This document shows positions 1 to 64,000 of a stretch of 64,000 bases of DNA, one piece after another. The position numbers and the translations under genes are program-made. Within the stretch, counting starts at the first letter, position 1, and each line of letters opens with the position of its first letter. Source of the stretch: Chthoniobacteraceae bacterium (GTDB lineage: Bacteria > Verrucomicrobiota > Verrucomicrobiia > Chthoniobacterales > Chthoniobacteraceae); NCBI GenBank assembly GCA_031409335.1, contig JANNWY010000083.1, forward strand, positions 32,001 through 96,000. The letters are read 5' to 3'. Below the pieces are notes generated by a model, which saw only the letters and a program-made list of their open reading frames with translations, did no database searches and was not told where the DNA came from.

Positions 1-918
1 GATCGCGCGCATCGGGCGGAAGATTCCATGCGCGCTGGTGAGATAGATATAGCCATGCGCGGTGACGGGCGTGGGCACCGGGATGTCGCCGCCGCCTTCG
101 AGTTTCCAAAGCTCTTTGCCGGTGGTGAAATCGTAACCGCCGCTGTGATGCCAGCCGTTCACTACGATCTGCGTGCGAGCAGCGGTGGTGATGACCGTGG
201 GCGTGCCCCACGTCGGCACATCCTTGCGCGGCGTGCGCCAGGTTTCTTTGCCATCGGCGAGATCGAAGACCGCGAGGAAGGAGTCCTTCTGCACATCGCA
301 AAGCACCACGACTTTGCCGTCGTGAATGACGGGTGAACTGGCAAAGCCCCACTGCGCGCTGGGCACGTTGTAGTAGCCGGAATCCATCGGCCCGAGATCG
401 GTCTTCCACGCCAGCTTTCCAGCCATGTCGAAACAGAACAGCCCTTCCGAACCCATGATCGCGACGATGCGTTTGCCGTCCGTGGCAGGCGTGGAATTGC
501 AGTGGCTCGACTTCGTGTGCCGCTGCACGCGCGGGACGGCCTCGAGCGCGAGCGTGTCCCAAACGACGCTGCCAGTCGCCTTGTCGAGCGCGAGCAGCCG
601 CCATTGATGCGGCTCCTTTTCCGTGACGGAGGCGATGTCGCCGTAAAGCCCCACCTTCAAATCCGCGCGGCCCGGTTTCACCGCCGTGGCGACATAGACA
701 CGATCGCCCCACACGATCGGTGCCGAATGCGCGAGCCCCGCGATCGGCGTTTGCCAGCGCACGTTCTCGGCGGTTTCCATTTTCCATGAAACGGGCGCGA
801 CCACCGCATCGGCGACGCCACTGGCCTGCGGTCCGCGGTATTGCGGCCAGTCCGCGCCTTCTACCGGGCCGCACGCAAACGCGGAAAACAGCAGCAGCGA
901 GAGGGCGTTGATTTTCAA
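1..918 (-). CDS. PQQ-like beta-propeller repeat protein (BamB-like), secreted; runs off the left edge
   Basis: Not in ORF track because no stop lies in the window. Manual translation from TTG at 918: MKINALSLLLFSAFACGPVEGADWPQYRGPQASG...VRWQTPIAGLAHSAPIVWGDRVYV, i.e. a signal peptide plus the DWPQxRGP and SxPIVWGDRVY motifs. Confidence 0.85.
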   Translation of the reverse strand, partial: MKINALSLLLFSAFACGPVEGADWPQYRGPQASGVADAVVAPVSWKMETAENVRWQTPIAGLAHSAPIVWGDRVYVATAVKPGRADLKVGLYGDIASVTEKEPHQWRLLALDKATGSVVWDTLALEAVPRVQRHTKSSHCNSTPATDGKRIVAIMGSEGLFCFDMAGKLAWKTDLGPMDSGYYNVPSAQWGFASSPVIHDGKVVVLCDVQKDSFLAVFDLADGKETWRTPRKDVPTWGTPTVITTAARTQIVVNGWHHSGGYDFTTGKELWKLEGGGDIPVPTPVTAHGYIYLTSAHGIFRPMRAI

Positions 919-927
919 GCGTGAAAG

Positions 928-2640
928 CTACCGCTCGGGGTCGCGTGGAAATTTCACGTACGGCAGCCGCGCGCCGCGGTAGGTGAATTGATCCGCGCGA
1001 ATCTCCGGCGCGGGCCGGTGGAAGCGCGTGCCGCTGATGCCGATGATGTCATCCTGATCCACGCCATCGCCGGAAATGCCGATCGCGCCGATGACCTTTC
1101 CATCGCGGTAAAGCGGGAAACCGCCGGGGAAAATCGTTATGCCGTTTGGCAGATTTGGATTGCCGGGAAAGAGCACGGCGGGATTTGGCGAGCGGCGCAG
1201 GCTCACCGCTTCCTGAAATCCGAAGAGCGGTCCGTGCTCGCGACCGTCGATTCCGGGCGGGTAAAATTTCTGCGCGAGGAAGCCGACCGAGCGGCTCGAC
1301 ATGGCAAACTGGCTGTTCGAGAAAAAGATCGCGGTGCGCGCTTTCTGCACGGCGACATCCCAACTGAAAATGGTGGCTTCACCAGTGCGAAAGACGCCCA
1401 GGATTTCCGGCTTCTCGCCAGCTTTGTCGGGATTCGCGACGACGCTGATGAAGACTTTCACGGAAGTGCCGATCGGCAGCCGGATGCCGGCGCGCGTGGT
1501 GAGCGCGCGGTTCGCGGCCATCTTGATCGCGCGCTCGACTTCATCCCGGCTGAGCCGACGCGCGACACCGCCGACTTTTCCGCGCGTGGGATGGTTGAGC
1601 AGCGGATCGTCGCGCAACGTGAACCGCACCTCGCCCTCGAAGTCGCCGTACGTTTCCCGCTTCCACGGATACGGCTGCGGCGAGGCTTTCGGGTCGAGGT
1701 CGATGCGCTCGCTTGCCGGGTCGATAGGATTGAGCGGGAGGCCGCGCACTGGCTGGCCAAACGTGCCGAGCGGTTTCGGATCATCCACATCCTCGATGTC
1801 ACCCTGGCGCTCGCCGACGTATGGGATGCGGATGCCGTTGATGAGCACGTTATTTGCGACGATCGAGCGGTTCGGACGGAAGCCAGTCTGACCCGCAAGC
1901 GCGACGAGTTCGTCGAGGTCGCGGCCTTGTTTGAAGCCAGTCGTCGCCTCGGTTTGCGTGTCTTTCAAAAAGATCGCCGCCGCCGGCGTAAGATCGGTCG
2001 GGCTGTTGTCGCCAGTGACGCCGATGCCGCCGACGAGGTGGCCGAGCTTGTAAAGCGGAACGCCGCCGGGCGAATCATTCAGCGACCCGAGCAGCACACT
2101 CGGCGCGCGCACGCCGGGCGAAGTGGTCGGATCGACCAGCGCCGTCGGATCGAAGCCGGGCCGGATATATTTCATGAAATTCACATCCGAAAAAAACAGG
2201 CTCGAAAGACCGACGCCGACGAGCGGACCCGTGCCGGTATTCCGCACGCCGGGCGGAAAGTGCTGTTGGATGATGAAACCCGCGGTGCGTGACGTGAAAG
2301 CCTGTTGATCGCTGCTCAGAAAGGCTGCGGCACCCGCGCGCGTGATGGCGGCGGCGAGCTTTCCGTAGAGCGCGATCTTGCTGCGATCGCTGAGGCTGAA
2401 AGGCGGGATGGGATTTGGGATGCGCCCGCCCATGTCCCACACGGCGAGGACGAATCCATCGCGATCAGTGACGGCAATGATCGCGCGCGGATCAATCCTC
2501 GCGGCCTCGGTCGCCGCGTTGGCGACGATGGTTTCGACCTCGCCTTTGGTGAGCTGCACCACATCGGCGCGGAGTTTTGTGAGGGAGCAAACGAAGGCCA
2601 AAATGGCCAGGCGGAGTATCGGACGGGTCAGACTTTTCAT
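928..2640 (-). CDS. Secreted heme-binding protein with two GlcG/HbpS-like domains
   Basis: Signal peptide; two copies of the GlcG signature (GGVPLYKLGHLVGGIGVTGD and FPGGFPLYRDGKVIGAIGISGDGVDQDD); IAVTDRDG and AVQKARTA motifs. Confidence 0.8.
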   Translation of the reverse strand: MKSLTRPILRLAILAFVCSLTKLRADVVQLTKGEVETIVANAATEAARIDPRAIIAVTDRDGFVLAVWDMGGRIPNPIPPFSLSDRSKIALYGKLAAAITRAGAAAFLSSDQQAFTSRTAGFIIQQHFPPGVRNTGTGPLVGVGLSSLFFSDVNFMKYIRPGFDPTALVDPTTSPGVRAPSVLLGSLNDSPGGVPLYKLGHLVGGIGVTGDNSPTDLTPAAAIFLKDTQTEATTGFKQGRDLDELVALAGQTGFRPNRSIVANNVLINGIRIPYVGERQGDIEDVDDPKPLGTFGQPVRGLPLNPIDPASERIDLDPKASPQPYPWKRETYGDFEGEVRFTLRDDPLLNHPTRGKVGGVARRLSRDEVERAIKMAANRALTTRAGIRLPIGTSVKVFISVVANPDKAGEKPEILGVFRTGEATIFSWDVAVQKARTAIFFSNSQFAMSSRSVGFLAQKFYPPGIDGREHGPLFGFQEAVSLRRSPNPAVLFPGNPNLPNGITIFPGGFPLYRDGKVIGAIGISGDGVDQDDIIGISGTRFHRPAPEIRADQFTYRGARLPYVKFPRDPER

Positions 2641-2795
2641 CGCGGATATCAGGAATAATCAGGATTCCGGGCCGAATCAAACCTGAACATTGCCGGCGAT
2701 TCCGCTCGGCGGTGATTCAATGTCGCGCAAGCCGCCCGGGCGTCAGCCTTTGAAGATTGGCATTTCGCCGAACGCTTGCGCCGGAAAAAAACTGG

Positions 2796-5700
2796 TCAGT
2801 TCTCGCGCAGCAGGAAGCGGAAGAACTGGCGTTCGCCGAGGCGCGGGCCGGTGACGTTCACGGGGACGCCGGGCGTGGCGAGGCTGTTGTTTCCGGGCAC
2901 GTTCCAGAGCGACCACGTTTGCAAATCGGTGGAAGTTTCGATTTGGAAAGAGCGATTCGCGGGGAGACTCACGGTGAGGGTGAAGTCGTTGCCAGGTGCG
3001 GCAAGTGATGGCGTGAAAAAGCTCGCGCCATTTTGTGGCGAAGTGCTGGCGAGAAATTCCTGCGCGTTGCTGTGGCCATCGGCGTCGGCGTCGGAGGCGG
3101 GGTCGCCTGCGGGGGAATTCGGCGAGCCGAAATTCGCGAGCCGCCATTGCGCGTAGGTTTGCTGCGACTGGAGCGCGGCAATCCATTCGGTGAGCAGCGC
3201 GATTCCGGACTGATCGAGTTCGTTGCTGCCGAGCGGCGGCATTCGCGTGAAGCCGTTTTGGACGGCGATGCGGTTGAACACGATGGAATTTCCGGTGAGG
3301 CCGGGGACGATGAGACGGTTCGCGGCGTTGCTGCCGTTTTGCGTGGCGGGGCCGTTGATGAGCAGGGTTTGCGCGAGCGTGCGGTGGGCGCGGGCGTCGA
3401 AGCTCGGCGGCGGGGCGCTGCCGGGCTGGTGGCAGTTCGCGCAATTCACGTCGAGATACGAGCGCACGCGGGCCTCGACGGGGAATTGCGTTTCGTTTGC
3501 CGCGATGTGACGCGGGAGCAGATTCGGTGAGTCGGGTGTGTTGGAAAAGTAGCCCGCGCTTTGCAGCAGCGTGAGTTGGTTGCCGGCGAAGCCGTGGATG
3601 TTTTCCACGCGATTGAGCTGCCGCGTGTTGAAGGAAAGCGCATGGCCGGCACCGGCATTGTGGCACGTTACGCACTCGCCGCGGCTCGGGATGCGATAGG
3701 TTTGCACGCGCGGATTTCCGTTTTCGATCACGTTGATGCCAAACGATTCGCCCGCATCCGCGACGAGCGTGGCTTCGGTTTGCGCGGCGTTCCAGCGGTA
3801 GCTCACGCCGTAAGTTCCCCCCGCATTTTTCACGAGCACGCGCGTCTCGATGCGCTGCGATGTGGCGGGATTTCCGCGCGTGGTTTCGAGGTCGAAATGT
3901 TTCACCCAAATCATCCCATCCGGGAATGTCCACGCGCCGTCGCGGCTCCACGTCAGCGTGCTCGCCGCGTCGGGCACGATGAACCAGCGGCGCTTGTCCG
4001 CGAAGTCGCTCCAGAACGGCACATTGATGAAGTACGGCAGCACGCCGGGCGCGGGCGCGAGGTCGGCGAGGTCGGAGAAAAGTCCCGTCGCGCTGAGCGT
4101 CGCGGGATACGCGCCGGTGTCCGCGCCCGCGACGAGCCGCAGGATGCGCCCCTCGACGATATCGACCATCAGCACGTCTCCGTTCGACGGGTCCGCGCCG
4201 AACGCGACCTGATTCGCATTGCCCGTGAGCCGCTCGATCGCGACCGACGGCGTGCGCCGCAACGCCCAGATGTGACCGTCCACGTAGTCGCCGAAAATGT
4301 AAGCGCCGGTGAGCGCGGGCAGATTCGCGCCGCGATAGACGATGCCGCCGGTGATCGAGTGGCCCTGAAATTCACCGTTGCCGAGCGCGTATTCGTAGAG
4401 CGGATTGGTGAAAGTAAAACCCGGCAGCGCCTCGCCCGCATTCGGTCCGGTGAGCGTGCCTTCGCGCCACGACCAGCCAAAGTTCGCGCCGTTCGTGGCG
4501 AGGTTGATTTCCTCGCGCTGCACCTGCCCGACATCGCCGATCCAGATTTCGCCGGTCGGCGCATCCACGGAAAAGCGGAACGGATTGCGCAGCCCGACGC
4601 TGAAAAATTCCGTGCGCACATTTGCCGCCGGGATGTTCACGCCGTTGAAAGTGACGGTCGGATTTGCGGTGACGAATGGATTGTTCACGGGCACCGAATA
4701 GCGCGCGATCCCGGCATCGCGCGGCACGCTGGCGTGGAGATTCGGCTCGGGATTTCCGGGCAACTTGTCCACATCGAGACGCATGAGCGCGCAGAAAAAA
4801 TTCAGGTCGATGCGCTGCCCCTGCCGCCGCGAATCGAACTGCTCGCCGCCATCGCCGCTCGACACATAGAGATAGCCGCCGGTGCCGAAATGCATGTCCG
4901 TGCCGAGGTGATAGCCGAATTGATCGGCCTGCTGAATGAGCACGACTTCGCTCGCCGTGTCCGCCGCATTCGGATTCCCCACCTGCGCGGTGAAGCGCGA
5001 GATGCGATAGAAATTCTGCCCGCCCGCCGCGACCGAATACCACGCGAAGAAACGCCGGTTCGCCGCGTGCTGCGGATGAAACGCCATGCTCATTAGCCCG
5101 CGATCCACGCTATTCAGCAGCGTCTCGCCGCGCGACGAGCAGAGCACCGCGAGATCGAGGAACACGGACGACGACGGCGAGGGCGCGGTGACATTTGGAA
5201 TGACGCGAATCGTCCCGCCGCGCTGCACGACGAAAAGCCGCTGCGCATCGCCAGGCACCGTCGCGATGTTGATCGGCTGCGTGAACGTGAGCGCACCAAA
5301 CGCGGGCGTGGTCGTGTAGGTCGTCGTGGGCGGCGTGCTCGGCACGTTCAGCGTCGCATTTGGAATACGGAGCGAAGGCGCAAACGTGAGCGTGACCGCG
5401 ACCGGCGCGGCAAATCCGCCCGCACTATTCACGCGATACGTGAAGCTGTCCGACACGGGCGAACCCGTCGTGTGCGTGTAAAGAATCCGCCCGCTCGCAT
5501 CCGGCACCGCGGTGCCACTCGCAGGCGGCGTCACGATTTCCACGGTCGCCGGATTCCCGCCGGGCGCATCGTTCGCAAGCACGGCGACGCGCACCTTTTG
5601 CAAATGATGCAGCGTCGCAGCATCCGGCTGGAGCACCGGCGGCGCGAACGACGCATCCCGCCCCGCCGCAAAACTCGCCGCGATGTCCGTCGGCGCGAGC

Positions 5701-6464
5701 GCGTGATCGTGGATGCGCACCTCGTCGTAGGCCGCGTGCGCCATCGCAAGGCTGTTCCATTGCGAGCGCCCGAGCCAATTGTTCACGTCTTCAATCTCGC
5801 TGAGGTGAAACGCGACGTTGCCCGAACGCGCAAGCACGCCGTTGCGATACCACGCGACATTGCCGCCGCCCGGCGTGTCCTGAAACGTGAAGACGTAGTG
5901 ATACGTCGTGCCGAGCGTGGTCGCGAGCGTGTCGTCGAGATACACCGGCGAGCCGCCATTGATCCGCGCGCCGAGCCGCTGGGAATTGATGTTCGTGTCG
6001 CGATTGAAAAGCAGCGCGATGCCGTCGCTCGTCTCGGAAGCAGGCACGTTCGCGCCGGTCGTGCCCGTCCACTCGCCCGCCGCTCCCGCGCCATCGCCCG
6101 CGATATTCATGCGACCAAAGTCGAACATGAGCTGGAAAAAACGCGCGCTGATGGGCGCGGCCCAAATCTCGACGGTGAGATTCGTCTTCGAGGAGACGAG
6201 CCCATTCGGCAGATTCAAATACGCCGAACTCGTCGCGTCCGGCTGATCGCAATTCGTCGTCCCCGGCAGCGTGATGCGCACGCCATTGAGCGCCGCGCCA
6301 TTCCCCCGCACCTGTAGCGGCACGGCGGAGATCGTGTCATTGAAAACGCTGCCGTGCGGCGCGGCACCCGCGGCTTGATTGAACGACCAGCGATTCACGA
6401 GTGCGGCAGCCGCATCGTGCGCGAGTGCGGCGAGGGTGAGCAGGATGAAGAGGCGCGAGTTCAC
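2796..6464 (-). CDS. Large secreted protein: LamG-like + Ig-like + PQQ-dependent sugar dehydrogenase (GSDH) propeller + di-heme cytochrome c + C-terminal domain
   Basis: In-frame GTG at 6464 starts a signal peptide (NSRLFILLTLAALAHDAAA). LamG motifs (NWLGRSQW, YDEVRIHD); GSDH motifs (GYLYVSSGDGG, GLRNPFRFSVD, IGDVGQ, SITGGIVYRG); CxxCH at 3660-3674 and 3429-3443; RMPPLG. Confidence 0.85.
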   Translation of the reverse strand: MNSRLFILLTLAALAHDAAAALVNRWSFNQAAGAAPHGSVFNDTISAVPLQVRGNGAALNGVRITLPGTTNCDQPDATSSAYLNLPNGLVSSKTNLTVEIWAAPISARFFQLMFDFGRMNIAGDGAGAAGEWTGTTGANVPASETSDGIALLFNRDTNINSQRLGARINGGSPVYLDDTLATTLGTTYHYVFTFQDTPGGGNVAWYRNGVLARSGNVAFHLSEIEDVNNWLGRSQWNSLAMAHAAYDEVRIHDHALAPTDIAASFAAGRDASFAPPVLQPDAATLHHLQKVRVAVLANDAPGGNPATVEIVTPPASGTAVPDASGRILYTHTTGSPVSDSFTYRVNSAGGFAAPVAVTLTFAPSLRIPNATLNVPSTPPTTTYTTTPAFGALTFTQPINIATVPGDAQRLFVVQRGGTIRVIPNVTAPSPSSSVFLDLAVLCSSRGETLLNSVDRGLMSMAFHPQHAANRRFFAWYSVAAGGQNFYRISRFTAQVGNPNAADTASEVVLIQQADQFGYHLGTDMHFGTGGYLYVSSGDGGEQFDSRRQGQRIDLNFFCALMRLDVDKLPGNPEPNLHASVPRDAGIARYSVPVNNPFVTANPTVTFNGVNIPAANVRTEFFSVGLRNPFRFSVDAPTGEIWIGDVGQVQREEINLATNGANFGWSWREGTLTGPNAGEALPGFTFTNPLYEYALGNGEFQGHSITGGIVYRGANLPALTGAYIFGDYVDGHIWALRRTPSVAIERLTGNANQVAFGADPSNGDVLMVDIVEGRILRLVAGADTGAYPATLSATGLFSDLADLAPAPGVLPYFINVPFWSDFADKRRWFIVPDAASTLTWSRDGAWTFPDGMIWVKHFDLETTRGNPATSQRIETRVLVKNAGGTYGVSYRWNAAQTEATLVADAGESFGINVIENGNPRVQTYRIPSRGECVTCHNAGAGHALSFNTRQLNRVENIHGFAGNQLTLLQSAGYFSNTPDSPNLLPRHIAANETQFPVEARVRSYLDVNCANCHQPGSAPPPSFDARAHRTLAQTLLINGPATQNGSNAANRLIVPGLTGNSIVFNRIAVQNGFTRMPPLGSNELDQSGIALLTEWIAALQSQQTYAQWRLANFGSPNSPAGDPASDADADGHSNAQEFLASTSPQNGASFFTPSLAAPGNDFTLTVSLPANRSFQIETSTDLQTWSLWNVPGNNSLATPGVPVNVTGPRLGERQFFRFLLREN

Positions 6465-6595
6465 TGCCGGTGTATTCAGGGGCGGCGGGAAATCGTTACA
6501 GCCATTCGCCCGCTTTTTCAAAAAGTTCGGCGGATCGTTGCCGACTGCTGGCTGGAATTCGCCCCGCCGCGCGGCTATCTGAATGGAAACCCGCG

Positions 6596-8341
6596 ATGCC
6601 AGACCCATCCTCACGCCTGACCCGCGCCGATGCCCGCGATTTCTTCCGCGCTGCCCTCGGCGGCGACGCGGAATCCGACTCGGGATGGAGCCCGCCATCG
6701 CCGCAGGCACTCGCGCCATTTTTCCCCGGCTACGCGATCGAGACGCTGCTCGGGCGCGGTGGAATGGGCGCGGTGTATCGCGCGCGGCAGCTTTCGCTGG
6801 GCCGCGCGGTTGCGCTGAAACTGCTGCCGTTTGCGCTCGGCGTGCACGAGGATTTTGCGGAGCGCTTTCGCCGCGAGGCCGCGGCGCTCGCGCGGCTGAA
6901 TCATCCGCACATCGTCGCCGTGCATGATTTCGGTCAGGCGGATGACGGGCATTTTTTCATGTTGATGGAATTCGTCGAGGGGACCGATCTCGCCGCGCAT
7001 CTTCACACCCACGGGCCGCTCGCGCCGGATGCCGCGCTCGCGATCATTCGCCAAGTGTGCGACGCGCTGGAATACGCGCACGCGCACGGCATCGTCCATC
7101 GCGACATCAAACCCGCGAACATCCTGCTCGACTCCACAGGCCGCGTGAAAGTGAGTGATTTCGGCATCGCGCAATTCGCCCCCGACGAGGCAACGCCGCA
7201 ACTCACCGGCACCGGCACCCTGCTCGGCACGCCGGACTACACCGCGCCCGAGCAACTCGCCCGCCGCGCCGACGCTGATCATCGCGCGGATATTTTCAGC
7301 GTCGGAGTCGTGCTCTACGAAACGCTCACCGGCCAGTTGCCGCGCGGCATCTTTCGCCCCGTGTCCGAAATCGTGCCCGCCGCGCGCGGGCTGGATCGCG
7401 TGATCACGCGCGCGCTTCAGAGCGAGCCGGAAAGGCGCTACCTCTCCGTGCAGGAAATGCGCGGTGAACTGATCGCGCCAAAGCGCGCGGACCGTCATCG
7501 GATGATGCGGTTTCTAAATGTCGCGGGCGCGCTCGTCGTCGCGGGCGCGCTCGCGGTTCCGCTCGTGAATTGGCGCATGAAAAAAGCGGTCGTGCCGCCA
7601 TTTGAAAACAGCCTCGGCATTCGCTTCGTGCCCGCCGGCACGCCGGGCGTTCTCTTCGCCACATGCCAGACGCGCGTGCGGGATTTCGCGGCTTTTGTAA
7701 AAGCGCACGAACCATGGGATGGCGCGCCGATTTTCGTGAACTACGTCGGGAATTCCGAGAGCTGGCAACCGAGCAATCTGTCGTGGAGCGATCCGGGTTT
7801 TCCGCAAACGCCGGAGCATCCCGTGGTCGGCGTATCGCAGTTGGATGCGACGGCATTTTGCGCGTGGCTGACGGAGTATGAGCGAAAATCAGAACGAATC
7901 GGCACCACGGATTTTTACCGCCTGCCGAAAGACGAGGAGTGGAACGTGGCCGCGGGATTGAGCGCCGACGTGCATGATCCCGCGGGCGTTTTCCTCTGGC
8001 GCGGGAGTTTTCCGCCGCCTTCGTACGAGGGGAATTTCGCTGGCGAAGAATTGCGCGAAGATGAGCGCTTCGCAAAATTTGAAGTCATCGCGGGCTATCG
8101 CGACGCGTTTCGTTTCACCTCGCCAGTCGGGTCATTTCCGCCAAATCCCCACGGCCTCCACGATCTCGGCGGCAACGTGACCGAGTGGCTGCACAGCGAC
8201 GAACTGCGCCAGGCGCGAATGCGCGGTGGAAATTGGTGGGACGCATCCGCAGCATCGCTTGATGCCGGCAAGCGCCGCACGCACGAGCGGACGATGCGCG
8301 CATTCACCTCCGGCTTTCGCATCGTGCTCGTCCGCCAGTGA
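6596..8341 (+). CDS. Ser/Thr protein kinase with TM helix and C-terminal FGE/SUMF1-like domain
   Basis: LGRGGMGAVY, VALK, HRDIKPANILL, DFG, GTPDYTAPEQ; TM segment; FENSLGIRFVP, HPVVGVS, TSPVGSFPPNPHGLHDLGGNVTEW, GFRIV. Start moved to ATG 6596. Confidence 0.9.
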   Translation: MPDPSSRLTRADARDFFRAALGGDAESDSGWSPPSPQALAPFFPGYAIETLLGRGGMGAVYRARQLSLGRAVALKLLPFALGVHEDFAERFRREAAALARLNHPHIVAVHDFGQADDGHFFMLMEFVEGTDLAAHLHTHGPLAPDAALAIIRQVCDALEYAHAHGIVHRDIKPANILLDSTGRVKVSDFGIAQFAPDEATPQLTGTGTLLGTPDYTAPEQLARRADADHRADIFSVGVVLYETLTGQLPRGIFRPVSEIVPAARGLDRVITRALQSEPERRYLSVQEMRGELIAPKRADRHRMMRFLNVAGALVVAGALAVPLVNWRMKKAVVPPFENSLGIRFVPAGTPGVLFATCQTRVRDFAAFVKAHEPWDGAPIFVNYVGNSESWQPSNLSWSDPGFPQTPEHPVVGVSQLDATAFCAWLTEYERKSERIGTTDFYRLPKDEEWNVAAGLSADVHDPAGVFLWRGSFPPPSYEGNFAGEELREDERFAKFEVIAGYRDAFRFTSPVGSFPPNPHGLHDLGGNVTEWLHSDELRQARMRGGNWWDASAASLDAGKRRTHERTMRAFTSGFRIVLVRQ

Positions 8342-8358
8342 GCCCTCGGCGAATCCGG

Positions 8359-8434
8359 TGGTGGAGGTAAGGGGATTCGAACCCCTGGCCTCGTCATTGC
8401 GAACGACGCGCTCTACCAACTGAGCTATACCCCC
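8359..8434 (-). tRNA. tRNA-Ala (anticodon CGC)
   Basis: Reverse complement GGGGGTATAGCTCAGTTGGTAGAGCGCGTCGTTCGCAATGACGAGGCCAGGGGTTCGAATCCCCTTACCTCCACCA: cloverleaf, G3:U70 Ala determinant, encoded CCA. Confidence 0.97.
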
Positions 8435-8566
8435 CGTGGATCACCGAGCGCGCAATAAAGGCGGGCGCATCGCCGTCGTCAAGCGCACGCTCACTTTTCG
8501 TGTCACACGCGGCTTTCGCAGTTGATTGGCGAGCGACCGCCGCGCGAATCTGCGGCCCTCATTTCT

Positions 8567-9757
8567 ATGTTCGGCAAATTCCAAGATCATCTCCGCCAGC
8601 AGCTCGCCGATATCCGCGCCGCGGGACTTTACAAAAACGAGCGCGCGATCACGACCCCGCAGGCCGCGCGCATCCGCGTGGCCGACGGGCGCGAGGTGCT
8701 GAATATGTGCGCCAACAATTACCTCGGCCTCGCGGATGATCCGTCCGTGCTCGCGGCGGGGCACGCAGCGCTGGATCGCTGGGGCTACGGGCTGGCGAGC
8801 GTGCGGTTCATTTGCGGGACGCAGGAACTCCACAAACTGCTCGAACGGGCGCTCAGCGAATTCCTCGGGACGGAGGATACGATCCTGTATTCATCGTGCT
8901 TCGACGCGAACGGCGGGCTCTTTGAAACGTTGCTCGGCGCGGAGGACGCGATCATTTCCGATGAGCTGAATCACGCCTCGATCATCGACGGCATCCGCCT
9001 CTGCAAAGCTGCCCGTTTTCGCTACAAAAATAACGACATGGCCGATCTCGAAGCGAAGCTGCGCGAGGCCGCGGAGAAAGGCGCGCGTTTCACAATGATC
9101 GCGACCGACGGCGTGTTTTCGATGGACGGCTACATCGCGAATCTCGCCGCCGTCTGCGATCTCGCGGACAAATTCGGCGCGCTCGTGATGGTCGATGATT
9201 CGCACGCGGTCGGATTCATGGGCGCGCGCGGACGCGGCACGCACGAGCACTGCGGCGTGATGCAGCGCGTGGACATCCTCACCGGCACGCTCGGCAAGGC
9301 GCTCGGCGGCGCGAGCGGCGGCTACACCAGCGGGCGGCGCGAGATCATCGAGCTGCTGCGCCAGCGGTCGCGCCCGTATCTTTTTTCAAACACGCTCGCG
9401 CCATCCATCGCGGGCGGATCGCTCCGGGTTTTGGAAATGCTGACGCAGTCCCCTGCCCTGCGCGACAAGCTCGAGGCGAACACGAAATTCTTCCGCGCCG
9501 AGATGACCGCGCGCGGTTTCAACATCCTCCCCGGCACGCATCCGATCGTGCCGATCATGCTCGGCGACGCCCCGCTCGCGCAGCGTTTCGCGGAGGCCAT
9601 GCTCGCGCGCGGTGTCTATGTCGTCGGCTTTTTCTACCCCGTCGTCCCGCAGGGAAAAGCGCGCATCCGCACGCAAATCAGCGCGGCGCATTCGCGGGAG
9701 GATTTGGTTTTTGCGATCGAGCAATTCAGCGCAGTGAAGGCGGAATTCGGCCTGTGA
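8567..9757 (+). CDS. kbl: Glycine C-acetyltransferase (2-amino-3-ketobutyrate CoA ligase)
   Basis: [42 protein letters not shown] (PLP lysine), [12 protein letters not shown]. Confidence 0.95.
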
Positions 9758-9817
9758 GCGCGGGGCACAAGCGCCTTCCCGACTGGCACAAACATCGCTA
9801 ACTATCCCGCACCAATC

Positions 9818-11686
9818 ATGTGCGGCATCGCCGGTTTTTTCGATCCATCCCTGGCCGAGGCCGAGGCGCGCGTGCGTCTGGATGCCATGCTGGATCGCAT
9901 TGCCCATCGCGGCCCGGACGGCGTGGGCGCGCACATCGCCAGCGGACTCGCGATCGCGATGCGGCGACTCAGCATCATCGACCTAGCAGGCGGCTGGCAG
10001 CCGGTGTGGAACGAGGACCACACGATCGGCATCGTTTTCAACGGCGAGATTTACAACTACATCGAACTCACCGCGCAGCTCACCGCCGCCGGGCACGTTT
10101 TCCGCACGCATTCCGACACCGAAGTGCTCGTGCATCTTTACGAAGAGCGCGGGCTCGAGATGTTCGAGTCGCTGCGCGGGATGTTCGGCTTTGCCCTGCT
10201 CGACACGCGCCAGCGACGGCTGGTGCTGGCGCGCGATCATTTCGGGCAGAAACCAATTTACTACACGCGCGACGGCGAGCGGTTCGCGTTCGCGTCTGAA
10301 TTGAAAAGTCTGCTCGCGGTGCCGTGGGTGAATCGCGACCGCGATCCCGATGCCTATCTCGACTACGCCGGCTGGCTCGCGCTGCCGTCGCCGCGCACGC
10401 ATTTCCGCGCGATTCACAAACTTCCCGCGGGCAGTTTTCTGACGCTGCCACTCGATGGTTCCGGCGGGCCGGTGGTGAAAAAATACTGGTCGTACGATCT
10501 GAATGCCGCGCCTGATCTCACGACGCTGGAACCCGCCGTCGATGCGCTCGACACCGCGCTCGCGGATTCGGTGAAAGTGCATCTCCGCGCGGATGTCCCC
10601 GTCGGCGTGCTCCTCAGCAGCGGGCTCGATAGTCGCGTGGTCACGGCGTACGCGCAGGAATTGCAGGGCGGGCAAATGCAGACCTTCACGGTCGGCTTTG
10701 GCGGGCCGGATTCCGAGATGATCGGCGCGGCGGAAACGGCGCGCGAGATTCGCTCGAAACATCACGCGCTCGAACTCAGCGCGAGCGATTTGCTTGACAA
10801 CATCGTCCGCATCGCGTGGCACCTCGATGAACCCGTCGGCGATCCCGCCGCGTTCGCGGTGCTGAAGGTCTGCGAACTCGCACGCCACCACGTAAAAGTG
10901 CTGCTCTCCGGCGAAGGCTCGGACGAACTTTTTGCCGGATACGACGCGCGCTACAGCGGGATGCTCGCGACGCTGAACCGCTCGGAAAAACTGCGGAAAT
11001 TCGCGCCGCTCCTGCCAGAAGCGGACCCGGCGGGAATGCCCTCGCGGTGGAATCGGCTGCGCACCCGCGCGCATCACAGCCGCGCGAGCGAAGCACTGAC
11101 GCTCCGGCTCGAAGGTCTGCCCGGCGACGTGCGCACGCCGCGCGGTTTGACAGCCACGCAACTCCGCCGCCTGCGCGAACGCGCGGACGAAATCGGCGCG
11201 ATCGTGCATCGCCCGCAGCGCGACGTTTTGAGCGAACTGCTCGCGCTCGATCTCGACTGGCAGCTCGCCGAATCGCTTCTGCAAAAAGCCGACAAAATGA
11301 GCATGGGCGCATCCATCGAACTGCGCACCCCGATCCTCGACCGCCGCGTCGCCGAGGTCGCCGCGCGCATCCCTTCCGATCTCAAACTCCCACCCGGCGG
11401 CCCCGGCAAACTCGTCCTCCGCCACTGCCTCGCCCGCAAACTCCACGAGACCCTCGACCGGCCGAAACGCGGCTTCCCCGTCCCGCTCGCCGAATGGTTC
11501 CGCGGCCCGCTGCGCGAGGCAATCGAGTCCGCCCTTTTCGCAAAAAACTCCGCCGCCCTCGCAAATCTTGACGCGAAACTTTTGCACGCGGCGTGGGAAG
11601 ATTTCCTAGCCGGAAAATGGGACGGCGCGCGCGTGCTCTACTCGCTTTGGCTTTACGAAATCTGGAACGCGAAGATCGGCGAATGA
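9818..11686 (+). CDS. asnB: Asparagine synthase-family glutamine amidotransferase, probably glycan-modifying
   Basis: MCGIAG N-terminal Cys, HRGPDG, RRLSIIDL, FNGEIYN, LSSGLDS, SGEGSDELFAGY; coupled to glycosyltransferases. Confidence 0.93.
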   Translation: MCGIAGFFDPSLAEAEARVRLDAMLDRIAHRGPDGVGAHIASGLAIAMRRLSIIDLAGGWQPVWNEDHTIGIVFNGEIYNYIELTAQLTAAGHVFRTHSDTEVLVHLYEERGLEMFESLRGMFGFALLDTRQRRLVLARDHFGQKPIYYTRDGERFAFASELKSLLAVPWVNRDRDPDAYLDYAGWLALPSPRTHFRAIHKLPAGSFLTLPLDGSGGPVVKKYWSYDLNAAPDLTTLEPAVDALDTALADSVKVHLRADVPVGVLLSSGLDSRVVTAYAQELQGGQMQTFTVGFGGPDSEMIGAAETAREIRSKHHALELSASDLLDNIVRIAWHLDEPVGDPAAFAVLKVCELARHHVKVLLSGEGSDELFAGYDARYSGMLATLNRSEKLRKFAPLLPEADPAGMPSRWNRLRTRAHHSRASEALTLRLEGLPGDVRTPRGLTATQLRRLRERADEIGAIVHRPQRDVLSELLALDLDWQLAESLLQKADKMSMGASIELRTPILDRRVAEVAARIPSDLKLPPGGPGKLVLRHCLARKLHETLDRPKRGFPVPLAEWFRGPLREAIESALFAKNSAALANLDAKLLHAAWEDFLAGKWDGARVLYSLWLYEIWNAKIGE

Positions 11687-12606
11687 CCCCGCGCGTCACC
11701 ATCGCCATTCCCTGTTTCAACGCCGCGCGCTGGATCGAAACAGCCGTGCAAAGCACGCTCGATCAAACATGGCCGGAGAAGGAAACGATCGTCGTCGATG
11801 ACGGCTCGACCGATGGTTCGCTCGAAGTGCTCGCGAGTTTCGGCGAAAAAATTCGCGTCATCCGCAGCGAGCATCGCGGCGGAAACCGCGCGCGGAACAC
11901 CGCCGTCCAAGCCTCGACCGGCGAGTGGATTCAATTCCTCGACGCGGACGATTTTCTCCTGCCGCAAAAGATCACGCGCCAGTTTTCCGAAGTCGAAAAA
12001 GCGGACGCCGATGTGATTTTCAGTCCCGTGATTTTTGATCACACCGGCTGGCGTTCCGTGAATGCGGTGGACGCGAGCCGCGATGCAAAAACGCTGTGGC
12101 TCGCGTGGCAGCTCCCGCAAACCGGCGGCTGCATCTGGCGCAAAAGCGCGCTCTCCCAAATTGACGGATGGAACGAGGAAACTTCGTGTTGCCAGGAATT
12201 CGAATTGTATCTCCGCGCGATCAAAGCCGGCCTGCGATTCCGCTTCGCGCCCACCGCGAACGCGGTCTATCGCGTCTGGTCGGAGGATACGCTCTGCCGG
12301 AAAGATCCGCGCGCGGTCATCGAAGTGCGCACCCAGCTTTACCGGAATTTCGTGAGCTGGCTGCGCGAGCACCACACGCTCAGCGCGGAGCATCACGCGC
12401 TCGCTGGCCGCGCGTGTTTTGAAATGGCGCGCACGCTCGCGAAGCTCGATCCCGCCGAGGCCGCGCGTTACCACGACGAGCGCAGACGCGAGCAGTTGAT
12501 CCACGTCTCCGGCCCCGCCGCTCCCCTCGCCTATCGCGTCACCTACCACACGTTCGGCTTTTCTTTCGCCGAAAAACTCGCATCCACTCTCCGCCGCACC
12601 GCCTGA
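11683..12606 (+). CDS. Glycosyltransferase family 2
   Basis: IAIPCFNA, VVDDGSTDGS, FLDADD; ATGA overlap with asnB stop. Confidence 0.92.
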   Translation: MTPRVTIAIPCFNAARWIETAVQSTLDQTWPEKETIVVDDGSTDGSLEVLASFGEKIRVIRSEHRGGNRARNTAVQASTGEWIQFLDADDFLLPQKITRQFSEVEKADADVIFSPVIFDHTGWRSVNAVDASRDAKTLWLAWQLPQTGGCIWRKSALSQIDGWNEETSCCQEFELYLRAIKAGLRFRFAPTANAVYRVWSEDTLCRKDPRAVIEVRTQLYRNFVSWLREHHTLSAEHHALAGRACFEMARTLAKLDPAEAARYHDERRREQLIHVSGPAAPLAYRVTYHTFGFSFAEKLASTLRRTA

Positions 12607-12610
12607 TTTC

Positions 12611-13528
12611 ATGCCGCTCTTCTCGACCGTCATCCCGGTTTTCAACCGCGCGGAACTCATCCGCCCGACGCTCGACTCCGTGCTCGCGCAGGATTTCGCG
12701 GATCAGGAAGTGATCGTCGTCGATGACGGCTCGACCGACGACACGCGGCAAACGCTCGCGAGTTACGGCGGTCGCATCCGCACGCTGCATCAAAAAAACA
12801 GCGGCCCCGCAGTCGCGCGAAATCTCGGTATCGCGCAGGCGGGCGGGAGATACATCACCATTCTCGACAGCGACGATCTCTGGTTTCCGTGGACGCTCGC
12901 GACTTACGCGGAGGCGATCGCGCAGTTCGATTCGCCCGCGTTTCTCGCCGGTGCGCCCGCCGTTTTTTCCGATGAAAAGGACGTGCGCAAAATCCAGCGG
13001 ACGCCGCTCAAGGCCGAGCGTTTTCCCGACTACCTGGCGAGCGGTGATGCGTGGCGCTGGTTCGGCGCGTCGTCGTTTGTGCTGCGCACGGACGCCGTGC
13101 GCGCGGTCGGCGGATTCAGCACCGAGTGGATCAATTCCGACGACGCCGATCTCGCGCTGCGGCTCGGGCAGGCGGCGGGATTTGTGGACATCCAGGCACC
13201 CGCGACTTTTGCGTACCGCGATCACGCGGGCAGTTTGAAAACGAAGGCCGATGTCTCGTTTCGCAGCCTCAGCTACATGATCGCGCAGGAGGAATCCGGC
13301 GCGTATCCCGGCGGCAGCGCGCGGCGCCGCGAGCGATTGGAAATTCTCACCCGCCACATCCGCCCGTTCTCGTTGCAATGCCTGCGCGGCGGCGCGATCG
13401 CGCACGGCTGGAATGTGTATCGAAAAACGTTCGCGTGGCATCTCGCGCTGGGCCGCGCGAGTTACCTCGGCGCATATCCGGTGCTCACCGCGTTCCACGC
13501 GATGAAGCTCAGAAAGGTCGCCGCATGA
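12611..13528 (+). CDS. Glycosyltransferase family 2
   Basis: VIPVFNR, VVDDGSTDDT, GPAVARNLG, LDSDD. Confidence 0.92.
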   Translation: MPLFSTVIPVFNRAELIRPTLDSVLAQDFADQEVIVVDDGSTDDTRQTLASYGGRIRTLHQKNSGPAVARNLGIAQAGGRYITILDSDDLWFPWTLATYAEAIAQFDSPAFLAGAPAVFSDEKDVRKIQRTPLKAERFPDYLASGDAWRWFGASSFVLRTDAVRAVGGFSTEWINSDDADLALRLGQAAGFVDIQAPATFAYRDHAGSLKTKADVSFRSLSYMIAQEESGAYPGGSARRRERLEILTRHIRPFSLQCLRGGAIAHGWNVYRKTFAWHLALGRASYLGAYPVLTAFHAMKLRKVAA

Positions 13529-14061
13529 AATTGCTCATCCGTCTTTTCCACGGCCTCGCATCGCGGGCGCGGGCCATTTTTTACGGAATGCTCGGCGTAA
13601 AAATCGACGGCGCGTGCTGGCTGCGCGCGATCGAGATTCCGCGCGGGTATTCCGACATCCAGCTCGCGGATGGAGTGGCGCTGGATCGCGGCGTGGTGCT
13701 GCTGATTTCCGGCGAATCGCGCGGCGCGGCAAAGATCGTGATCGGACGCGCCGTTTACATCAACCGCTCGACCATCATTGACGCCAGCGAACGCATCGAG
13801 ATCGGCGCGAACGCGATGATCGGCCCGTCGTGTTACATCACGGATCACGACCACGTCGTCGGCTCCGCCGATGATCTCATGTCAAAGCCAACGCGCATCG
13901 GCGAGCGCTGCTGGATCGGCGCGCACGTCACGATTTTGAAAGGCGTGAGCATCGGCGATGACACCGTGGTCGGCGCGGGAAGTGTCGTCACGAAATCGCT
14001 GCCCGCGCGCGTGATCGCGGTCGGGAATCCCGCGCGCGTGATCCGCGAGATCGCGCCATGA
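13525..14061 (+). CDS. Hexapeptide-repeat (left-handed beta-helix) acyltransferase
   Basis: IEIGANAMIGPSCYITDHDH, IGERCWIGAHVTILKGVSIGDDTVVGAGSVVTK, GNPARV; ATGA overlaps on both sides. Confidence 0.92.
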   Translation: MKLLIRLFHGLASRARAIFYGMLGVKIDGACWLRAIEIPRGYSDIQLADGVALDRGVVLLISGESRGAAKIVIGRAVYINRSTIIDASERIEIGANAMIGPSCYITDHDHVVGSADDLMSKPTRIGERCWIGAHVTILKGVSIGDDTVVGAGSVVTKSLPARVIAVGNPARVIREIAP

Positions 14062-14963
14062 GCGCATCCGTCGCCATCTGCATCGCCACGCACAATCGCC
14101 GCGACGACCTGACCCGGACCCTGCGCGAAATTGCGCGACTCGATCCGCAGCCCACGGAGATCATCATCGCCGCCGATGGCTGCACGGACGGGACGCCGGA
14201 GTTTGTGGCAAACGAATATCCCGCCGCCCGACTCATCACCCACGTCGAAGCGCGCGGCTCGATTCCTTCGCGAAATGAGATGGCCGCCGTCTGTACGAGC
14301 GAGATTTTCCTGAGCTTGGATGACGACAGTTATCCGATCGAAACCGATTTCATTTCACGCCTCGCGCGCATGTTCGACGAAAACTCCGCGCTTGCCATCG
14401 CCTCGTTTCCCCAGCGCACCGACGAATTTCCCGCGACGCTGACACAGACCGATTTTGGCCCACCGCATTTCACCGGCACCTACGCAAATTCCGGTGCAGC
14501 CATCCGCCGCGCGGTTTTTACAAAACTCGGCGGATACCCGGATTTTTTTCAACACGCCTACGAAGAGCCCGACTTCGCGCTGCGCTGCTGCGCGGCGGGC
14601 TGGCAGGCGCGCCACGAAACTTCGCTCACGATCCGGCATCACTTCACGAGCGCACAGCGGGATGAAGTGCGCACGCATCACCGGCACGCGCGCAATGAAT
14701 TGTGGAGCGTGCTGATGCGCTGTCCCGCGCCGCAGCTTTTTGCCGTCGCGCTCTTCCGCATCGCGCGCCAGGCGGGATACGCCGCACGTCGCGGAGCGTC
14801 GTGGCTCGTGCGCGAGCCGCAGTGGTGGCGCTCGGTCCTGGCGCTCCGGCTGAAACGCGAGCCGTTGCCGTGGAAAACGTATCGCGCGTGGATGGAGCTG
14901 GTGCGTCACCCGATCCAATCGCGCGACGAGTGGGTCGCGAAATTTGGCGAGCCAAACGCGTGA
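14058..14963 (+). CDS. Glycosyltransferase family 2
   Basis: ICIATHNR, ADGCTDGT, LDDDS, GGYPDFF..YEEPD. Confidence 0.9.
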   Translation: MSASVAICIATHNRRDDLTRTLREIARLDPQPTEIIIAADGCTDGTPEFVANEYPAARLITHVEARGSIPSRNEMAAVCTSEIFLSLDDDSYPIETDFISRLARMFDENSALAIASFPQRTDEFPATLTQTDFGPPHFTGTYANSGAAIRRAVFTKLGGYPDFFQHAYEEPDFALRCCAAGWQARHETSLTIRHHFTSAQRDEVRTHHRHARNELWSVLMRCPAPQLFAVALFRIARQAGYAARRGASWLVREPQWWRSVLALRLKREPLPWKTYRAWMELVRHPIQSRDEWVAKFGEPNA

Positions 14964-14987
14964 TGAAAAACGCCCGCTGCGCACTCC

Positions 14988-15126
14988 GGGTAGCACGCTC
15001 GTCCCGCCGAAATGAACTTCCCCGCACCATCACCCCGAATTTTGCGAACGAATTCCACGGCCAATTGTTCATGAAGTCCACGAAGGCGGGACGCCTTCGC
15101 CAACGCTCGGGACGAGCGTGCTACCC
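14988..15126. repeat. GTAG-type REP doublet / MITE-like element
   Basis: Perfect 19-bp inverted repeat gggtagcacgctcgtcccg (14988-15006 / 15108-15126); internal hairpin cgaaggcg-gga-cgccttcg (15081-15099). Confidence 0.75.
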
Positions 15127-15159
15127 AGATCTACCGATCCGCTCATCTCCAGCCGACCA

Positions 15160-16290
15160 ATGAAGATTTCCTTCGCGGCGACGAATCCCTGCCACGTCTA
15201 TCCCTTTGCCGTGGAGCTAGCAAAACTCGGTGATCTCGGCGCGTATTACTCCGGCTACCCTGCGTGGAAACTCGCGCACTCCGCTGGTCTGCCGATTCGC
15301 GCACACAGCCTGCGCACGAATGTCGTCTATGGCCTGCTGAAGTATGCGCCCGAGCGGCTCCGCCCGAGTTCGCGCGCGCTCTTTCTCTGGCAGGATCGCG
15401 GGTTCGATCGCTGGACTGGCGCGCATTTGGAAGCGTGCGAATTCATCCACGGCATCCCGGGCCAGTGCCTGCACACGTTTCGCGCGGCGAGGAAAATCGG
15501 CGTGCGCACCGTGCTCAATCACGCCACCGGACCCGTGCGCGATTGGGTGCGCATCATGGAACCGGAATACCAGCGCGCTGGCCTGAAGCTCACCGACGCC
15601 TGCCCGTACGACGCCGACTATTTTCGCCGCGAGGATGAAGAGTATGCGCTCGCGGATTTCCACTGCGCGGCATCGACGGTCGTGCGGGAGCAACTCATCG
15701 CGCGCGGCATCGCAGCCTCGCGCATCTGGCTCGTCCCGTATGGCGCGGATGAGCGGATTTTCCATCGGGGAAATGCGGACGCACCGAATGCGTTTCGCAT
15801 CGTCTTTGCAGGCCAGGTCGGTTTGCGAAAAGGACTCCGCACTTTCCTCGCAGCGCTCACCCTCGCCGCGCGCGAAGACTGGCGCGTGGATTTTTTCGGC
15901 GCGGTGCTCGGCGAAGCGCGCGGTGACCTCGACGCCTATCGCGGTGCGGCCCCGCTCACCTTTCACGGAGCCGTCTCGCAACAAAAACTGGCAGACGGAT
16001 TTCGCGCCGGATCGGTGCTCGTCCTGCCGTCACTGGAAGAGGGTTTCGGCCTCGTCGTCCCGCAGGCGCTGAATTGCGGCTGCCCGGCGATCGTCAGCGA
16101 CCGCGTGGGCGCGAAAGACCTCATTCGTCACCGTGACAATGGTTCGCTTTTCAAAACGGAAAACGCGGAAGCGCTCGCGGCAGAACTCTCTTTCTGGGCG
16201 GGCAATCCGCGACGTGTGAACGAATCGCTTGGATGGTCCGCACCTGCCGCCACGCTGCTCGCCGCCAGTCGCGCCGCCGCTGGTGCATAG
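15160..16290 (+). CDS. Glycosyltransferase family 4 (GT-B fold)
   Basis: FAGQVGLRKG, VLPSLEEGFGLVVPQALNCGCPAIVSDRVG. Confidence 0.92.
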   Translation: MKISFAATNPCHVYPFAVELAKLGDLGAYYSGYPAWKLAHSAGLPIRAHSLRTNVVYGLLKYAPERLRPSSRALFLWQDRGFDRWTGAHLEACEFIHGIPGQCLHTFRAARKIGVRTVLNHATGPVRDWVRIMEPEYQRAGLKLTDACPYDADYFRREDEEYALADFHCAASTVVREQLIARGIAASRIWLVPYGADERIFHRGNADAPNAFRIVFAGQVGLRKGLRTFLAALTLAAREDWRVDFFGAVLGEARGDLDAYRGAAPLTFHGAVSQQKLADGFRAGSVLVLPSLEEGFGLVVPQALNCGCPAIVSDRVGAKDLIRHRDNGSLFKTENAEALAAELSFWAGNPRRVNESLGWSAPAATLLAASRAAAGA

Positions 16291-16353
16291 CGCGTCGTGG
16301 TCGGCGCAATATCTCTTCAATTGCGCAGCGTCTTCTGTTTATTTGGCCGATCC

Positions 16354-17664
16354 ATGAAACGAATCACCCCTGCCCGCTTTTTTCTCATCTGTCTCGCGAC
16401 GCTGTCCACATGCGCATTTGCGGACCTCGTGACCCTGAAAACGGATGAAAAGATCGAAGGCAAAATCATCGCGGAGAGCGAAACCGAAATCACGATCTCC
16501 ACGAAGGTTTCCGCCACCATCACCGACGAACGGGTCATCAAGCGGACCGAGATTAAGTCCATCACCAAGGATGCGCCCGATGAGCTGCGCTGGCAGGGCT
16601 TGAAAAATGTGAAGCTCGGCCGGAATTCGTTTCCGCTGACGTCCTACGACTTGGCAATCAATCCGTTCAACGGATTCATGGCGGAATTTCCCACCAGCAA
16701 ATTTGCCGCGGAGGCGAAGAAGCTGGCGGACGAATTCGCCGCGGAAAAGAAACGGGTGGAGGCAGGCGAGGTGAAGCTCGACGAAAAGTGGCTGAGCAAG
16801 GAGGAGGCGCTGAAGGAAGGCGTCCAGATCAAGGCATTGACCGCGTTTAACTACATGAAGGATCAAAGCACGCGGGATATGACCGGCGCGCTCAATACCC
16901 TTGATGCGATCGAGAAAAATTTCCCTGGCACGCGCGCGTATCCCGACGCGGTCGAGTACGCGCAAAAGATGCTCCCTGCGCTGAAGGCCGAAGTGGACCG
17001 CCGGAGCAAGGCGCTCGCCGCCCAAAAGATCGAGCAAACCGATGCCATCAAGAAACTCACCGGGCCTGACAAAACCAAGCTGGAGAATGAGCGCAAGGGA
17101 GTTCAAACCGCCTTGGACGCCAACGTGAGCGCGGCGGAAAAGCTGGGTCTCAAATGGCTTCCGCTGAGCCCCGCCAACGAGCGGAGCTTGAAGATTCTCG
17201 AGACGAAGATTTCATCCGAGACCCAGCGCCTTGCGAATATCCCGATCGCGAAAATGCGCGCGTCGATTCAAACTGCGTTGAAGGCCAGGACGCTGCTGGA
17301 AGCGAAAGATCTCGATGGCGCGACCGCTGCGCTCACGCAGGCCTCGGCGGATTGGTCGAACAACGAAATCGCCACACGCCTGCGCACCGAACTCGAAGCA
17401 GCCCGGAAAATCGCTGCCGCCACACCCGCCGCGGAAATCGCGCCAGCAGCGCCCGAAGTCGCCGCGGTGGAAACCAAGCCAGCCAAGACCGAGACCAGCG
17501 ACACTTCCGCCGAGCCGGTGGCGGAGCAGGTCGATAGCGACAAGCCTTTCCTGCTCACTCCGGGAGGTGCGGTGACCGTCGTGATCCTGGTGGGGCTCGT
17601 GGTCGCCGCCTTCAGCGCGATCAAGAAAATCAAAGCCAGAGCGAACGACGACGGCCAGGAATAA
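16354..17664 (+). CDS. Exported alpha-helical protein with C-terminal membrane anchor (resembles verrucomicrobial PTPDL family)
   Basis: Signal peptide (..STCAFA-DLVTLKTDEKIEGKII), Ala/Lys/Glu-rich body, Ala/Pro linker, C-terminal TM helix followed by KKIK. Family name from memory. Confidence 0.65.
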   Translation: MKRITPARFFLICLATLSTCAFADLVTLKTDEKIEGKIIAESETEITISTKVSATITDERVIKRTEIKSITKDAPDELRWQGLKNVKLGRNSFPLTSYDLAINPFNGFMAEFPTSKFAAEAKKLADEFAAEKKRVEAGEVKLDEKWLSKEEALKEGVQIKALTAFNYMKDQSTRDMTGALNTLDAIEKNFPGTRAYPDAVEYAQKMLPALKAEVDRRSKALAAQKIEQTDAIKKLTGPDKTKLENERKGVQTALDANVSAAEKLGLKWLPLSPANERSLKILETKISSETQRLANIPIAKMRASIQTALKARTLLEAKDLDGATAALTQASADWSNNEIATRLRTELEAARKIAAATPAAEIAPAAPEVAAVETKPAKTETSDTSAEPVAEQVDSDKPFLLTPGGAVTVVILVGLVVAAFSAIKKIKARANDDGQE

Positions 17665-17671
17665 GGAACCC

Positions 17672-18259
17672 ATGACACGCACCGCCAAAATCCATCGCAA
17701 GACGAGCGAGACTGCCATCCAGATCGATCTCACAATCGATGGAAGCGGCACGAGCAGCATCGCGACCAAGATTCCGTTCTTCGATCACATGCTCACGCTT
17801 TTTGCGCGGCACAGTCTCATCGATCTCACCGTCGAGGCCGATGGCGACATCGAGGTGGACTTTCACCACACCGTCGAGGACACGGGCATAGCGCTCGGGC
17901 AGGCATTCGCCCAAGCGCTCGGCGACAAGCGCGGCATCCGCCGCTACGGCTGGGCGCTGCTGCCGATGGATGAAACCCTCTCGCGCGTCGTCGTCGATTT
18001 CAGCGGACGCCCATTCCTCGAATACCGCGCGCCGGAATCGGTCGCGTCGATCGGCGGCTTTCCGTTTCAGTTGGTGGAGGAATTCCTGCGCGGTTTCTCG
18101 GTCCACGCTGGCTGCAATTTGCACGCCGAAATCCTCTACGGACGCGACGCTCACCACATGGCCGAGGCGATTTTCAAAGGGCTCGCGAAAGCGGTGGATC
18201 AAGCGTGTCAGCTCGATCCGCGCGTCGTCGGAATTCCAAGCACGAAGGGGATGCTCTGA
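17672..18259 (+). CDS. hisB: Imidazoleglycerol-phosphate dehydratase
   Basis: FFDHML, DFHHTVEDTGIALG, PMDE, DAHHMAEAIFK, PSTKG. Confidence 0.97.
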   Translation: MTRTAKIHRKTSETAIQIDLTIDGSGTSSIATKIPFFDHMLTLFARHSLIDLTVEADGDIEVDFHHTVEDTGIALGQAFAQALGDKRGIRRYGWALLPMDETLSRVVVDFSGRPFLEYRAPESVASIGGFPFQLVEEFLRGFSVHAGCNLHAEILYGRDAHHMAEAIFKGLAKAVDQACQLDPRVVGIPSTKGML

Positions 18260-18268
18260 ATTTATCAG

Positions 18269-18350
18269 TTAGGATTTAGGAATTAGGATTTGGCCCGCCG
18301 CTCGGACGCCGCTTCGAATTCCTAAATCCTAATTCCTGGTTCCTAAATCC
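18269..18350. repeat. Inverted pair of heptamer tandem arrays (TTAGGAW / AAWTCCT)
   Basis: ttaggat-ttaggaa-ttaggat ... aattcct-aaatcct-aattcct-ggttcct-aaatcc; 16-bp perfect IR at 18269-18284 / 18317-18332. Confidence 0.8.
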
Positions 18351-18959
18351 ATGCTCGCCCTCATCGACTACGGTAGCGGCAATATCCGCAGCGTCACGAA
18401 TGCGCTCCTGCGCGAGCACGGTGATGTGGAACTCGTGAGTGATCCCGCGCGGCTCGCGGATGCGGATGCGATCGTGCTTCCGGGAGTCGGTGCGTTTGGC
18501 GATTGCGTGCGCGGGCTGGAGTCGCGCGGGCTTTGGGAGCCGCTGGCGGCTTGGCTCGCGGCGGACAAGCCGTTCCTCGGAATCTGCGTCGGCTACCAAA
18601 TGCTTTTCGACGAGAGCGAGGAATCGCCAGGAGTTCGCGGATTCGGATTTTTCCCGGGGAAAGTAAAACGCTTTTCCACGCCGGGACTGAAAGTCCCGCA
18701 GATCGGCTGGAACCAGCTCGACCTCGCCGCGCATTCGCTCTGGCGCGGGCTCCCGGCGAATCCGCACGTCTATTTCGTCCACTCGTATTTCCCCGCGCCG
18801 ACCGATGATTCAGTCGTCACGTCCCGCTCCACCTACGGTGAAACCTTCGCCGCCAGCGCAGCTCGCGGTCGCGTGGCCGCGGTGCAATTTCACCCGGAAA
18901 AGAGCCAGGACGTCGGGCTCGGCATCTTGCGGAATTTCATCGCGGCAACCCGCGCTTGA
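18351..18959 (+). CDS. hisH: Imidazole glycerol phosphate synthase, glutaminase subunit
   Basis: IDYGSGN, LPGVGAF, LGICVGYQ, YFVHSY, QFHPEKS. Confidence 0.97.
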   Translation: MLALIDYGSGNIRSVTNALLREHGDVELVSDPARLADADAIVLPGVGAFGDCVRGLESRGLWEPLAAWLAADKPFLGICVGYQMLFDESEESPGVRGFGFFPGKVKRFSTPGLKVPQIGWNQLDLAAHSLWRGLPANPHVYFVHSYFPAPTDDSVVTSRSTYGETFAASAARGRVAAVQFHPEKSQDVGLGILRNFIAATRA

Positions 18960-18990
18960 GCCGCACTGGATCGGAGTTACGCTTTTCAAG

Positions 18991-19239
18991 ATGAGCACCG
19001 CCGCTTCACCCGAACCAAAAGACGCAGAACAACTGCGCGCGGACCTCGCCGAAAAAATTCGTGGCATGGATGAAACGCACCTGCGTCTGACGACCACGTT
19101 GTTGCGCGAGATCGAGATGAGCGAAACTCTTGCCGAGCTTGATGAAGCCTTCGACGCGGCGCGGTGCGAAGGTCGGCTTTCCCCCGAGCATATTCAGGCA
19201 GCGATCGCCGCGCATCGGCAACGGCATCCCTATCGATGA
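18991..19239 (+). CDS. Putative antitoxin (82 aa)
   Basis: Small acidic helical ORF whose stop overlaps (ATGA) the start of the PIN gene; call rests on position. Confidence 0.65.
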   Translation: MSTAASPEPKDAEQLRADLAEKIRGMDETHLRLTTTLLREIEMSETLAELDEAFDAARCEGRLSPEHIQAAIAAHRQRHPYR

Positions 19240-19652
19240 CCGTCTGCCTCGACACGAATGTGTTGATCCAGATGTTCGGTGGACGGGCGCAGTGGAGGCC
19301 GCTGCGCGACGCGCTTTTCCTCGGTCGCCTCGAATGGGCGATCTCAACTTCCATCCTCATGGAGTATCAGGAAATCGTCAGCGAGCGGATGGGTGCGCGA
19401 CGATGGCAGCAAGTGGCGGCGTTTGTGGATTTCCTCGCCGAAGTGCGCGGAACCGTTCGGCACGTGGAGCCGAGCTTTCAATTCCGGGTGATTGTTCACG
19501 ATGCGGACGACAACAAATTTACCGACTGCGCAATCGCGGCGCAGGCCGATTTCGTGATCACGGACGACGGGCACTTTGCTCCGCTCGAAGACGCGGGCTA
19601 CCGGCCCAAGCCAATTTCGCCGGTGGAATTCCTGCGCCGTCATCTGCACTGA
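19236..19652 (+). CDS. PIN-domain toxin (VapC-like)
   Basis: VCLDTNVL, ILMEY, DADDNKFTDCAIAAQADFVITDDGHF: PIN acidic residues present. Confidence 0.9.
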   Translation: MTVCLDTNVLIQMFGGRAQWRPLRDALFLGRLEWAISTSILMEYQEIVSERMGARRWQQVAAFVDFLAEVRGTVRHVEPSFQFRVIVHDADDNKFTDCAIAAQADFVITDDGHFAPLEDAGYRPKPISPVEFLRRHLH

Positions 19653-19710
19653 CGAGGAGATGCTTGCAGCCCGCGCCCGTTCCTCGGCATCGTCCCCACC
19701 TTCTCATTCC

Positions 19711-20448
19711 ATGATCCTCCTCCCCGCAATCGATCTCATGTCCGGCGAAGTCGTCCGCCTCAAACAAGGCAAGGCTGACCAGAAGACCATTTACTCGAAC
19801 GATCCCGCGGCGTTCGCCCGCCGCTGGCAGGAGGAGGGCGGCGACTATCTGCACATCGTCGATCTCGATGCGGCGTTTTCCGGAGAACTCCGCAACATCG
19901 AAAGTGTGCGCGCGATCACGAGTGCCATCACGATTCCCTGCGAACTCGGCGGCGGGATGCGCACCGAAGCCGCCATCCGGCAGGCCATCGAGGCGGGCGT
20001 GGCGCGCGTCATCATCGGCACGCGGGCGGCGGAGTCGCTCGATTTCGTGCGCGACATGGCGCGCGAATTCGGCGGCGAGCGGATCGCGGTCGGCATCGAT
20101 GCGAAGGATGGTGTCGTCTCCGTGAAAGGCTGGACCGAGATGTCCGCGATGACGGCGCTCGATCTCGCGCGAAAGGCGGAGGATGCGGGTGCGGGCACGA
20201 TCATCTACACCGACATCGCCACCGACGGCATGATGCAGGGGCCGAATTTTGGGGAGATGGAGATCATGCTGCGCGCGCTGCACTGCCAGCTTATCGCCAG
20301 CGGCGGCGTGAGCAGCGCGGCGGATGTGGCGCGGCTTGGGAAAATGGCCGGCCTTTACGGCTGCATTATCGGCAAGGCGCTTTACGACGGCGCGATCGAC
20401 CTGCGGCAAATTTCAAACCTGAAATTTCAAATCAAAAATCCTACATGA
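19711..20448 (+). CDS. hisA: ProFAR isomerase
   Basis: ILLPAIDL, VVRLKQG, LHIVDLDAA, ELGGGMR, IYTDIATDG, IASGGV, IIGKALY. Confidence 0.96.
   Translation: MILLPAIDLMSGEVVRLKQGKADQKTIYSNDPAAFARRWQEEGGDYLHIVDLDAAFSGELRNIESVRAITSAITIPCELGGGMRTEAAIRQAIEAGVARVIIGTRAAESLDFVRDMAREFGGERIAVGIDAKDGVVSVKGWTEMSAMTALDLARKAEDAGAGTIIYTDIATDGMMQGPNFGEMEIMLRALHCQLIASGGVSSAADVARLGKMAGLYGCIIGKALYDGAIDLRQISNLKFQIKNPT
20408..20442 (+). repeat. Five degenerate AAA-starting heptamers forming the hisA 3' tail
   Basis: aaatttc-aaacctg-aaatttc-aaatcaa-aaatcct, ending 2 nt before the larC ATG. Confidence 0.6.
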
Positions 20449-21308
20449 AAATCCTTTATCTCGACTGCGCCTCCGGCATCAGCGGCGACATGACGGTCGG
20501 CGCGCTCGTCGATCTCGGCGTGAAACCATCCACCCTCGAATGGGAACTCTCGAAGCTCGCGCTCGGCGATTTTCACATGCACTTCGAGCGCCAGCAGCGG
20601 CACCATGTCGAGGGCGTGAAATTTGGCATCCATGAAGGCGCGACCCACACGCACGAGCAAGATGAGCACGCGCACGGTGAGCATTGCGGGCACGATCACG
20701 GGCATTCCCATGAGCATGAGGAACACTCGCATTCACCCGAAGAGCACGCGCATGAGTCGCATGGGTCGCATGATCACGATCACGAACACGGGCGCAGCCA
20801 TCGCGAAATCCGCGAGTTGATCGAGCACAGCGAGCTTTCCACTTTCGTGAAGAAGCGCACGCTCGCCATCTTCCAGCGCATCGCGGTCGCCGAGGGAAAA
20901 ATCCACGGCATGCCGCCGGAGAATGTCACTTTTCACGAAGTCGGCGCACTCGATTCGATCGCCGATATCGTCTGCGCGTGCGTCGCCATCGAAGCACTGG
21001 GCGTGGAAAAAGTTTTCGTCTCCGCGCTGAACGACGGACGCGGCACCGTCAATTGCGCGCACGGAACATTTCCCCTCCCCGCCCCGGCAACGATGGAAAT
21101 TTTACACGGCATCCCGCTCGGGCAACTCGATGAGCCGCACGAACTCATCACGCCCACCGGCGCGGCGATCGTCGCGGAGTTTGGCGCGTCGTTCGGGCTG
21201 ATGCCGCGCATTCAGTCGGAAAAAATCGGCTACGGCATCGGCACACGCGAACTGGCGTCGCGGCCCAACGTCCTGCGCGCCGTGCTCGGTACGCTCGCCG
21301 AGGACTAG
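20445..21308 (+). CDS. larC: Nickel-insertion protein LarC, N-terminal part, with His-rich tract
   Basis: LYLDCASGISGDMTVGALVDLG, AEGKIHG, FHEVGALDSIADI, PAPAT, ELITPTGAAI, NVLRAVLG. Confidence 0.92.
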   Translation: MKILYLDCASGISGDMTVGALVDLGVKPSTLEWELSKLALGDFHMHFERQQRHHVEGVKFGIHEGATHTHEQDEHAHGEHCGHDHGHSHEHEEHSHSPEEHAHESHGSHDHDHEHGRSHREIRELIEHSELSTFVKKRTLAIFQRIAVAEGKIHGMPPENVTFHEVGALDSIADIVCACVAIEALGVEKVFVSALNDGRGTVNCAHGTFPLPAPATMEILHGIPLGQLDEPHELITPTGAAIVAEFGASFGLMPRIQSEKIGYGIGTRELASRPNVLRAVLGTLAED

Positions 21309-21311
21309 GCG

Positions 21312-21770
21312 ATGAATGGCGGCTACGAGACGGACACCGTCACGCGCCTCGAAACGAATCTCGACGACTGCCCCGCGGAGTGGCTCGGCGCGGTGATGCA
21401 GCGCCTGCTCGAGGCCGGCGCGCTCGATGTCTGGTTCACGCCGATCCAGATGAAAAAGCTGCGCCCCGCAGTGATGCTCTCGGTGCTTTGCAATGACGAA
21501 AAGACTTCCGCGCTCGCGGACGTGATCTTCGAGGGCACGAGCGCATTCGGGCTGCGCATCGAGAAAGTGATGCGCCTGAAACTGAGCCGCCGCATCGAAA
21601 CCGTGAACACGGAATTCGGCGAGGTTGCGGTGAAAATCGGATCGCGCGGCAACGAAGTGCTCCAAGTCGCACCCGAATACGATTCATGCCTCGCGCTGGC
21701 GAATCGCACCGGCGCATCGCTGAAGCTGATCTACGAGCAAGCCGTGCAGGCTTGGCGCAGCCAAAAGTAG
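21312..21770 (+). CDS. larC: LarC C-terminal part (LarC2)
   Basis: LETNLDD, GALDVWFTPIQMKKLRP, TSAFGLR, VNTEFGEVAVK, PEYDSC; same frame as the upstream part. Confidence 0.9.
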   Translation: MNGGYETDTVTRLETNLDDCPAEWLGAVMQRLLEAGALDVWFTPIQMKKLRPAVMLSVLCNDEKTSALADVIFEGTSAFGLRIEKVMRLKLSRRIETVNTEFGEVAVKIGSRGNEVLQVAPEYDSCLALANRTGASLKLIYEQAVQAWRSQK

Positions 21771-21843
21771 GCGAGGTTTGCAACCTCGCGCAGTGGGCCG
21801 CCTCGCGTCGCTCGTCTGAGCGAGGTTGAAAACCTCGCCTACT
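21766..21843. repeat. GTAG-type REP doublet, copy 1 (GTAGGCGAGGTTTSCAACCTCGC)
   Basis: Two inverted palindromic units agtaggcgaggtttgcaacctcgc ... gcgaggttgaaaacctcgcctact; near-identical units recur at 50792-50878. Confidence 0.85.
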
Positions 21844-23416
21844 CGCTACCCACGGCGACGCGAAACAACAGCGTTCCCGCGGTCGGCGGCGTCAGTTTCA
21901 GCACGGTGTGATCCACCGGCGCGGGCGCGGCGCTCACGGTCTGGAATGGCACCCAGCCCGCTCCGGTATTCGCGCTGACGAGATAGGTCTTGCCGGGAAC
22001 GCTCGGCCACGTCAGCCGGAAGGTGCCGTCGAGTTCCGCGCGAAAGACCGAAGGCGGATTCGCCGGACTCGTTCCTGCCGTGAACTCCGCGCCATTGCTC
22101 ACGCCATCGCCGTCCTGATCGTTCGCGGCATCATCCAGCGTCGGATTCAATCCATTCTCGGTTTCCCAGTCGTCCGGCATCCCATCGTCGTCGTTATCCA
22201 CGACAGATGGAGGCACGAGCTGGTAAAGCTCCTGGCCGAAGCCATCGCCGGAATCCGCGGCGAGAAAAAGGCCGTCGTTGATCGCGCGGAGACCGCTGGC
22301 ATTCGATCCGTAGGTGCCTTCGTAAATGTCGGCGACCATCTGCGGCGAGCCAGTGCCGCGATAGACCCAGAGTTCGTGTCCGTGCGTGCCGTCGTTGGCG
22401 AGAAAGTAGAGTTTGTGCCGGTGGACGGCAAAATTCGACGGCGCCGAGTCGGCGAGAAAATCGTCGCCGCCGGAAGCCAGATTCGGATTGATGTTCGCGA
22501 CCATCGTGAAGGTCGAGCCGTTGTATTTCCAAAGCTCGATCCCGGCGGAAGTGCGGTCGTTGGCGGCGAAGTAGAGCGCGTTTTTGAACACGGTCATCCC
22601 GGACGGATCGAATGCCAGCGGACCGGGAGCCTTGTCTGCGACCAGCGTGGAAGTCGTCCCATCATAGCCCCACAACTCGGTGCCATAGGTTGGGTTGTAA
22701 GCCTGAAAGTAGAGCTTTCCTTGAAACACCGTGAGCCCAGACGGTGCCGAGCCGTTGCCCGGATTGATGTTCGGACCGGCCTTCGATAGCGCGCTTCCAT
22801 CGTAGCGCCAGAGCTCCGTCCCCTGCCCCACCTGACCGTTCGCGCTGAAATAAAGCGCGCCATTGTATTCCGCGAAATGCTGCGGGTAGCCGCTGCCACT
22901 GCCGGGATAGATGTCGATGACCGTCAGCGTCGTCCCGTTCCACCGGAACAACTCCGTGCCCACATCCGAAAAGCGCGTGCCGCGAAAATAGAGGTCGCCT
23001 TTAAATGCGATGAACGCCTCCGGATTCTGCACGGAAACCGCAGCGGCGATCTTGGTCAGCGCCGTTCCATTCCACGACCACAGTCGATGCCCCGTGCCGT
23101 CGTTCGCACCGAAATAGAGCGTGTCATTCGCGACCGTCAGGTCGGTGGGAGTCGAGCTGCCAGCGGGATGGATCTCACCGACCTGCGCGGCAGTGGTTCC
23201 GTTGAACCGCCACAGCTCCACATTTTGCAGCGCACTGTTTGAGCGAAAGTAGATCTCGCCTTTGTAAGCCACGAGATACGACGGTCCCGAGCCGCGCGGG
23301 CCGGGATTCAGATCGAGCGCGAGCTGCACGGTGTCGGCATTCGCCTGGAGGCAGGCGAGAAATGCGGCAGTCAGACAGCAGCGCAACATGGCAAAACGCG
23401 GGGGAGTCATGACCAT
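21839..23416 (-). CDS. Secreted ELWxxDGT-repeat beta-propeller protein with acidic Ca-binding-like repeat and C-terminal domain
   Basis: Repeated ELWRFNGT / ELWRYDGS / ELWGYDGT / ELWKYNGS and LYFxA motifs; DNDDDGMPDDWE..DQDGDGVSN. Start may be 23416, 23410 or 23389. Confidence 0.88.
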   Translation of the reverse strand: MVMTPPRFAMLRCCLTAAFLACLQANADTVQLALDLNPGPRGSGPSYLVAYKGEIYFRSNSALQNVELWRFNGTTAAQVGEIHPAGSSTPTDLTVANDTLYFGANDGTGHRLWSWNGTALTKIAAAVSVQNPEAFIAFKGDLYFRGTRFSDVGTELFRWNGTTLTVIDIYPGSGSGYPQHFAEYNGALYFSANGQVGQGTELWRYDGSALSKAGPNINPGNGSAPSGLTVFQGKLYFQAYNPTYGTELWGYDGTTSTLVADKAPGPLAFDPSGMTVFKNALYFAANDRTSAGIELWKYNGSTFTMVANINPNLASGGDDFLADSAPSNFAVHRHKLYFLANDGTHGHELWVYRGTGSPQMVADIYEGTYGSNASGLRAINDGLFLAADSGDGFGQELYQLVPPSVVDNDDDGMPDDWETENGLNPTLDDAANDQDGDGVSNGAEFTAGTSPANPPSVFRAELDGTFRLTWPSVPGKTYLVSANTGAGWVPFQTVSAAPAPVDHTVLKLTPPTAGTLLFRVAVGSE

Positions 23417-23474
23417 GGCCTATGGCATCGCGCCGCAAATGCAATGCGGTGAATGTTACGTTTTGAAACGTCGA

Positions 23475-24182
23475 TCAGCGCAGCGAAACCGGGAGAAATT
23501 CGCGCGGTGCCTGGATCAGCACGGGATGCGCAGCGGGCCGCAGCCAGCGTTGCAGCTCGGCGATGGCATCGCGCGGCATCGTGGTGCAGCCGGCGCTGCC
23601 GCGCCCTGGCCCGCGCCACAGGTGCATGAAAATGCACGAGCCTGCGCGCGGGACGGCGCGGGGATTGTGGGCCACGACGATGCCGAGGCGGTAGTCTTCG
23701 CTGTCCGGGCGCATTTTTTCCGAGGAGTTCCAATCCGGTTTTGCGATGCGGGTGCGATCGACGATGCGGTTGTAGTAGCGGGAGTGCGGATCGTCGATGG
23801 CTGCGATGTCCGGCCCGCCGCGAATGTAGGGAAGCGAGACGCCCGCGGGCTTTTCATCGTAACCGAATGCGGCGGTAAGCCGGAAGACTCCAGCCGGTGC
23901 CTTGCCATCGCCCTCGACCTTTCGCGGGCCGTCGGATGGGACCGTGTGCAAACCCAGCCCCCACGCCAGTCCCGAGCGTCCCACATTCACCGAAATCGCC
24001 GGGCCCGCCGCGCGCCACGGCTCGCGCGAACTGCTCCGCGAAAAGCGGCGAAGCGTTCCCGAAGTGTCGCTCCATCCCCGCGTGGCGACGAAGACGCACT
24101 GGCGCGCGGCGGCGGGAGCAGCGAGTTCGCTGGCACAGATCTGCGGGGCGCACGCGAGCAGGATGAGAAGGTGAAAACGCAT
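23475..24182 (-). CDS. L,D-transpeptidase (YkuD-like) family protein
   Basis: KVEGDGKAPAGVF, GSCIFMHLW...GSAGCTTM (catalytic His/Cys); signal peptide from ATG 24182. Confidence 0.88.
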   Translation of the reverse strand: MRFHLLILLACAPQICASELAAPAAARQCVFVATRGWSDTSGTLRRFSRSSSREPWRAAGPAISVNVGRSGLAWGLGLHTVPSDGPRKVEGDGKAPAGVFRLTAAFGYDEKPAGVSLPYIRGGPDIAAIDDPHSRYYNRIVDRTRIAKPDWNSSEKMRPDSEDYRLGIVVAHNPRAVPRAGSCIFMHLWRGPGRGSAGCTTMPRDAIAELQRWLRPAAHPVLIQAPREFLPVSLR

Positions 24183-24270
24183 GGTCGTGAGTGAAGCAGA
24201 ACGGCGGATGATTTGCCCGAAAAGATGCTTGCGCGCACAGTCGCCGCTGCTAGACGTTCCCGCTCGCAAA

Positions 24271-24351
24271 GCTCGGGTGGTGAAATGGCAGACACGTACG
24301 TTTGAGGGGCGTATGCCGTAAGGCGTGGGGGTTCAAGTCCCCCCCCGAGCA
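24271..24351 (+). tRNA. tRNA-Leu (anticodon GAG); CCA not encoded
   Basis: Acceptor stem GCTCGGG/CCCGAGC + A; anticodon arm tacgt-ttGAGgg-gcgta; long variable arm; T arm GGGGG-TTCAAGT-CCCCC. Confidence 0.95.
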
Positions 24352-24518
24352 CTTTCCCGGCAAGCCATCAAGTTCGACCGTGGCTGTCGCCACAAAGTGA
24401 CCACTGAGGGCCGTGCCTTCCGGCGCTCTCGGGGCGCGTTGGCAATGCTCCCAATTTCGCGCAGCTTTGACAAAACGCCGACGAGGTGGGAGCCTCGCCG
24501 AAATTCAACCCCGGTCGA

Positions 24519-26177
24519 ATGTCACCTACAGGCAAAGCACCTTCCGGCACCGCTTCTTCGGAGGCTGAGGGCGGGCGTGTCGAGGAGGCAACGGCGGAGC
24601 ACGATGAGCGGATGAATCTGGCCCTCGCCTCCGCGGGCATCGGCACTTGGAATTGGAAGATGCCCTCCAATGCGGTCTCCTGGGATGCGCGGATGCACGA
24701 CCTCTTCGGTCTGAAGCATGGGACTTTTGCGGGAACCTTTAAGGGTTTCGCCGAGCTGCTGCATCCCGACGATCGTGAGCGCGTCCAGGGCGCGGTGACG
24801 CGAGCGGTGGATGACGGTGCGAGTTTCGACACGGAGTATCGCGTGGTGTGGCCGGACGACGGCGGCATTCACATGGTGCGCGCGCGGGGCAAAGTCTATC
24901 GCGACGAAAAGGGTGAGGCTGTCCACATGACCGGCGCTTGCTGGGACATCACCGAGCGCTGGCGGTCGGACGAAGCACTGCGGGAGAGTGAGCAACGTTA
25001 CGGGCGGCTGCTGGATTCGGTGACGGACTACGTTTACACCGTCAGGATGCGCGAAGACCGCGTGACCTCGACTTCGCACGGCGCGGGGTGCATGGCGGTC
25101 ACGGGATATTCGCCGGAGGAATTTCAAGCGGACTCGTGGCTGTGGCACCGGATCATTCATCAGGACGATCGCGATGCGGTGGTCGGCAACATTGCGCGGA
25201 TGATCCGTGAGCGCGCGCCGATCACGATGGAGCACCGGCTCATCCGGCGCGATGGCGGCGTGCGGTGGGTGCGCAACAAACAAGTGCCGCGCTACGATTC
25301 CGAAGGGTGCCTCGTGTCCTACGACGGATTGGTTTCGGACATCACTGAGCGAAAGCTGGCGGAGGAAAAAGTGCGCACGGTGCTGGAGGATCTCACGAGA
25401 TCACACGAGGAATTGAAGGCGGCGCAGATGCAATTGATCCAGGCCGAGAAACTGCAATCCGTCGGCAGACTCGCGGCAGGCGTCGCGCACGAGGTAAAGA
25501 ATCCGCTGGCGACTTTGCAGATGGGAATCCAATGCCTGCGCGATCTCGATGTCGCGAAGGATGAGACGGGTGCGATGGTGCTCGGCGAAATGGATGAAGC
25601 CGTGCGCCGGGCAGCCGTCGTGGTGAGCGATCTGCTCGACCTCTCCTCGCCAAAGGAACTCGGGATGCGCGAGGCGCAGATCAATCCGCTGATCGAGAAA
25701 TCGCTCCGCTTTGTGAAGCACGACATCCTGCTGCAAAAGATCAACGTCATCACACAACTCGCGGCGGACGTGCCGCCCTGCCTCGTCGATGCGGACAAAA
25801 TCGAGCAGGTGCTCATCAATCTTTTTACCAACGCGTGCGACGCGATGCCCGAACATGGCACGCTGACCGTCACCAGCGCGGCCCGGACGCTGCGGGCGGA
25901 TGAAGTGGCTTTCGAGGAAGGCGACCGCGGCGGCGTCCGGTTTCGCGATGGCGAGCGAGTGGTGGCGATCGAGGTGCGCGATACCGGCTCGGGAATTCCC
26001 GAGGCAAAGCTCGGGCACATCTTCGACCCATTTTTCACAACGAAAGCAACCGGACAGGGCACCGGCCTCGGCTTGTCGGTGGCGCGGCAGATCATCGAAT
26101 TGCACAAGGGCCGGATCAGCGTCGCGAATGCGCCGGGCGGCGGCGCGGTCGCGACGATCGTCTTGAAGTGCGTGTGA
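24519..26177 (+). CDS. Cytoplasmic two-PAS sensor histidine kinase (NtrB-like)
   Basis: Two PAS_3/PAC units (LHPDDRERV, IHQDDRDAV, DITERK), H-box AGVAHEVKNPL, N-box QVLINLFTNA, DTGSGI, FFTTK, GTGLGL. Confidence 0.92.
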   Translation: MSPTGKAPSGTASSEAEGGRVEEATAEHDERMNLALASAGIGTWNWKMPSNAVSWDARMHDLFGLKHGTFAGTFKGFAELLHPDDRERVQGAVTRAVDDGASFDTEYRVVWPDDGGIHMVRARGKVYRDEKGEAVHMTGACWDITERWRSDEALRESEQRYGRLLDSVTDYVYTVRMREDRVTSTSHGAGCMAVTGYSPEEFQADSWLWHRIIHQDDRDAVVGNIARMIRERAPITMEHRLIRRDGGVRWVRNKQVPRYDSEGCLVSYDGLVSDITERKLAEEKVRTVLEDLTRSHEELKAAQMQLIQAEKLQSVGRLAAGVAHEVKNPLATLQMGIQCLRDLDVAKDETGAMVLGEMDEAVRRAAVVVSDLLDLSSPKELGMREAQINPLIEKSLRFVKHDILLQKINVITQLAADVPPCLVDADKIEQVLINLFTNACDAMPEHGTLTVTSAARTLRADEVAFEEGDRGGVRFRDGERVVAIEVRDTGSGIPEAKLGHIFDPFFTTKATGQGTGLGLSVARQIIELHKGRISVANAPGGGAVATIVLKCV

Positions 26178-26200
26178 TCAGTGCCGTTTGCGCAGCGCGC

Positions 26201-27757
26201 TCATTGCCGCGCCATCACCCGGTAGAAATACGCGGTCGCGCTCGCCGACGGATCCGTCAATGAAACCATGGCGCCTTCATCCACCAGCGTCGCCCCGCTG
26301 ACTGGCAGCCACGTGCCGTAGTTCAGCACCGATGAACGGAACAGCGTGTAAGTCGCACCCGCGGCCTTGTTCACGCGAACGGTGAATTGCGTTCCGTTCA
26401 GCGCAGTGCCTTGCACGACCGGCGTCGCGAGCGTTGTCTGGAATTTTCCCAGCTCGATTTTCAAACCGTAGTAGCTCCCATGCGCTGCCGCAGTGAGCGT
26501 GCTGGAAAGCAGATTGCTCGTTTCGTTCACGTCTGTGCTGAACTGGTACAACTCCTCACGGCCATCGAGGAACTGGATGAGCTTGAAGCCACTCCCATCG
26601 CGCAGCGTCCTGCCCGATTCTCCCACTTGGATCGAGTCGCCGAATCCCTCGCTGAATGCAAAGCGCGCGGGGTCGTCCTTGTTTTGCAGAATGGGCAGGA
26701 TGCTGTGCGAGTCGATCGGGTTCGCGGCTGGTTGCGTCACGCTCACATTGATCCCGGCGAGTTCGAGAATCGTCGCGTAGAGATCCACGCAATGCACCAG
26801 CGCGCTGCTGTCGCGATTCGGGTTCACGACCGCGGGTCCGGCGATGATCATCGGCACGCGCGTGCCGCCTTCATACAGCGTGTCCTTCGCATGCGCCGCG
26901 GTGTAAGGCGTCTGCACGATCTGCGGCGGCGTGCCATTGTCTCCGATGAAAATGATGTGCGTCTTCTGGCGATCCACCGCCGCGAGCAGTCGCCCGACTT
27001 CCCTGTCCATCGCTTCCGCCGCTGCCTCGAACTTCTGCCGGTTCGTCAGCGCGCCGCTGCCATAAGTGTGCAGGCTCGCGGGCGGAGTGTGAAACGGGGT
27101 GTGCGGCGCATTCAAGCCGACCCATGCGAACCACGGCGACGCGCCGCGCGACTGAATCCACGCGACCGCATCGTTCACGGTCTCGGTCGTCGCGTAGGTC
27201 GTGCTCGTGCTCGTCGTGGGGACGTTGTTAATCGGGCCGACGGTCACTTTCGACCAGTTCGAGTAATCCGTCAGCGCGCCACCGATCGAGCCCGCGAAGT
27301 ATGTCCAGCCACCCATCGTCCGCGGCGTGTTGTTGCTGCCGGGGCCGGAATTGAGATGCCACTTTCCAAAAGACGCGAGCTGGTAGCCGAGTGATGCGTT
27401 CGCCGCGAATGCCTCGGGCAGCGTGAACTCCGCAGCCTGAAGCTCCGGGTCCGTCGCACCAACAATCGCCTCGCCTATCCCGGTGCGAAAAGGATGTCGT
27501 CCGGTCAGCATCGCGGCACGCGAAGGCGAGCACGTCGGGTGCGCGCAGGCATTGCGAAACAGGATTCCGCCGGCCCTCAGCGCAGTGATGTTCGGCATCG
27601 GCGGCAGGCTCGCTCCCGCGCTCGCGGTGAGGGGAAAACTGTCCGCGCCGAGATCGTCGGCGATGATGAGCAGGATGTTGTCCGCGCCATGGGCCGGCGC
27701 AAGCAGCGGGAGAACGAGCGCGGCGATTGTGAATGGGAGGAAACATGTGAACTTCAT
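26201..27757 (-). CDS. Secreted Cys-type sulfatase with C-terminal domain
   Basis: NILLIIADDLG, CSPSRAAMLTGR, GKWHL, APHTPFH, FIGDNG, LYEGGTRVP. Confidence 0.93.
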   Translation of the reverse strand: MKFTCFLPFTIAALVLPLLAPAHGADNILLIIADDLGADSFPLTASAGASLPPMPNITALRAGGILFRNACAHPTCSPSRAAMLTGRHPFRTGIGEAIVGATDPELQAAEFTLPEAFAANASLGYQLASFGKWHLNSGPGSNNTPRTMGGWTYFAGSIGGALTDYSNWSKVTVGPINNVPTTSTSTTYATTETVNDAVAWIQSRGASPWFAWVGLNAPHTPFHTPPASLHTYGSGALTNRQKFEAAAEAMDREVGRLLAAVDRQKTHIIFIGDNGTPPQIVQTPYTAAHAKDTLYEGGTRVPMIIAGPAVVNPNRDSSALVHCVDLYATILELAGINVSVTQPAANPIDSHSILPILQNKDDPARFAFSEGFGDSIQVGESGRTLRDGSGFKLIQFLDGREELYQFSTDVNETSNLLSSTLTAAAHGSYYGLKIELGKFQTTLATPVVQGTALNGTQFTVRVNKAAGATYTLFRSSVLNYGTWLPVSGATLVDEGAMVSLTDPSASATAYFYRVMARQ

Positions 27758-27857
27758 TTTGGACAATGAACCCGGCGCGGATAAACGCCGGCGATTCATC
27801 CACATAAAACTCCGTTTATCTGCTCCCGTTGCGATCCACTTTCGTTAGCTTCGCGCC

Positions 27858-28529
27858 GTGCGAATCCTCCTCGTCGAAGACCAAGCCAAGCTCCGCGCCT
27901 TTGCCAAAAAGGGGCTCGAGGAACTCGGCATTTCCGTCGATGCGGTCGGCGATGGCGACGAGGCATTTCGCCGCGCGACCGAGACGCCATACGATGCGCT
28001 CGTGCTCGACATCATGCTGCCCGGGCGCGACGGCCTCAGCATCCTGCGCGGCCTGCGCGAGCGGCGGAATACCGTGCCCATCATCCTGCTCACCGCGCGC
28101 GCGACTTTGCCGGAGAAACTCGAAGGCCTGAATCTCGGCGCGGACGATTACCTCACGAAGCCGTTCTTCGTCGAGGAACTCGCCGCGCGCCTGCGCACCA
28201 TCGTTCGCAGAAAGGCGGGCGAGCCTTCGCACCTGCTGCGCGTGGCGGATCTCGCGATGGATTTACTGACGCGAAAAGTCACGCGCGACGCCGGGGAAAT
28301 CGTGCTCACGACGCGCGAGTTCGAGCTGCTGGAATTCCTCATGCGATCGCCGGGCCGCGTGTTTGGTCGCGTGCAAATCTACGAACACGTCTGGGGCTAC
28401 GACATGGATTTGGAGAGCAATCTTGTGGAAGTCTATGTGCAGCGGCTGCGCGCCAAGATCGACAAGGATCGCGAGCCGAAGCTGCTGCGCACCGTGCGCA
28501 ATGCCGGCTACGTGCTCGCCGAGAAATGA
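27858..28529 (+). CDS. OmpR-family response regulator (CusR/CzcR-like)
   Basis: ILLVED, LDIMLPGRDG, LTAR, GADDYLTKPF, LTTREFELL, RTVRNAGY. Confidence 0.95.
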   Translation: MRILLVEDQAKLRAFAKKGLEELGISVDAVGDGDEAFRRATETPYDALVLDIMLPGRDGLSILRGLRERRNTVPIILLTARATLPEKLEGLNLGADDYLTKPFFVEELAARLRTIVRRKAGEPSHLLRVADLAMDLLTRKVTRDAGEIVLTTREFELLEFLMRSPGRVFGRVQIYEHVWGYDMDLESNLVEVYVQRLRAKIDKDREPKLLRTVRNAGYVLAEK

Positions 28530-30070
28530 GCGCGCGGCACAGCTTCCGCGCCCGGCTCGCCGTGCAAACCATGCTCGTCGCCGGCGTGGTGCTCGCCGCA
28601 TTTGGCGCGGCCTCGTGGTGGTACGCGCGACAGCAACTCGCGCGTGATCTGGATTTGCGGATCACGGAATCCGCGCGCCGCATGTGGCCCCGATTCACGC
28701 CGCGCACGACGCCCGCCGATTTCGCCGAAGCCGTGCAGGGCGCAAACATCGCCGTGATCGTGCATGCGAACGGCGAAAATGGCCGGCAGCTTTTTGCAAG
28801 CAACGCAGCCTTCGCAAAAGTCGCTCAGCCATTTCTGGACCGCCTGCCGAACCGGGCCGCGGTGGACGCGGCGGTCGAGGATCTCGAAAAACGCGGCTTG
28901 CGTCCGCCAGGGCGCGACCGCCCCCCGGACCGGGACAGCCCGCCCGACCGCGAAGGCTCGCCGGGTCGGCAACCGCCACCAGGTCGCGGACCCAATGCAG
29001 CCTTCCGCTTGCAAGGAATGCCGGAGATTCGCGAGCCCCTATTTTTCACCGTCGCCGCTGCCGATGGCGACTGGCGTTTCGGCGCGTTCAGCAATCCGCA
29101 CTACACCGTTTTCACCGGCAGCTCGCTTCGCGATTTCCACGCAGACGTGCATCGCGCCGCGTGGTGGTACGCCGCCGCGGGCGCTCTGGGCCTGGCTCTC
29201 GCGGGCATCGGCGCGTGGTGGACTTCGCGTCGCGCGATGCGTCCGCTGGATCGCATCGTCGCCACCGCGCAGCATCTCACCGCGACTGATCTCGACCGCC
29301 GCATCCCATCCGGCCCGCGCGATGACCGCGAATTTTCCCAACTCATCGCCGTGCTCAACGGCATGATGGACCGCCTGCAAACCAGCTTCCAGCAAGCCGC
29401 GCGGTTCACCGCCGACGCTTCGCACGAGCTGAAAACGCCGCTCTCCGTAATGCAAGTCACCCTCCACGACGCGCTCCGCCGCACCGACTCCGGCAGCACC
29501 GAACACGCCGAACTCGAATCCCTCGCCCGCGAATGCGCGCGGCTGAAAAGCATCACCCACAGCCTGCTCCTGCTCTCGCAAGCCGACGCCGGAAAACTCC
29601 CGCTCACACGCGAACGCTACGATCTCAGCGCCGATCTTGCACGCCTCGTGGAAGACGCGGACGCCATCTGCGAGCAAGCCGGTCTGCATTGCGAACACGA
29701 CATCGCACCCGGCCTTCACATCGACGCCGACCGCGGGCTGATGCGCCACGTTTTCCAAAACCTCCTGAGCAACGCCGTGAAATACAACCGCCCCGGCGGC
29801 CTGGTGAAAATCGCGCTCGCGGCCAGAGACGGCCACGCCGAATTCACCATCGCCAACACCGGCCCCGGCATCCCAGCCAAGGCACAGCCGCGACTTTTCG
29901 AGCGCTTCTTCCGCGCCGATGCCGCCCGCACCAGCGAAGGCGCGGGACTCGGGCTCAACATCGCCTACGAACTCGCCCGCGCGAACGACGCCGAATTGCG
30001 CCTCGTCGAAGCCGTCGAAGACTGCACCCGCCTCGAAGTGAAAATGGTCCGCTCGGCGGCGCCAAAGTAA
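28526..30070 (+). CDS. HAMP-domain sensor histidine kinase
   Basis: Two TM helices, HAMP, FTADASHELKTPL, NLLSNAVKYN, NTGPGI, FERFFR, GAGLGL. Confidence 0.93.
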   Translation: MSARHSFRARLAVQTMLVAGVVLAAFGAASWWYARQQLARDLDLRITESARRMWPRFTPRTTPADFAEAVQGANIAVIVHANGENGRQLFASNAAFAKVAQPFLDRLPNRAAVDAAVEDLEKRGLRPPGRDRPPDRDSPPDREGSPGRQPPPGRGPNAAFRLQGMPEIREPLFFTVAAADGDWRFGAFSNPHYTVFTGSSLRDFHADVHRAAWWYAAAGALGLALAGIGAWWTSRRAMRPLDRIVATAQHLTATDLDRRIPSGPRDDREFSQLIAVLNGMMDRLQTSFQQAARFTADASHELKTPLSVMQVTLHDALRRTDSGSTEHAELESLARECARLKSITHSLLLLSQADAGKLPLTRERYDLSADLARLVEDADAICEQAGLHCEHDIAPGLHIDADRGLMRHVFQNLLSNAVKYNRPGGLVKIALAARDGHAEFTIANTGPGIPAKAQPRLFERFFRADAARTSEGAGLGLNIAYELARANDAELRLVEAVEDCTRLEVKMVRSAAPK

Positions 30071-30154
30071 TGTGGGAGCGAGCGATGCGGCACCGCCTCT
30101 GTTTTCCATTTGCAATGGCTTGGCGCGCGGAGGGGCACCACCCGCCATCCGTCC

Positions 30155-33100
30155 CTACGCCTCCACGGGATCGAGTTCCAGCTCCGGCATTTCCTTCTCG
30201 GTCACATCGGATGCCTTCGGCTGGTCTTGTTCGAGGGCGATGAGCATGTAAATGGCGGGCAGGACAAAGAGTGTAAATAGGGTGCCGATGATCATTCCCG
30301 AAACGAGGACGATGCCGATGCTATTGCGCGCGCCGGCTCCGGGGCCGCTGGCTAGCACCAGCGGAAAATGTCCGGCAACGGTGGCTACCGATGTCATCAA
30401 GATCGGGCGGAGGCGGGTGCCCGCGGCGTCCGTCACTGCCTTCAGTTTGCTCATTCCCGATTCCTGCAGGGAGTTGGCAAACTCGACGATGAGGATGCCA
30501 TTCTTTGCCACCAAACCCACCAGGGTAATGAGGCCGACCTGGCTGTAGATATTCAGGGTGGTGAATCCCAGGAAACTGAACAGCAGCGCACCGGAGAGCG
30601 CGAGCGGCACGGAGCCGAGCAGGATCACGAACGGATCGCGGAAACTCTCAAATTGCGCGGCCAGCACGAGGAAGATCAGGATAAATGAAATGATGAGGGT
30701 CGCGGTCAGCTTGTTACCTTCCAGCCGGAGCTGACGGGCCTCGCCTGCATAGTCCACTGAAACGCCGCGTGGCAGAATATTCGCTGCCTCGTCTTCCAGT
30801 GCCTTGAGCGCCTGATTGAGGGTGATGTGCGGCGGGACCGCGCCTTGGATTTTCGCGGAGTTCAGTTGCTGGAAACGATTGAGTGTTCGTGGCTGCGCGG
30901 AGTCGTTCAACGTCGCAAAAGTAGAGAGCTGCACGAGTTTCCCGCCGGGGCCGGTAACGTAGAAATCCTTGAGCTGATCGGGGTTCAGCCGCTCGCCACG
31001 CTTTACCTGTGGGATGACTTTGTAGCTGCGTCCCTGCATGCTGAAACGGTTGACGTAGTTTCCGCCGAGCATGGTGCCCAGGTCCGCTCCCACCTGTTGC
31101 AGGTTGAGACCGAGGGAAGCCACTTTATCCCGATCAAACACGATCTCGGTCTGCGGCATGTCGTATTTCAAGTCGGTATCCGCAAACACAAAAAGGCCGC
31201 TCTGAATGGCTTTGGCGACCAGCTTGTTTGCCAGTTCCAGCAGCTCCGCCGGTTCAGCAGTGGAGGCGATGACAAACTCCACCGGAAACTGTCCGCCGCC
31301 AGGGAGTGGCGCGGGTGTGGTGGCGATGACGCGGACGCCAGGGACCGCACCCAATTTTCCGAAAGCCTCCGGAAGAATCTGCTCCGGCGACCGCTTGCGC
31401 TCGCTCCATGGCTTTAGACCCATGCCGGAAAATCCGGTGAACGCCTGGGTAAGCTGGAAGGTATGCCTCGTCTCGGGGAATGATTGGAAAACTTCGTTTA
31501 CTTTTTCGGTGTAAAGCGTGGTCTGCTCGATCGTGGAGTTCGGTGCTGCCTGCACGATTCCGAGGATCACGCCTTGATCCTCTTTCGGTGCAAGTTCGCT
31601 TGGCGTGAAAAGGAAGAAGGGCACACCCATTAAGATCACCAATGCGGCAAGAGTGAGGGTGACTGGACGCCAGCGAAGGGTGTTGGAAAGCGTCGTGACA
31701 TACGCATTCCGCAGGCGATCGAAACGGCGATTGACGAAACCGGCGAAGCCTTTGTGCGAATCGCCCTGCCGCAGCAGCTTGGAACTCATCATCGGCGAAA
31801 GCGTGAGGGCGACGACACCGGAAACCACCACCGCACCCGCGAGCGTGAAGGCAAACTCCCGGAAGAGTGTTCCGGTCAAGCCGCCTTGGACTCCGATCGG
31901 CGCATAGACCGCCGCCAGGGTGATCGTCATCGCGATGATGGGTCCGACGAGTTCGCGCGCACCTTTCATGGCGGCGGCAAATGGGGAGAGACCTTCGTGA
32001 AGGTGCCGTTCCACATTTTCCACCACGACGATGGCATCGTCCACGACGAGACCGACCGAAAGCACGATGGCAAGGAGCGTGAGTAGATTGATGGTGAAGC
32101 CAAATGCGAGCATCAGGAAGGCTGCGCCGATCAGCGAGATCGGGATAGCGACCACCGGGATAATGACGGAGCGCAGCGAGCCGAGGAAAAGGAAGATGAC
32201 CACGACGACGATCAGCAGCGTCTCGATCAGCGTGGTCAGCACTTCTTTCAGGGCATCCTGAATGTATTTCGTGGCGTCGTAAGGCACGCCGACTTTGATG
32301 GCTGCCGGCAATTGCTTTGCGATGTCGGGCAACTCGGCGCGGACGGCTTTGATCACGTCGAGCGCGTTGGCCGTGGGCAGGACCCAGATGCCGATAAAGG
32401 TCGCGCGCTGGCCGGAGAAACGCACATCGGAATCGTAATTTTCCGCGCCGAGATCGACTTCAGCGACATCCTTGAGCCTTACGATCGCACCGTCTTGCTC
32501 ACGCAGGACCAACTCGCGAAACTCATCGGCGGTTCGCAGATCGGTGTTCGCGACGAGGTTGATGGTAGTCATGGAACCCTTTGTGATACCCACTGCGGAA
32601 AGGTAGTTGTTGGATGCCAGTGCCTGCCGGACTTCTGTCGGCGAGATATTGAGCGCGGCCATGCGCTCCGGCTTTAGCCAGATGCGCATCGCGAATGTGC
32701 GCGCGCCGAGGATGTCCGCCTTTTGCACGCCGCTCACGGCAGTGAGCTTTGGCTGGACGACCCGGGTTAGGTAGTCGGTGACTTGATTCGGACTGAGTTC
32801 ATCCGAAGCAAATGAGATGTACATCTGCGCGAACTGGGTATCGCTCAGGGTCAGCTCGATGATGGGTGCCTCGGCCTCGGGCGGCAGATCGTTCCGCACT
32901 TGGGCGACCTTCGCCTGAATCTGGGTCAGCGCGGCATTGGTGTCGTAGTTCAGCTTCAGATGCACCGTGATGATGCTGATCCCCTGCGCGCTTTGCGACT
33001 CGATGTAGTCGATCCCATCCGCACTGGCGATGACCCGCTCGATGGGTGTGGTGACAAAGCCACGCACGAGGTCCGCGCTCGCACCGACATAGTGCGTTTC

Positions 33101-33241
33101 GACGTTCACCACCGCGATGTCACTGCGCGGATACTGCCGCACATTGAGCGAGCGGATCGACTGAAGGCCGGCCAGCAGGATGATGAGGCTCACCACGGTG
33201 GAGAGCACGGGCTTGCGGATGAAGAGATCGGTGAACTTCAT
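30155..33241 (-). CDS. RND efflux transporter permease (AcrB/MexW-like)
   Basis: FIRKPV, GLVVDDAIVVVENV, KNGILIVEFAN, RLRPILMT; 1028 aa. Confidence 0.96.
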   Translation of the reverse strand: MKFTDLFIRKPVLSTVVSLIILLAGLQSIRSLNVRQYPRSDIAVVNVETHYVGASADLVRGFVTTPIERVIASADGIDYIESQSAQGISIITVHLKLNYDTNAALTQIQAKVAQVRNDLPPEAEAPIIELTLSDTQFAQMYISFASDELSPNQVTDYLTRVVQPKLTAVSGVQKADILGARTFAMRIWLKPERMAALNISPTEVRQALASNNYLSAVGITKGSMTTINLVANTDLRTADEFRELVLREQDGAIVRLKDVAEVDLGAENYDSDVRFSGQRATFIGIWVLPTANALDVIKAVRAELPDIAKQLPAAIKVGVPYDATKYIQDALKEVLTTLIETLLIVVVVIFLFLGSLRSVIIPVVAIPISLIGAAFLMLAFGFTINLLTLLAIVLSVGLVVDDAIVVVENVERHLHEGLSPFAAAMKGARELVGPIIAMTITLAAVYAPIGVQGGLTGTLFREFAFTLAGAVVVSGVVALTLSPMMSSKLLRQGDSHKGFAGFVNRRFDRLRNAYVTTLSNTLRWRPVTLTLAALVILMGVPFFLFTPSELAPKEDQGVILGIVQAAPNSTIEQTTLYTEKVNEVFQSFPETRHTFQLTQAFTGFSGMGLKPWSERKRSPEQILPEAFGKLGAVPGVRVIATTPAPLPGGGQFPVEFVIASTAEPAELLELANKLVAKAIQSGLFVFADTDLKYDMPQTEIVFDRDKVASLGLNLQQVGADLGTMLGGNYVNRFSMQGRSYKVIPQVKRGERLNPDQLKDFYVTGPGGKLVQLSTFATLNDSAQPRTLNRFQQLNSAKIQGAVPPHITLNQALKALEDEAANILPRGVSVDYAGEARQLRLEGNKLTATLIISFILIFLVLAAQFESFRDPFVILLGSVPLALSGALLFSFLGFTTLNIYSQVGLITLVGLVAKNGILIVEFANSLQESGMSKLKAVTDAAGTRLRPILMTSVATVAGHFPLVLASGPGAGARNSIGIVLVSGMIIGTLFTLFVLPAIYMLIALEQDQPKASDVTEKEMPELELDPVEA

Positions 33242-33250
33242 GGCTGCGGC

Positions 33251-34369
33251 CTAAGTGTCCGCTGGTTTGGGATTCAGGCTGTTGCCAGGCTGAACGCTGT
33301 TATCGACCTGCACGGGGGCGTTTGGCCTAAGTTTGAAAACGGCCGATGAGACGATTTCGTCACCCTCCTTCAATCCAGAAACCACCGAGACTTGATCACC
33401 ACGCTTCGGCCCCAGCTTCACGAACTGCTGGGTCACTTCCTTTCCGGCCGCACCCTCGGTATCCCTCACGACATAGACTGAATCGCCGTAGGGAGCGTAG
33501 GAGATCGCGGAGGATGGGATCGCCATAACGCCATCCTTCTCAGGCAGCAAGACCTCCACATTCACAAACATGCCGGGACGCAGCGCGTGATCGGGGTTCT
33601 TGATGGTTCCTTGAATCGTGACATTCCGAGTCGCCTCCTCGATGCGCGAATTGATCGCCGTGATTTCACCTTGAAACTGCCTGCCCGTCACTCCGCTCGC
33701 CACGAGGCGCAGTTTCTTACCCACGGTGACCAAATCAAAGCTCTGCTGCGGCACAGAGAACTCCACGTAAATCGGGTCGAGCGATTCGATCGGCGCGATC
33801 GGCGCGCCGGGCTGGAGATACTGGCCGAGGTTCACCTGCCGGATGCCGACCAAGCCATCGAACGGCGCGACGATCTTCTTCCGCGAGACTAATGCCTTCA
33901 TCTCCTCGGCGGATGCCTGCATTTGTAGGAGCTGGCTCTGCGCCGTGTCGAATTCGGATTCGGCTATGGCCCGCTTCATCATCAGATCGCGCTTCCGGGC
34001 CAGGTCCGTTTTCGCCAAGTCCAGCCTGGCCTGGGCGGAGCGTAGCTGCGCGTCCTCCTGCTGCGTATCGAGCTTCACGATCAAGTCGCCCTTCTTTACG
34101 GATGCCCCCGATTCAAATGCAATTTCCGCGACGATGCCCGCAAGGTCGGTGCTGAGCACGACACCGTTCACTGCCTTCATGGAACCCACGGCACTCAGCA
34201 CTGGCTGCCACGTTTGAGCTTTCACCACCACCGTCGTCACCGCGGCTGGCGGCGGTGCAAACTTCGCACCCATCGCCTTGCCTTTCTCGATGTTTTTCAT
34301 CGTCCAGAAAACGAGCCCCGCCACGAAGATGGCGACGAGCACCAACATGAGTAACATTCGTTTCAACAT
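33251..34369 (-). CDS. RND periplasmic adaptor (membrane fusion protein)
   Basis: N-terminal TM, IVAPFDGLVG, LRPGMFV, VVSGLKEGDEIV. Confidence 0.95.
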   Translation of the reverse strand: MLKRMLLMLVLVAIFVAGLVFWTMKNIEKGKAMGAKFAPPPAAVTTVVVKAQTWQPVLSAVGSMKAVNGVVLSTDLAGIVAEIAFESGASVKKGDLIVKLDTQQEDAQLRSAQARLDLAKTDLARKRDLMMKRAIAESEFDTAQSQLLQMQASAEEMKALVSRKKIVAPFDGLVGIRQVNLGQYLQPGAPIAPIESLDPIYVEFSVPQQSFDLVTVGKKLRLVASGVTGRQFQGEITAINSRIEEATRNVTIQGTIKNPDHALRPGMFVNVEVLLPEKDGVMAIPSSAISYAPYGDSVYVVRDTEGAAGKEVTQQFVKLGPKRGDQVSVVSGLKEGDEIVSSAVFKLRPNAPVQVDNSVQPGNSLNPKPADT

Positions 34370-34381
34370 ATATGTTCGAGG

Positions 34382-34924
34382 TTAGACGGCTGTTACCGAC
34401 TCCACGGCGTCGGGAACTTTATCGCTGGCAAGGTCGCGCTGGATTCGCTGCAAGAGTCCGACGAGTTGCTTTTGCTGATTGGCAGTCAGCGGTTTCATGA
34501 TTTCACAGACACATTCAAAATAGTCGGGAAGCATGTTTTCGATCAGCGTCCGCCCGGAATCTGTCATCGCTACGAGCACCGTTCGCCGGTCGGTTGCATC
34601 CGCGGCGCGGCTGACGATTCCGTCCTTCTCCAAAGTGTCGATGAGCCCGGTCATCGTCGCGCGCGTCACCCCGGCTTCCTCGGCGAGTTCCGCCGGGGTC
34701 GAAGGCGCGCCCGCGCAGCGATTCAACAGCATGAGCACGGTGAATCGCCCCTGGCTGATATTGTGCCGCGCGAGAAAGCGGCCCTCGGCGGCAAAGACGG
34801 CATCGCCGGTGCGCAAAAGGTGTAGAAATGCCTCCGATGCCGCGGGATCGAGCGTTGGGTAACGCTCGGCGGCTTTCAGCAGGCAATCGTACCGCGGGAC
34901 ATCGCGGAGCATCAAAAGTGGCAT
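34382..34924 (-). CDS. MarR-family regulator
   Basis: ISQGRFTVLMLL, TPAELAEEAGVTRATMTGLIDTLEKDG, DRR, MTDSG. Confidence 0.93.
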   Translation of the reverse strand: MPLLMLRDVPRYDCLLKAAERYPTLDPAASEAFLHLLRTGDAVFAAEGRFLARHNISQGRFTVLMLLNRCAGAPSTPAELAEEAGVTRATMTGLIDTLEKDGIVSRAADATDRRTVLVAMTDSGRTLIENMLPDYFECVCEIMKPLTANQQKQLVGLLQRIQRDLASDKVPDAVESVTAV

Positions 34925-34944
34925 AAAGTAAGGCGACTAACCAT
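34925..34944 (-). promoter_or_regulatory. Possible MarR operator abutting the marR start codon
   Basis: Imperfect palindrome on the minus strand, atgGTTAG-tcgc-CTTACttt, immediately before ATG. Confidence 0.4.
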
Positions 34945-35291
34945 CAATGCACTTGATCATATGGCTCCATACCGTTGTCAAGAGATCGTCTGGGAATATG
35001 AGGGGAATCCAGAAAAGGGATATGGGCGTCCTCGCAAGCCCATCAATCTCACCAAACAAGGAGATCGGAAAACTTGCCCTTAAAACTCAACTCGCGCTTG
35101 GCGGCGGGCAGTTCGAGCGTGTGAAATGCATCCACGCCGAGCGCAGACAACTCGCGAGCGAGACGCCCCGGCATCTGACGGGACGGGACGAATTTGCATC
35201 GCGTGCCTGCGGCGCTTTCGGCTTGCGTGCGCGGGATGCGGCTGGATTGATTCCGCGCGTCGGTTTGCGGTCCCGCCGGAAATTGCGCTCA

Positions 35292-36485
35292 ATGAACAGA
35301 TCCTCCAAACGAAAGGACCGACCAGACCGCCATCAGGAGCCGCCGAAAGTCGCGCTGCTGGTGGAGACCTCGAACTCGTATGCGCGCGACATGCTCGCGG
35401 GCATCGAGGATTACATCCGCGCGCACGACCTGTGGAGCGTGTATCTGGCGGAGAGCGGGCGCGGCGATGCGGTGCCGGCATGGTTCGCGCGCTGGCAGGG
35501 GGACGGCATCATCGCGCGGGTTGAAAACGAAAAGATCGCCGCCGCGCTGGCAGCGAAGCGGTTGCCCGTCGTCAATCTCAGTTTTTCCCGCCTGATTCGC
35601 ACGGCACCCACTTTTACCACGGGCAATGCCGGCATCGGGCAGATCGCGGCGCAGCATTTCGTGGAGCGCGGCTTCGAGCACTTCGCCTATTGCGGACGCG
35701 GCGAATTCGTCTGGTCGCGGGACCGTGGCGAGGCGTTCGAGCGGGCGGTGTCCACGGCGGGTTTCCGCTGCCACATTTACAGCCTGCCGAACGGGATCGC
35801 GACGGATCTCGATTCCGAGACGGACGCCATCGCGGCATGGCTCACCTCGCTGCCAAAGCCCATCGCGCTGCTGGCGTGCTACGATCTGCGCGGCCAGCAG
35901 GTGCTCGACGCCGCGCGGCGTGCCGGCCTTTCCGTGCCGGAGCAGATCGCGGTGCTGGGTGTGGATAACGATGAGCTTTTGTGCGCCCTGTCGCCGCCAC
36001 CGCTTTCCAGCATCATCCTCAATGGGCGGCGCACCGGCTGGCTCGGGGCGGAGACGCTCGCCAGGCTCATGGGTGGGGAAAAACTGGCGGGCGACGTGCA
36101 TTTTATTCCGCCGATCGGCATCGCGACGCGGCAGAGTACGGACACGCTCGCGGTCGCCGATCCGCAACTCGCGCGCGCGCTGCGCTTCATCCGCGAGCGA
36201 GCTTGCGACGCGATCGACGTGCCGGACATCCTGCGCCACGCGCCGATGGCCCGGCGCTCGCTCGAAAATCGGATGCGGGAGACCATCGGGCGCACTCCGA
36301 ACGAGGAAATCCTGCGGGTGAAACTGGCGCGTGCCCGGCAGCTCCTCGCCACGACCCGATTGAGCCTCGGCGATGTCGCGGATCGCTGCGGCTTTCGGCA
36401 TTCGGAATATTTCAGCGTCGTCTTCAAGCGCGAGACTGGCGTGACGCCGGGCGGTTTCCGCAGAGAGCACGGACGCCAGAAGTAG
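35292..36485 (+). CDS. XylR-type regulator (periplasmic-binding-like domain + AraC HTH)
   Basis: VALLVETSNSYAR, WQGDGIIAR, VPEQIAVLGVDND, RQSTD, CGFRHSEYFSVVFKRETGVTPG. Confidence 0.92.
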   Translation: MNRSSKRKDRPDRHQEPPKVALLVETSNSYARDMLAGIEDYIRAHDLWSVYLAESGRGDAVPAWFARWQGDGIIARVENEKIAAALAAKRLPVVNLSFSRLIRTAPTFTTGNAGIGQIAAQHFVERGFEHFAYCGRGEFVWSRDRGEAFERAVSTAGFRCHIYSLPNGIATDLDSETDAIAAWLTSLPKPIALLACYDLRGQQVLDAARRAGLSVPEQIAVLGVDNDELLCALSPPPLSSIILNGRRTGWLGAETLARLMGGEKLAGDVHFIPPIGIATRQSTDTLAVADPQLARALRFIRERACDAIDVPDILRHAPMARRSLENRMRETIGRTPNEEILRVKLARARQLLATTRLSLGDVADRCGFRHSEYFSVVFKRETGVTPGGFRREHGRQK

Positions 36486-36654
36486 GAGGCACCCCGGAAA
36501 GTAACTCAAGCGACTTTCGGGATAGGCGGTTCGTTTTCCGGTGCCGCTTTCCCCATCGCCCGCACCTCCTACAGCGCCGTCGCCATAGCGCGGCGGAGCG
36601 ACGCCTGCGACGCGCTTCGTTGCCAAAAGCGGGTCGGTGTAGAAGACTGGCGGC

Positions 36655-37941
36655 ATGTCGGACCTCAAATCACAGATCCTCGGATACGGTCGCCGTGCGC
36701 GCGCGGCAGCGCGATTGCTCGCGCGACTCGATGCGGCGGCGAAGAATGCGGGGCTCCTGGCGATGGCGGATGAGATTGTCGCGGCGGAGGGGGAAATCCT
36801 CGCGGCGAATGCGCGCGATTTGGCGCAGGCGAAGGCGAATGGCTTGAGCGGCGCGATGCTGGAACGGCTCGCGCTGAACGACAAGAAACTCGCCGCGATG
36901 GCGGCGGGCATTCGCGAAGTCGCGGCGCTGCCCGATCCGGTCGGCGAGACGATCCGCGACTGGACGCGCCCGAACGGGCTGCGCATCACGAAGGTGCGCG
37001 TGCCGATCGGCGTGATCGGGATCATTTACGAATCACGCCCGAATGTGACCAGCGACGCAGCGGTGCTTTGCACGAAGACGGGGAATGCGACGATCCTGCG
37101 AGGTGGTTCGGAGGCGATCCATTCGAACGTGGCGATCGCGGCGGCGCTGAGTCGCGGTGGCGCGAAGGCGGGGCTGCCGGCGGATGCGATCGTGCTCATC
37201 CCGGTGACGGATCGCGAAGCGGTGCGGCACATGTGCGAGATGGATCAGTATCTGGATTGCATCGTGCCGCGCGGCGGCAAGGGGCTGATCGAGGCCGTCG
37301 TGAGCCATGCGCGGATGCCGGTGATCAAACATTACGATGGCATTTGCATCATGTATGTGGACAAGGACGCAGACCTCGCGATGGCGCAGAGCATCGTGGT
37401 GAATGCGAAGTGCCAGCGGCCCGGCGTGTGCAATGCGATCGAGACGGTGCTGGTGCATCGCGCGGTTGCGGAGGAGTTTTTTGCGACGACGGGAGCGGCG
37501 CTTTTGGAGAAGGGCGTGGAGTTGCGCTGCGATGAGGCTGCGCTGAAAACGCTAAACGCCAAACGCCAAACACCAAACGCGAAACGGATTGTTGCCGCGA
37601 CGCCGGAGGATTTTCGGACGGAGTTTCTTGATCTGATTCTTGCGGTGAAAGTGGTCGATTCACTTGATGAAGCGGTGGCGCACATCGAGGAGAATGGGTC
37701 GCATCACAGCGATGGGATCGTGACGGCGAATGGGGTGACGGCGGAGCGGTTTTTGGCGGAGGTCGATAGCGCGACGGTGTATTGGAATGCTTCGACGCGG
37801 TTCACGGATGGCGGCGAATTTGGCTTTGGCGCGGAGATCGGGATCAGCACGGACAAGCTGCACGCGCGTGGGCCGATGGCGCTGGAGGAACTGACGACTT
37901 ACAAATATCAACTGCGCGGGACGGGGCAGATTCGGGAGTGA
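36655..37941 (+). CDS. proA: Glutamate-5-semialdehyde dehydrogenase
   Basis: VPIGVIGIIYESRPNVT, LRGGSEA, VPRGG, VCNAIET, NASTRFTDGGEFGFGAEIGIST, LHARGPM. Confidence 0.97.
   Translation: MSDLKSQILGYGRRARAAARLLARLDAAAKNAGLLAMADEIVAAEGEILAANARDLAQAKANGLSGAMLERLALNDKKLAAMAAGIREVAALPDPVGETIRDWTRPNGLRITKVRVPIGVIGIIYESRPNVTSDAAVLCTKTGNATILRGGSEAIHSNVAIAAALSRGGAKAGLPADAIVLIPVTDREAVRHMCEMDQYLDCIVPRGGKGLIEAVVSHARMPVIKHYDGICIMYVDKDADLAMAQSIVVNAKCQRPGVCNAIETVLVHRAVAEEFFATTGAALLEKGVELRCDEAALKTLNAKRQTPNAKRIVAATPEDFRTEFLDLILAVKVVDSLDEAVAHIEENGSHHSDGIVTANGVTAERFLAEVDSATVYWNASTRFTDGGEFGFGAEIGISTDKLHARGPMALEELTTYKYQLRGTGQIRE
37547..37588 (+). repeat. Six heptamers (AAACGCC consensus) inside proA
   Basis: aaacgct-aaacgcc-aaacgcc-aaacacc-aaacgcg-aaacgga = 42 nt, frame-preserving. 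Confidence 0.8.
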
Positions 37942-37977
37942 GCGCGATTCGATTGCTCTAAGAACGGCGGGGGAAGA

Positions 37978-38079
37978 TTGCCGCGAAGGACGCGGAGGAC
38001 GCGGAAAACACGGATGAGGAAGAACTGGGATTTCGGGTTTGCCATTCAGAATCCCGCTTCTCCGCGATTTCCGCGGCAA
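37978..38079. repeat. Inverted nonamer arrays between convergent proA and sheath genes
   Basis: ttg-ccgcgaagg-acgcggagg-acgcggaaa-acacggatg ... tctccgcga-tttccgcgg-caa. Confidence 0.6.
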
Positions 38080-38098
38080 CTCGATCGCTGCTCCAGAA

Positions 38099-39214
38099 CT
38101 ACTCGACCGCGCCTGCCCTTTGCTGAATCCGAATGATCACGAACTCGGCGGGGCGTAACGGCGCAAAGCCAATTTCGATATTCAGGATGCCCTTCGCGAT
38201 GTCCGCGTCGGTCATCATTTCGCGGTCGCATCTCACGTAGAATGCGTGTTGCGGGGTGGTGCCCTGGAACGCGCCTTGGCGGAAAAGTGCGTGCAGAAAA
38301 TCGGCGACGCTGCGGCGGAGTTGCGCCCAGAGCGGCTCATCGTTCGGCTCGAAGACGGCCCAGCGTGTGCCGCGGTCGATGCTTTCCTCGATGAACAATC
38401 CGAGTCGGCGGACGGCGATGTATTTCCACTCGGAGGCGAGTTCGTTCGCGCCTTCCATCGTCCGCGCGCCCCAGGCGACGATGCCGAATGTGGGGAATGT
38501 GCGGAGGCAATTGACGGCGCGGGCGTTGAGCGGATCGCTTTCGTTGTCGTTCAGATTGTAGTCGAGCGACTTCACACCGAGCAGGCCGGCGTATGGACCG
38601 GCGGGAGATTTCCAAACGCTGACGGTGTCGGAAATGCGCGCGATGAGTCCGGCGATGGTGCCGCTGGGCGGGATGCTGCGCGGATGGCCGTTGTTCAACG
38701 GGTCGCTGATTTTCGTCCATGGAAAATAGATCGCGGCATTCCTTGAGCGCGGGAGTGCGCTGCTTTGCGCGAAGGTTTCCATCTCCGCTGGCGTGCGCAC
38801 ATTTACGGGCGGATCGACGATGAGCAGCGCGCGCCGCCCGCGACAAAATTCCGCGGCGGCGGCGATGATCGCGGGAGTGGTGATGCCGGGAAGTGCGAGG
38901 AGATTGAACGCATCCACGGCGGCGAGCGCGCGAATTCCCGCGAGCACTTTCGCGGCGGACGCGCGTTTTGCGATGCGCACGACGACGGCCTCGGCTCCGC
39001 CATTCGCGAAGAACTGCCGCACCGCGTAGCCCAACTGCAAATCCTGCGCGAGCCCGCCGAAGCGCTGCTCAAATTCCGCGAAACTGGCGATGCGCTCGGG
39101 CCGGTTCACGCTGCCTTTTTTGGCGGAGCCGATGAATGCGGCGACGCCAGTGGGAACGCCGGTGATCGTGCGGGGAATCGCGGAATCTTCCTCGATGAAA
39201 ACTTCGGGAGGCAT
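38099..39214 (-). CDS. Contractile tail sheath family protein (eCIS-like), stand-alone
   Basis: VFIEE..RTITGVPTGVAAFIG, SFAEFEQRFGG, AVRQFFANGG, AAIYFPW, PPSGTIAG, VWKSPAG, WGART, WKYIAVRR, WAVFEPN, IGFAPLRPAEFVIIRI. Confidence 0.93.
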   Translation of the reverse strand: MPPEVFIEEDSAIPRTITGVPTGVAAFIGSAKKGSVNRPERIASFAEFEQRFGGLAQDLQLGYAVRQFFANGGAEAVVVRIAKRASAAKVLAGIRALAAVDAFNLLALPGITTPAIIAAAAEFCRGRRALLIVDPPVNVRTPAEMETFAQSSALPRSRNAAIYFPWTKISDPLNNGHPRSIPPSGTIAGLIARISDTVSVWKSPAGPYAGLLGVKSLDYNLNDNESDPLNARAVNCLRTFPTFGIVAWGARTMEGANELASEWKYIAVRRLGLFIEESIDRGTRWAVFEPNDEPLWAQLRRSVADFLHALFRQGAFQGTTPQHAFYVRCDREMMTDADIAKGILNIEIGFAPLRPAEFVIIRIQQRAGAVE

Positions 39215-39225
39215 GTGCGCGGGGA

Positions 39226-39426
39226 CTATCCGCCCGCGACGATGCGGACGATTTCGATGCGATCACCTTCCGCCAGCGCGCGTGCATTCCATTCGGCGCG
39301 ACGCAGCGCGAGGCCGTTGTGCTCGACCAAAGTCGCGGGCGCGGGGAGCGCGAGTTCTTCGATCAATTCGGCGACATTTTGCGAGCGAGCCACCAGCCGG
39401 TTCTCGCCGTTGATCGAGATCGTCAC
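39226..39426 (-). CDS. thiS: Sulfur carrier protein ThiS
   Basis: GTG at 39426 overlaps the thiH stop; MTISINGE...VEHNG...LAEGDRIEIVRIVAGG with C-terminal GG; 66 aa. Confidence 0.93.
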   Translation of the reverse strand: MTISINGENRLVARSQNVAELIEELALPAPATLVEHNGLALRRAEWNARALAEGDRIEIVRIVAGG

Positions 39427-40532
39427 GGCGCGAGGATGGCTTGATCCCAATCCTTCCACACGGGCTCGAATCCTTTCGCTTGCAGCATCGTCGCGATCTC
39501 CGCGGGCGAGCGTTGGTCGGCGATTTGAAATTGCTCGGTGGCATTCGCGTCGTGCGAACACGCGTCCGATTTCACCACGCGACCGCGGATGGTGAGGTGC
39601 AGATCGTCGCGCCCTTCGCCGGTGTAGCCGCCGGGTTCGGTATGGCTGCCGGCGCTCATCATCGTGATGCCGAGCGGCAGCAGCGCGTCGCGCAAGGCGG
39701 GCGATTCGCGCGTGCTCATGACGATGCCGACGTGGGGAAAAGTCACGCGCAGCGCGCAGACGAGCTGCACGAAATCGCGATCCGCGAGCTGATGCCGCGG
39801 CTGAAATTCCCCCGCGCACGGACGCAGCCGCGGCAGGCTGACGGTGAACTGCGCCTTCCAGCATCGCCGCAGCAAATAGTCCAAATGCGCCGCGAGCGCG
39901 CACGCCTCCGCGCGCCATTCCGACAGGCCAAAAAGCGCACCGACGCCAATGCGACGAAACCCGCCCGCGTAAGCGCGTTCCGGGCACGCGAGCCGCCAGT
40001 CGTAGTCGCGTTTCGGCCCCGCTGTGTGGAGTTCCGCGTAAGCCGCGCGATCGTAAGTTTCCTGATAGACCACGAGCCCTTCCGCGCCCGCCGCCACGAG
40101 CAACGCGTAGTCCGGCGTCTCCATCGGCGCGACTTCCAGCGCGAGCCCCGGCACCTCCGGCGCGAGCGCGCGCACGCAGCGTGCGAGGTATCCGTTCGAG
40201 ACAAATTTCGGATGTTCGCCCGCGACGAGCAGCACATTGCGAAAACCTTCCTTCGCGAGATGCCGCGCCTCTTTCACCACGGACTCGATCTCGAGCGTCA
40301 CCCGCAGGATCGCGTTGTCGCGCGAGAAGCCGCAGTAGGCGCAGTTATTGATGCACTCATTGGAAAGATAGAGTGGCGCGAAGAGGCGGATGGTTTTCCC
40401 AAAATGCCGCCGGGTGAGCGCGGCGGACTCGCGCGCGAGCGTCTCCAAATCCGCATCCGTGCGCGGATCGAGCAGCGCGGCAAAGCGGCGCACGAGCGGC
40501 GGGTGCGTGGATGGATCGGCGAAGTCGGGCAT
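39423..40532 (-). CDS. thiH: 2-iminoacetate synthase (radical SAM)
   Basis: FAPLYLSNECINNCAYCGFS, YQETY, SLPRLRP, STRES, SAGSHTEPGGY, QFQIADQRS. Start uncertain. Confidence 0.93.
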   Translation of the reverse strand: MPDFADPSTHPPLVRRFAALLDPRTDADLETLARESAALTRRHFGKTIRLFAPLYLSNECINNCAYCGFSRDNAILRVTLEIESVVKEARHLAKEGFRNVLLVAGEHPKFVSNGYLARCVRALAPEVPGLALEVAPMETPDYALLVAAGAEGLVVYQETYDRAAYAELHTAGPKRDYDWRLACPERAYAGGFRRIGVGALFGLSEWRAEACALAAHLDYLLRRCWKAQFTVSLPRLRPCAGEFQPRHQLADRDFVQLVCALRVTFPHVGIVMSTRESPALRDALLPLGITMMSAGSHTEPGGYTGEGRDDLHLTIRGRVVKSDACSHDANATEQFQIADQRSPAEIATMLQAKGFEPVWKDWDQAILAP

Positions 40533-40895
40533 GAGCGATGAGTAATGGCGCATCGCGCGGCTGCATTCAACCAGAACGCCGCGCGTTGCCTCACGGGAAA
40601 ATGACACCGGAGGCTCGGGCTTCGATGGCATGGACAAGGGCGGGTCGATGGGCGTGCCGCGCCAGTGCAAAGATTTTCCGCAGCCGCTTCTAAGTCCGGG
40701 ATGCAGACTTCCTGTCGATGCTTTGCCCCACCGCTGGTTTGGCGGAAGCCGCTCGCTGCTCCACTGGATCGAGATCATCGATGATCACAATCGCTTGGTG
40801 CCCCTGGCGCGGCCCTACCCGCACATTCCGCCCATCCTCCCGGGTGCGATCGGGCTTGGCAGTCTTGCAGATGCCGTGAGCGACTATAGGCTGCG

Positions 40896-43800
40896 ATGCC
40901 AATGACCCTCAGTGAGAAAGTCCATACAACTCCGAAGCCAAAGCGGCGCGGACGGTTGCGACGGCTCGTGAGGTGGGGATTTTTGCTGCTCGCGATCGTG
41001 GTGGTTTTTCATCGCCCGCTGGTGCGTTTCATCGCCATCCAGATCGCAGCGCGACAGCATCTCGCGCTGGATTTTCGGCTTTCGGGAACGGTGTTCACGA
41101 ACCTCAAGATCGAGGGCATCCGGGTCGCGCCGAATGGCACCGGGCCAACGCCGGTCGAGAAAATCGCGATTGAGCGGCTGCGGTTCGACTACAGCATTCC
41201 GATGCTGATCCGCCACGGGCTCGGCGAATTTTTACGCAGCTACGAAATCCACCGCGCGGATCTCGCATTCGTGGAGATCCCGCGCGACGCGAAATCCCCG
41301 CGGCGGGAGCGTGAGAAGGCGGGCATCATCCGCATCCTTCGGACGATCCTGGCGCAGCCGGCGGCGTACGCGGATCGGGCGGAGATCGAGGATTTCAATC
41401 TCCGCATCCGCACGGAAAAACACGAGACTCGCGTGGAAGGCGTCCACATCCTGCTCGCGCCGGATCGCGCTGGCTACGTGCGGGCGCGGCGGGTCGCGGC
41501 GCCGCATCTGCCGGTGTGGGAAAATCTCAGCGCCGAGACCAGCTACACGGCGCGCAATTTGTTCGTGAAGAATCTCACGATCACGCCCGATCTGGTGCTG
41601 CGCGATGTGAATTTCGACGCCTCGCAGCGCGCGGAAAACAAGGGGAACATGAGCCTGCGCGCGAATGTCTTTGGCGGCGAGGTGTGGCTTTTCATCGACG
41701 GCAGCCAGCTCCGCGAAAAGGGGAAAAACCTCGAACACAGCTATGCGACGAAGACGAAGCTCACGGTGACGAATGTGAACGCGCGAGCGGCGGCGGCGTA
41801 TTTCGGATTGAAAAATCTGCCGCTGGAAACGGTCGCGTCGTTCAAGGCGGAATTTTCCGGCGAGCCGGAGAAGCCGCGGACATGGCGGGGAGAAATGATG
41901 GCGGTCGTGGAGCGGATCGCGGCGGGGCCGCTGCAAATCGAGCGGGTGAATTTGAACTCATCGGTGAAGGACGGGACGGCGCTGGTCGCGCTGGATGCCG
42001 GCGTGGCGGGAAACACGGTGACGATTTCCGCCACCGCGCAGGTGCCGGAATCGGTGAACGATTTCGACACGACGAATGGCGAAGCGACGATCGCCATCGA
42101 CGCGCCGCACCTGGCGGAACTCGGCGGCGCGCTGCGCATGAAGGAGCCGATGACCGGCGCGGCCTCGGCGAATGCACGGGTGACGCTGCGTGATCGCGTG
42201 GCTGCGACCTCGGTAAATCTGACCGCGGACAACGTCGCTGTCGGCCCCGTCGGCCTCACCACCGCGCGGTTGAAACTCACGGCGGAGAAGAAGTTTGGCG
42301 GCAAGGGATTCGAGGGTGTCAGTGGACAGATCGGCGGCGACCTTGCCGGCGTGCGCTTCAAGACGTTCGCGACGGACTCGGCGACGCTGGTCGCGTCGTT
42401 GAGCGGGCGGGTGGTCGATGTTTCCCGGCTCGAAATCGCGCGCGGCGAAAACAACGTGAGCGCGAACGGCACTTATGAAATCCCGGTCGATCTGAAATCG
42501 GCGGCGAAAGCTCCGGTGGATGCGCGGATCACGATCAATGCGCCGCGGCTGGCGGAGTTTGGGATCGTGGTGAAGGATCACGCGCTCGACGGGCGTATCA
42601 CGGCGCAAGGCGCGGTGAAGCTCATCGATGGCGCGCCGGTCGGGGGCATCGAGATCGACGGTGGCGGCTTCAAGCTCGGCACATTCGCCGCGGAGTCGCT
42701 GGTCGCGCGGGTGAAGCTGGCGGACCGCGCGGCGGAGATCGAGCGGCTCACTTTGAAACTCAACGCGAAGGATCAAATCTCGGCGTCTGGAAAAGTGACG
42801 GTCGATGCTCCGAATACGTACGACGGAAAGCTCGTCGCCGGGATCGAAAACCTGGCGGTGGTGCAGCCGCTCCTCGAAATCTTCGGCGTCAAGGAATCGC
42901 TCGCGGGCAGTCTGGCTATCGACTGGAAGGGAAAGGGTGACATCAAGCCGGCGACTTACGCGGGTGATATGAAGCTCGCGATTTCCAAAGCGAAATACGG
43001 AAAGATCGATCTCAGCGAAGTGCGGCTCGCGGCGGTGTACGGGCCGAACTATGCGAAATCGACCGAACTGCGCATCGTCACGGGCACGACGAAATTTGAG
43101 TGCGATCTCGACATCGAGGAAGGCAAGCTGCGCCTTCAGAAAATCAACCTGCAGCAGGGCGAGCAGACCGCGCTCACCGGCTACATTTTTCTCCCGATCG
43201 ACCTCGCGAGCCCGACCCAAAAAATCCCGCTGGAGGAGCGGCTCGCGATGAATCTGACCGCGAACAGCGTCGATCTCGACAAGCTGTTCGCCAGCCTCGG
43301 CAAGACCTCGCCCATCAGCGGCACAGTCTCCGCGACGCTCGTCTCGGGCGGCACGCTGCTGAATCCCGCGGGGCAGTTGCAGATGAAGGCGCGGGCGATC
43401 ACGGCGAAGTCCGCGCCGAAATTCGACCAGGCGGAACTCGATCTGACGCTGAACTATTCCGAGAAGTTTCTGACGCTGGATGCGACTGCGCGACAGCGCG
43501 AAATCCAGCCGCTCATCATCAAAGGACGACTGCCGCTCGACATCGAAAAAGCGGTGAAAGAGAAAGCGTACGATCCCGCGTTGCCGATTGATTTCACGGC
43601 GAAGATCGCGCCCTCGCCGCTCGCGAACATCCCAAAATTCGTCCCGGCCGTGCGCCGCATCGATGGCACGCTGGGGCTCGATCTGCGAGTCGCGGGCACG
43701 TTTGGAAAACCGGAAATCACGATGGGACTCGACGTCGATCTCAAGGGCGCGCGGATGACGGCGGAAAGCGTGCCGGCGGTCGGCGCATTCCAGGCAAAGC

Positions 43801-44885
43801 TCGGGTATGCGAACCAGACGCTTTCGTTGAATGCCTTCAAAGGCGAACTCGGCGGCGGCACTTTCAAACTCAGCGGCACGGTGAAAGCGCCGGAACTCGA
43901 CCAGCTCAGTTTCGGACCGAAGGTGGTTTTCCCAAAAGCGATCGCGCCGATCTTCGACCTGCGGCTGGAATCCGACGAAGTGCTGGTGCTGCGAAACGAC
44001 TCCATCACCGTGCGCGCGGACGCCGACGTGAAACTCGCGGGGCCGCTGAATGCTGCCGCTGCGACCGGCACGATCTACGTCACCCACAGCCGCTTTTTCA
44101 AAGAGATCGACATCCTGCCGATCGCGCTGCCGGGCCGCCCGAAGCCCGCGCCGAAATCCGCGCCGCGGCAGAAGAACATTTCATTTCCCAATCCCCCGCT
44201 GCGCGACTGGAAATTCGACGTCGCGATCAAGACGCGAGACGACGATCCGTTCCGCGTCCGCGGCAATCTGGCGAACGGTGCTGCCGCGCTTGCGCTGCGG
44301 TTTGCGGGCACCGGGCTGAAGCCGTGGCTCGACGGCAACATCCGCATCGACTCGTTCAACGCGAGCCTGCCGTTCAGCCGGCTGTCCGTGACACGCGGGT
44401 ATATCTATTTCAATGAGGACGCGCCATTCGAGCCATTGCTCGATCTCCAGGCGGAGTCGCGGGCGCGCGATTATTTGATCAACGCATACATTTACGGCAG
44501 CGGGACCAGTCCGCAGATTTCGCTTTCGAGTGAGCCGCCGCTGCCGCACTCGGACATCGTCTCGCTGCTCGCCACCGGCACGACGACAGCCGATCTCGGC
44601 GCGAATTCCGAAGCGCTCATGAGCCGCGCGGCGATGCTCGCCCTGAAGCAGGGCTATCAGAAACTTTTCAAACGCGGCACGCCGCCGCCGCCCACGGCTG
44701 CGAAGACCGAGGATGGAAATTTGCTCGATCGTTTTGAGATGGCGCTCGGCTCGACCAGCAACCGGAGCGGTCGCCAGGAAATCATCACCAGCTTCAAGAT
44801 CAACGATCAGCTCTACCTCATCGGCGACGCAGGCGTGGATGGACAGTTCACGGGCCGTCTGAAATATCTCATCCGATTCCGCTAG
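40896..44885 (+). CDS. tamB: TamB/AsmA-like translocation and assembly module protein
   Basis: N-terminal TM anchor, long beta-rich body, DUF490-like end (EPLLDLQAE, ISLSSEPPLPHSDIVSLLATG); abuts an Omp85 gene. Confidence 0.85.
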   Translation: MPMTLSEKVHTTPKPKRRGRLRRLVRWGFLLLAIVVVFHRPLVRFIAIQIAARQHLALDFRLSGTVFTNLKIEGIRVAPNGTGPTPVEKIAIERLRFDYSIPMLIRHGLGEFLRSYEIHRADLAFVEIPRDAKSPRREREKAGIIRILRTILAQPAAYADRAEIEDFNLRIRTEKHETRVEGVHILLAPDRAGYVRARRVAAPHLPVWENLSAETSYTARNLFVKNLTITPDLVLRDVNFDASQRAENKGNMSLRANVFGGEVWLFIDGSQLREKGKNLEHSYATKTKLTVTNVNARAAAAYFGLKNLPLETVASFKAEFSGEPEKPRTWRGEMMAVVERIAAGPLQIERVNLNSSVKDGTALVALDAGVAGNTVTISATAQVPESVNDFDTTNGEATIAIDAPHLAELGGALRMKEPMTGAASANARVTLRDRVAATSVNLTADNVAVGPVGLTTARLKLTAEKKFGGKGFEGVSGQIGGDLAGVRFKTFATDSATLVASLSGRVVDVSRLEIARGENNVSANGTYEIPVDLKSAAKAPVDARITINAPRLAEFGIVVKDHALDGRITAQGAVKLIDGAPVGGIEIDGGGFKLGTFAAESLVARVKLADRAAEIERLTLKLNAKDQISASGKVTVDAPNTYDGKLVAGIENLAVVQPLLEIFGVKESLAGSLAIDWKGKGDIKPATYAGDMKLAISKAKYGKIDLSEVRLAAVYGPNYAKSTELRIVTGTTKFECDLDIEEGKLRLQKINLQQGEQTALTGYIFLPIDLASPTQKIPLEERLAMNLTANSVDLDKLFASLGKTSPISGTVSATLVSGGTLLNPAGQLQMKARAITAKSAPKFDQAELDLTLNYSEKFLTLDATARQREIQPLIIKGRLPLDIEKAVKEKAYDPALPIDFTAKIAPSPLANIPKFVPAVRRIDGTLGLDLRVAGTFGKPEITMGLDVDLKGARMTAESVPAVGAFQAKLGYANQTLSLNAFKGELGGGTFKLSGTVKAPELDQLSFGPKVVFPKAIAPIFDLRLESDEVLVLRNDSITVRADADVKLAGPLNAAAATGTIYVTHSRFFKEIDILPIALPGRPKPAPKSAPRQKNISFPNPPLRDWKFDVAIKTRDDDPFRVRGNLANGAAALALRFAGTGLKPWLDGNIRIDSFNASLPFSRLSVTRGYIYFNEDAPFEPLLDLQAESRARDYLINAYIYGSGTSPQISLSSEPPLPHSDIVSLLATGTTTADLGANSEALMSRAAMLALKQGYQKLFKRGTPPPPTAAKTEDGNLLDRFEMALGSTSNRSGRQEIITSFKINDQLYLIGDAGVDGQFTGRLKYLIRFR

Positions 44886-46946
44886 ATGCGCCGCGCACCG
44901 ATTCCCCTGCTCCTACTCCCGCTCCTGGCACTCGCTTCCGCGCCTGCCGCCGACAATGCGCGCAACGCCCTGCTCGGCGCGGAGCTTCTGCAAACCGCCC
45001 TTGCTCCGGCAGTGAAGCAGCGCGTCGAATTCGTCGGCGCAAAGTCTTTCAACGAAGCCGAACTCAACGCGGCGATCGCCGAGCAGATCCGCGAGGTCAC
45101 CGACGGCGGAGTGACACCCGCGCGGGCCGACGACATGGCATTTTACCTCGGTGCGTTTTATCGGAAGAAAGGCTTTGCCGACGCTCAGGTGGACTACGAA
45201 ATCCGTGGCGATAAAGTGCTCCTGAAGATCAGCGAAGGTCCGCGGTCGCTGCTGCGTTCCGTCACTTTCGAGGGCAATCGCTCGATTCCGAAAGCCACAC
45301 TTTGGGAATACTTTCTCGGTGCCACGGAAGAGCGACTCCAAAAGGAGGCGGAGATGTTTCCCTACAATGCCGGCGAGATCGCGAGCGGCGCGGATCGCGT
45401 GCGCGGCTTCTACATTTCCGAGGGTTATCTCGATGCTGTCGTCGATGCCGCGAAGATCGACCTCGCGGAGAATGGCACGCGCGCGAGCGTGACGGTGCGC
45501 ATCGAAGAGCGGCAGCGATACGTTTTCGGAAATGTGCAGTTTGGCGGGGATGCCAAATTCTCACGCGCGGAATTGATCAAGGCGATGGGCGAGCCGGTCG
45601 ATGGTCCGTTTTCGGCCACGAAGGTGACGAACGCGCAGCGCAACATTCAGTCGTTCCTCAAAGCCCACGGCTATTACCAGGCCGATGTCGCCGTCGCCGC
45701 CGATCCGGCGAAGGCAGTGCGCGGGCGCGTTGCGGTGCGCTTCGATGTCACGCCGCGCCGGCTGTTTTACTTCGATGGCATCACCGCGAAAGGCACCGAC
45801 CGCCTGCGGCCCGACTTCCTGCCGAAACGGTTCGCGCACTTGAAGGGCGAAAAGTATGACCCGGAAAAGCTGGATGAAACTTTTCGCGAAATGCTGCGCA
45901 CCGGCCTTTTCAAAAACCTGCGCATTTCCCCCACGCCGATCAACGGCGACCGGCTGCGAATCGACCTCACGGTGGAGGAAGCGAAGGCGCGCGAAATCGG
46001 TGCCACGATCGGGGCCGGTTCGTATGAAGGCGTGAGCGTCGGCATCCGGCTCGCGGATCGGAATCTCCTCGGCCGCGGGCGTCCCCTTTCGCTCGGCGTG
46101 GACTACTCGCAGCGCGGCCTCCGCGGCGAATTGCTCTACGTCGATCCGTGGCTTCTCGACACGCGGTTCAATCTCCGCGCGCGCCTTTACTCGGCGATCC
46201 GCGATGAGGACGGCTACTCGAAAAATGAAATCGGCTGGCGGTTCGATCTCTCGCGAAAACTTCTCCCGCATCTCGAACTCGGTGCATTCGTCGAGCAGGA
46301 AAAAGTCACACTCACCGCGAATGGCATCGACCTCGCGCAACTCGGCCCGACGGACTACTTTCTCACCAGCGTCGGCCTCACCGCGTCGATCGACTACCGC
46401 GACGATCCGATCAATCCGTCGCGCGGCTTCATTTTCACCAACGCCACCGACTTCTCGACGATCGACGGCGAACCTGCGTTCACGCGCTATACCGTCCGCT
46501 TTTCCTACTACCTCTCCGTGCGAAAACTTCTGTTCGCCTTTGGCGCGCGCAGCGGTCTCATCGCGCCCATCGCCGACCGCTCGGACATCCCGATCGACGT
46601 GCGCTACTTCAGCGGCGGCGGCACCACGGTGCGTAGTTTCGCCGAGCGCGAACTCGGCCCGCAAAGCCGGAGCGGCGACCCCACCGGCGGCGAATTTTTC
46701 ACCATCTTCAATGCCGAGATGACCTTCCCGCTCGTGCGCGGGCTGCAAGGCGCGGTGTTCATCGATGCGGGAAATCTCACGACTTCCGATGACATCGGCC
46801 TCGACGACATGCGCTACGCCACCGGCCTCGGCCTGCGCTACAAACTCCCGATCGGCCCGCTGCGCCTCGACTACGGCGTGAATCCATCCCCGAAAGGCGA
46901 CGAAGCGCGCGGCGCATTTCACTTCTCGTTTGGCTTTGCGTTTTGA
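44886..46946 (+). CDS. Omp85 (TamA/BamA-family) outer membrane protein
   Basis: POTRA repeats (FEGN, YISEGYLDA), DRNLLGRG, GGGTTVRSF, FIDAGN, GLRYKLPIGPLRLDYG, FSFGFAF end. Confidence 0.93.
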   Translation: MRRAPIPLLLLPLLALASAPAADNARNALLGAELLQTALAPAVKQRVEFVGAKSFNEAELNAAIAEQIREVTDGGVTPARADDMAFYLGAFYRKKGFADAQVDYEIRGDKVLLKISEGPRSLLRSVTFEGNRSIPKATLWEYFLGATEERLQKEAEMFPYNAGEIASGADRVRGFYISEGYLDAVVDAAKIDLAENGTRASVTVRIEERQRYVFGNVQFGGDAKFSRAELIKAMGEPVDGPFSATKVTNAQRNIQSFLKAHGYYQADVAVAADPAKAVRGRVAVRFDVTPRRLFYFDGITAKGTDRLRPDFLPKRFAHLKGEKYDPEKLDETFREMLRTGLFKNLRISPTPINGDRLRIDLTVEEAKAREIGATIGAGSYEGVSVGIRLADRNLLGRGRPLSLGVDYSQRGLRGELLYVDPWLLDTRFNLRARLYSAIRDEDGYSKNEIGWRFDLSRKLLPHLELGAFVEQEKVTLTANGIDLAQLGPTDYFLTSVGLTASIDYRDDPINPSRGFIFTNATDFSTIDGEPAFTRYTVRFSYYLSVRKLLFAFGARSGLIAPIADRSDIPIDVRYFSGGGTTVRSFAERELGPQSRSGDPTGGEFFTIFNAEMTFPLVRGLQGAVFIDAGNLTTSDDIGLDDMRYATGLGLRYKLPIGPLRLDYGVNPSPKGDEARGAFHFSFGFAF

Positions 46947-47046
46947 CCGCGCGCTGTCCGCACTTTTAATCCCACCCGAACATTGGCGACGATTTGGATT
47001 GTTCACCGCGCACGTTTCTTTCTATGTAGAGGGGACAAAGTACCGA

Positions 47047-49491
47047 ATGGCCGCGGCGAAAATCAGCAAATTCATTTCTGCGAATCGATGCATCCTTGTC
47101 ATCGGCATTATCTCGATGATCGCGGTGGGCGAGTCGCGCGCGGCGAAGCCGAAAAGTAAACGGACGCCTGCGCAGGCCGCGCCGCACCTCCCGAAAAAAG
47201 AACATCGCTCGCCGGTCAGCCGGATTTTTCTCGGTGACGAATACGGCGAGCAGACCGTGCAGGAGTCGCCGCCAAAAAGCCCGGCGCAGTTCAATCCCGA
47301 CCCCGGCGGAACCGGCGGCGCGGTGCCACCGCCCGCAGTCCCGGAATGGGTGGCACCGGAGCAGAATCTTCTGTTCGGTCCGCAGCCGCTTCCGCCGCCG
47401 AAGTATGGCAGCGCGCCGCTGAGTGGCAGCGAGAAACTTCCGCGTCGCGGTGTGCTGGGTCGCACGGCGTCGAATCACATCTGGGAGTATCCCGAGTATC
47501 CGCTGGGGCGCGAAGGGCTCGGCTTTCCGCAGGGTTTCACGGGCGTGCCAAATCGCTGGTATCTGAACATCCCGCACTGGCAGCGCTACATGGATCCGTC
47601 GCACGAGACGCCTTACATGTATGACACGCCGCGGCTGTGGCATCCGTACGAGCAGAGCACGCTGAAGGGGGATGTGCCGATCATTGGGGAGGACATCTTC
47701 ATGAATTTGACGGCGAAAAATTTCACGCTGATCGAAAAGAAAAAGCTGCCGACACCGAGCGGAGTGAGCGCGGCGCAGCCGAATTCGTCGGAGTTTTTCG
47801 GACGCAGCGAGCAGTCGCTGTTCGTGAATGATTTTTCGATCGCGGTGGATATTTTCGAGGGCGAGACGGCGTTCAAGCCGGTGACGTGGCTGATCCGCGT
47901 GCTCGGCGTTTACAACAACAACTGGATCCGCGTGCAGGAGAACAACCTCATCGACGCCGATCCGCGCGGCACGATTTTCGAGGACGACAGAAGCTCGCCG
48001 GATGCCGGCAAGATTCAGGCGATCCCAAATCGCAGCACGGACTTCAATCCGGTGGCCGGTTTGCCCGGCGCGTTCAAGTCGGATGTGAATCCGGGCGACG
48101 TGTTCAACTTTCTCCAGCCGGGGCTGAAGAGCGCGGGCAATGCGAAGGATCCCGTGCCCGTGGCGAATGCGACAAACGAAATCCCGAAGAATGGCACGAA
48201 GGACAAAAACCGGCGCGACAACAAGGATCGGAACAAGGACTTCGCCGGCACGCGCTACACCGAGCGGCATCGGGATTTCATCGCGCTCCAGGAAGCGTTC
48301 GGCGAAATCCACATCGGCGATCTGTCGAACAACTATGACTTCCTCTCGTCGCGCTGGGGCATCCAGCCGTTCGTCTCGGACTTCCGCGGTTTCATCTTCT
48401 CGGACACGAATCTCGGCGCGCGGATTTTTGGCAACTGGGATAACAACCGCTGGCAATACAACCTCGTCTATTTCAACCAGCGCGAGAAGGACACTTACTC
48501 GGACTTGAATACATTCGAGTCGCGCAAGCAGCAGGTGCTGATCGCGAATGTGTTCAAGCAGGACTTTCTGTTCAAAGGCTACACGGCGCAGTGGAGCTTC
48601 CACATGAACCATGACGACGGTGGCACGCACTACGACAAGAACGGGAACATCACCCGGCCCGCCGTGCTCGGCAGCGTGGAAGACGATGGCCGGCCGGGCA
48701 GCGACGGGCAGCTCAAGGGTCACGACGTAAAAGCGTTCTATTTCGGATGGACTGGCGACGGCCACATCGGGCGGATGAACATCACGCACGCCTACTACCA
48801 CGTCGTCGGCGAGGATGAATTTAACGGCCTCGCCGGGCGGAAGGTCGATATCGACGCGCACATGGCCGCGCTCGAGTTGAGCTACGATCGCGACTGGATT
48901 CGCTTCAAACTCTCCGGCTTCTACGCCAGCGGCGACAGCAACCCGACCGATCGCACGGCGAAAGGTTTTGACTCGATCATCGACAATCCGTTTTTCGTCG
49001 GCGGACCGTTCAGTTGGTACGTGCATCAGGGCTTTAATCTCGCCGGGACTGCGGTGAGCCTGAAGCAGCGCGATTCGCTCATCCCAAATCTGCGCACCAG
49101 CAAAACCGAGGGCCAGTCGAACTTCGTGAACCCCGGCGTCTTCATCCTCGGTGCGGCGACGGACATCGACATCACGCCGAAGCTCAAAGCCTTCGCCAAC
49201 GTGAACTACATCTGGCTCGCGGAAACCAAGCCGATCGAAATCGCGCTCCAGACGAACAAGTCGCGCGACGAACTCGGCCTCGATTGCAGCCTCGGTTTCA
49301 AATACCGCCCGCTGCTCACCGACAACATCGTCATGGCCGCTGGCATGGGCGTCTTTTTCCCCGGCGCGGGCTACCGCGACATCTATCGGCGGAATACGCA
49401 GTACGTCCCCGGCTACGGCCCGCAGGAACAGGCGGGAAAAGTCGATCGCTTCCTCTACAACGCGTTCTTTTCGATCTCGTTCGTCTATTGA
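47047..49491 (+). CDS. Uncharacterised outer-membrane beta-barrel protein
   Basis: Signal-like N-terminus, Pro-rich linker, alternating aromatic strands (LQEAFGEIHIG, GIQPFVSDFRGFIF, YASGDSNP), C-terminal FSISFVY beta-signal. Confidence 0.75.
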   Translation: MAAAKISKFISANRCILVIGIISMIAVGESRAAKPKSKRTPAQAAPHLPKKEHRSPVSRIFLGDEYGEQTVQESPPKSPAQFNPDPGGTGGAVPPPAVPEWVAPEQNLLFGPQPLPPPKYGSAPLSGSEKLPRRGVLGRTASNHIWEYPEYPLGREGLGFPQGFTGVPNRWYLNIPHWQRYMDPSHETPYMYDTPRLWHPYEQSTLKGDVPIIGEDIFMNLTAKNFTLIEKKKLPTPSGVSAAQPNSSEFFGRSEQSLFVNDFSIAVDIFEGETAFKPVTWLIRVLGVYNNNWIRVQENNLIDADPRGTIFEDDRSSPDAGKIQAIPNRSTDFNPVAGLPGAFKSDVNPGDVFNFLQPGLKSAGNAKDPVPVANATNEIPKNGTKDKNRRDNKDRNKDFAGTRYTERHRDFIALQEAFGEIHIGDLSNNYDFLSSRWGIQPFVSDFRGFIFSDTNLGARIFGNWDNNRWQYNLVYFNQREKDTYSDLNTFESRKQQVLIANVFKQDFLFKGYTAQWSFHMNHDDGGTHYDKNGNITRPAVLGSVEDDGRPGSDGQLKGHDVKAFYFGWTGDGHIGRMNITHAYYHVVGEDEFNGLAGRKVDIDAHMAALELSYDRDWIRFKLSGFYASGDSNPTDRTAKGFDSIIDNPFFVGGPFSWYVHQGFNLAGTAVSLKQRDSLIPNLRTSKTEGQSNFVNPGVFILGAATDIDITPKLKAFANVNYIWLAETKPIEIALQTNKSRDELGLDCSLGFKYRPLLTDNIVMAAGMGVFFPGAGYRDIYRRNTQYVPGYGPQEQAGKVDRFLYNAFFSISFVY

Positions 49492-49644
49492 TCTGGCAGT
49501 CGTTCGCCGGCGGGCCGGGCTTCAGTTTGATTTTGTGCGGCCATAGGAATCGGCTCCGCAGGCGCATTTTTCCCACATTTCCCTGCCGCCAAAAAATTTC
49601 CCAACGAATTTTGAACCTCCCGCAAAGTCGCGGGTCGAAGGATA

Positions 49645-49707
49645 CAGTTTTCAGTTTTCCTTGGTTGGGGCGGGCTGGCGCTGAGTGGGCGCCAGCCCGT
49701 TTTTTTT
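49645..49707 (+). ncRNA. Candidate ~60-nt small RNA
   Basis: ECF-like promoter (GAAC 49613-49616, GTCGAA 49634-49639), then a U-rich unstructured stretch and a strong terminator. Confidence 0.35.
49670..49707 (+). terminator. Rho-independent terminator
   Basis: cgggctggcgc-tgagtgg-gcgccagcccg (11-bp stem) followed by T8. Confidence 0.88.
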
Positions 49708-49780
49708 GTCCTGAAAGCACCGGCGTCTTCCGCCTGTCAATTTCCGCCATTTCCACGCATCGTCCACCGCTTCACCACCC

Positions 49781-50800
49781 ATGAAATCCTCCAAACGCCT
49801 CTTCCTCTCCACCCTTCCCCTCCTCACCATCGCCCTCCTCTCCGGCACCGGACCACATGCCGGCGCGGCGGCCACCAGCAAAAAAAAGGTCGCCTTCGTC
49901 ACCAACGGCGTCGCGTCGTTCTGGACGATCGCTTCGGTTGGTGTGAAGGCCGCGAGCGAGAAATACGGCGTGGACGCGCAGACGCTCATGCCCGTCGAAG
50001 GCATCAGCGACCAAAAACGCATCATCGAAGATTTGCTGACGCGCGGGACCGACGGCATCGCCGTCAGCCCGATCGACCCGGTCAACCAAACTGAGCTGCT
50101 CAACAAGGTCGCCAAGCGCACCAAACTCATCACGCACGATTCCGATGCGCCCGGCAGCGACCGGCAGGTTTACATCGGCATGGACAACTACAAAGCCGGC
50201 CGGCTCTGCGGCGATCTCGTTCGCGAGGCCATGCCCGACGGCGGCACGGTCATGATTTTCATCGGCCGCCTCGAGCAGGACAACGCCAAGCGCCGCCGCC
50301 AGGGCTGCATCGACGCCATCCTCGGCCGTCCGGTGAACCCCAACAACTTCGATCCGCCGTCCACCGTCATCGAGGGCAACAAATTCAAAATCCTCGGCAC
50401 GCTCACGGATCAATTTGACCGCGCAAAAGGCAAGGCCAACGCTGAGGACACGCTCGCGAAATATCCCAACATCGGCTGCATGGTCGGCCTCTTTGCCTAC
50501 AATCCGCCGCTCATGCTTGAAGCGCTGACGCAGGCGAAAAAGCTCGGCCAGGTGAAAGTCGTGGCTTTCGACGAGGACGACGCCACCCTCGCCGGGATCG
50601 AAAAAGGCACCGTCCACGGAACCGTCGTGCAGAACCCCTACATGTACGGTTTCAAATCCATCGAAATCCTCGCGGAACTCGCGAAAGGAAACACCAGCGT
50701 CATCCCCGCCGACAAATTCATCGACATCCCCGCCCGGCAGATACGCAAGGACACGGTCGGTGAGTTTTGGGCGGATTTGAAGACGAAGACGGGAAAGTAG
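49781..50800 (+). CDS. Sugar ABC transporter substrate-binding protein (RbsB-like)
   Basis: Signal peptide, AFVTNGVASFW, DGIAVSPID, ITHDSDAP, YIGMDNY, VAFDED, VVQNPYMYG. Confidence 0.92.
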   Translation: MKSSKRLFLSTLPLLTIALLSGTGPHAGAAATSKKKVAFVTNGVASFWTIASVGVKAASEKYGVDAQTLMPVEGISDQKRIIEDLLTRGTDGIAVSPIDPVNQTELLNKVAKRTKLITHDSDAPGSDRQVYIGMDNYKAGRLCGDLVREAMPDGGTVMIFIGRLEQDNAKRRRQGCIDAILGRPVNPNNFDPPSTVIEGNKFKILGTLTDQFDRAKGKANAEDTLAKYPNIGCMVGLFAYNPPLMLEALTQAKKLGQVKVVAFDEDDATLAGIEKGTVHGTVVQNPYMYGFKSIEILAELAKGNTSVIPADKFIDIPARQIRKDTVGEFWADLKTKTGK

Positions 50801-50878
50801 GCGAGGTTTCCAACCTCGCGCGGCAGGTCCGCTTGGCGTTACTCGGATGCGCGTGGTTGGAAACCTCGCCTACTTTCC
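50792..50878. repeat. GTAG-type REP doublet, copy 2
   Basis: Perfect 24-bp IR ggaaagtaggcgaggtttccaacc (50792-50815 / 50855-50878); same unit as 21766-21843. Confidence 0.85.
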
Positions 50879-50915
50879 AAAAAGAGCGACGCCGCAGGGT
50901 TTGCCTGCGGCGTCG
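50879..50915 (-). terminator. Probable terminator of the PEP-CTERM gene
   Basis: cgacgccgcagg-gtttg-cctgcggcgtcg 12-bp stem followed on the minus strand by ctcttttt. Confidence 0.65.
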
Positions 50916-50981
50916 GTCCTGAACCCTCAGAAGTCTTCCGGCTGGGAGGTCCGGAGAGATTCTGCGTTGGGTGAGGTGAAT

Positions 50982-51923
50982 TTACTTGCGCACAGCGACC
51001 TGGCGGCGCGTCCGCGCGAGACTGGCTCCGACGAGCGCGAGACCAAAAAGGGCCGTGCCGGGCTCGGGCACGGCAGGCTGGACGATGGCGAGGCTGAAAG
51101 GACGCGCCGTGCCAGCGGGTGAATTGATGACGCCGACCGGTGTCGCGGCACCCGTGCCGAGATTTATGGTGTAGAGCGAGGCGATGCTGTTCGAGGTGAG
51201 CAGGGCGTAGGCAGTGTTGCTTCCGAAGCCATCGGACAGGATGTCGAATCCGGTGAGGTCGGTGGTATTGACGCCGAGCGGACCGACTGTCAGGAGCTCG
51301 CCAACGTTGGGATTGAGCGTGCGGACGAGGATGTCGAGATTCGGATCGATGTAGAAAAGTGCCGTGCCAGTGCCGGGGTTGTTATCGCTGTTGAGGTAGG
51401 CAGCTTCGTTGAGGTTGGGATTGACACCAACGTTGGCGTCGCCAACGGCAAAGGCGAGAGTGCCATCGACGATTGTCGCGCCGGTGTTCACGTTGATGCG
51501 GAGGTTTTGGTCGTCGAAATTGACCAAGCGCATCCGGTCGGGCACCGGATTGAAATCAATGCCCAGACTGCGCGTGCTGGAAGCGGGCACTGGGACGGGA
51601 GGCGAAGGGAGAGGCGCAGGGTTCGGCGTGGACGCGAGCGTCGTCGCAGCGGTGTTGAGATCTATGGTGACCACGGCGTTGGACTGCTGGGAGAAGCCGT
51701 AAAGCAGCCCGTTGGAAGGGCGGAAGTCGATGCCGTCGAGCCGGAGAGCCGCGCCGCTGAAGCCACCGACCAGCGTGGTGGTGCCGGGTGTGGCGAGGTC
51801 AAACTTGATGAGGGAAAGGCCGTTGTCCGCGATTGCGTAGGCGGTTTGCGCGCGGCTGGTGGCCGCGTTGATGGTCAGCGCGGTGACTGCGATCGCGATG
51901 GAGGTTTTCAGGATGGTTTTCAT
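50982..51923 (-). CDS. DUF4394-domain PEP-CTERM protein
   Basis: Signal peptide from ATG 51923; GIDFRPSNGLLYG and GIDFNPVPDRMRLV; C-terminal VPEPGTALFGLALVGASLARTRR. Confidence 0.9.
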   Translation of the reverse strand: MKTILKTSIAIAVTALTINAATSRAQTAYAIADNGLSLIKFDLATPGTTTLVGGFSGAALRLDGIDFRPSNGLLYGFSQQSNAVVTIDLNTAATTLASTPNPAPLPSPPVPVPASSTRSLGIDFNPVPDRMRLVNFDDQNLRINVNTGATIVDGTLAFAVGDANVGVNPNLNEAAYLNSDNNPGTGTALFYIDPNLDILVRTLNPNVGELLTVGPLGVNTTDLTGFDILSDGFGSNTAYALLTSNSIASLYTINLGTGAATPVGVINSPAGTARPFSLAIVQPAVPEPGTALFGLALVGASLARTRRQVAVRK

Positions 51924-52043
51924 ATTCTGTGAGTAAAGTTGAGTTGAGGGTTTTCCCTGAGATGCATTCAGGGACTTCCGCAGAGCGCGGTCGCTGTGTT
52001 TCAAACTGATAGCAAAACTCGCGGGAACGACCAAGCGTTCCTT

Positions 52044-52061
52044 TGTAGGAAGGCTCCTACA
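52044..52061. promoter_or_regulatory. Palindromic operator candidate
   Basis: TGTAGGA-aggc-TCCTACA in the divergent PEP-CTERM / P450 intergenic region. Confidence 0.5.
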
Positions 52062-52256
52062 GCGGCGCGCGATCAGTCGGCATGGTGGATGAGCCTCCGA
52101 AGCAGACTGGAGCGCGCGCATCTTCACGACCGGCCCTTCCCATAAGGCCGTGCCGAGTCTGGCTGACGCAACCCGTCCAAATGCTTTGCCGACAGCGCGG
52201 CTTTTCCCCAACTTGACGCCATTGCCCAAAGCCTCCCAAACCGAAATGCGCGCTGT

Positions 52257-53399
52257 ATGAAAAACGTCCCCGATCCCTTTCGCGAAATCCGCAACGCAGA
52301 CGGCGTCCTCGAATGTCCTTTCCAGGGTAAAAGCGTACCGATGATTCTGCGGCATGAGGACGTGCGCAAGGCCGCGAAGGATTGGCAGACGTTCAGCTCG
52401 GACGCGCCGTTTCGCGTGCCGATCCCGTCGGAGGAGGAAGTCCGTTCGATGCGGCAATTGCCGATCGAAACGAATCCTCCCGAGCACACCGAATATCGCG
52501 CCATCGTCGAGCCGTTTTTCCAGCGCGCAAAGCAGGCCGACGTGATCGCGAAAGTGGAGGCATTGATCGCGGAAAAAATCTCCGAAGCGCTGGGCCGGGA
52601 ATCCGTCGAGATCGTGAATGAATTCGCGTTGCCGGTGCAGTCGCGCGCGCTCACTTACCTGCTGAATATGCCCGAGGCGGAAGCGGACACCTGGATCGGC
52701 TGGGGCATGCACGTCTTCAAAGTCACGGGCGGAGAATTCAAAGAAGGCACGACGCTCGAAGACTACCTCAGCGCGCAGTTCGATCGCGCCGCGGCGAACC
52801 CCGGCGCGGATTTCTTCAGCGCGCTGACCCAGGCGAGCTATCGCGGACGACCTCTCACGCGCGAGGAAATGATGGGTTTTGGCAATCTCACCTTTGCCGG
52901 CGGGCGCGACACCATCATTCACAGCATTTCCTCCGTCCTCGCGTATTTTGGCGGGAACCCGGATGCCTTGGAATACTTGCGCGCGGACCCAAAGCGCATC
53001 GTCCTCGCGAGCGAGGAATTCTTCCGCGCCTTCATGCCGCTCACGCACATTGGGCGGGTGTGCCCGGTCGAGACCAGCGTGCATGGCGTGCCGGTGAAAG
53101 CGGACGAGCGCGTGTCGCTGTGCTGGGCCTCGGCGAACTTCGACGAAACCGTCTTCGACGCACCACAGGAAATCCGCCTCGACCGGAAGCCAAATCCGCA
53201 CATCTCGTTCGGCTTCGGCGCACATCTCTGCCTCGGCGCGCCGCACGCGCGATTGATCGTGCGCAGCCTGTTGCAAGCGCTCACCGAGCGCATCGGGCGC
53301 ATCACCGTGCTCGCTGCAAAAGCACACATCGAACACGAAGCGCGCTACCAGCGCGCGAACGGCTATGAATCGCTCACGATCAAGCTCGCCCCTCGCTGA
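52257..53399 (+). CDS. Cytochrome P450
   Basis: NPPEHTEYR, FAGGRDT (I helix), EEFFR (ExxR), HISFGFGAHLCLGA (heme Cys). Confidence 0.95.
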   Translation: MKNVPDPFREIRNADGVLECPFQGKSVPMILRHEDVRKAAKDWQTFSSDAPFRVPIPSEEEVRSMRQLPIETNPPEHTEYRAIVEPFFQRAKQADVIAKVEALIAEKISEALGRESVEIVNEFALPVQSRALTYLLNMPEAEADTWIGWGMHVFKVTGGEFKEGTTLEDYLSAQFDRAAANPGADFFSALTQASYRGRPLTREEMMGFGNLTFAGGRDTIIHSISSVLAYFGGNPDALEYLRADPKRIVLASEEFFRAFMPLTHIGRVCPVETSVHGVPVKADERVSLCWASANFDETVFDAPQEIRLDRKPNPHISFGFGAHLCLGAPHARLIVRSLLQALTERIGRITVLAAKAHIEHEARYQRANGYESLTIKLAPR

Positions 53400-53435
53400 T
53401 CACTTCCCGCATTCGCATGGCCAAGTGGAACCCGG

Positions 53436-55220
53436 CTACGTCTTTTTAGCGGTGCTTGCGATATAGATTTCGCGCAGTTGCTTGAAATCCACCTCGACGG
53501 GCGAGTGCGTCATGAGATCGACACCGCGGTTGTTTTTCGGAAATGCAATCACATCGCGGATGCTTTCCGCGCCGACGATGAGCATGACGAGGCGGTCGAG
53601 GCCGAGCGCGATGCCACCGTGCGGCGGGGCACCGAAGCCAAATGCGCGCAGCAGGTGGCTGAACTTCACCTGCTGCTCTTCCGGCGTGACGCCGAGCGTC
53701 TCGAACATCTTCGCCTGCAAATCGCGCTCGTGGATGCGGATCGAGCCGCCGCCGAGTTCCACGCCATTGTGCACCACATCGTAGGCGACGGCGCGGACTT
53801 TTCCAAAGTCGCCCGCTTCGAGCAGCGGCATGTCCTCGGCGTTGGGGCGCGTGAACGGGTGATGGACGGCGACCCAGTGATTGTCCTCCGCACTGAACGC
53901 AAGCAGCGGAAAATCCACGACCCACAGGAAGTTCAGTTCGTCCTTCGCCGCCGCCAGCAGGCCGAGCAATTCCGCGCAGCGCAGCCGCACGCGGCCCAGC
54001 ACTTCGCAGACGGGTTCGAGTTTCAGGTCCGCGCCGAAGAAGAGCACGTCGCCCTCCGCAAAATTCATGCGCTCCGTGATCGCCGCGCGTTCGGTGTCCG
54101 AGAAGAATTTGACGATCGGGGATTCCCATTCGCCGCCGACGCTCCACTTGATGTAAGCGAGCCCTTTCGCGCCAAATTCCGTCTTCACCCACTCTTCCCA
54201 TTTCTTGAGCTGCTCCTTGCTCATCAAGGCCGCCGCGCCCTTCGCATTCAGCGCCTTGATCGCACCGCCAGCATCCGCAACAGAGCGAAATACTTTGAAC
54301 TGAGATTCCTTAAAAACATCGCCAAGATCAACCAGCTCAAGGCCAAAGCGCAAATCCGGTTTATCCGATCCGTAGCGACTCATCGCTTCGCTGTGCGCCA
54401 TCCGTGGGAAGGGCGTCGGGATTTCAATGCCGCGGGCTTCCTTGAAAATCCGGGCCAGCAATCCCTCGATCAGCGTCTGGATTTCAACGTCGGTGATGAA
54501 CGATGCCTCGACGTCGATCTGGGTGAATTCCGGCTGCCGATCCGCGCGCAAATCTTCATCACGGAAGCAGCGCGCGATCTGAAAATACTTCTCCAATCCG
54601 GCGACCTGAAGCAGTTGCTTGTATTGCTGCGGAGCCTGCGGCAGCGCGTAAAACGTGCCCGGGTTCAGCCGCGACGGGACAAGAAAATCGCGCGCGCCCT
54701 CGGGCGTCGGGTTCGACAGGATCGGCGTCTCGATTTCCAAAAAACCGGCCTCGTCGAGGTAATCGCGCGTGGCTTTGACGACGCGATGACGGAGCCGAAG
54801 ATTCCGCTGCATCGGAGCCGTGCGCAGATCGAGATAGCGGTATTGCAGCCGGAGATCCTCGTTCACGCTTGGGTCATCGAGCGGGAATGGCGGCACCTCG
54901 GCCTTGTTCAAAATCGTGAGCGATGTCGCGACGACTTCGATGTCGCCGGTGCCGAGTTTCGCGTTCTCCGAGCCGGGCAGCCGCGCGGCGACCGTGCCGG
55001 TGATTTGCACGACATCCTCGCTCCGCAGCTTGTGCGAAGCGGCTGCCACCGCCGGATTTTCCTCGGGCCGAAAAACCACCTGCGTCACACCCTCGCGATC
55101 GCGCAGGTCGATGAAGATGACGCCGTGGTGATCCCGGTTGGTATTCACCCATCCAGCGAGGGTTACGGTCTGGCCGATGTCGGTCGTGCGAAGCTGATTG
55201 CAGTGATGGGTGCGATACAT
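53436..55220 (-). CDS. aspS: Aspartate-tRNA ligase, probably non-discriminating
   Basis: MYRTHHC, RDHHGVIFIDLRD, TPEGARDF, CFRDEDLRADRQPEFTQID, ELGGGSIR, GAPPHGGIALGLDR. Confidence 0.97.
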   Translation of the reverse strand: MYRTHHCNQLRTTDIGQTVTLAGWVNTNRDHHGVIFIDLRDREGVTQVVFRPEENPAVAAASHKLRSEDVVQITGTVAARLPGSENAKLGTGDIEVVATSLTILNKAEVPPFPLDDPSVNEDLRLQYRYLDLRTAPMQRNLRLRHRVVKATRDYLDEAGFLEIETPILSNPTPEGARDFLVPSRLNPGTFYALPQAPQQYKQLLQVAGLEKYFQIARCFRDEDLRADRQPEFTQIDVEASFITDVEIQTLIEGLLARIFKEARGIEIPTPFPRMAHSEAMSRYGSDKPDLRFGLELVDLGDVFKESQFKVFRSVADAGGAIKALNAKGAAALMSKEQLKKWEEWVKTEFGAKGLAYIKWSVGGEWESPIVKFFSDTERAAITERMNFAEGDVLFFGADLKLEPVCEVLGRVRLRCAELLGLLAAAKDELNFLWVVDFPLLAFSAEDNHWVAVHHPFTRPNAEDMPLLEAGDFGKVRAVAYDVVHNGVELGGGSIRIHERDLQAKMFETLGVTPEEQQVKFSHLLRAFGFGAPPHGGIALGLDRLVMLIVGAESIRDVIAFPKNNRGVDLMTHSPVEVDFKQLREIYIASTAKKT

Positions 55221-55533
55221 GTTGCGGATTTCGGGAGCGCGGAATGTAGCGGGAAAGCGCGGCGTGGGGAGAAGAATTTGCGACCGGCAAATTCGGGCCA
55301 AAAAAAATTCGGAGCCGCCGACCGACTGGCCGACGACTCCGATGTTCCCCCCAGAACACAGGATAAGACCGACGAACTCCGATTCCGTTAGAAACTTCCC
55401 GCACATTTTCCACATAAGCCCGTCGCACTGCGAGCAAAGGCGAACCCCTTGCGCGCAAAACTCCGCTGCACGGCGCTCCGCACGCGGGGCGCGAATTTTC
55501 GAGGAGGATTTGCCTGCGCGCCTTCTTCTTCCT

Positions 55534-57102
55534 CTACTCCCACTCGATCGTCGCCGGGGGCTTGCTGCTGATGTCGTAGCAGACGCGGTTCACGCCTTTC
55601 ACTTCATTGATGATGCGGGTGCTGATGCGGGCGAGGATGTCGTAAGGCACGCGGACCCAGTCGGCAGTCATGCCATCCTGACTCTCGACGATGCGGACGG
55701 CGATGGTTTGCGCGTAGGTGCGCTCGTCGCCCATGACTCCGACGCTGCGGATGGGGAGCAGCACGGCGAAGCTCTGCCAGACTTTGTAATACCAGTCGCT
55801 CGCCTTCATTTCGCTGACAACGATGGTGTCCGCTTCACGCAGGATGCGCAGTCGATCGGGGGTGATTGCGCCAAGGATGCGGACGGCGAGGCCGGGGCCG
55901 GGGAAGGGCTGGCGCTGCACGATTTCTTTCGGCAGGCCGAGCTGCGCGCCGACTTCGCGGACTTCGTCCTTGAAGAGCTGACGCAGCGGTTCGACGAGCT
56001 TGAACTTCATGTTCTTCGGCAGTCCGCCGACGTTGTGATGGCTCTTGATGAGCGCGGCGGGATTGCCGCCGATGGCGACGCTTTCGATCACGTCGGGATA
56101 GAGCGTGCCTTGGGCGAGGAATTTGAATTTCGATTTGTGTTTCGCGCCGGTGAGTTCCTTCACGGCATCCTCGAAAACGCGGACGAATTCGTTGCCGATG
56201 ATCTTGCGTTTGCGCTCGGGGGTGGTGATGCCGCGCAGCTTTTTCAGGAAACGCGCGGAGGCGTTCACGGTCTTGAGTTTTACGTGGAAGTTGTCGCCAA
56301 AGACGCGCTTCACGGCCTCCGCTTCGTTCGAACGCAGCAGGCCGTTGTTCACAAAAACGCAGGTGAGCTGATTGCCGATGGCCTTGTGCAAGAGCGCGGC
56401 TGCGACGCTGGAATCAACGCCGCCGCTGAGCCCGAGCAGGACGTGATCGTCGCCGACTTGCTGGCGGATTTCCTGGCAGGTCTGCTCGATGAAGGAACCC
56501 ATCGTCCAATCCATATGGCAGCCGCAGATGCCGTACACAAAGTTTTGGATGATCTCCTTCCCGCGCGGGGTGTGGACGACTTCGGGGTGAAACTGGATGC
56601 CGTAGAATTGTTTCTTCGGTTGCTCGATGGCAGCGAAGGGCGAGTTGTCCGTGTGGCCGACGGCGCGGAAGCCACGCGGGAGTTTCGTCACTTTGTCGCC
56701 GTGCGAATTCCAAATATCCACGACCACGCCGAGCCCGGCGAAGAGCGCGCAATCCGCGCCGACGTGGAGCTGGCCGCGCCCGTATTCGCGATGGGTGGAA
56801 TGCTCGACCTTGCCACCGAGATGATGCGCCATGAGCTGCACGCCGTAGCAGATGCCGAGGATGGGCAGGCCGAGTGAAAAGATCGCGGGATTGGGCTGCG
56901 GCGCGTCCTTGCCATACACGCTGGATGGGCCGCCGCTGAGGATGATGCCGTTCGGTTTGAGCGCCTTGATTTCCGCGGCGGAAAGATCGTGGCGAACGAT
57001 CTGCGAATAGACCTGGCACTCGCGCACGCGCCGCGCGATGATCTGGGTGTACTGCGATCCGAAATCGAGGATGACGATGCGGGAGACGGAGCCTTCGGCC
57101 AT
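55534..57102 (-). CDS. guaA: GMP synthase (glutamine-hydrolysing)
   Basis: [45 protein letters not shown]. Confidence 0.98.
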
Positions 57103-57103
57103 G

Positions 57104-57304
57104 CTAGTAGCCGACGCGCGACTGCTCGCGGATGAGAGGATCCTCGGAGCGATCCGGCTGCACGATCGTTCCCTGCCCGGTCACGCCGCGCTTCAGCTTT
57201 TCCGCGCCGGTGGTATCGGCGGCACCCGGCGGGACATCACTTTCGCAGCCGGACACGAGGACGCCCGCAGCGGCGACAAACAAAGAGAGAACAATGGCTT
57301 TCAT
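57104..57304 (-). CDS. Small putative lipoprotein (66 aa)
   Basis: [20 protein letters not shown] lipobox; stop lies 1 nt from the guaA ATG. Confidence 0.7.
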
Positions 57305-57439
57305 GGGCGGCTGTAATAGTGAGCCGATCCGCGGCTGTCGAGTGACGAGTCGCGGGAAAGTGATGGCGCGCGCTCGGTGGGGAAATTCGATGGCCGCGCC
57401 ATTGCGCTCTTTCAATGGATATGATGGATTTCGCGGTGT

Positions 57440-59527
57440 ATGCAAATCCGCTTCACCATTCGACGCCGAGGCTTTGCAAGCGCCCTCTGTTTTCTGCTGG
57501 CTTGGTCTGCGATCGTCGTCGGGGGTGAAGCTGCGAAAGACGAAACGCCGATCAAGGTTTCCCATGCGCCGAAGCAACCGAAGTCCGGGGAACGTGTGGT
57601 GATCACAGTGGAAACGCAGCGTCCGCTGAAGACGGAGAGTCTGGTTTTGCAATATCAAGTGGTCGATCCGGGCAACTACATCGACTTGCGCGCTCCTGCC
57701 TACGCCACGGACTGGAAGGAAGCCGCGCTATCAAGTGCGGTGCGCGCGACCTCGGCAGCCAGCCGAACTGCGTTCAAAGCGGAGCTTCCGCCCGAATTGC
57801 AAACGAATCGGCGCTTGATTCGTTACCGCATTTTCTCGACCGAAAGCAAAGCCGTCGTGGCGCCAGACGCGAAGGATACGCAGCCGAACTTCGCGTATTT
57901 CGTCTATGACGGCATTCCGGAATGGCGCGGTGCGGTGAATCCGAAAGGCACCGGGCCGGAGAAGAAGGTTGTCACCTTCGATCAAAAAGTGATGCGCAGC
58001 TTGCAAGCCTATCATCTCATCGCGGAGCGGCGTGCCGTCGAGAACGTCACCTGGCACGACCCAAAGGGTTTTATGAACCCAGCCGGCAGTGAGTATGAAT
58101 ACACCGGGACGCTCGTCGCGGAGGGAGCGGTGTATGACCATGTCCGCTTTCGGGCGCGCGGCGGCCAGTGGCGCCATGCCACGGGCAAGAACATGTGGAA
58201 GATCGACTTCCTGAAAGGCCACCGCCTGGAAGCGCGTGATAACTGGGGCCGGAAGTATCCCAAAAAATGGGACAAACTGAATCTTAGCGGCTGCATCCAG
58301 CAGGCAGACTACGGAATGCGCGGCGAGCAAGGCATGCTCGATGCCGTATCCTTCAGGCTCTTCAATCTCGCGGGAGTCGAGGCGCCGCATACCCATTGGG
58401 TGCAGTTCCGAATCGTGGATGCGCCGGAGGAAACTCCCGATGACCAGTACCGCGGCGACTTCTGGGGATTGTATCTCGCGATCGAGAACGTCGATGACCA
58501 ATTCATCGAGACCCACGACTTGCCGGACGGCAATCTTTACAAGATGGACTTCAACGGTCCTGAACCAAAGCACCTGGCTGCGGATGCCCCGGATGATCGA
58601 GCCGACGTGCTTCAGTTCATGCGCGACCTGCGCCGGAATCCCAATGTCGATTGGTGGCGGACCCATGTCGATCTACCCCGCTACTACAGCTATCGCTCCA
58701 TCCTGGAAAGCGTTCACCATTACGACATCATGATGGGGAAAAACTACTATTACTTTCGCCCGACAGCCACCAAACGCTGGCAGGTGATCCCATGGGATGT
58801 GGATCTGACATGGTCGGACCGGGCGTATGGCAATGGCGAGGAGCCATTCAAACAGGCCGGCCTGCTGCGCTGCGAACCACTCACGGCAGAGTATCAATCG
58901 CGCCTCATCGAAATCCGCGACCTTCTTTTCAACGCGGAACAAACCGGGGCTTTGATCGATGAATACGCTGCGGTGATCGGTGATCTCAACGGAGGCCGCT
59001 CCTTCGTCGAGGCCGACCGCGCCAAGTGGGACTTTCACCCGATCATGTCCTCGCGATACATCCGGCCCGGCAAGAGCGGTCCCGGTTATTTCTATGGAAA
59101 CTCGCCCACGGGTGACTTCCGTGGGATGGCTCAACTCATGAAGCAGTATGTGGCGCATCGCGGTGAGTGGATAGATCGCACCCTCCTGGCGGATGCCTCC
59201 ATCCCGGCAACGCCGGTGATCGCTCCTGCCGGCCCGCTCGATGCCTCGGCTCCAAGCTGGAAGCTGCGCCTGGCCCGGCCCGCGGCGGCGCAAAAGGTCA
59301 AGTGGCGCCTCGCGGAAATCACGGACACCAAGAACCCTCCGAACCCAACCAGACTGCCGGGCAAATACGAGATCGACGCACTCTGGCAGGCGGAAGGCGG
59401 AGCGGTGGGAGACATTCCGACCAGACGTTTGGAGAAGGGGCATACCTATCGCATCAGGGCTCGCGTCCAGAACGGCGCGGGAAGCTGGAGCCATTGGTCC
59501 GCACCGGAACAAATCACCGTCCGATGA
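57440..59527 (+). CDS. Secreted CotH-kinase family protein
   Basis: Signal peptide; VRFRARGG, WKIDF, FWGLYLAIENVD, GNLYK, KNYYYF, VIPWDVDLTW; FN3-like C-terminus. Confidence 0.85.
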   Translation: MQIRFTIRRRGFASALCFLLAWSAIVVGGEAAKDETPIKVSHAPKQPKSGERVVITVETQRPLKTESLVLQYQVVDPGNYIDLRAPAYATDWKEAALSSAVRATSAASRTAFKAELPPELQTNRRLIRYRIFSTESKAVVAPDAKDTQPNFAYFVYDGIPEWRGAVNPKGTGPEKKVVTFDQKVMRSLQAYHLIAERRAVENVTWHDPKGFMNPAGSEYEYTGTLVAEGAVYDHVRFRARGGQWRHATGKNMWKIDFLKGHRLEARDNWGRKYPKKWDKLNLSGCIQQADYGMRGEQGMLDAVSFRLFNLAGVEAPHTHWVQFRIVDAPEETPDDQYRGDFWGLYLAIENVDDQFIETHDLPDGNLYKMDFNGPEPKHLAADAPDDRADVLQFMRDLRRNPNVDWWRTHVDLPRYYSYRSILESVHHYDIMMGKNYYYFRPTATKRWQVIPWDVDLTWSDRAYGNGEEPFKQAGLLRCEPLTAEYQSRLIEIRDLLFNAEQTGALIDEYAAVIGDLNGGRSFVEADRAKWDFHPIMSSRYIRPGKSGPGYFYGNSPTGDFRGMAQLMKQYVAHRGEWIDRTLLADASIPATPVIAPAGPLDASAPSWKLRLARPAAAQKVKWRLAEITDTKNPPNPTRLPGKYEIDALWQAEGGAVGDIPTRRLEKGHTYRIRARVQNGAGSWSHWSAPEQITVR

Positions 59528-61590
59528 ACTGGCTCCTATCCCGCCTGATTCCATGCTGGTTGCTCATGGCAGTGGCGCGCGGTGATTCCAGCCATGTGGT
59601 GATCAACGAGATCATGTATCATCCGCCGGGCGATCTCGATCTTCTTCAGTTCATCGAGTTATACAATCCAGGCAAAGCCGAGTGCGACCTATCTGGGTGG
59701 GGAATCACCAAGGGTGTGAAGGTTGTCTTCCCAAAGCCAACGAAGCTCGCGCCCGGCGGATTTCTGCTAGTCGTCCGCGACCGCGCCGCATTTGGCGGGC
59801 ACTATGGAAAGGAACTGCCAATCGCGGGGGAGTTCGTGGGAAACCTGAGCCACAATGGTGAACGCATCGAATTGTCGGACGCGGAGGGCAAGGTGATCGA
59901 GACAGTGAAGTATGCCGACGCCGCACCGTGGCCGATGGCTGCGGACGGTCATTCATCGTCAGTCGAACGCATCTGCCCATTTTCCCCCGCGGACGAGGCA
60001 TCGAACTGGGCAGCCTCAAACATCCCGGACCTTGAAACACCCGCGGGCACGCCGGGCCGGGCCAACGATTCGTTTTCCGCAAATCCTCCGCCCGTCATCG
60101 GCGGTGTGATACTGACGCCGGCGATGCCAAGGCCAGCGCAAGCGACGATCGTGGAAGCACTGGTGACCGATGGAGACGGCGTGAAGGCAGTCGAAATGAC
60201 CTATCAAGTCGCGACCGCAGGCAGCCTTGCGGAGCCACTGTCGCTTGCCATGAAGCGCGTTTCTGGCGACGCCAACAAAGGACGTTACCGGGCAACCCTT
60301 CCCGCCCAGCCTGCGGGCCGGCTCGTGCGCTATCGGTTCCGTGCGATCGACGCCGCTGGCACCGCGCGCAATTCGCCCGAGGCGAATGACCTGCGCGGTG
60401 CGTGGAGCTATTCCACTTTTACAAACGACAACACTTCGAAAGTCCCGTTCGGATTCATCCTGCGCCCAGGTAGCGCGCCACTCCGGGGAAAGCCGCGCGG
60501 CTTCGGTGCACCGATTCAAAAAACCACCCGCGGGCGCGACGCATTTGTGTATCTGCCAGCGGGTGGCGGCGAGGTGCATCTGTTTGATTTCATCCAGGCT
60601 CCCCGCCGCAAGGGTGGCTACAAAGTGCGTTTTTTGAAGGATCAAACCTTGCGCGGAATGACGAGCATCAACATCGTCTTCGAGGATTCTCCCCGCTACG
60701 CGCTCTCGGAAGCGTTGTCCTATGAGCTATACCGTCTCGCCGGGGTGCCCGCGGAGATGACGGAGCACATCCGACTATGGGTCGATGGCGAATGCCGTGG
60801 CTATCATTTGTTAGTCGAACAGCCAAACAAGTCCTTCCTCGCCCGAAATGATCGCAACACGAATGGCAATCTTTACAAGCTGATCTGGTATGGCGAAGGA
60901 GTCATCGGCAAGCACGAGAAGAAGTCCAATCAGACCAATGGCCACGATGACTTGATCGCGGCAATCAATGGATTGAAGAACTTGAGCGGCGGCGACCAGT
61001 GGGCTTTCATCCAGCAGCACTTCAACGTGGAGGAATTCATCAACTACTTTGCCGTGAACATGTGCATCCAAAATTGGGATGGCTTTCACAATAACTTCTT
61101 CATCTATCACGACACCGAAGGCACTGGCCTCTGGGAAATCTATCCGTGGGATGAGGACAAGACATGGGGCGACTACGACGGCGCATCACCGAGGTATGAC
61201 TGGTACAAGCTCCCACTCTCCTTCGGCATGGATGGCGATCAGCGCCCAGACTCGCTCGGCGGACCCGCCGCGGGCAATTCCTTCCGGGGATGGTGGCGGG
61301 CGCCGGGATTCTTCAGCGGTCCCCTGCTCGCCAATCCACAGTTTCGCGAACGTTTCCTCGTCCGCCTGCGCCAAGTCTGCGCCACGATTTTTACCGAGGA
61401 GAAAGTGTTCCCGCTGATCAACGCGATGGAAAGCCGGCTCGAAAAAGAGGTGCCAATCCGGGCACAATCCAACCACGAGGACACTGCCCAGGCGGTCGCG
61501 CGCTTTCACAGCGACATGCAGTCTTTTCGTGACCAGGTGACTTACCGGCGGAAGTTCGTGCTCGACGAATTGGACAAGCTCAAGCGATAG
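59524..61590 (+). CDS. Secreted lamin-tail-domain + CotH-kinase family protein
   Basis: ATGA overlap with the upstream gene; VVINEIMYHP..FIELYNP..DLSGW..GTPGRAN (lamin tail); GYKVRF, GNLYK, NWDGFHNNFFIY, YPWDEDKTWG. Confidence 0.87.
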   Translation: MNWLLSRLIPCWLLMAVARGDSSHVVINEIMYHPPGDLDLLQFIELYNPGKAECDLSGWGITKGVKVVFPKPTKLAPGGFLLVVRDRAAFGGHYGKELPIAGEFVGNLSHNGERIELSDAEGKVIETVKYADAAPWPMAADGHSSSVERICPFSPADEASNWAASNIPDLETPAGTPGRANDSFSANPPPVIGGVILTPAMPRPAQATIVEALVTDGDGVKAVEMTYQVATAGSLAEPLSLAMKRVSGDANKGRYRATLPAQPAGRLVRYRFRAIDAAGTARNSPEANDLRGAWSYSTFTNDNTSKVPFGFILRPGSAPLRGKPRGFGAPIQKTTRGRDAFVYLPAGGGEVHLFDFIQAPRRKGGYKVRFLKDQTLRGMTSINIVFEDSPRYALSEALSYELYRLAGVPAEMTEHIRLWVDGECRGYHLLVEQPNKSFLARNDRNTNGNLYKLIWYGEGVIGKHEKKSNQTNGHDDLIAAINGLKNLSGGDQWAFIQQHFNVEEFINYFAVNMCIQNWDGFHNNFFIYHDTEGTGLWEIYPWDEDKTWGDYDGASPRYDWYKLPLSFGMDGDQRPDSLGGPAAGNSFRGWWRAPGFFSGPLLANPQFRERFLVRLRQVCATIFTEEKVFPLINAMESRLEKEVPIRAQSNHEDTAQAVARFHSDMQSFRDQVTYRRKFVLDELDKLKR

Positions 61591-61864
61591 CGCTGGCGAC
61601 CGGGGCAAACGATGTCGCGGGAGTCGGACGCGGCTGGAACAATCGCGAGCGTCGTTTTAGCCTCGCGCCACCGGGTGATGAAGGTGCGCGGGGATCGTCT
61701 CGTGGAAGATTTGTTTTCTTTTCGGACGGACGATGGCGCGACTCGACACAGTGCGAGCTTTGCGCTTTCTCGTTAATCCCGATGAACCGGATTTACTGCG
61801 TCAAAGCCCTGGATAGAAAAGTAAGCAACCCATTTCACGGTGGATTCAACGAGGGAGTGGACGC

Positions 61865-62593
61865 GTGAAGCGTCGTCGCACCAACCGCGAATCGAAATCG
61901 CGCCTCGTCCGTGAGGATTCGCCCGAATACGGCGCCACCCCGCCCCGCTTCATTGATCTCTTTTGCGGCATCGGCGGCTTCCGCATCGCCTTCGAGCGGG
62001 CGGGCGGACGCTGCGTCTTCTCCTCCGACTACGACAAATTCAGCCAGCAGACCTACGAGGCGAATTTCGGTGAGCACCCCCACGGCGACATCCACAGCGT
62101 CGCCGTCGCCGACATCCCCGCGCACGACATCCTCTGCGGCAGCTTCCCCTGCCAGCCCTTCAGCATCGCGGGCGTCTCGAAGAAACTGAGCCTCGGCCGC
62201 AAGCACGGCTTCGAGGACGTGAAGCAGGGCAACCTCTTCTTTTCCATTGCCGACATCCTCGACTTCCACCGCCCCGCCGCGTTCGTCCTCGAGAACGTCA
62301 CGAACCTCAAGGGCCACGACGGCGGCAAGACCTTCGAGATCATCCACCGCACCCTCACCGAAGCGCTCGGCTACACCGTCGATCACAAGATCATCGACGC
62401 GCAGAGCGTCGTCCCCCAGCACCGCGAGCGCATCTTCATCGTCGGCTTCCGCGAGCGCGCAAGGGTGGGCTCGTTTAGTAAAAGGGTGCGCGAGCGAGCG
62501 CCGAAGGCACGACCGGTATCTCTCCCTGCTCGTAACGTGCGGTCACCTGCTGCACGAGTTCCAGAAACCACGACCGGGCATCCGGTGCGATGA
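61865..62593 (+). pseudogene. dcm: C-terminally truncated DNA (cytosine-5) methyltransferase
   Basis: Motifs I (DLFCGIGG), IV (FPCQPFS), VI (LENV) and VIII (QHRERIFIVG) present. Similarity ends at about 62455 with no TRD or motifs IX/X; the remaining tail is antisense of the next gene. Confidence 0.8.
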
Positions 62594-63731
62594 GCACTCG
62601 CTCGATCGTCTTTGCCACATTGATCTTTACCCATCGTCCCGCCGAGGCAGTCGGTTCACTCTCCAATTTCAGCAGCGCTGCCATCTTCGTTGGCTCGATG
62701 ATCGCCCTCACCTCGCGCTCATGCTCAAAGGACTTTCGTTTGTAGAGAAATGGCGCGAGCGGATTGCTCTCCGGAATCCATCCTTTCTCATAATCCACGT
62801 AGCGAACCATTCCGACCCGCGCCTGCTCGCCCATCGCCGCCTGCAACTTCCGAAACGTCGTCTGCACACACACCGCCTCGTGTGTGAGCGCGTAGAGCTT
62901 CCACATTGCCGCTGACTCCTGCTCATTGCTGTGCCAGCAACTCACTGCAACGTGTCCGCGCAGGCGCTTCACCATTTCTCCGGCGGTGAGGTGAAAGCGG
63001 TTCGGCAGGTGGTTATAAACTCGTGGTCGAAACTCTTCATTGCCTCGCGCATACGACCCTTCGAATGGGTCCACCAGCATCTCCACCGTCGGGAAGTAGA
63101 GGCCTTCGTTCTGAAGCATCGAGACAAATTTCGTGAAGTCCATGTAGCGCCACAGCGGGATGTCCGGGTCGGCCGGCGGCATGAAGAGAGTATATGGCGC
63201 AGCGTGGCTCTCGCCTGCTCCATTGGCCGACTTCATCCGCGGAACTAAGCCTCGCCGGAGATGATCGAGGTAATTCTCCAAACCAGCTTTTCGAGCTGCA
63301 ATAGCGGCAGCCTTGGCAGGCTCCTCGCCGCCATACTTCTTCACCGTAAAGGGTTTGACGACGATCTTTCTATCGATCCCGGGCCAGTCTGCTGACCAGA
63401 AAGGATAAAAGCGGTCTCCATTCGGAGTCCTCTTTCTGCCATTGGAGCGATAGATTCCGTGCTCAGGGTCAAGATCGACGTCTCCAAACTTCCCATACCC
63501 GATCCCTGAAGCGGCAAACTCATTCTCCATCGCGTCGCGGAAGCGTTGAGCCATCAGCCGCGATGGTTCTTCTCCGCCATACCGATTCCAGTTGAACGAC
63601 TCACTCACCGGCTTTCGCCCCTTGGATGTGAAATGGACCTGCCACGAGCGGGTCCATGAGTTGGTTCCCCTCTTCCGGTAATTCTGCGGACGGATGTTCC
63701 TCATCTCTCCGGTTAGCGGTGCGTGGCGCAT
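62475..63731 (-). CDS. Tandem AP2-like DNA-binding domains fused to a DUF2971-like domain
   Basis: Two repeats (SWQVHF..SESFNWNRYGGEEPSRLMAQRFRD; FWSADW..VKPFTVKKYGGEEPAKAAAIAARK), then LWRYMDFTKF..DPFEG..VSCWH..ESAAMWKLY..KRKSFEHEREVR. Start 63731 or 63704. Confidence 0.75.
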   Translation of the reverse strand: MRHAPLTGEMRNIRPQNYRKRGTNSWTRSWQVHFTSKGRKPVSESFNWNRYGGEEPSRLMAQRFRDAMENEFAASGIGYGKFGDVDLDPEHGIYRSNGRKRTPNGDRFYPFWSADWPGIDRKIVVKPFTVKKYGGEEPAKAAAIAARKAGLENYLDHLRRGLVPRMKSANGAGESHAAPYTLFMPPADPDIPLWRYMDFTKFVSMLQNEGLYFPTVEMLVDPFEGSYARGNEEFRPRVYNHLPNRFHLTAGEMVKRLRGHVAVSCWHSNEQESAAMWKLYALTHEAVCVQTTFRKLQAAMGEQARVGMVRYVDYEKGWIPESNPLAPFLYKRKSFEHEREVRAIIEPTKMAALLKLESEPTASAGRWVKINVAKTIERVLIAPDARSWFLELVQQVTARYEQGEIPVVPSALARAPFY

Positions 63732-63810
63732 CGTTGCAGCCTACAAAAGAGACCGCGCGACGCCAGCGCCGAGACGACGCATTGGATTGGGCGTGATGCC
63801 GTCCATGCAC

Positions 63811-63893
63811 CGGCCCGGAGGGCCGACGGAAATTAGCCGGTGGCGTCAGCCACCGGAACCGCATCCCAACAGAATCCGCCCCGGCAGGGGCGG
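63811..63893. repeat. Three consecutive hairpins beside the IS200-type transposase
   Basis: cggccc-gga-gggccg (63811-63825), ccggtggc-gtca-gccaccgg (63837-63856), ccgcccc-ggca-ggggcgg (63876-63893). Confidence 0.75.
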
Positions 63894-63904
63894 CGGAATC
63901 GCGC

Positions 63905-64000
63905 TCACCACAGATACCGCTCGTCGTATTCCACGCCGCCGAGTCGCAGGAATTCGAGATACTCATCCTGGTAAGTCTGTTTTCGGTGATGCTCCTCCTG
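63905..64000 (-). mobile_element. tnpA: 3' end of an IS200/IS605-family Y1 transposase; runs off the right edge
   Basis: Not in ORF track. Manual translation QEEHHRKQTYQDEYLEFLRLGGVEYDERYLW*, a typical IS200-like TnpA C-terminus. Confidence 0.85.

Follow-up and report, generated by a model that had tools for sequence, protein, structure and literature searches.

A gene joining two N-terminal AP2 domains to a predicted ADP-ribosyltransferase (ART) fold was found in the window, the whole 64,000-nt stretch of Chthoniobacteraceae DNA that was analysed. Relatives in six phyla keep the fusion, and the gene is under purifying selection. Tentatively, and with more doubt than confidence, we propose that the AP2 pair holds the predicted ART on DNA and that ADP-ribose placed on an arginine of a DNA-bound protein would block phage transcription, which would make the gene a one-gene anti-phage system. 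In this proposal, we infer catalysis, the binding of DNA, arginine as the target, the trigger and the defence role.

The longest reading frame across positions 62475-63731 is the minus-strand ORF listed in Table 1. Its GC content is 57% versus 62% for the genome, and its third-position GC is 67% versus 70-90% in four nearby genes. The motifs WRYM (residues 194-197), DPFEG (221), VSCWH (263), MWKLY (276) and KRKSFEHEREVR (331-342), to which the first-pass annotation had drawn attention, are all present in the 418-aa protein. The gene and its junction with the neighbouring dcm are spanned by contigs from two public runs (62416-63845 and 62416-63809), with 1 and 0 differences from the window; either run may be the source sample. 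An artefact or a one-off fusion, a possibility raised earlier, was rejected in view of these contigs, the purifying selection and the family of relatives: the protein search gave 1888 matches among 8000 scored candidates, and 95 near-full-length relatives among the 120 matches listed were aligned with the query.

Table 1. Coordinates of the AP2-ART gene, its parts and its surroundings in the window
Feature	Position	Strand	Description
AP2-AP2-ART gene	62475..63731	-	418 aa; ATG start at 63731; N-terminus M-R-x-x-P conserved
AP2 domain 1	63507..63704	-	Residues 10-75; net charge +7
AP2 domain 2	63252..63467	-	Residues 89-160; net charge +7; Pfam AP2 E 1e-7
Predicted ART-fold domain	62478..63200	-	Residues 178-418; Lsan_0116-like; PADLOC PDC-S31
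Motif I, W-R195-Y-M	63141..63152	-	Strand 1 (model); R and Y invariant in 96/96
Motif II, S264-C-W-H	62931..62942	-	CWH invariant in 96/96; position 264 S in 86%, N in 14%
Motif III, E338-x-E340-x-R342	62706..62720	-	Invariant in 96/96, and in 50 fused and 117 stand-alone domains
TAGGCT, -10-like hexamer	63738..63743	-	6 nt before the ATG
C5 DNA methyltransferase (dcm-like), 5' remnant	61865..62455	+	Convergent with the AP2-ART gene; context, outside the unit
IS200/RAYT-like element, left inverted repeat	63813..63892		29-nt perfect arms; context

As the first-pass annotation had described, the gene lies between a broken dcm and an IS200-type transposase. The dcm remnant comprises the first 197 codons and covers positions 2-168 of the 324 of Pfam DNA_methylase, and its match to a 94%-identical paralogue ends at 62455, 20 bp from the AP2-ART stop codon. 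In relatives, three different dcm end-points were found beside this stop codon. Because of these end-points, and because no dcm 3' half was recognised by eye past the IS, simple insertion of the gene and the IS into dcm was rejected. On the other side, tnpA of the IS200/RAYT-like element runs from 63905 past the window end, with tnpA and the right repeat lying mostly outside the window; the transposase matched Y1_Tnp (Pfam E 1e-20) and is followed by vsr. The element (window 63813-64000, L001:3813-4449) has palindromic inverted ends; a second copy with 84% identity is located on contig C229, and short repeat matches occur elsewhere in the genome. A second dcm..vsr cassette of the same genome (L002:1826-4857, G000 contig C72) is degenerate as well, and in its slot lie a restriction-type HNH gene, oriented likewise, and a 243-aa unknown gene. 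Elsewhere in the window, at 57440-61590, two tandem CotH-kinase-family genes were observed, the second with a lamin-tail domain.

The whole protein was modelled by AlphaFold2 on the family alignment (pLDDT 85.8, pTM 0.77). For residues 187-418, the best structural match was Thermus DarT (Z 9.2, rmsd 3.3, 142 residues aligned), followed by another DarT (8.8) and Tpt1 (Z 8.3), with TreX, scabin and pierisin lower; the top 8 matches included 4 DarT chains and Tpt1. The top five Foldseek matches were all DarT, but at E values of just 0.005-0.01. In the model, R195 lies in strand 192-198, S264-H267 in strand 262-268, and E340 opens strand 340-345; the R-S(CWH)-ExE triad, placed without residue-level superposition, falls on strands 1, 2 and 5, as expected of an ART fold. 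An ART fold with an R-S-E triad had been read from the letters alone, and the C-terminal domain is indeed predicted to adopt the ADP-ribosyltransferase fold; the proposed per-domain fold check also matched both AP2 domains. R195, C265-W266-H267, E338, E340 and R342 were found to be invariant in 96 of 96 proteins (the query and its 95 relatives). The 50 fused domains share their catalytic core with the 117 stand-alone ones, and only two positions are specific to the fusion.

The DUF2971-like character assigned to this domain earlier stood in part. There is a weak Pfam match to DUF2971 (PF11185), and the predicted ART nature holds, but the score of 17.3 bits (E 0.013) misses the cut-off of 22, and a match at E<=0.01 was obtained for 21/96 members (best 0.0006). 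The HYx/Yxx site of HYE-type DUF2971 is absent, RYM and CWH being found instead, and the Lsan_0116 motifs [RK]Y[ML], [CS]WH and ExE are matched exactly by RYM, CWH and ERE. By these motifs, the enzyme domain appears to fit the Lsan_0116 ART family better than DUF2971 proper. According to the accessible text of PMC12522546, DUF2971 is a predicted HYE-type ART; Lsan_0116 is related to it, is itself predicted only, occurs in bacteria, archaea and viruses, and has most of its members treated as predicted secreted effectors. All three motifs by which Lsan_0116 is defined there are common to it and the AP2-ART protein, whereas AP2 is unmentioned in the main text of that paper. Some stand-alone relatives are named DUF2971 by NCBI, and NCBIfam holds nothing for the AP2-ART fusion. 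In PADLOC, the ART domain matched four PDC-S31 models (best E 3.5e-18, an HMM match alone); 7/7 further ART-bearing proteins tested also matched PDC-S31. These models, of 208-273 positions, cover the enzyme domain only and lack the AP2 region; PDC-S31 is a single-gene candidate, and the PDC systems are described as unvalidated in the accessible part of 10.1101/2025.01.08.631726. No Pfam DarT sequence match was obtained for the window protein or the 96-member family, and profile-profile comparison with eight DarT-like proteins gave a 22-column match only, at a probability of 2% and over motif I only. The DarT-like proteins compared have Q/C/H/S-A-E where the AP2-ART family has ExE, and identity to DarT is 8-14%. 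In a viral fold library, the best matches were unnamed phage proteins.

The AP2 fold is best known from DNA-binding proteins of plants and parasites. The two N-terminal repeats recognised in the first-pass annotation (W30-Q-V-H-F...F46-x4-YGGEEP...A61-x3-R65 and W112-S-A-D-W...F128-x4-YGGEEP...A143-x3-R147) match each other at 37% over 57 aa (E 2e-7), and in two predicted models both consist of a three-stranded sheet followed by one helix. The Pfam AP2 (PF00847) score of 32.5 bits is just below the curated cut-off of 33.3 (E 1e-7), and a match at E<=0.01 was obtained for 63/96 family members (best 4e-13). When the AP2 pair was modelled alone (pLDDT 85.6, pTM 0.53), its top four structural matches were apicomplexan chains (Z 5.9-7.8; 9hqv_Yn is named AP2), with Toxoplasma mitoribosome chains at Z 7.7-7.8 and the tandem AP2 of Plasmodium SIP2 at Z 5.9. 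For domain 1, the best match was to a mitoribosome chain of T. gondii (Z 7.8; 57 aa at rmsd 1.2), and domain 2 gave Z 8.3 to 9i05_Xn. The Z values of the AP2-only model, under 8, are middling by the tool's own note, yet agree with Pfam. A sequence search of solved structures gave only three weak AP2 matches (E 0.5-0.9). Conserved Arg/Gln positions were seen in the basic AP2 pair in the alignment of 96; residue 15 is Pro in the window copy versus Arg in 87% of relatives. The whole-protein pTM exceeds the value of ~0.57 that rough arithmetic gives for free-floating AP2 domains, and it therefore suggests that the AP2 domains dock partly on the enzyme.

A profile of the AP2 pair matched 5528 cluster representatives. 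Among the best 150 of these, 17 carried this ART, two an HNH and one an Mrr-like nuclease; a truncated Mrr relative was also present, and most others had AP2 domains only. With two from a separate search, AP2-HNH fusions numbered four proteins in all, and AP2-Mrr was represented by one protein and the truncated relative. The HNH parts of the AP2-HNH fusions match PADLOC restriction-type models. Six proteins with tandem AP2 domains and a restriction-type HNH or Mrr-like nuclease (P0213, P0249, P0267, P0268, P0188 and P0193) are, judging from their domains, candidate AP2-guided restriction enzymes. P0256, HNH-like by eye, was rejected as an HNH fusion, Pfam having given no confirmation. Many proteins of 250-520 aa (P0122-P0266) have apparently three to six AP2 domains and no other Pfam domain. 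A solo tandem-AP2 protein of ~157-176 aa is conserved in Verrucomicrobiota kin, mostly of one genus (L113, L114, L116, L117, L119-L121 and L123), and is possibly an undescribed transcription factor. The tree of the AP2 module, with hand-assigned labels for three rows (ART-type) and one row (HNH-like), did not have the resolution to put events in order.

The 95 near-full-length relatives, among the matches listed, are 36-92% identical to the query. Of the 80 genome loci kept, 24 have both parts (a count that includes the broken L006 and L012 and the cut L013), one is cut, and 55 have the enzyme domain alone. The records with fused forms are named Verrucomicrobiota, Ignavibacteriota, Bacteroidota, Pseudomonadota, Geobacteraceae and Lentisphaerae. 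In the comparison with L004, dN/dS was 0.07 for the AP2 part and 0.09 for the ART part; three of the five comparisons made were wholly or largely saturated. The ESM Atlas contains an 85-member cluster whose sole name is "hypothetical protein". A tree of 172 enzyme domains accounts for its 51 fused rows with 3 label changes, versus 43 for shuffles. All 51 fall under one node, which is supported at only 80% and also takes in seven stand-alone rows (two of these are broken fusions); a single origin of the fusion is possible on this tree. Among 151 genomes of the bacterial family, 30 match some part, four have the fusion (one split, one cut), and two more have deletion remnants. L112 and L118 carry the same internally deleted remnant, in which the final third of the ART domain follows AP2 domain 2, motifs I and II being lost. 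Broken close copies amounted to 7/26, some perhaps through assembly error. No fused form was found in 72,556 plasmid or 50,697 phage records, and 1 of 20 viral-contig loci was fused. As for longer forms, there was one 846-aa match, with 57% of the query covered.

Neighbours within 5 kb of the fused genes were scanned with a home-made ORF caller, ten duplicate or small ORFs being left out, and context was counted at 33 fused loci flanked by 4 kb or more, with 20 random 10-kb windows of the bacterium's own genome as the control. Strict defence neighbours (restriction-modification (RM), Abi, SMODS, TIR and NOV_C) were found at 9/33 fused loci versus 0/20 controls (Fisher p 0.010; 0.034 after two kin pairs were collapsed). 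The broad tally, with toxin-antitoxin, Uma2, HEPN and DUF4062 added, gave 14/33 versus 3/20, which was not significant (p 0.067), and 19/33 fused loci had no defence or toxin-antitoxin neighbour at all. Because the categories were chosen post hoc, the control was one genome and its long genes were cut to 600 aa, the defence context is considered moderate only. The defence-island enrichment anticipated for homologues was seen in the strict tally, alongside the PDC-S31 match, but not in the broad one. RM neighbours occur in the window and at L019, L022, L124, L129 and L140. Among stand-alone ART relatives, 9/40 have such a defence gene among the two nearest genes per side, and two loci lie inside type I RM operons. 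In these two (L042:5471-11817 and L063:5645-11876, Dehalococcoidia), the order is HsdS, Trypsin_2 protease, ART, HsdR; L076 has an HsdR neighbour only, and L048 (Poribacteria) has ResIII and then Trypsin_2 downstream. Loci of the L042/L063 type are possibly an RM-embedded protease and ART backup system.

A DarG-type antitoxin (Macro, NADAR or ARH) was not found in 287 ORFs that neighbour the fused or cut genes, nor were Macro, NADAR or ADP-ribosylglycohydrolase among the nearest genes at 40 loci of stand-alone ART relatives. The 98%-complete genome of this bacterium has no Macro and no NADAR, and its one ADP-ribosylglycohydrolase (ARH) is unlinked to the AP2-ART gene. No conserved partner gene was found across the fused loci; an 83-aa ORF with no Pfam match follows the gene in only three close Verrucomicrobiota loci. 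The patchy spread, the decay and the exchange in the dcm..vsr slot fit a costly, exchangeable defence gene.

No Shine-Dalgarno sequence precedes the AP2-ART ATG, and a similar site was found in 1 of 28 related starts. TAnnnT stands right before the ATG in 8/28 of these starts, which are kin and not independent, versus 0.7% of random ATGs, hinting at a leaderless transcript. In 28 upstream regions, no conserved operator or shared upstream sequence was seen by eye, and some AP2-ART genes begin 2-3 nt past an upstream stop, L139 and L154 leaving little room for an operator. An operator is therefore disfavoured, and the self-regulation suggested in the first-pass annotation finds no support. In one run guessed to be RNA, only short divergent pieces matched the gene.

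In the reading that we favour, the AP2 pair would tether the enzyme to DNA, the trigger would be either DNA of the phage or a change that the phage induces at DNA, a DNA-bound protein would receive ADP-ribose from NAD+ on one of its arginines, and this modification would block phage transcription. We regard the AP2 pair as an addition that sets the target or the trigger, because the enzyme core also occurs alone and barely differs when fused. Since the pair is common to HNH and Mrr nucleases, a targeting role is favoured over self-regulation. The arginine target is proposed because of the ExE motif: in the accessible part of PMC3102197, R-S-ExE marks arginine-specific ARTs, and pierisin (QxE) modifies DNA. 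This rule is drawn from cholera-toxin-type enzymes and may not transfer to the target here, and evidence against the favoured reading comes from the nearest solved folds, DarT and Tpt1, which act on nucleic acids, and from the best structural matches of the AP2 pair, which are Toxoplasma proteins bound to the ribosome. A broader view, that the AP2 pair is an undescribed reader module with swappable warheads (ART, HNH, Mrr) and that its antitoxin-free ART version recognises foreign DNA and ADP-ribosylates DNA or proteins on DNA, is a possibility that we also hold doubtful. If it is true, a site-directed ART would amount to restriction without cutting or to a bacterial counterpart of DNA-activated PARP logic.

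Direct modification of DNA is a close rival to the protein-arginine reading. The AP2 pair would recognise a sequence or a modification of DNA, and the ART, antitoxin-free and DarT-like, would tag the DNA itself, i.e., restriction by ADP-ribosylation. DarT being the top fold match, the presence of the same reader on restriction-type HNH and Mrr nucleases, the RM genes nearby and the likely substrate given for Lsan_0116 in the accessible text of PMC12522546 ("protein or bacteriophage DNA") all point this way. We nevertheless regard it as rather unlikely: ExE is found here versus Q/C/H/S-A-E in DarT-like proteins and QxE in pierisin (PMC3102197, accessible part), a Macro or NADAR eraser is neither linked to the gene nor present in the 98%-complete genome, and the gene travels without a cognate methylase. 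Bulk consumption of NAD, as suggested earlier, would make the protein an NAD+ hydrolase that DNA activates and that kills the infected cell. The gene has no linked target-specific partner, and some ART-fold enzymes only hydrolyse NAD, e.g., rat ART2; however, the accessible part of PMC3102197 has rat ART2 as a QxE enzyme and ExE enzymes as transferring to arginine. Because of the ExE motif, transfer of ADP-ribose is more probable than depletion of NAD, and with transferases as the nearest folds, we consider the latter very unlikely. The poorest prospects are those of an AP2 pair that binds RNA or the ribosome, with the enzyme modifying RNA or a translation factor. Its top AP2 matches are the Toxoplasma mitoribosome chains, and Tpt1, at Z 8.3, is an RNA enzyme, but the AP2 reader is common to DNA nucleases; moreover, to our knowledge few bacterial AP2 structures exist, and the mitoribosome ranking therefore reflects library content.

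It is improbable that the gene has no defence role and encodes a DNA-binding regulator or a stress enzyme or is neutral mobile cargo. The 19/33 loci amid housekeeping or unrecognised genes, the solo AP2 pairs of 157-176 aa in related genomes and the unlinked ADP-ribosylglycohydrolase, which could reverse arginine marks, are compatible with such a role, but they are opposed by the patchy presence, the missing conserved neighbour, the frequent decay, the PDC-S31 match and the stand-alone relatives within type I RM operons (L042, L063). An even smaller chance is given to an AP2 pair that serves as a brake only, keeping the active site shut until the enzyme is freed by a phage trigger, or repressing its own gene. 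Such a brake would be in line with the whole-protein pTM and with the lack of a linked antitoxin gene. However, stand-alone ART relatives are likewise without an eraser among their nearest genes, so an in-cis brake seems unneeded; the fusion-specific ART positions number just 2, and the upstream regions show no conserved sequence and, at L139 and L154, little operator room.

DarTG, a toxin-antitoxin system, defends against phages by ADP-ribosylation. DarT is the closest solved fold to the AP2-ART enzyme (Z 9.2), which differs in that it has ExE in place of x-A-E, is only 8-14% identical, has no DarG and carries a reader module as well. In PARP1, an H-Y-E clade enzyme that makes polymers, N-terminal DNA-binding domains are coupled to an ART domain; this is an analogy only, the reader fold being unrelated and no homology being claimed. 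AP2-HNH homing endonucleases, CasPR repressors and Plasmodium SIP2 resemble the AP2-ART protein in using AP2 as a nucleic-acid reader, SIP2 also in its tandem pair (Z 5.9), but their output is cleavage or repression, whereas the AP2-ART protein has an N-terminal pair and a predicted transferase output. Phage AP2-domain proteins bind specific DNA sites according to the accessible part of 10.64898/2026.02.23.707548 (CasPR). Aristaios of Lactococcus is described in the accessible text of PMC11381338 as a DUF2971 system made up of one gene (316 aa), which is predicted to have an ART fold and has anti-phage activity through abortive infection, and in that of PMC13064643 as affecting phage transcription. 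By these descriptions, it is like the AP2-ART gene in being a single gene with a predicted ART fold and no antitoxin described, and unlike it in being reported as DUF2971 without AP2, DUF2971 proper being HYE-type in the accessible part of PMC12522546. No Lactococcus record was found among the plasmid matches listed or among the ten commonest genera. The idea of ART defence is thus already in print, as a prediction (Lsan_0116) or for a relative (Aristaios). The conserved reader and ART architecture, and the reader common to nucleases, were not found in print, in line with the first-pass annotation, which had known of no description; the literature was searched mostly without subscription papers, the accessible part of PMC13069673 mentions neither AP2 nor PDC-S, and the supplements or database of PMC12522546 might list the architecture.

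In the AP2-ART family, one catalytic core occurs both with a reader and on its own, a natural comparison in which target and trigger are directly testable. The family is relevant to what antitoxin-free ART defence genes (Aristaios, PDC-S31) modify and to how the host escapes harm, and through it immunity becomes a likely role for tandem AP2 domains in bacteria. Should sequence specificity be set by the AP2 pair, the protein would be an ADP-ribosyltransferase with natural targeting, which could interest tool developers.
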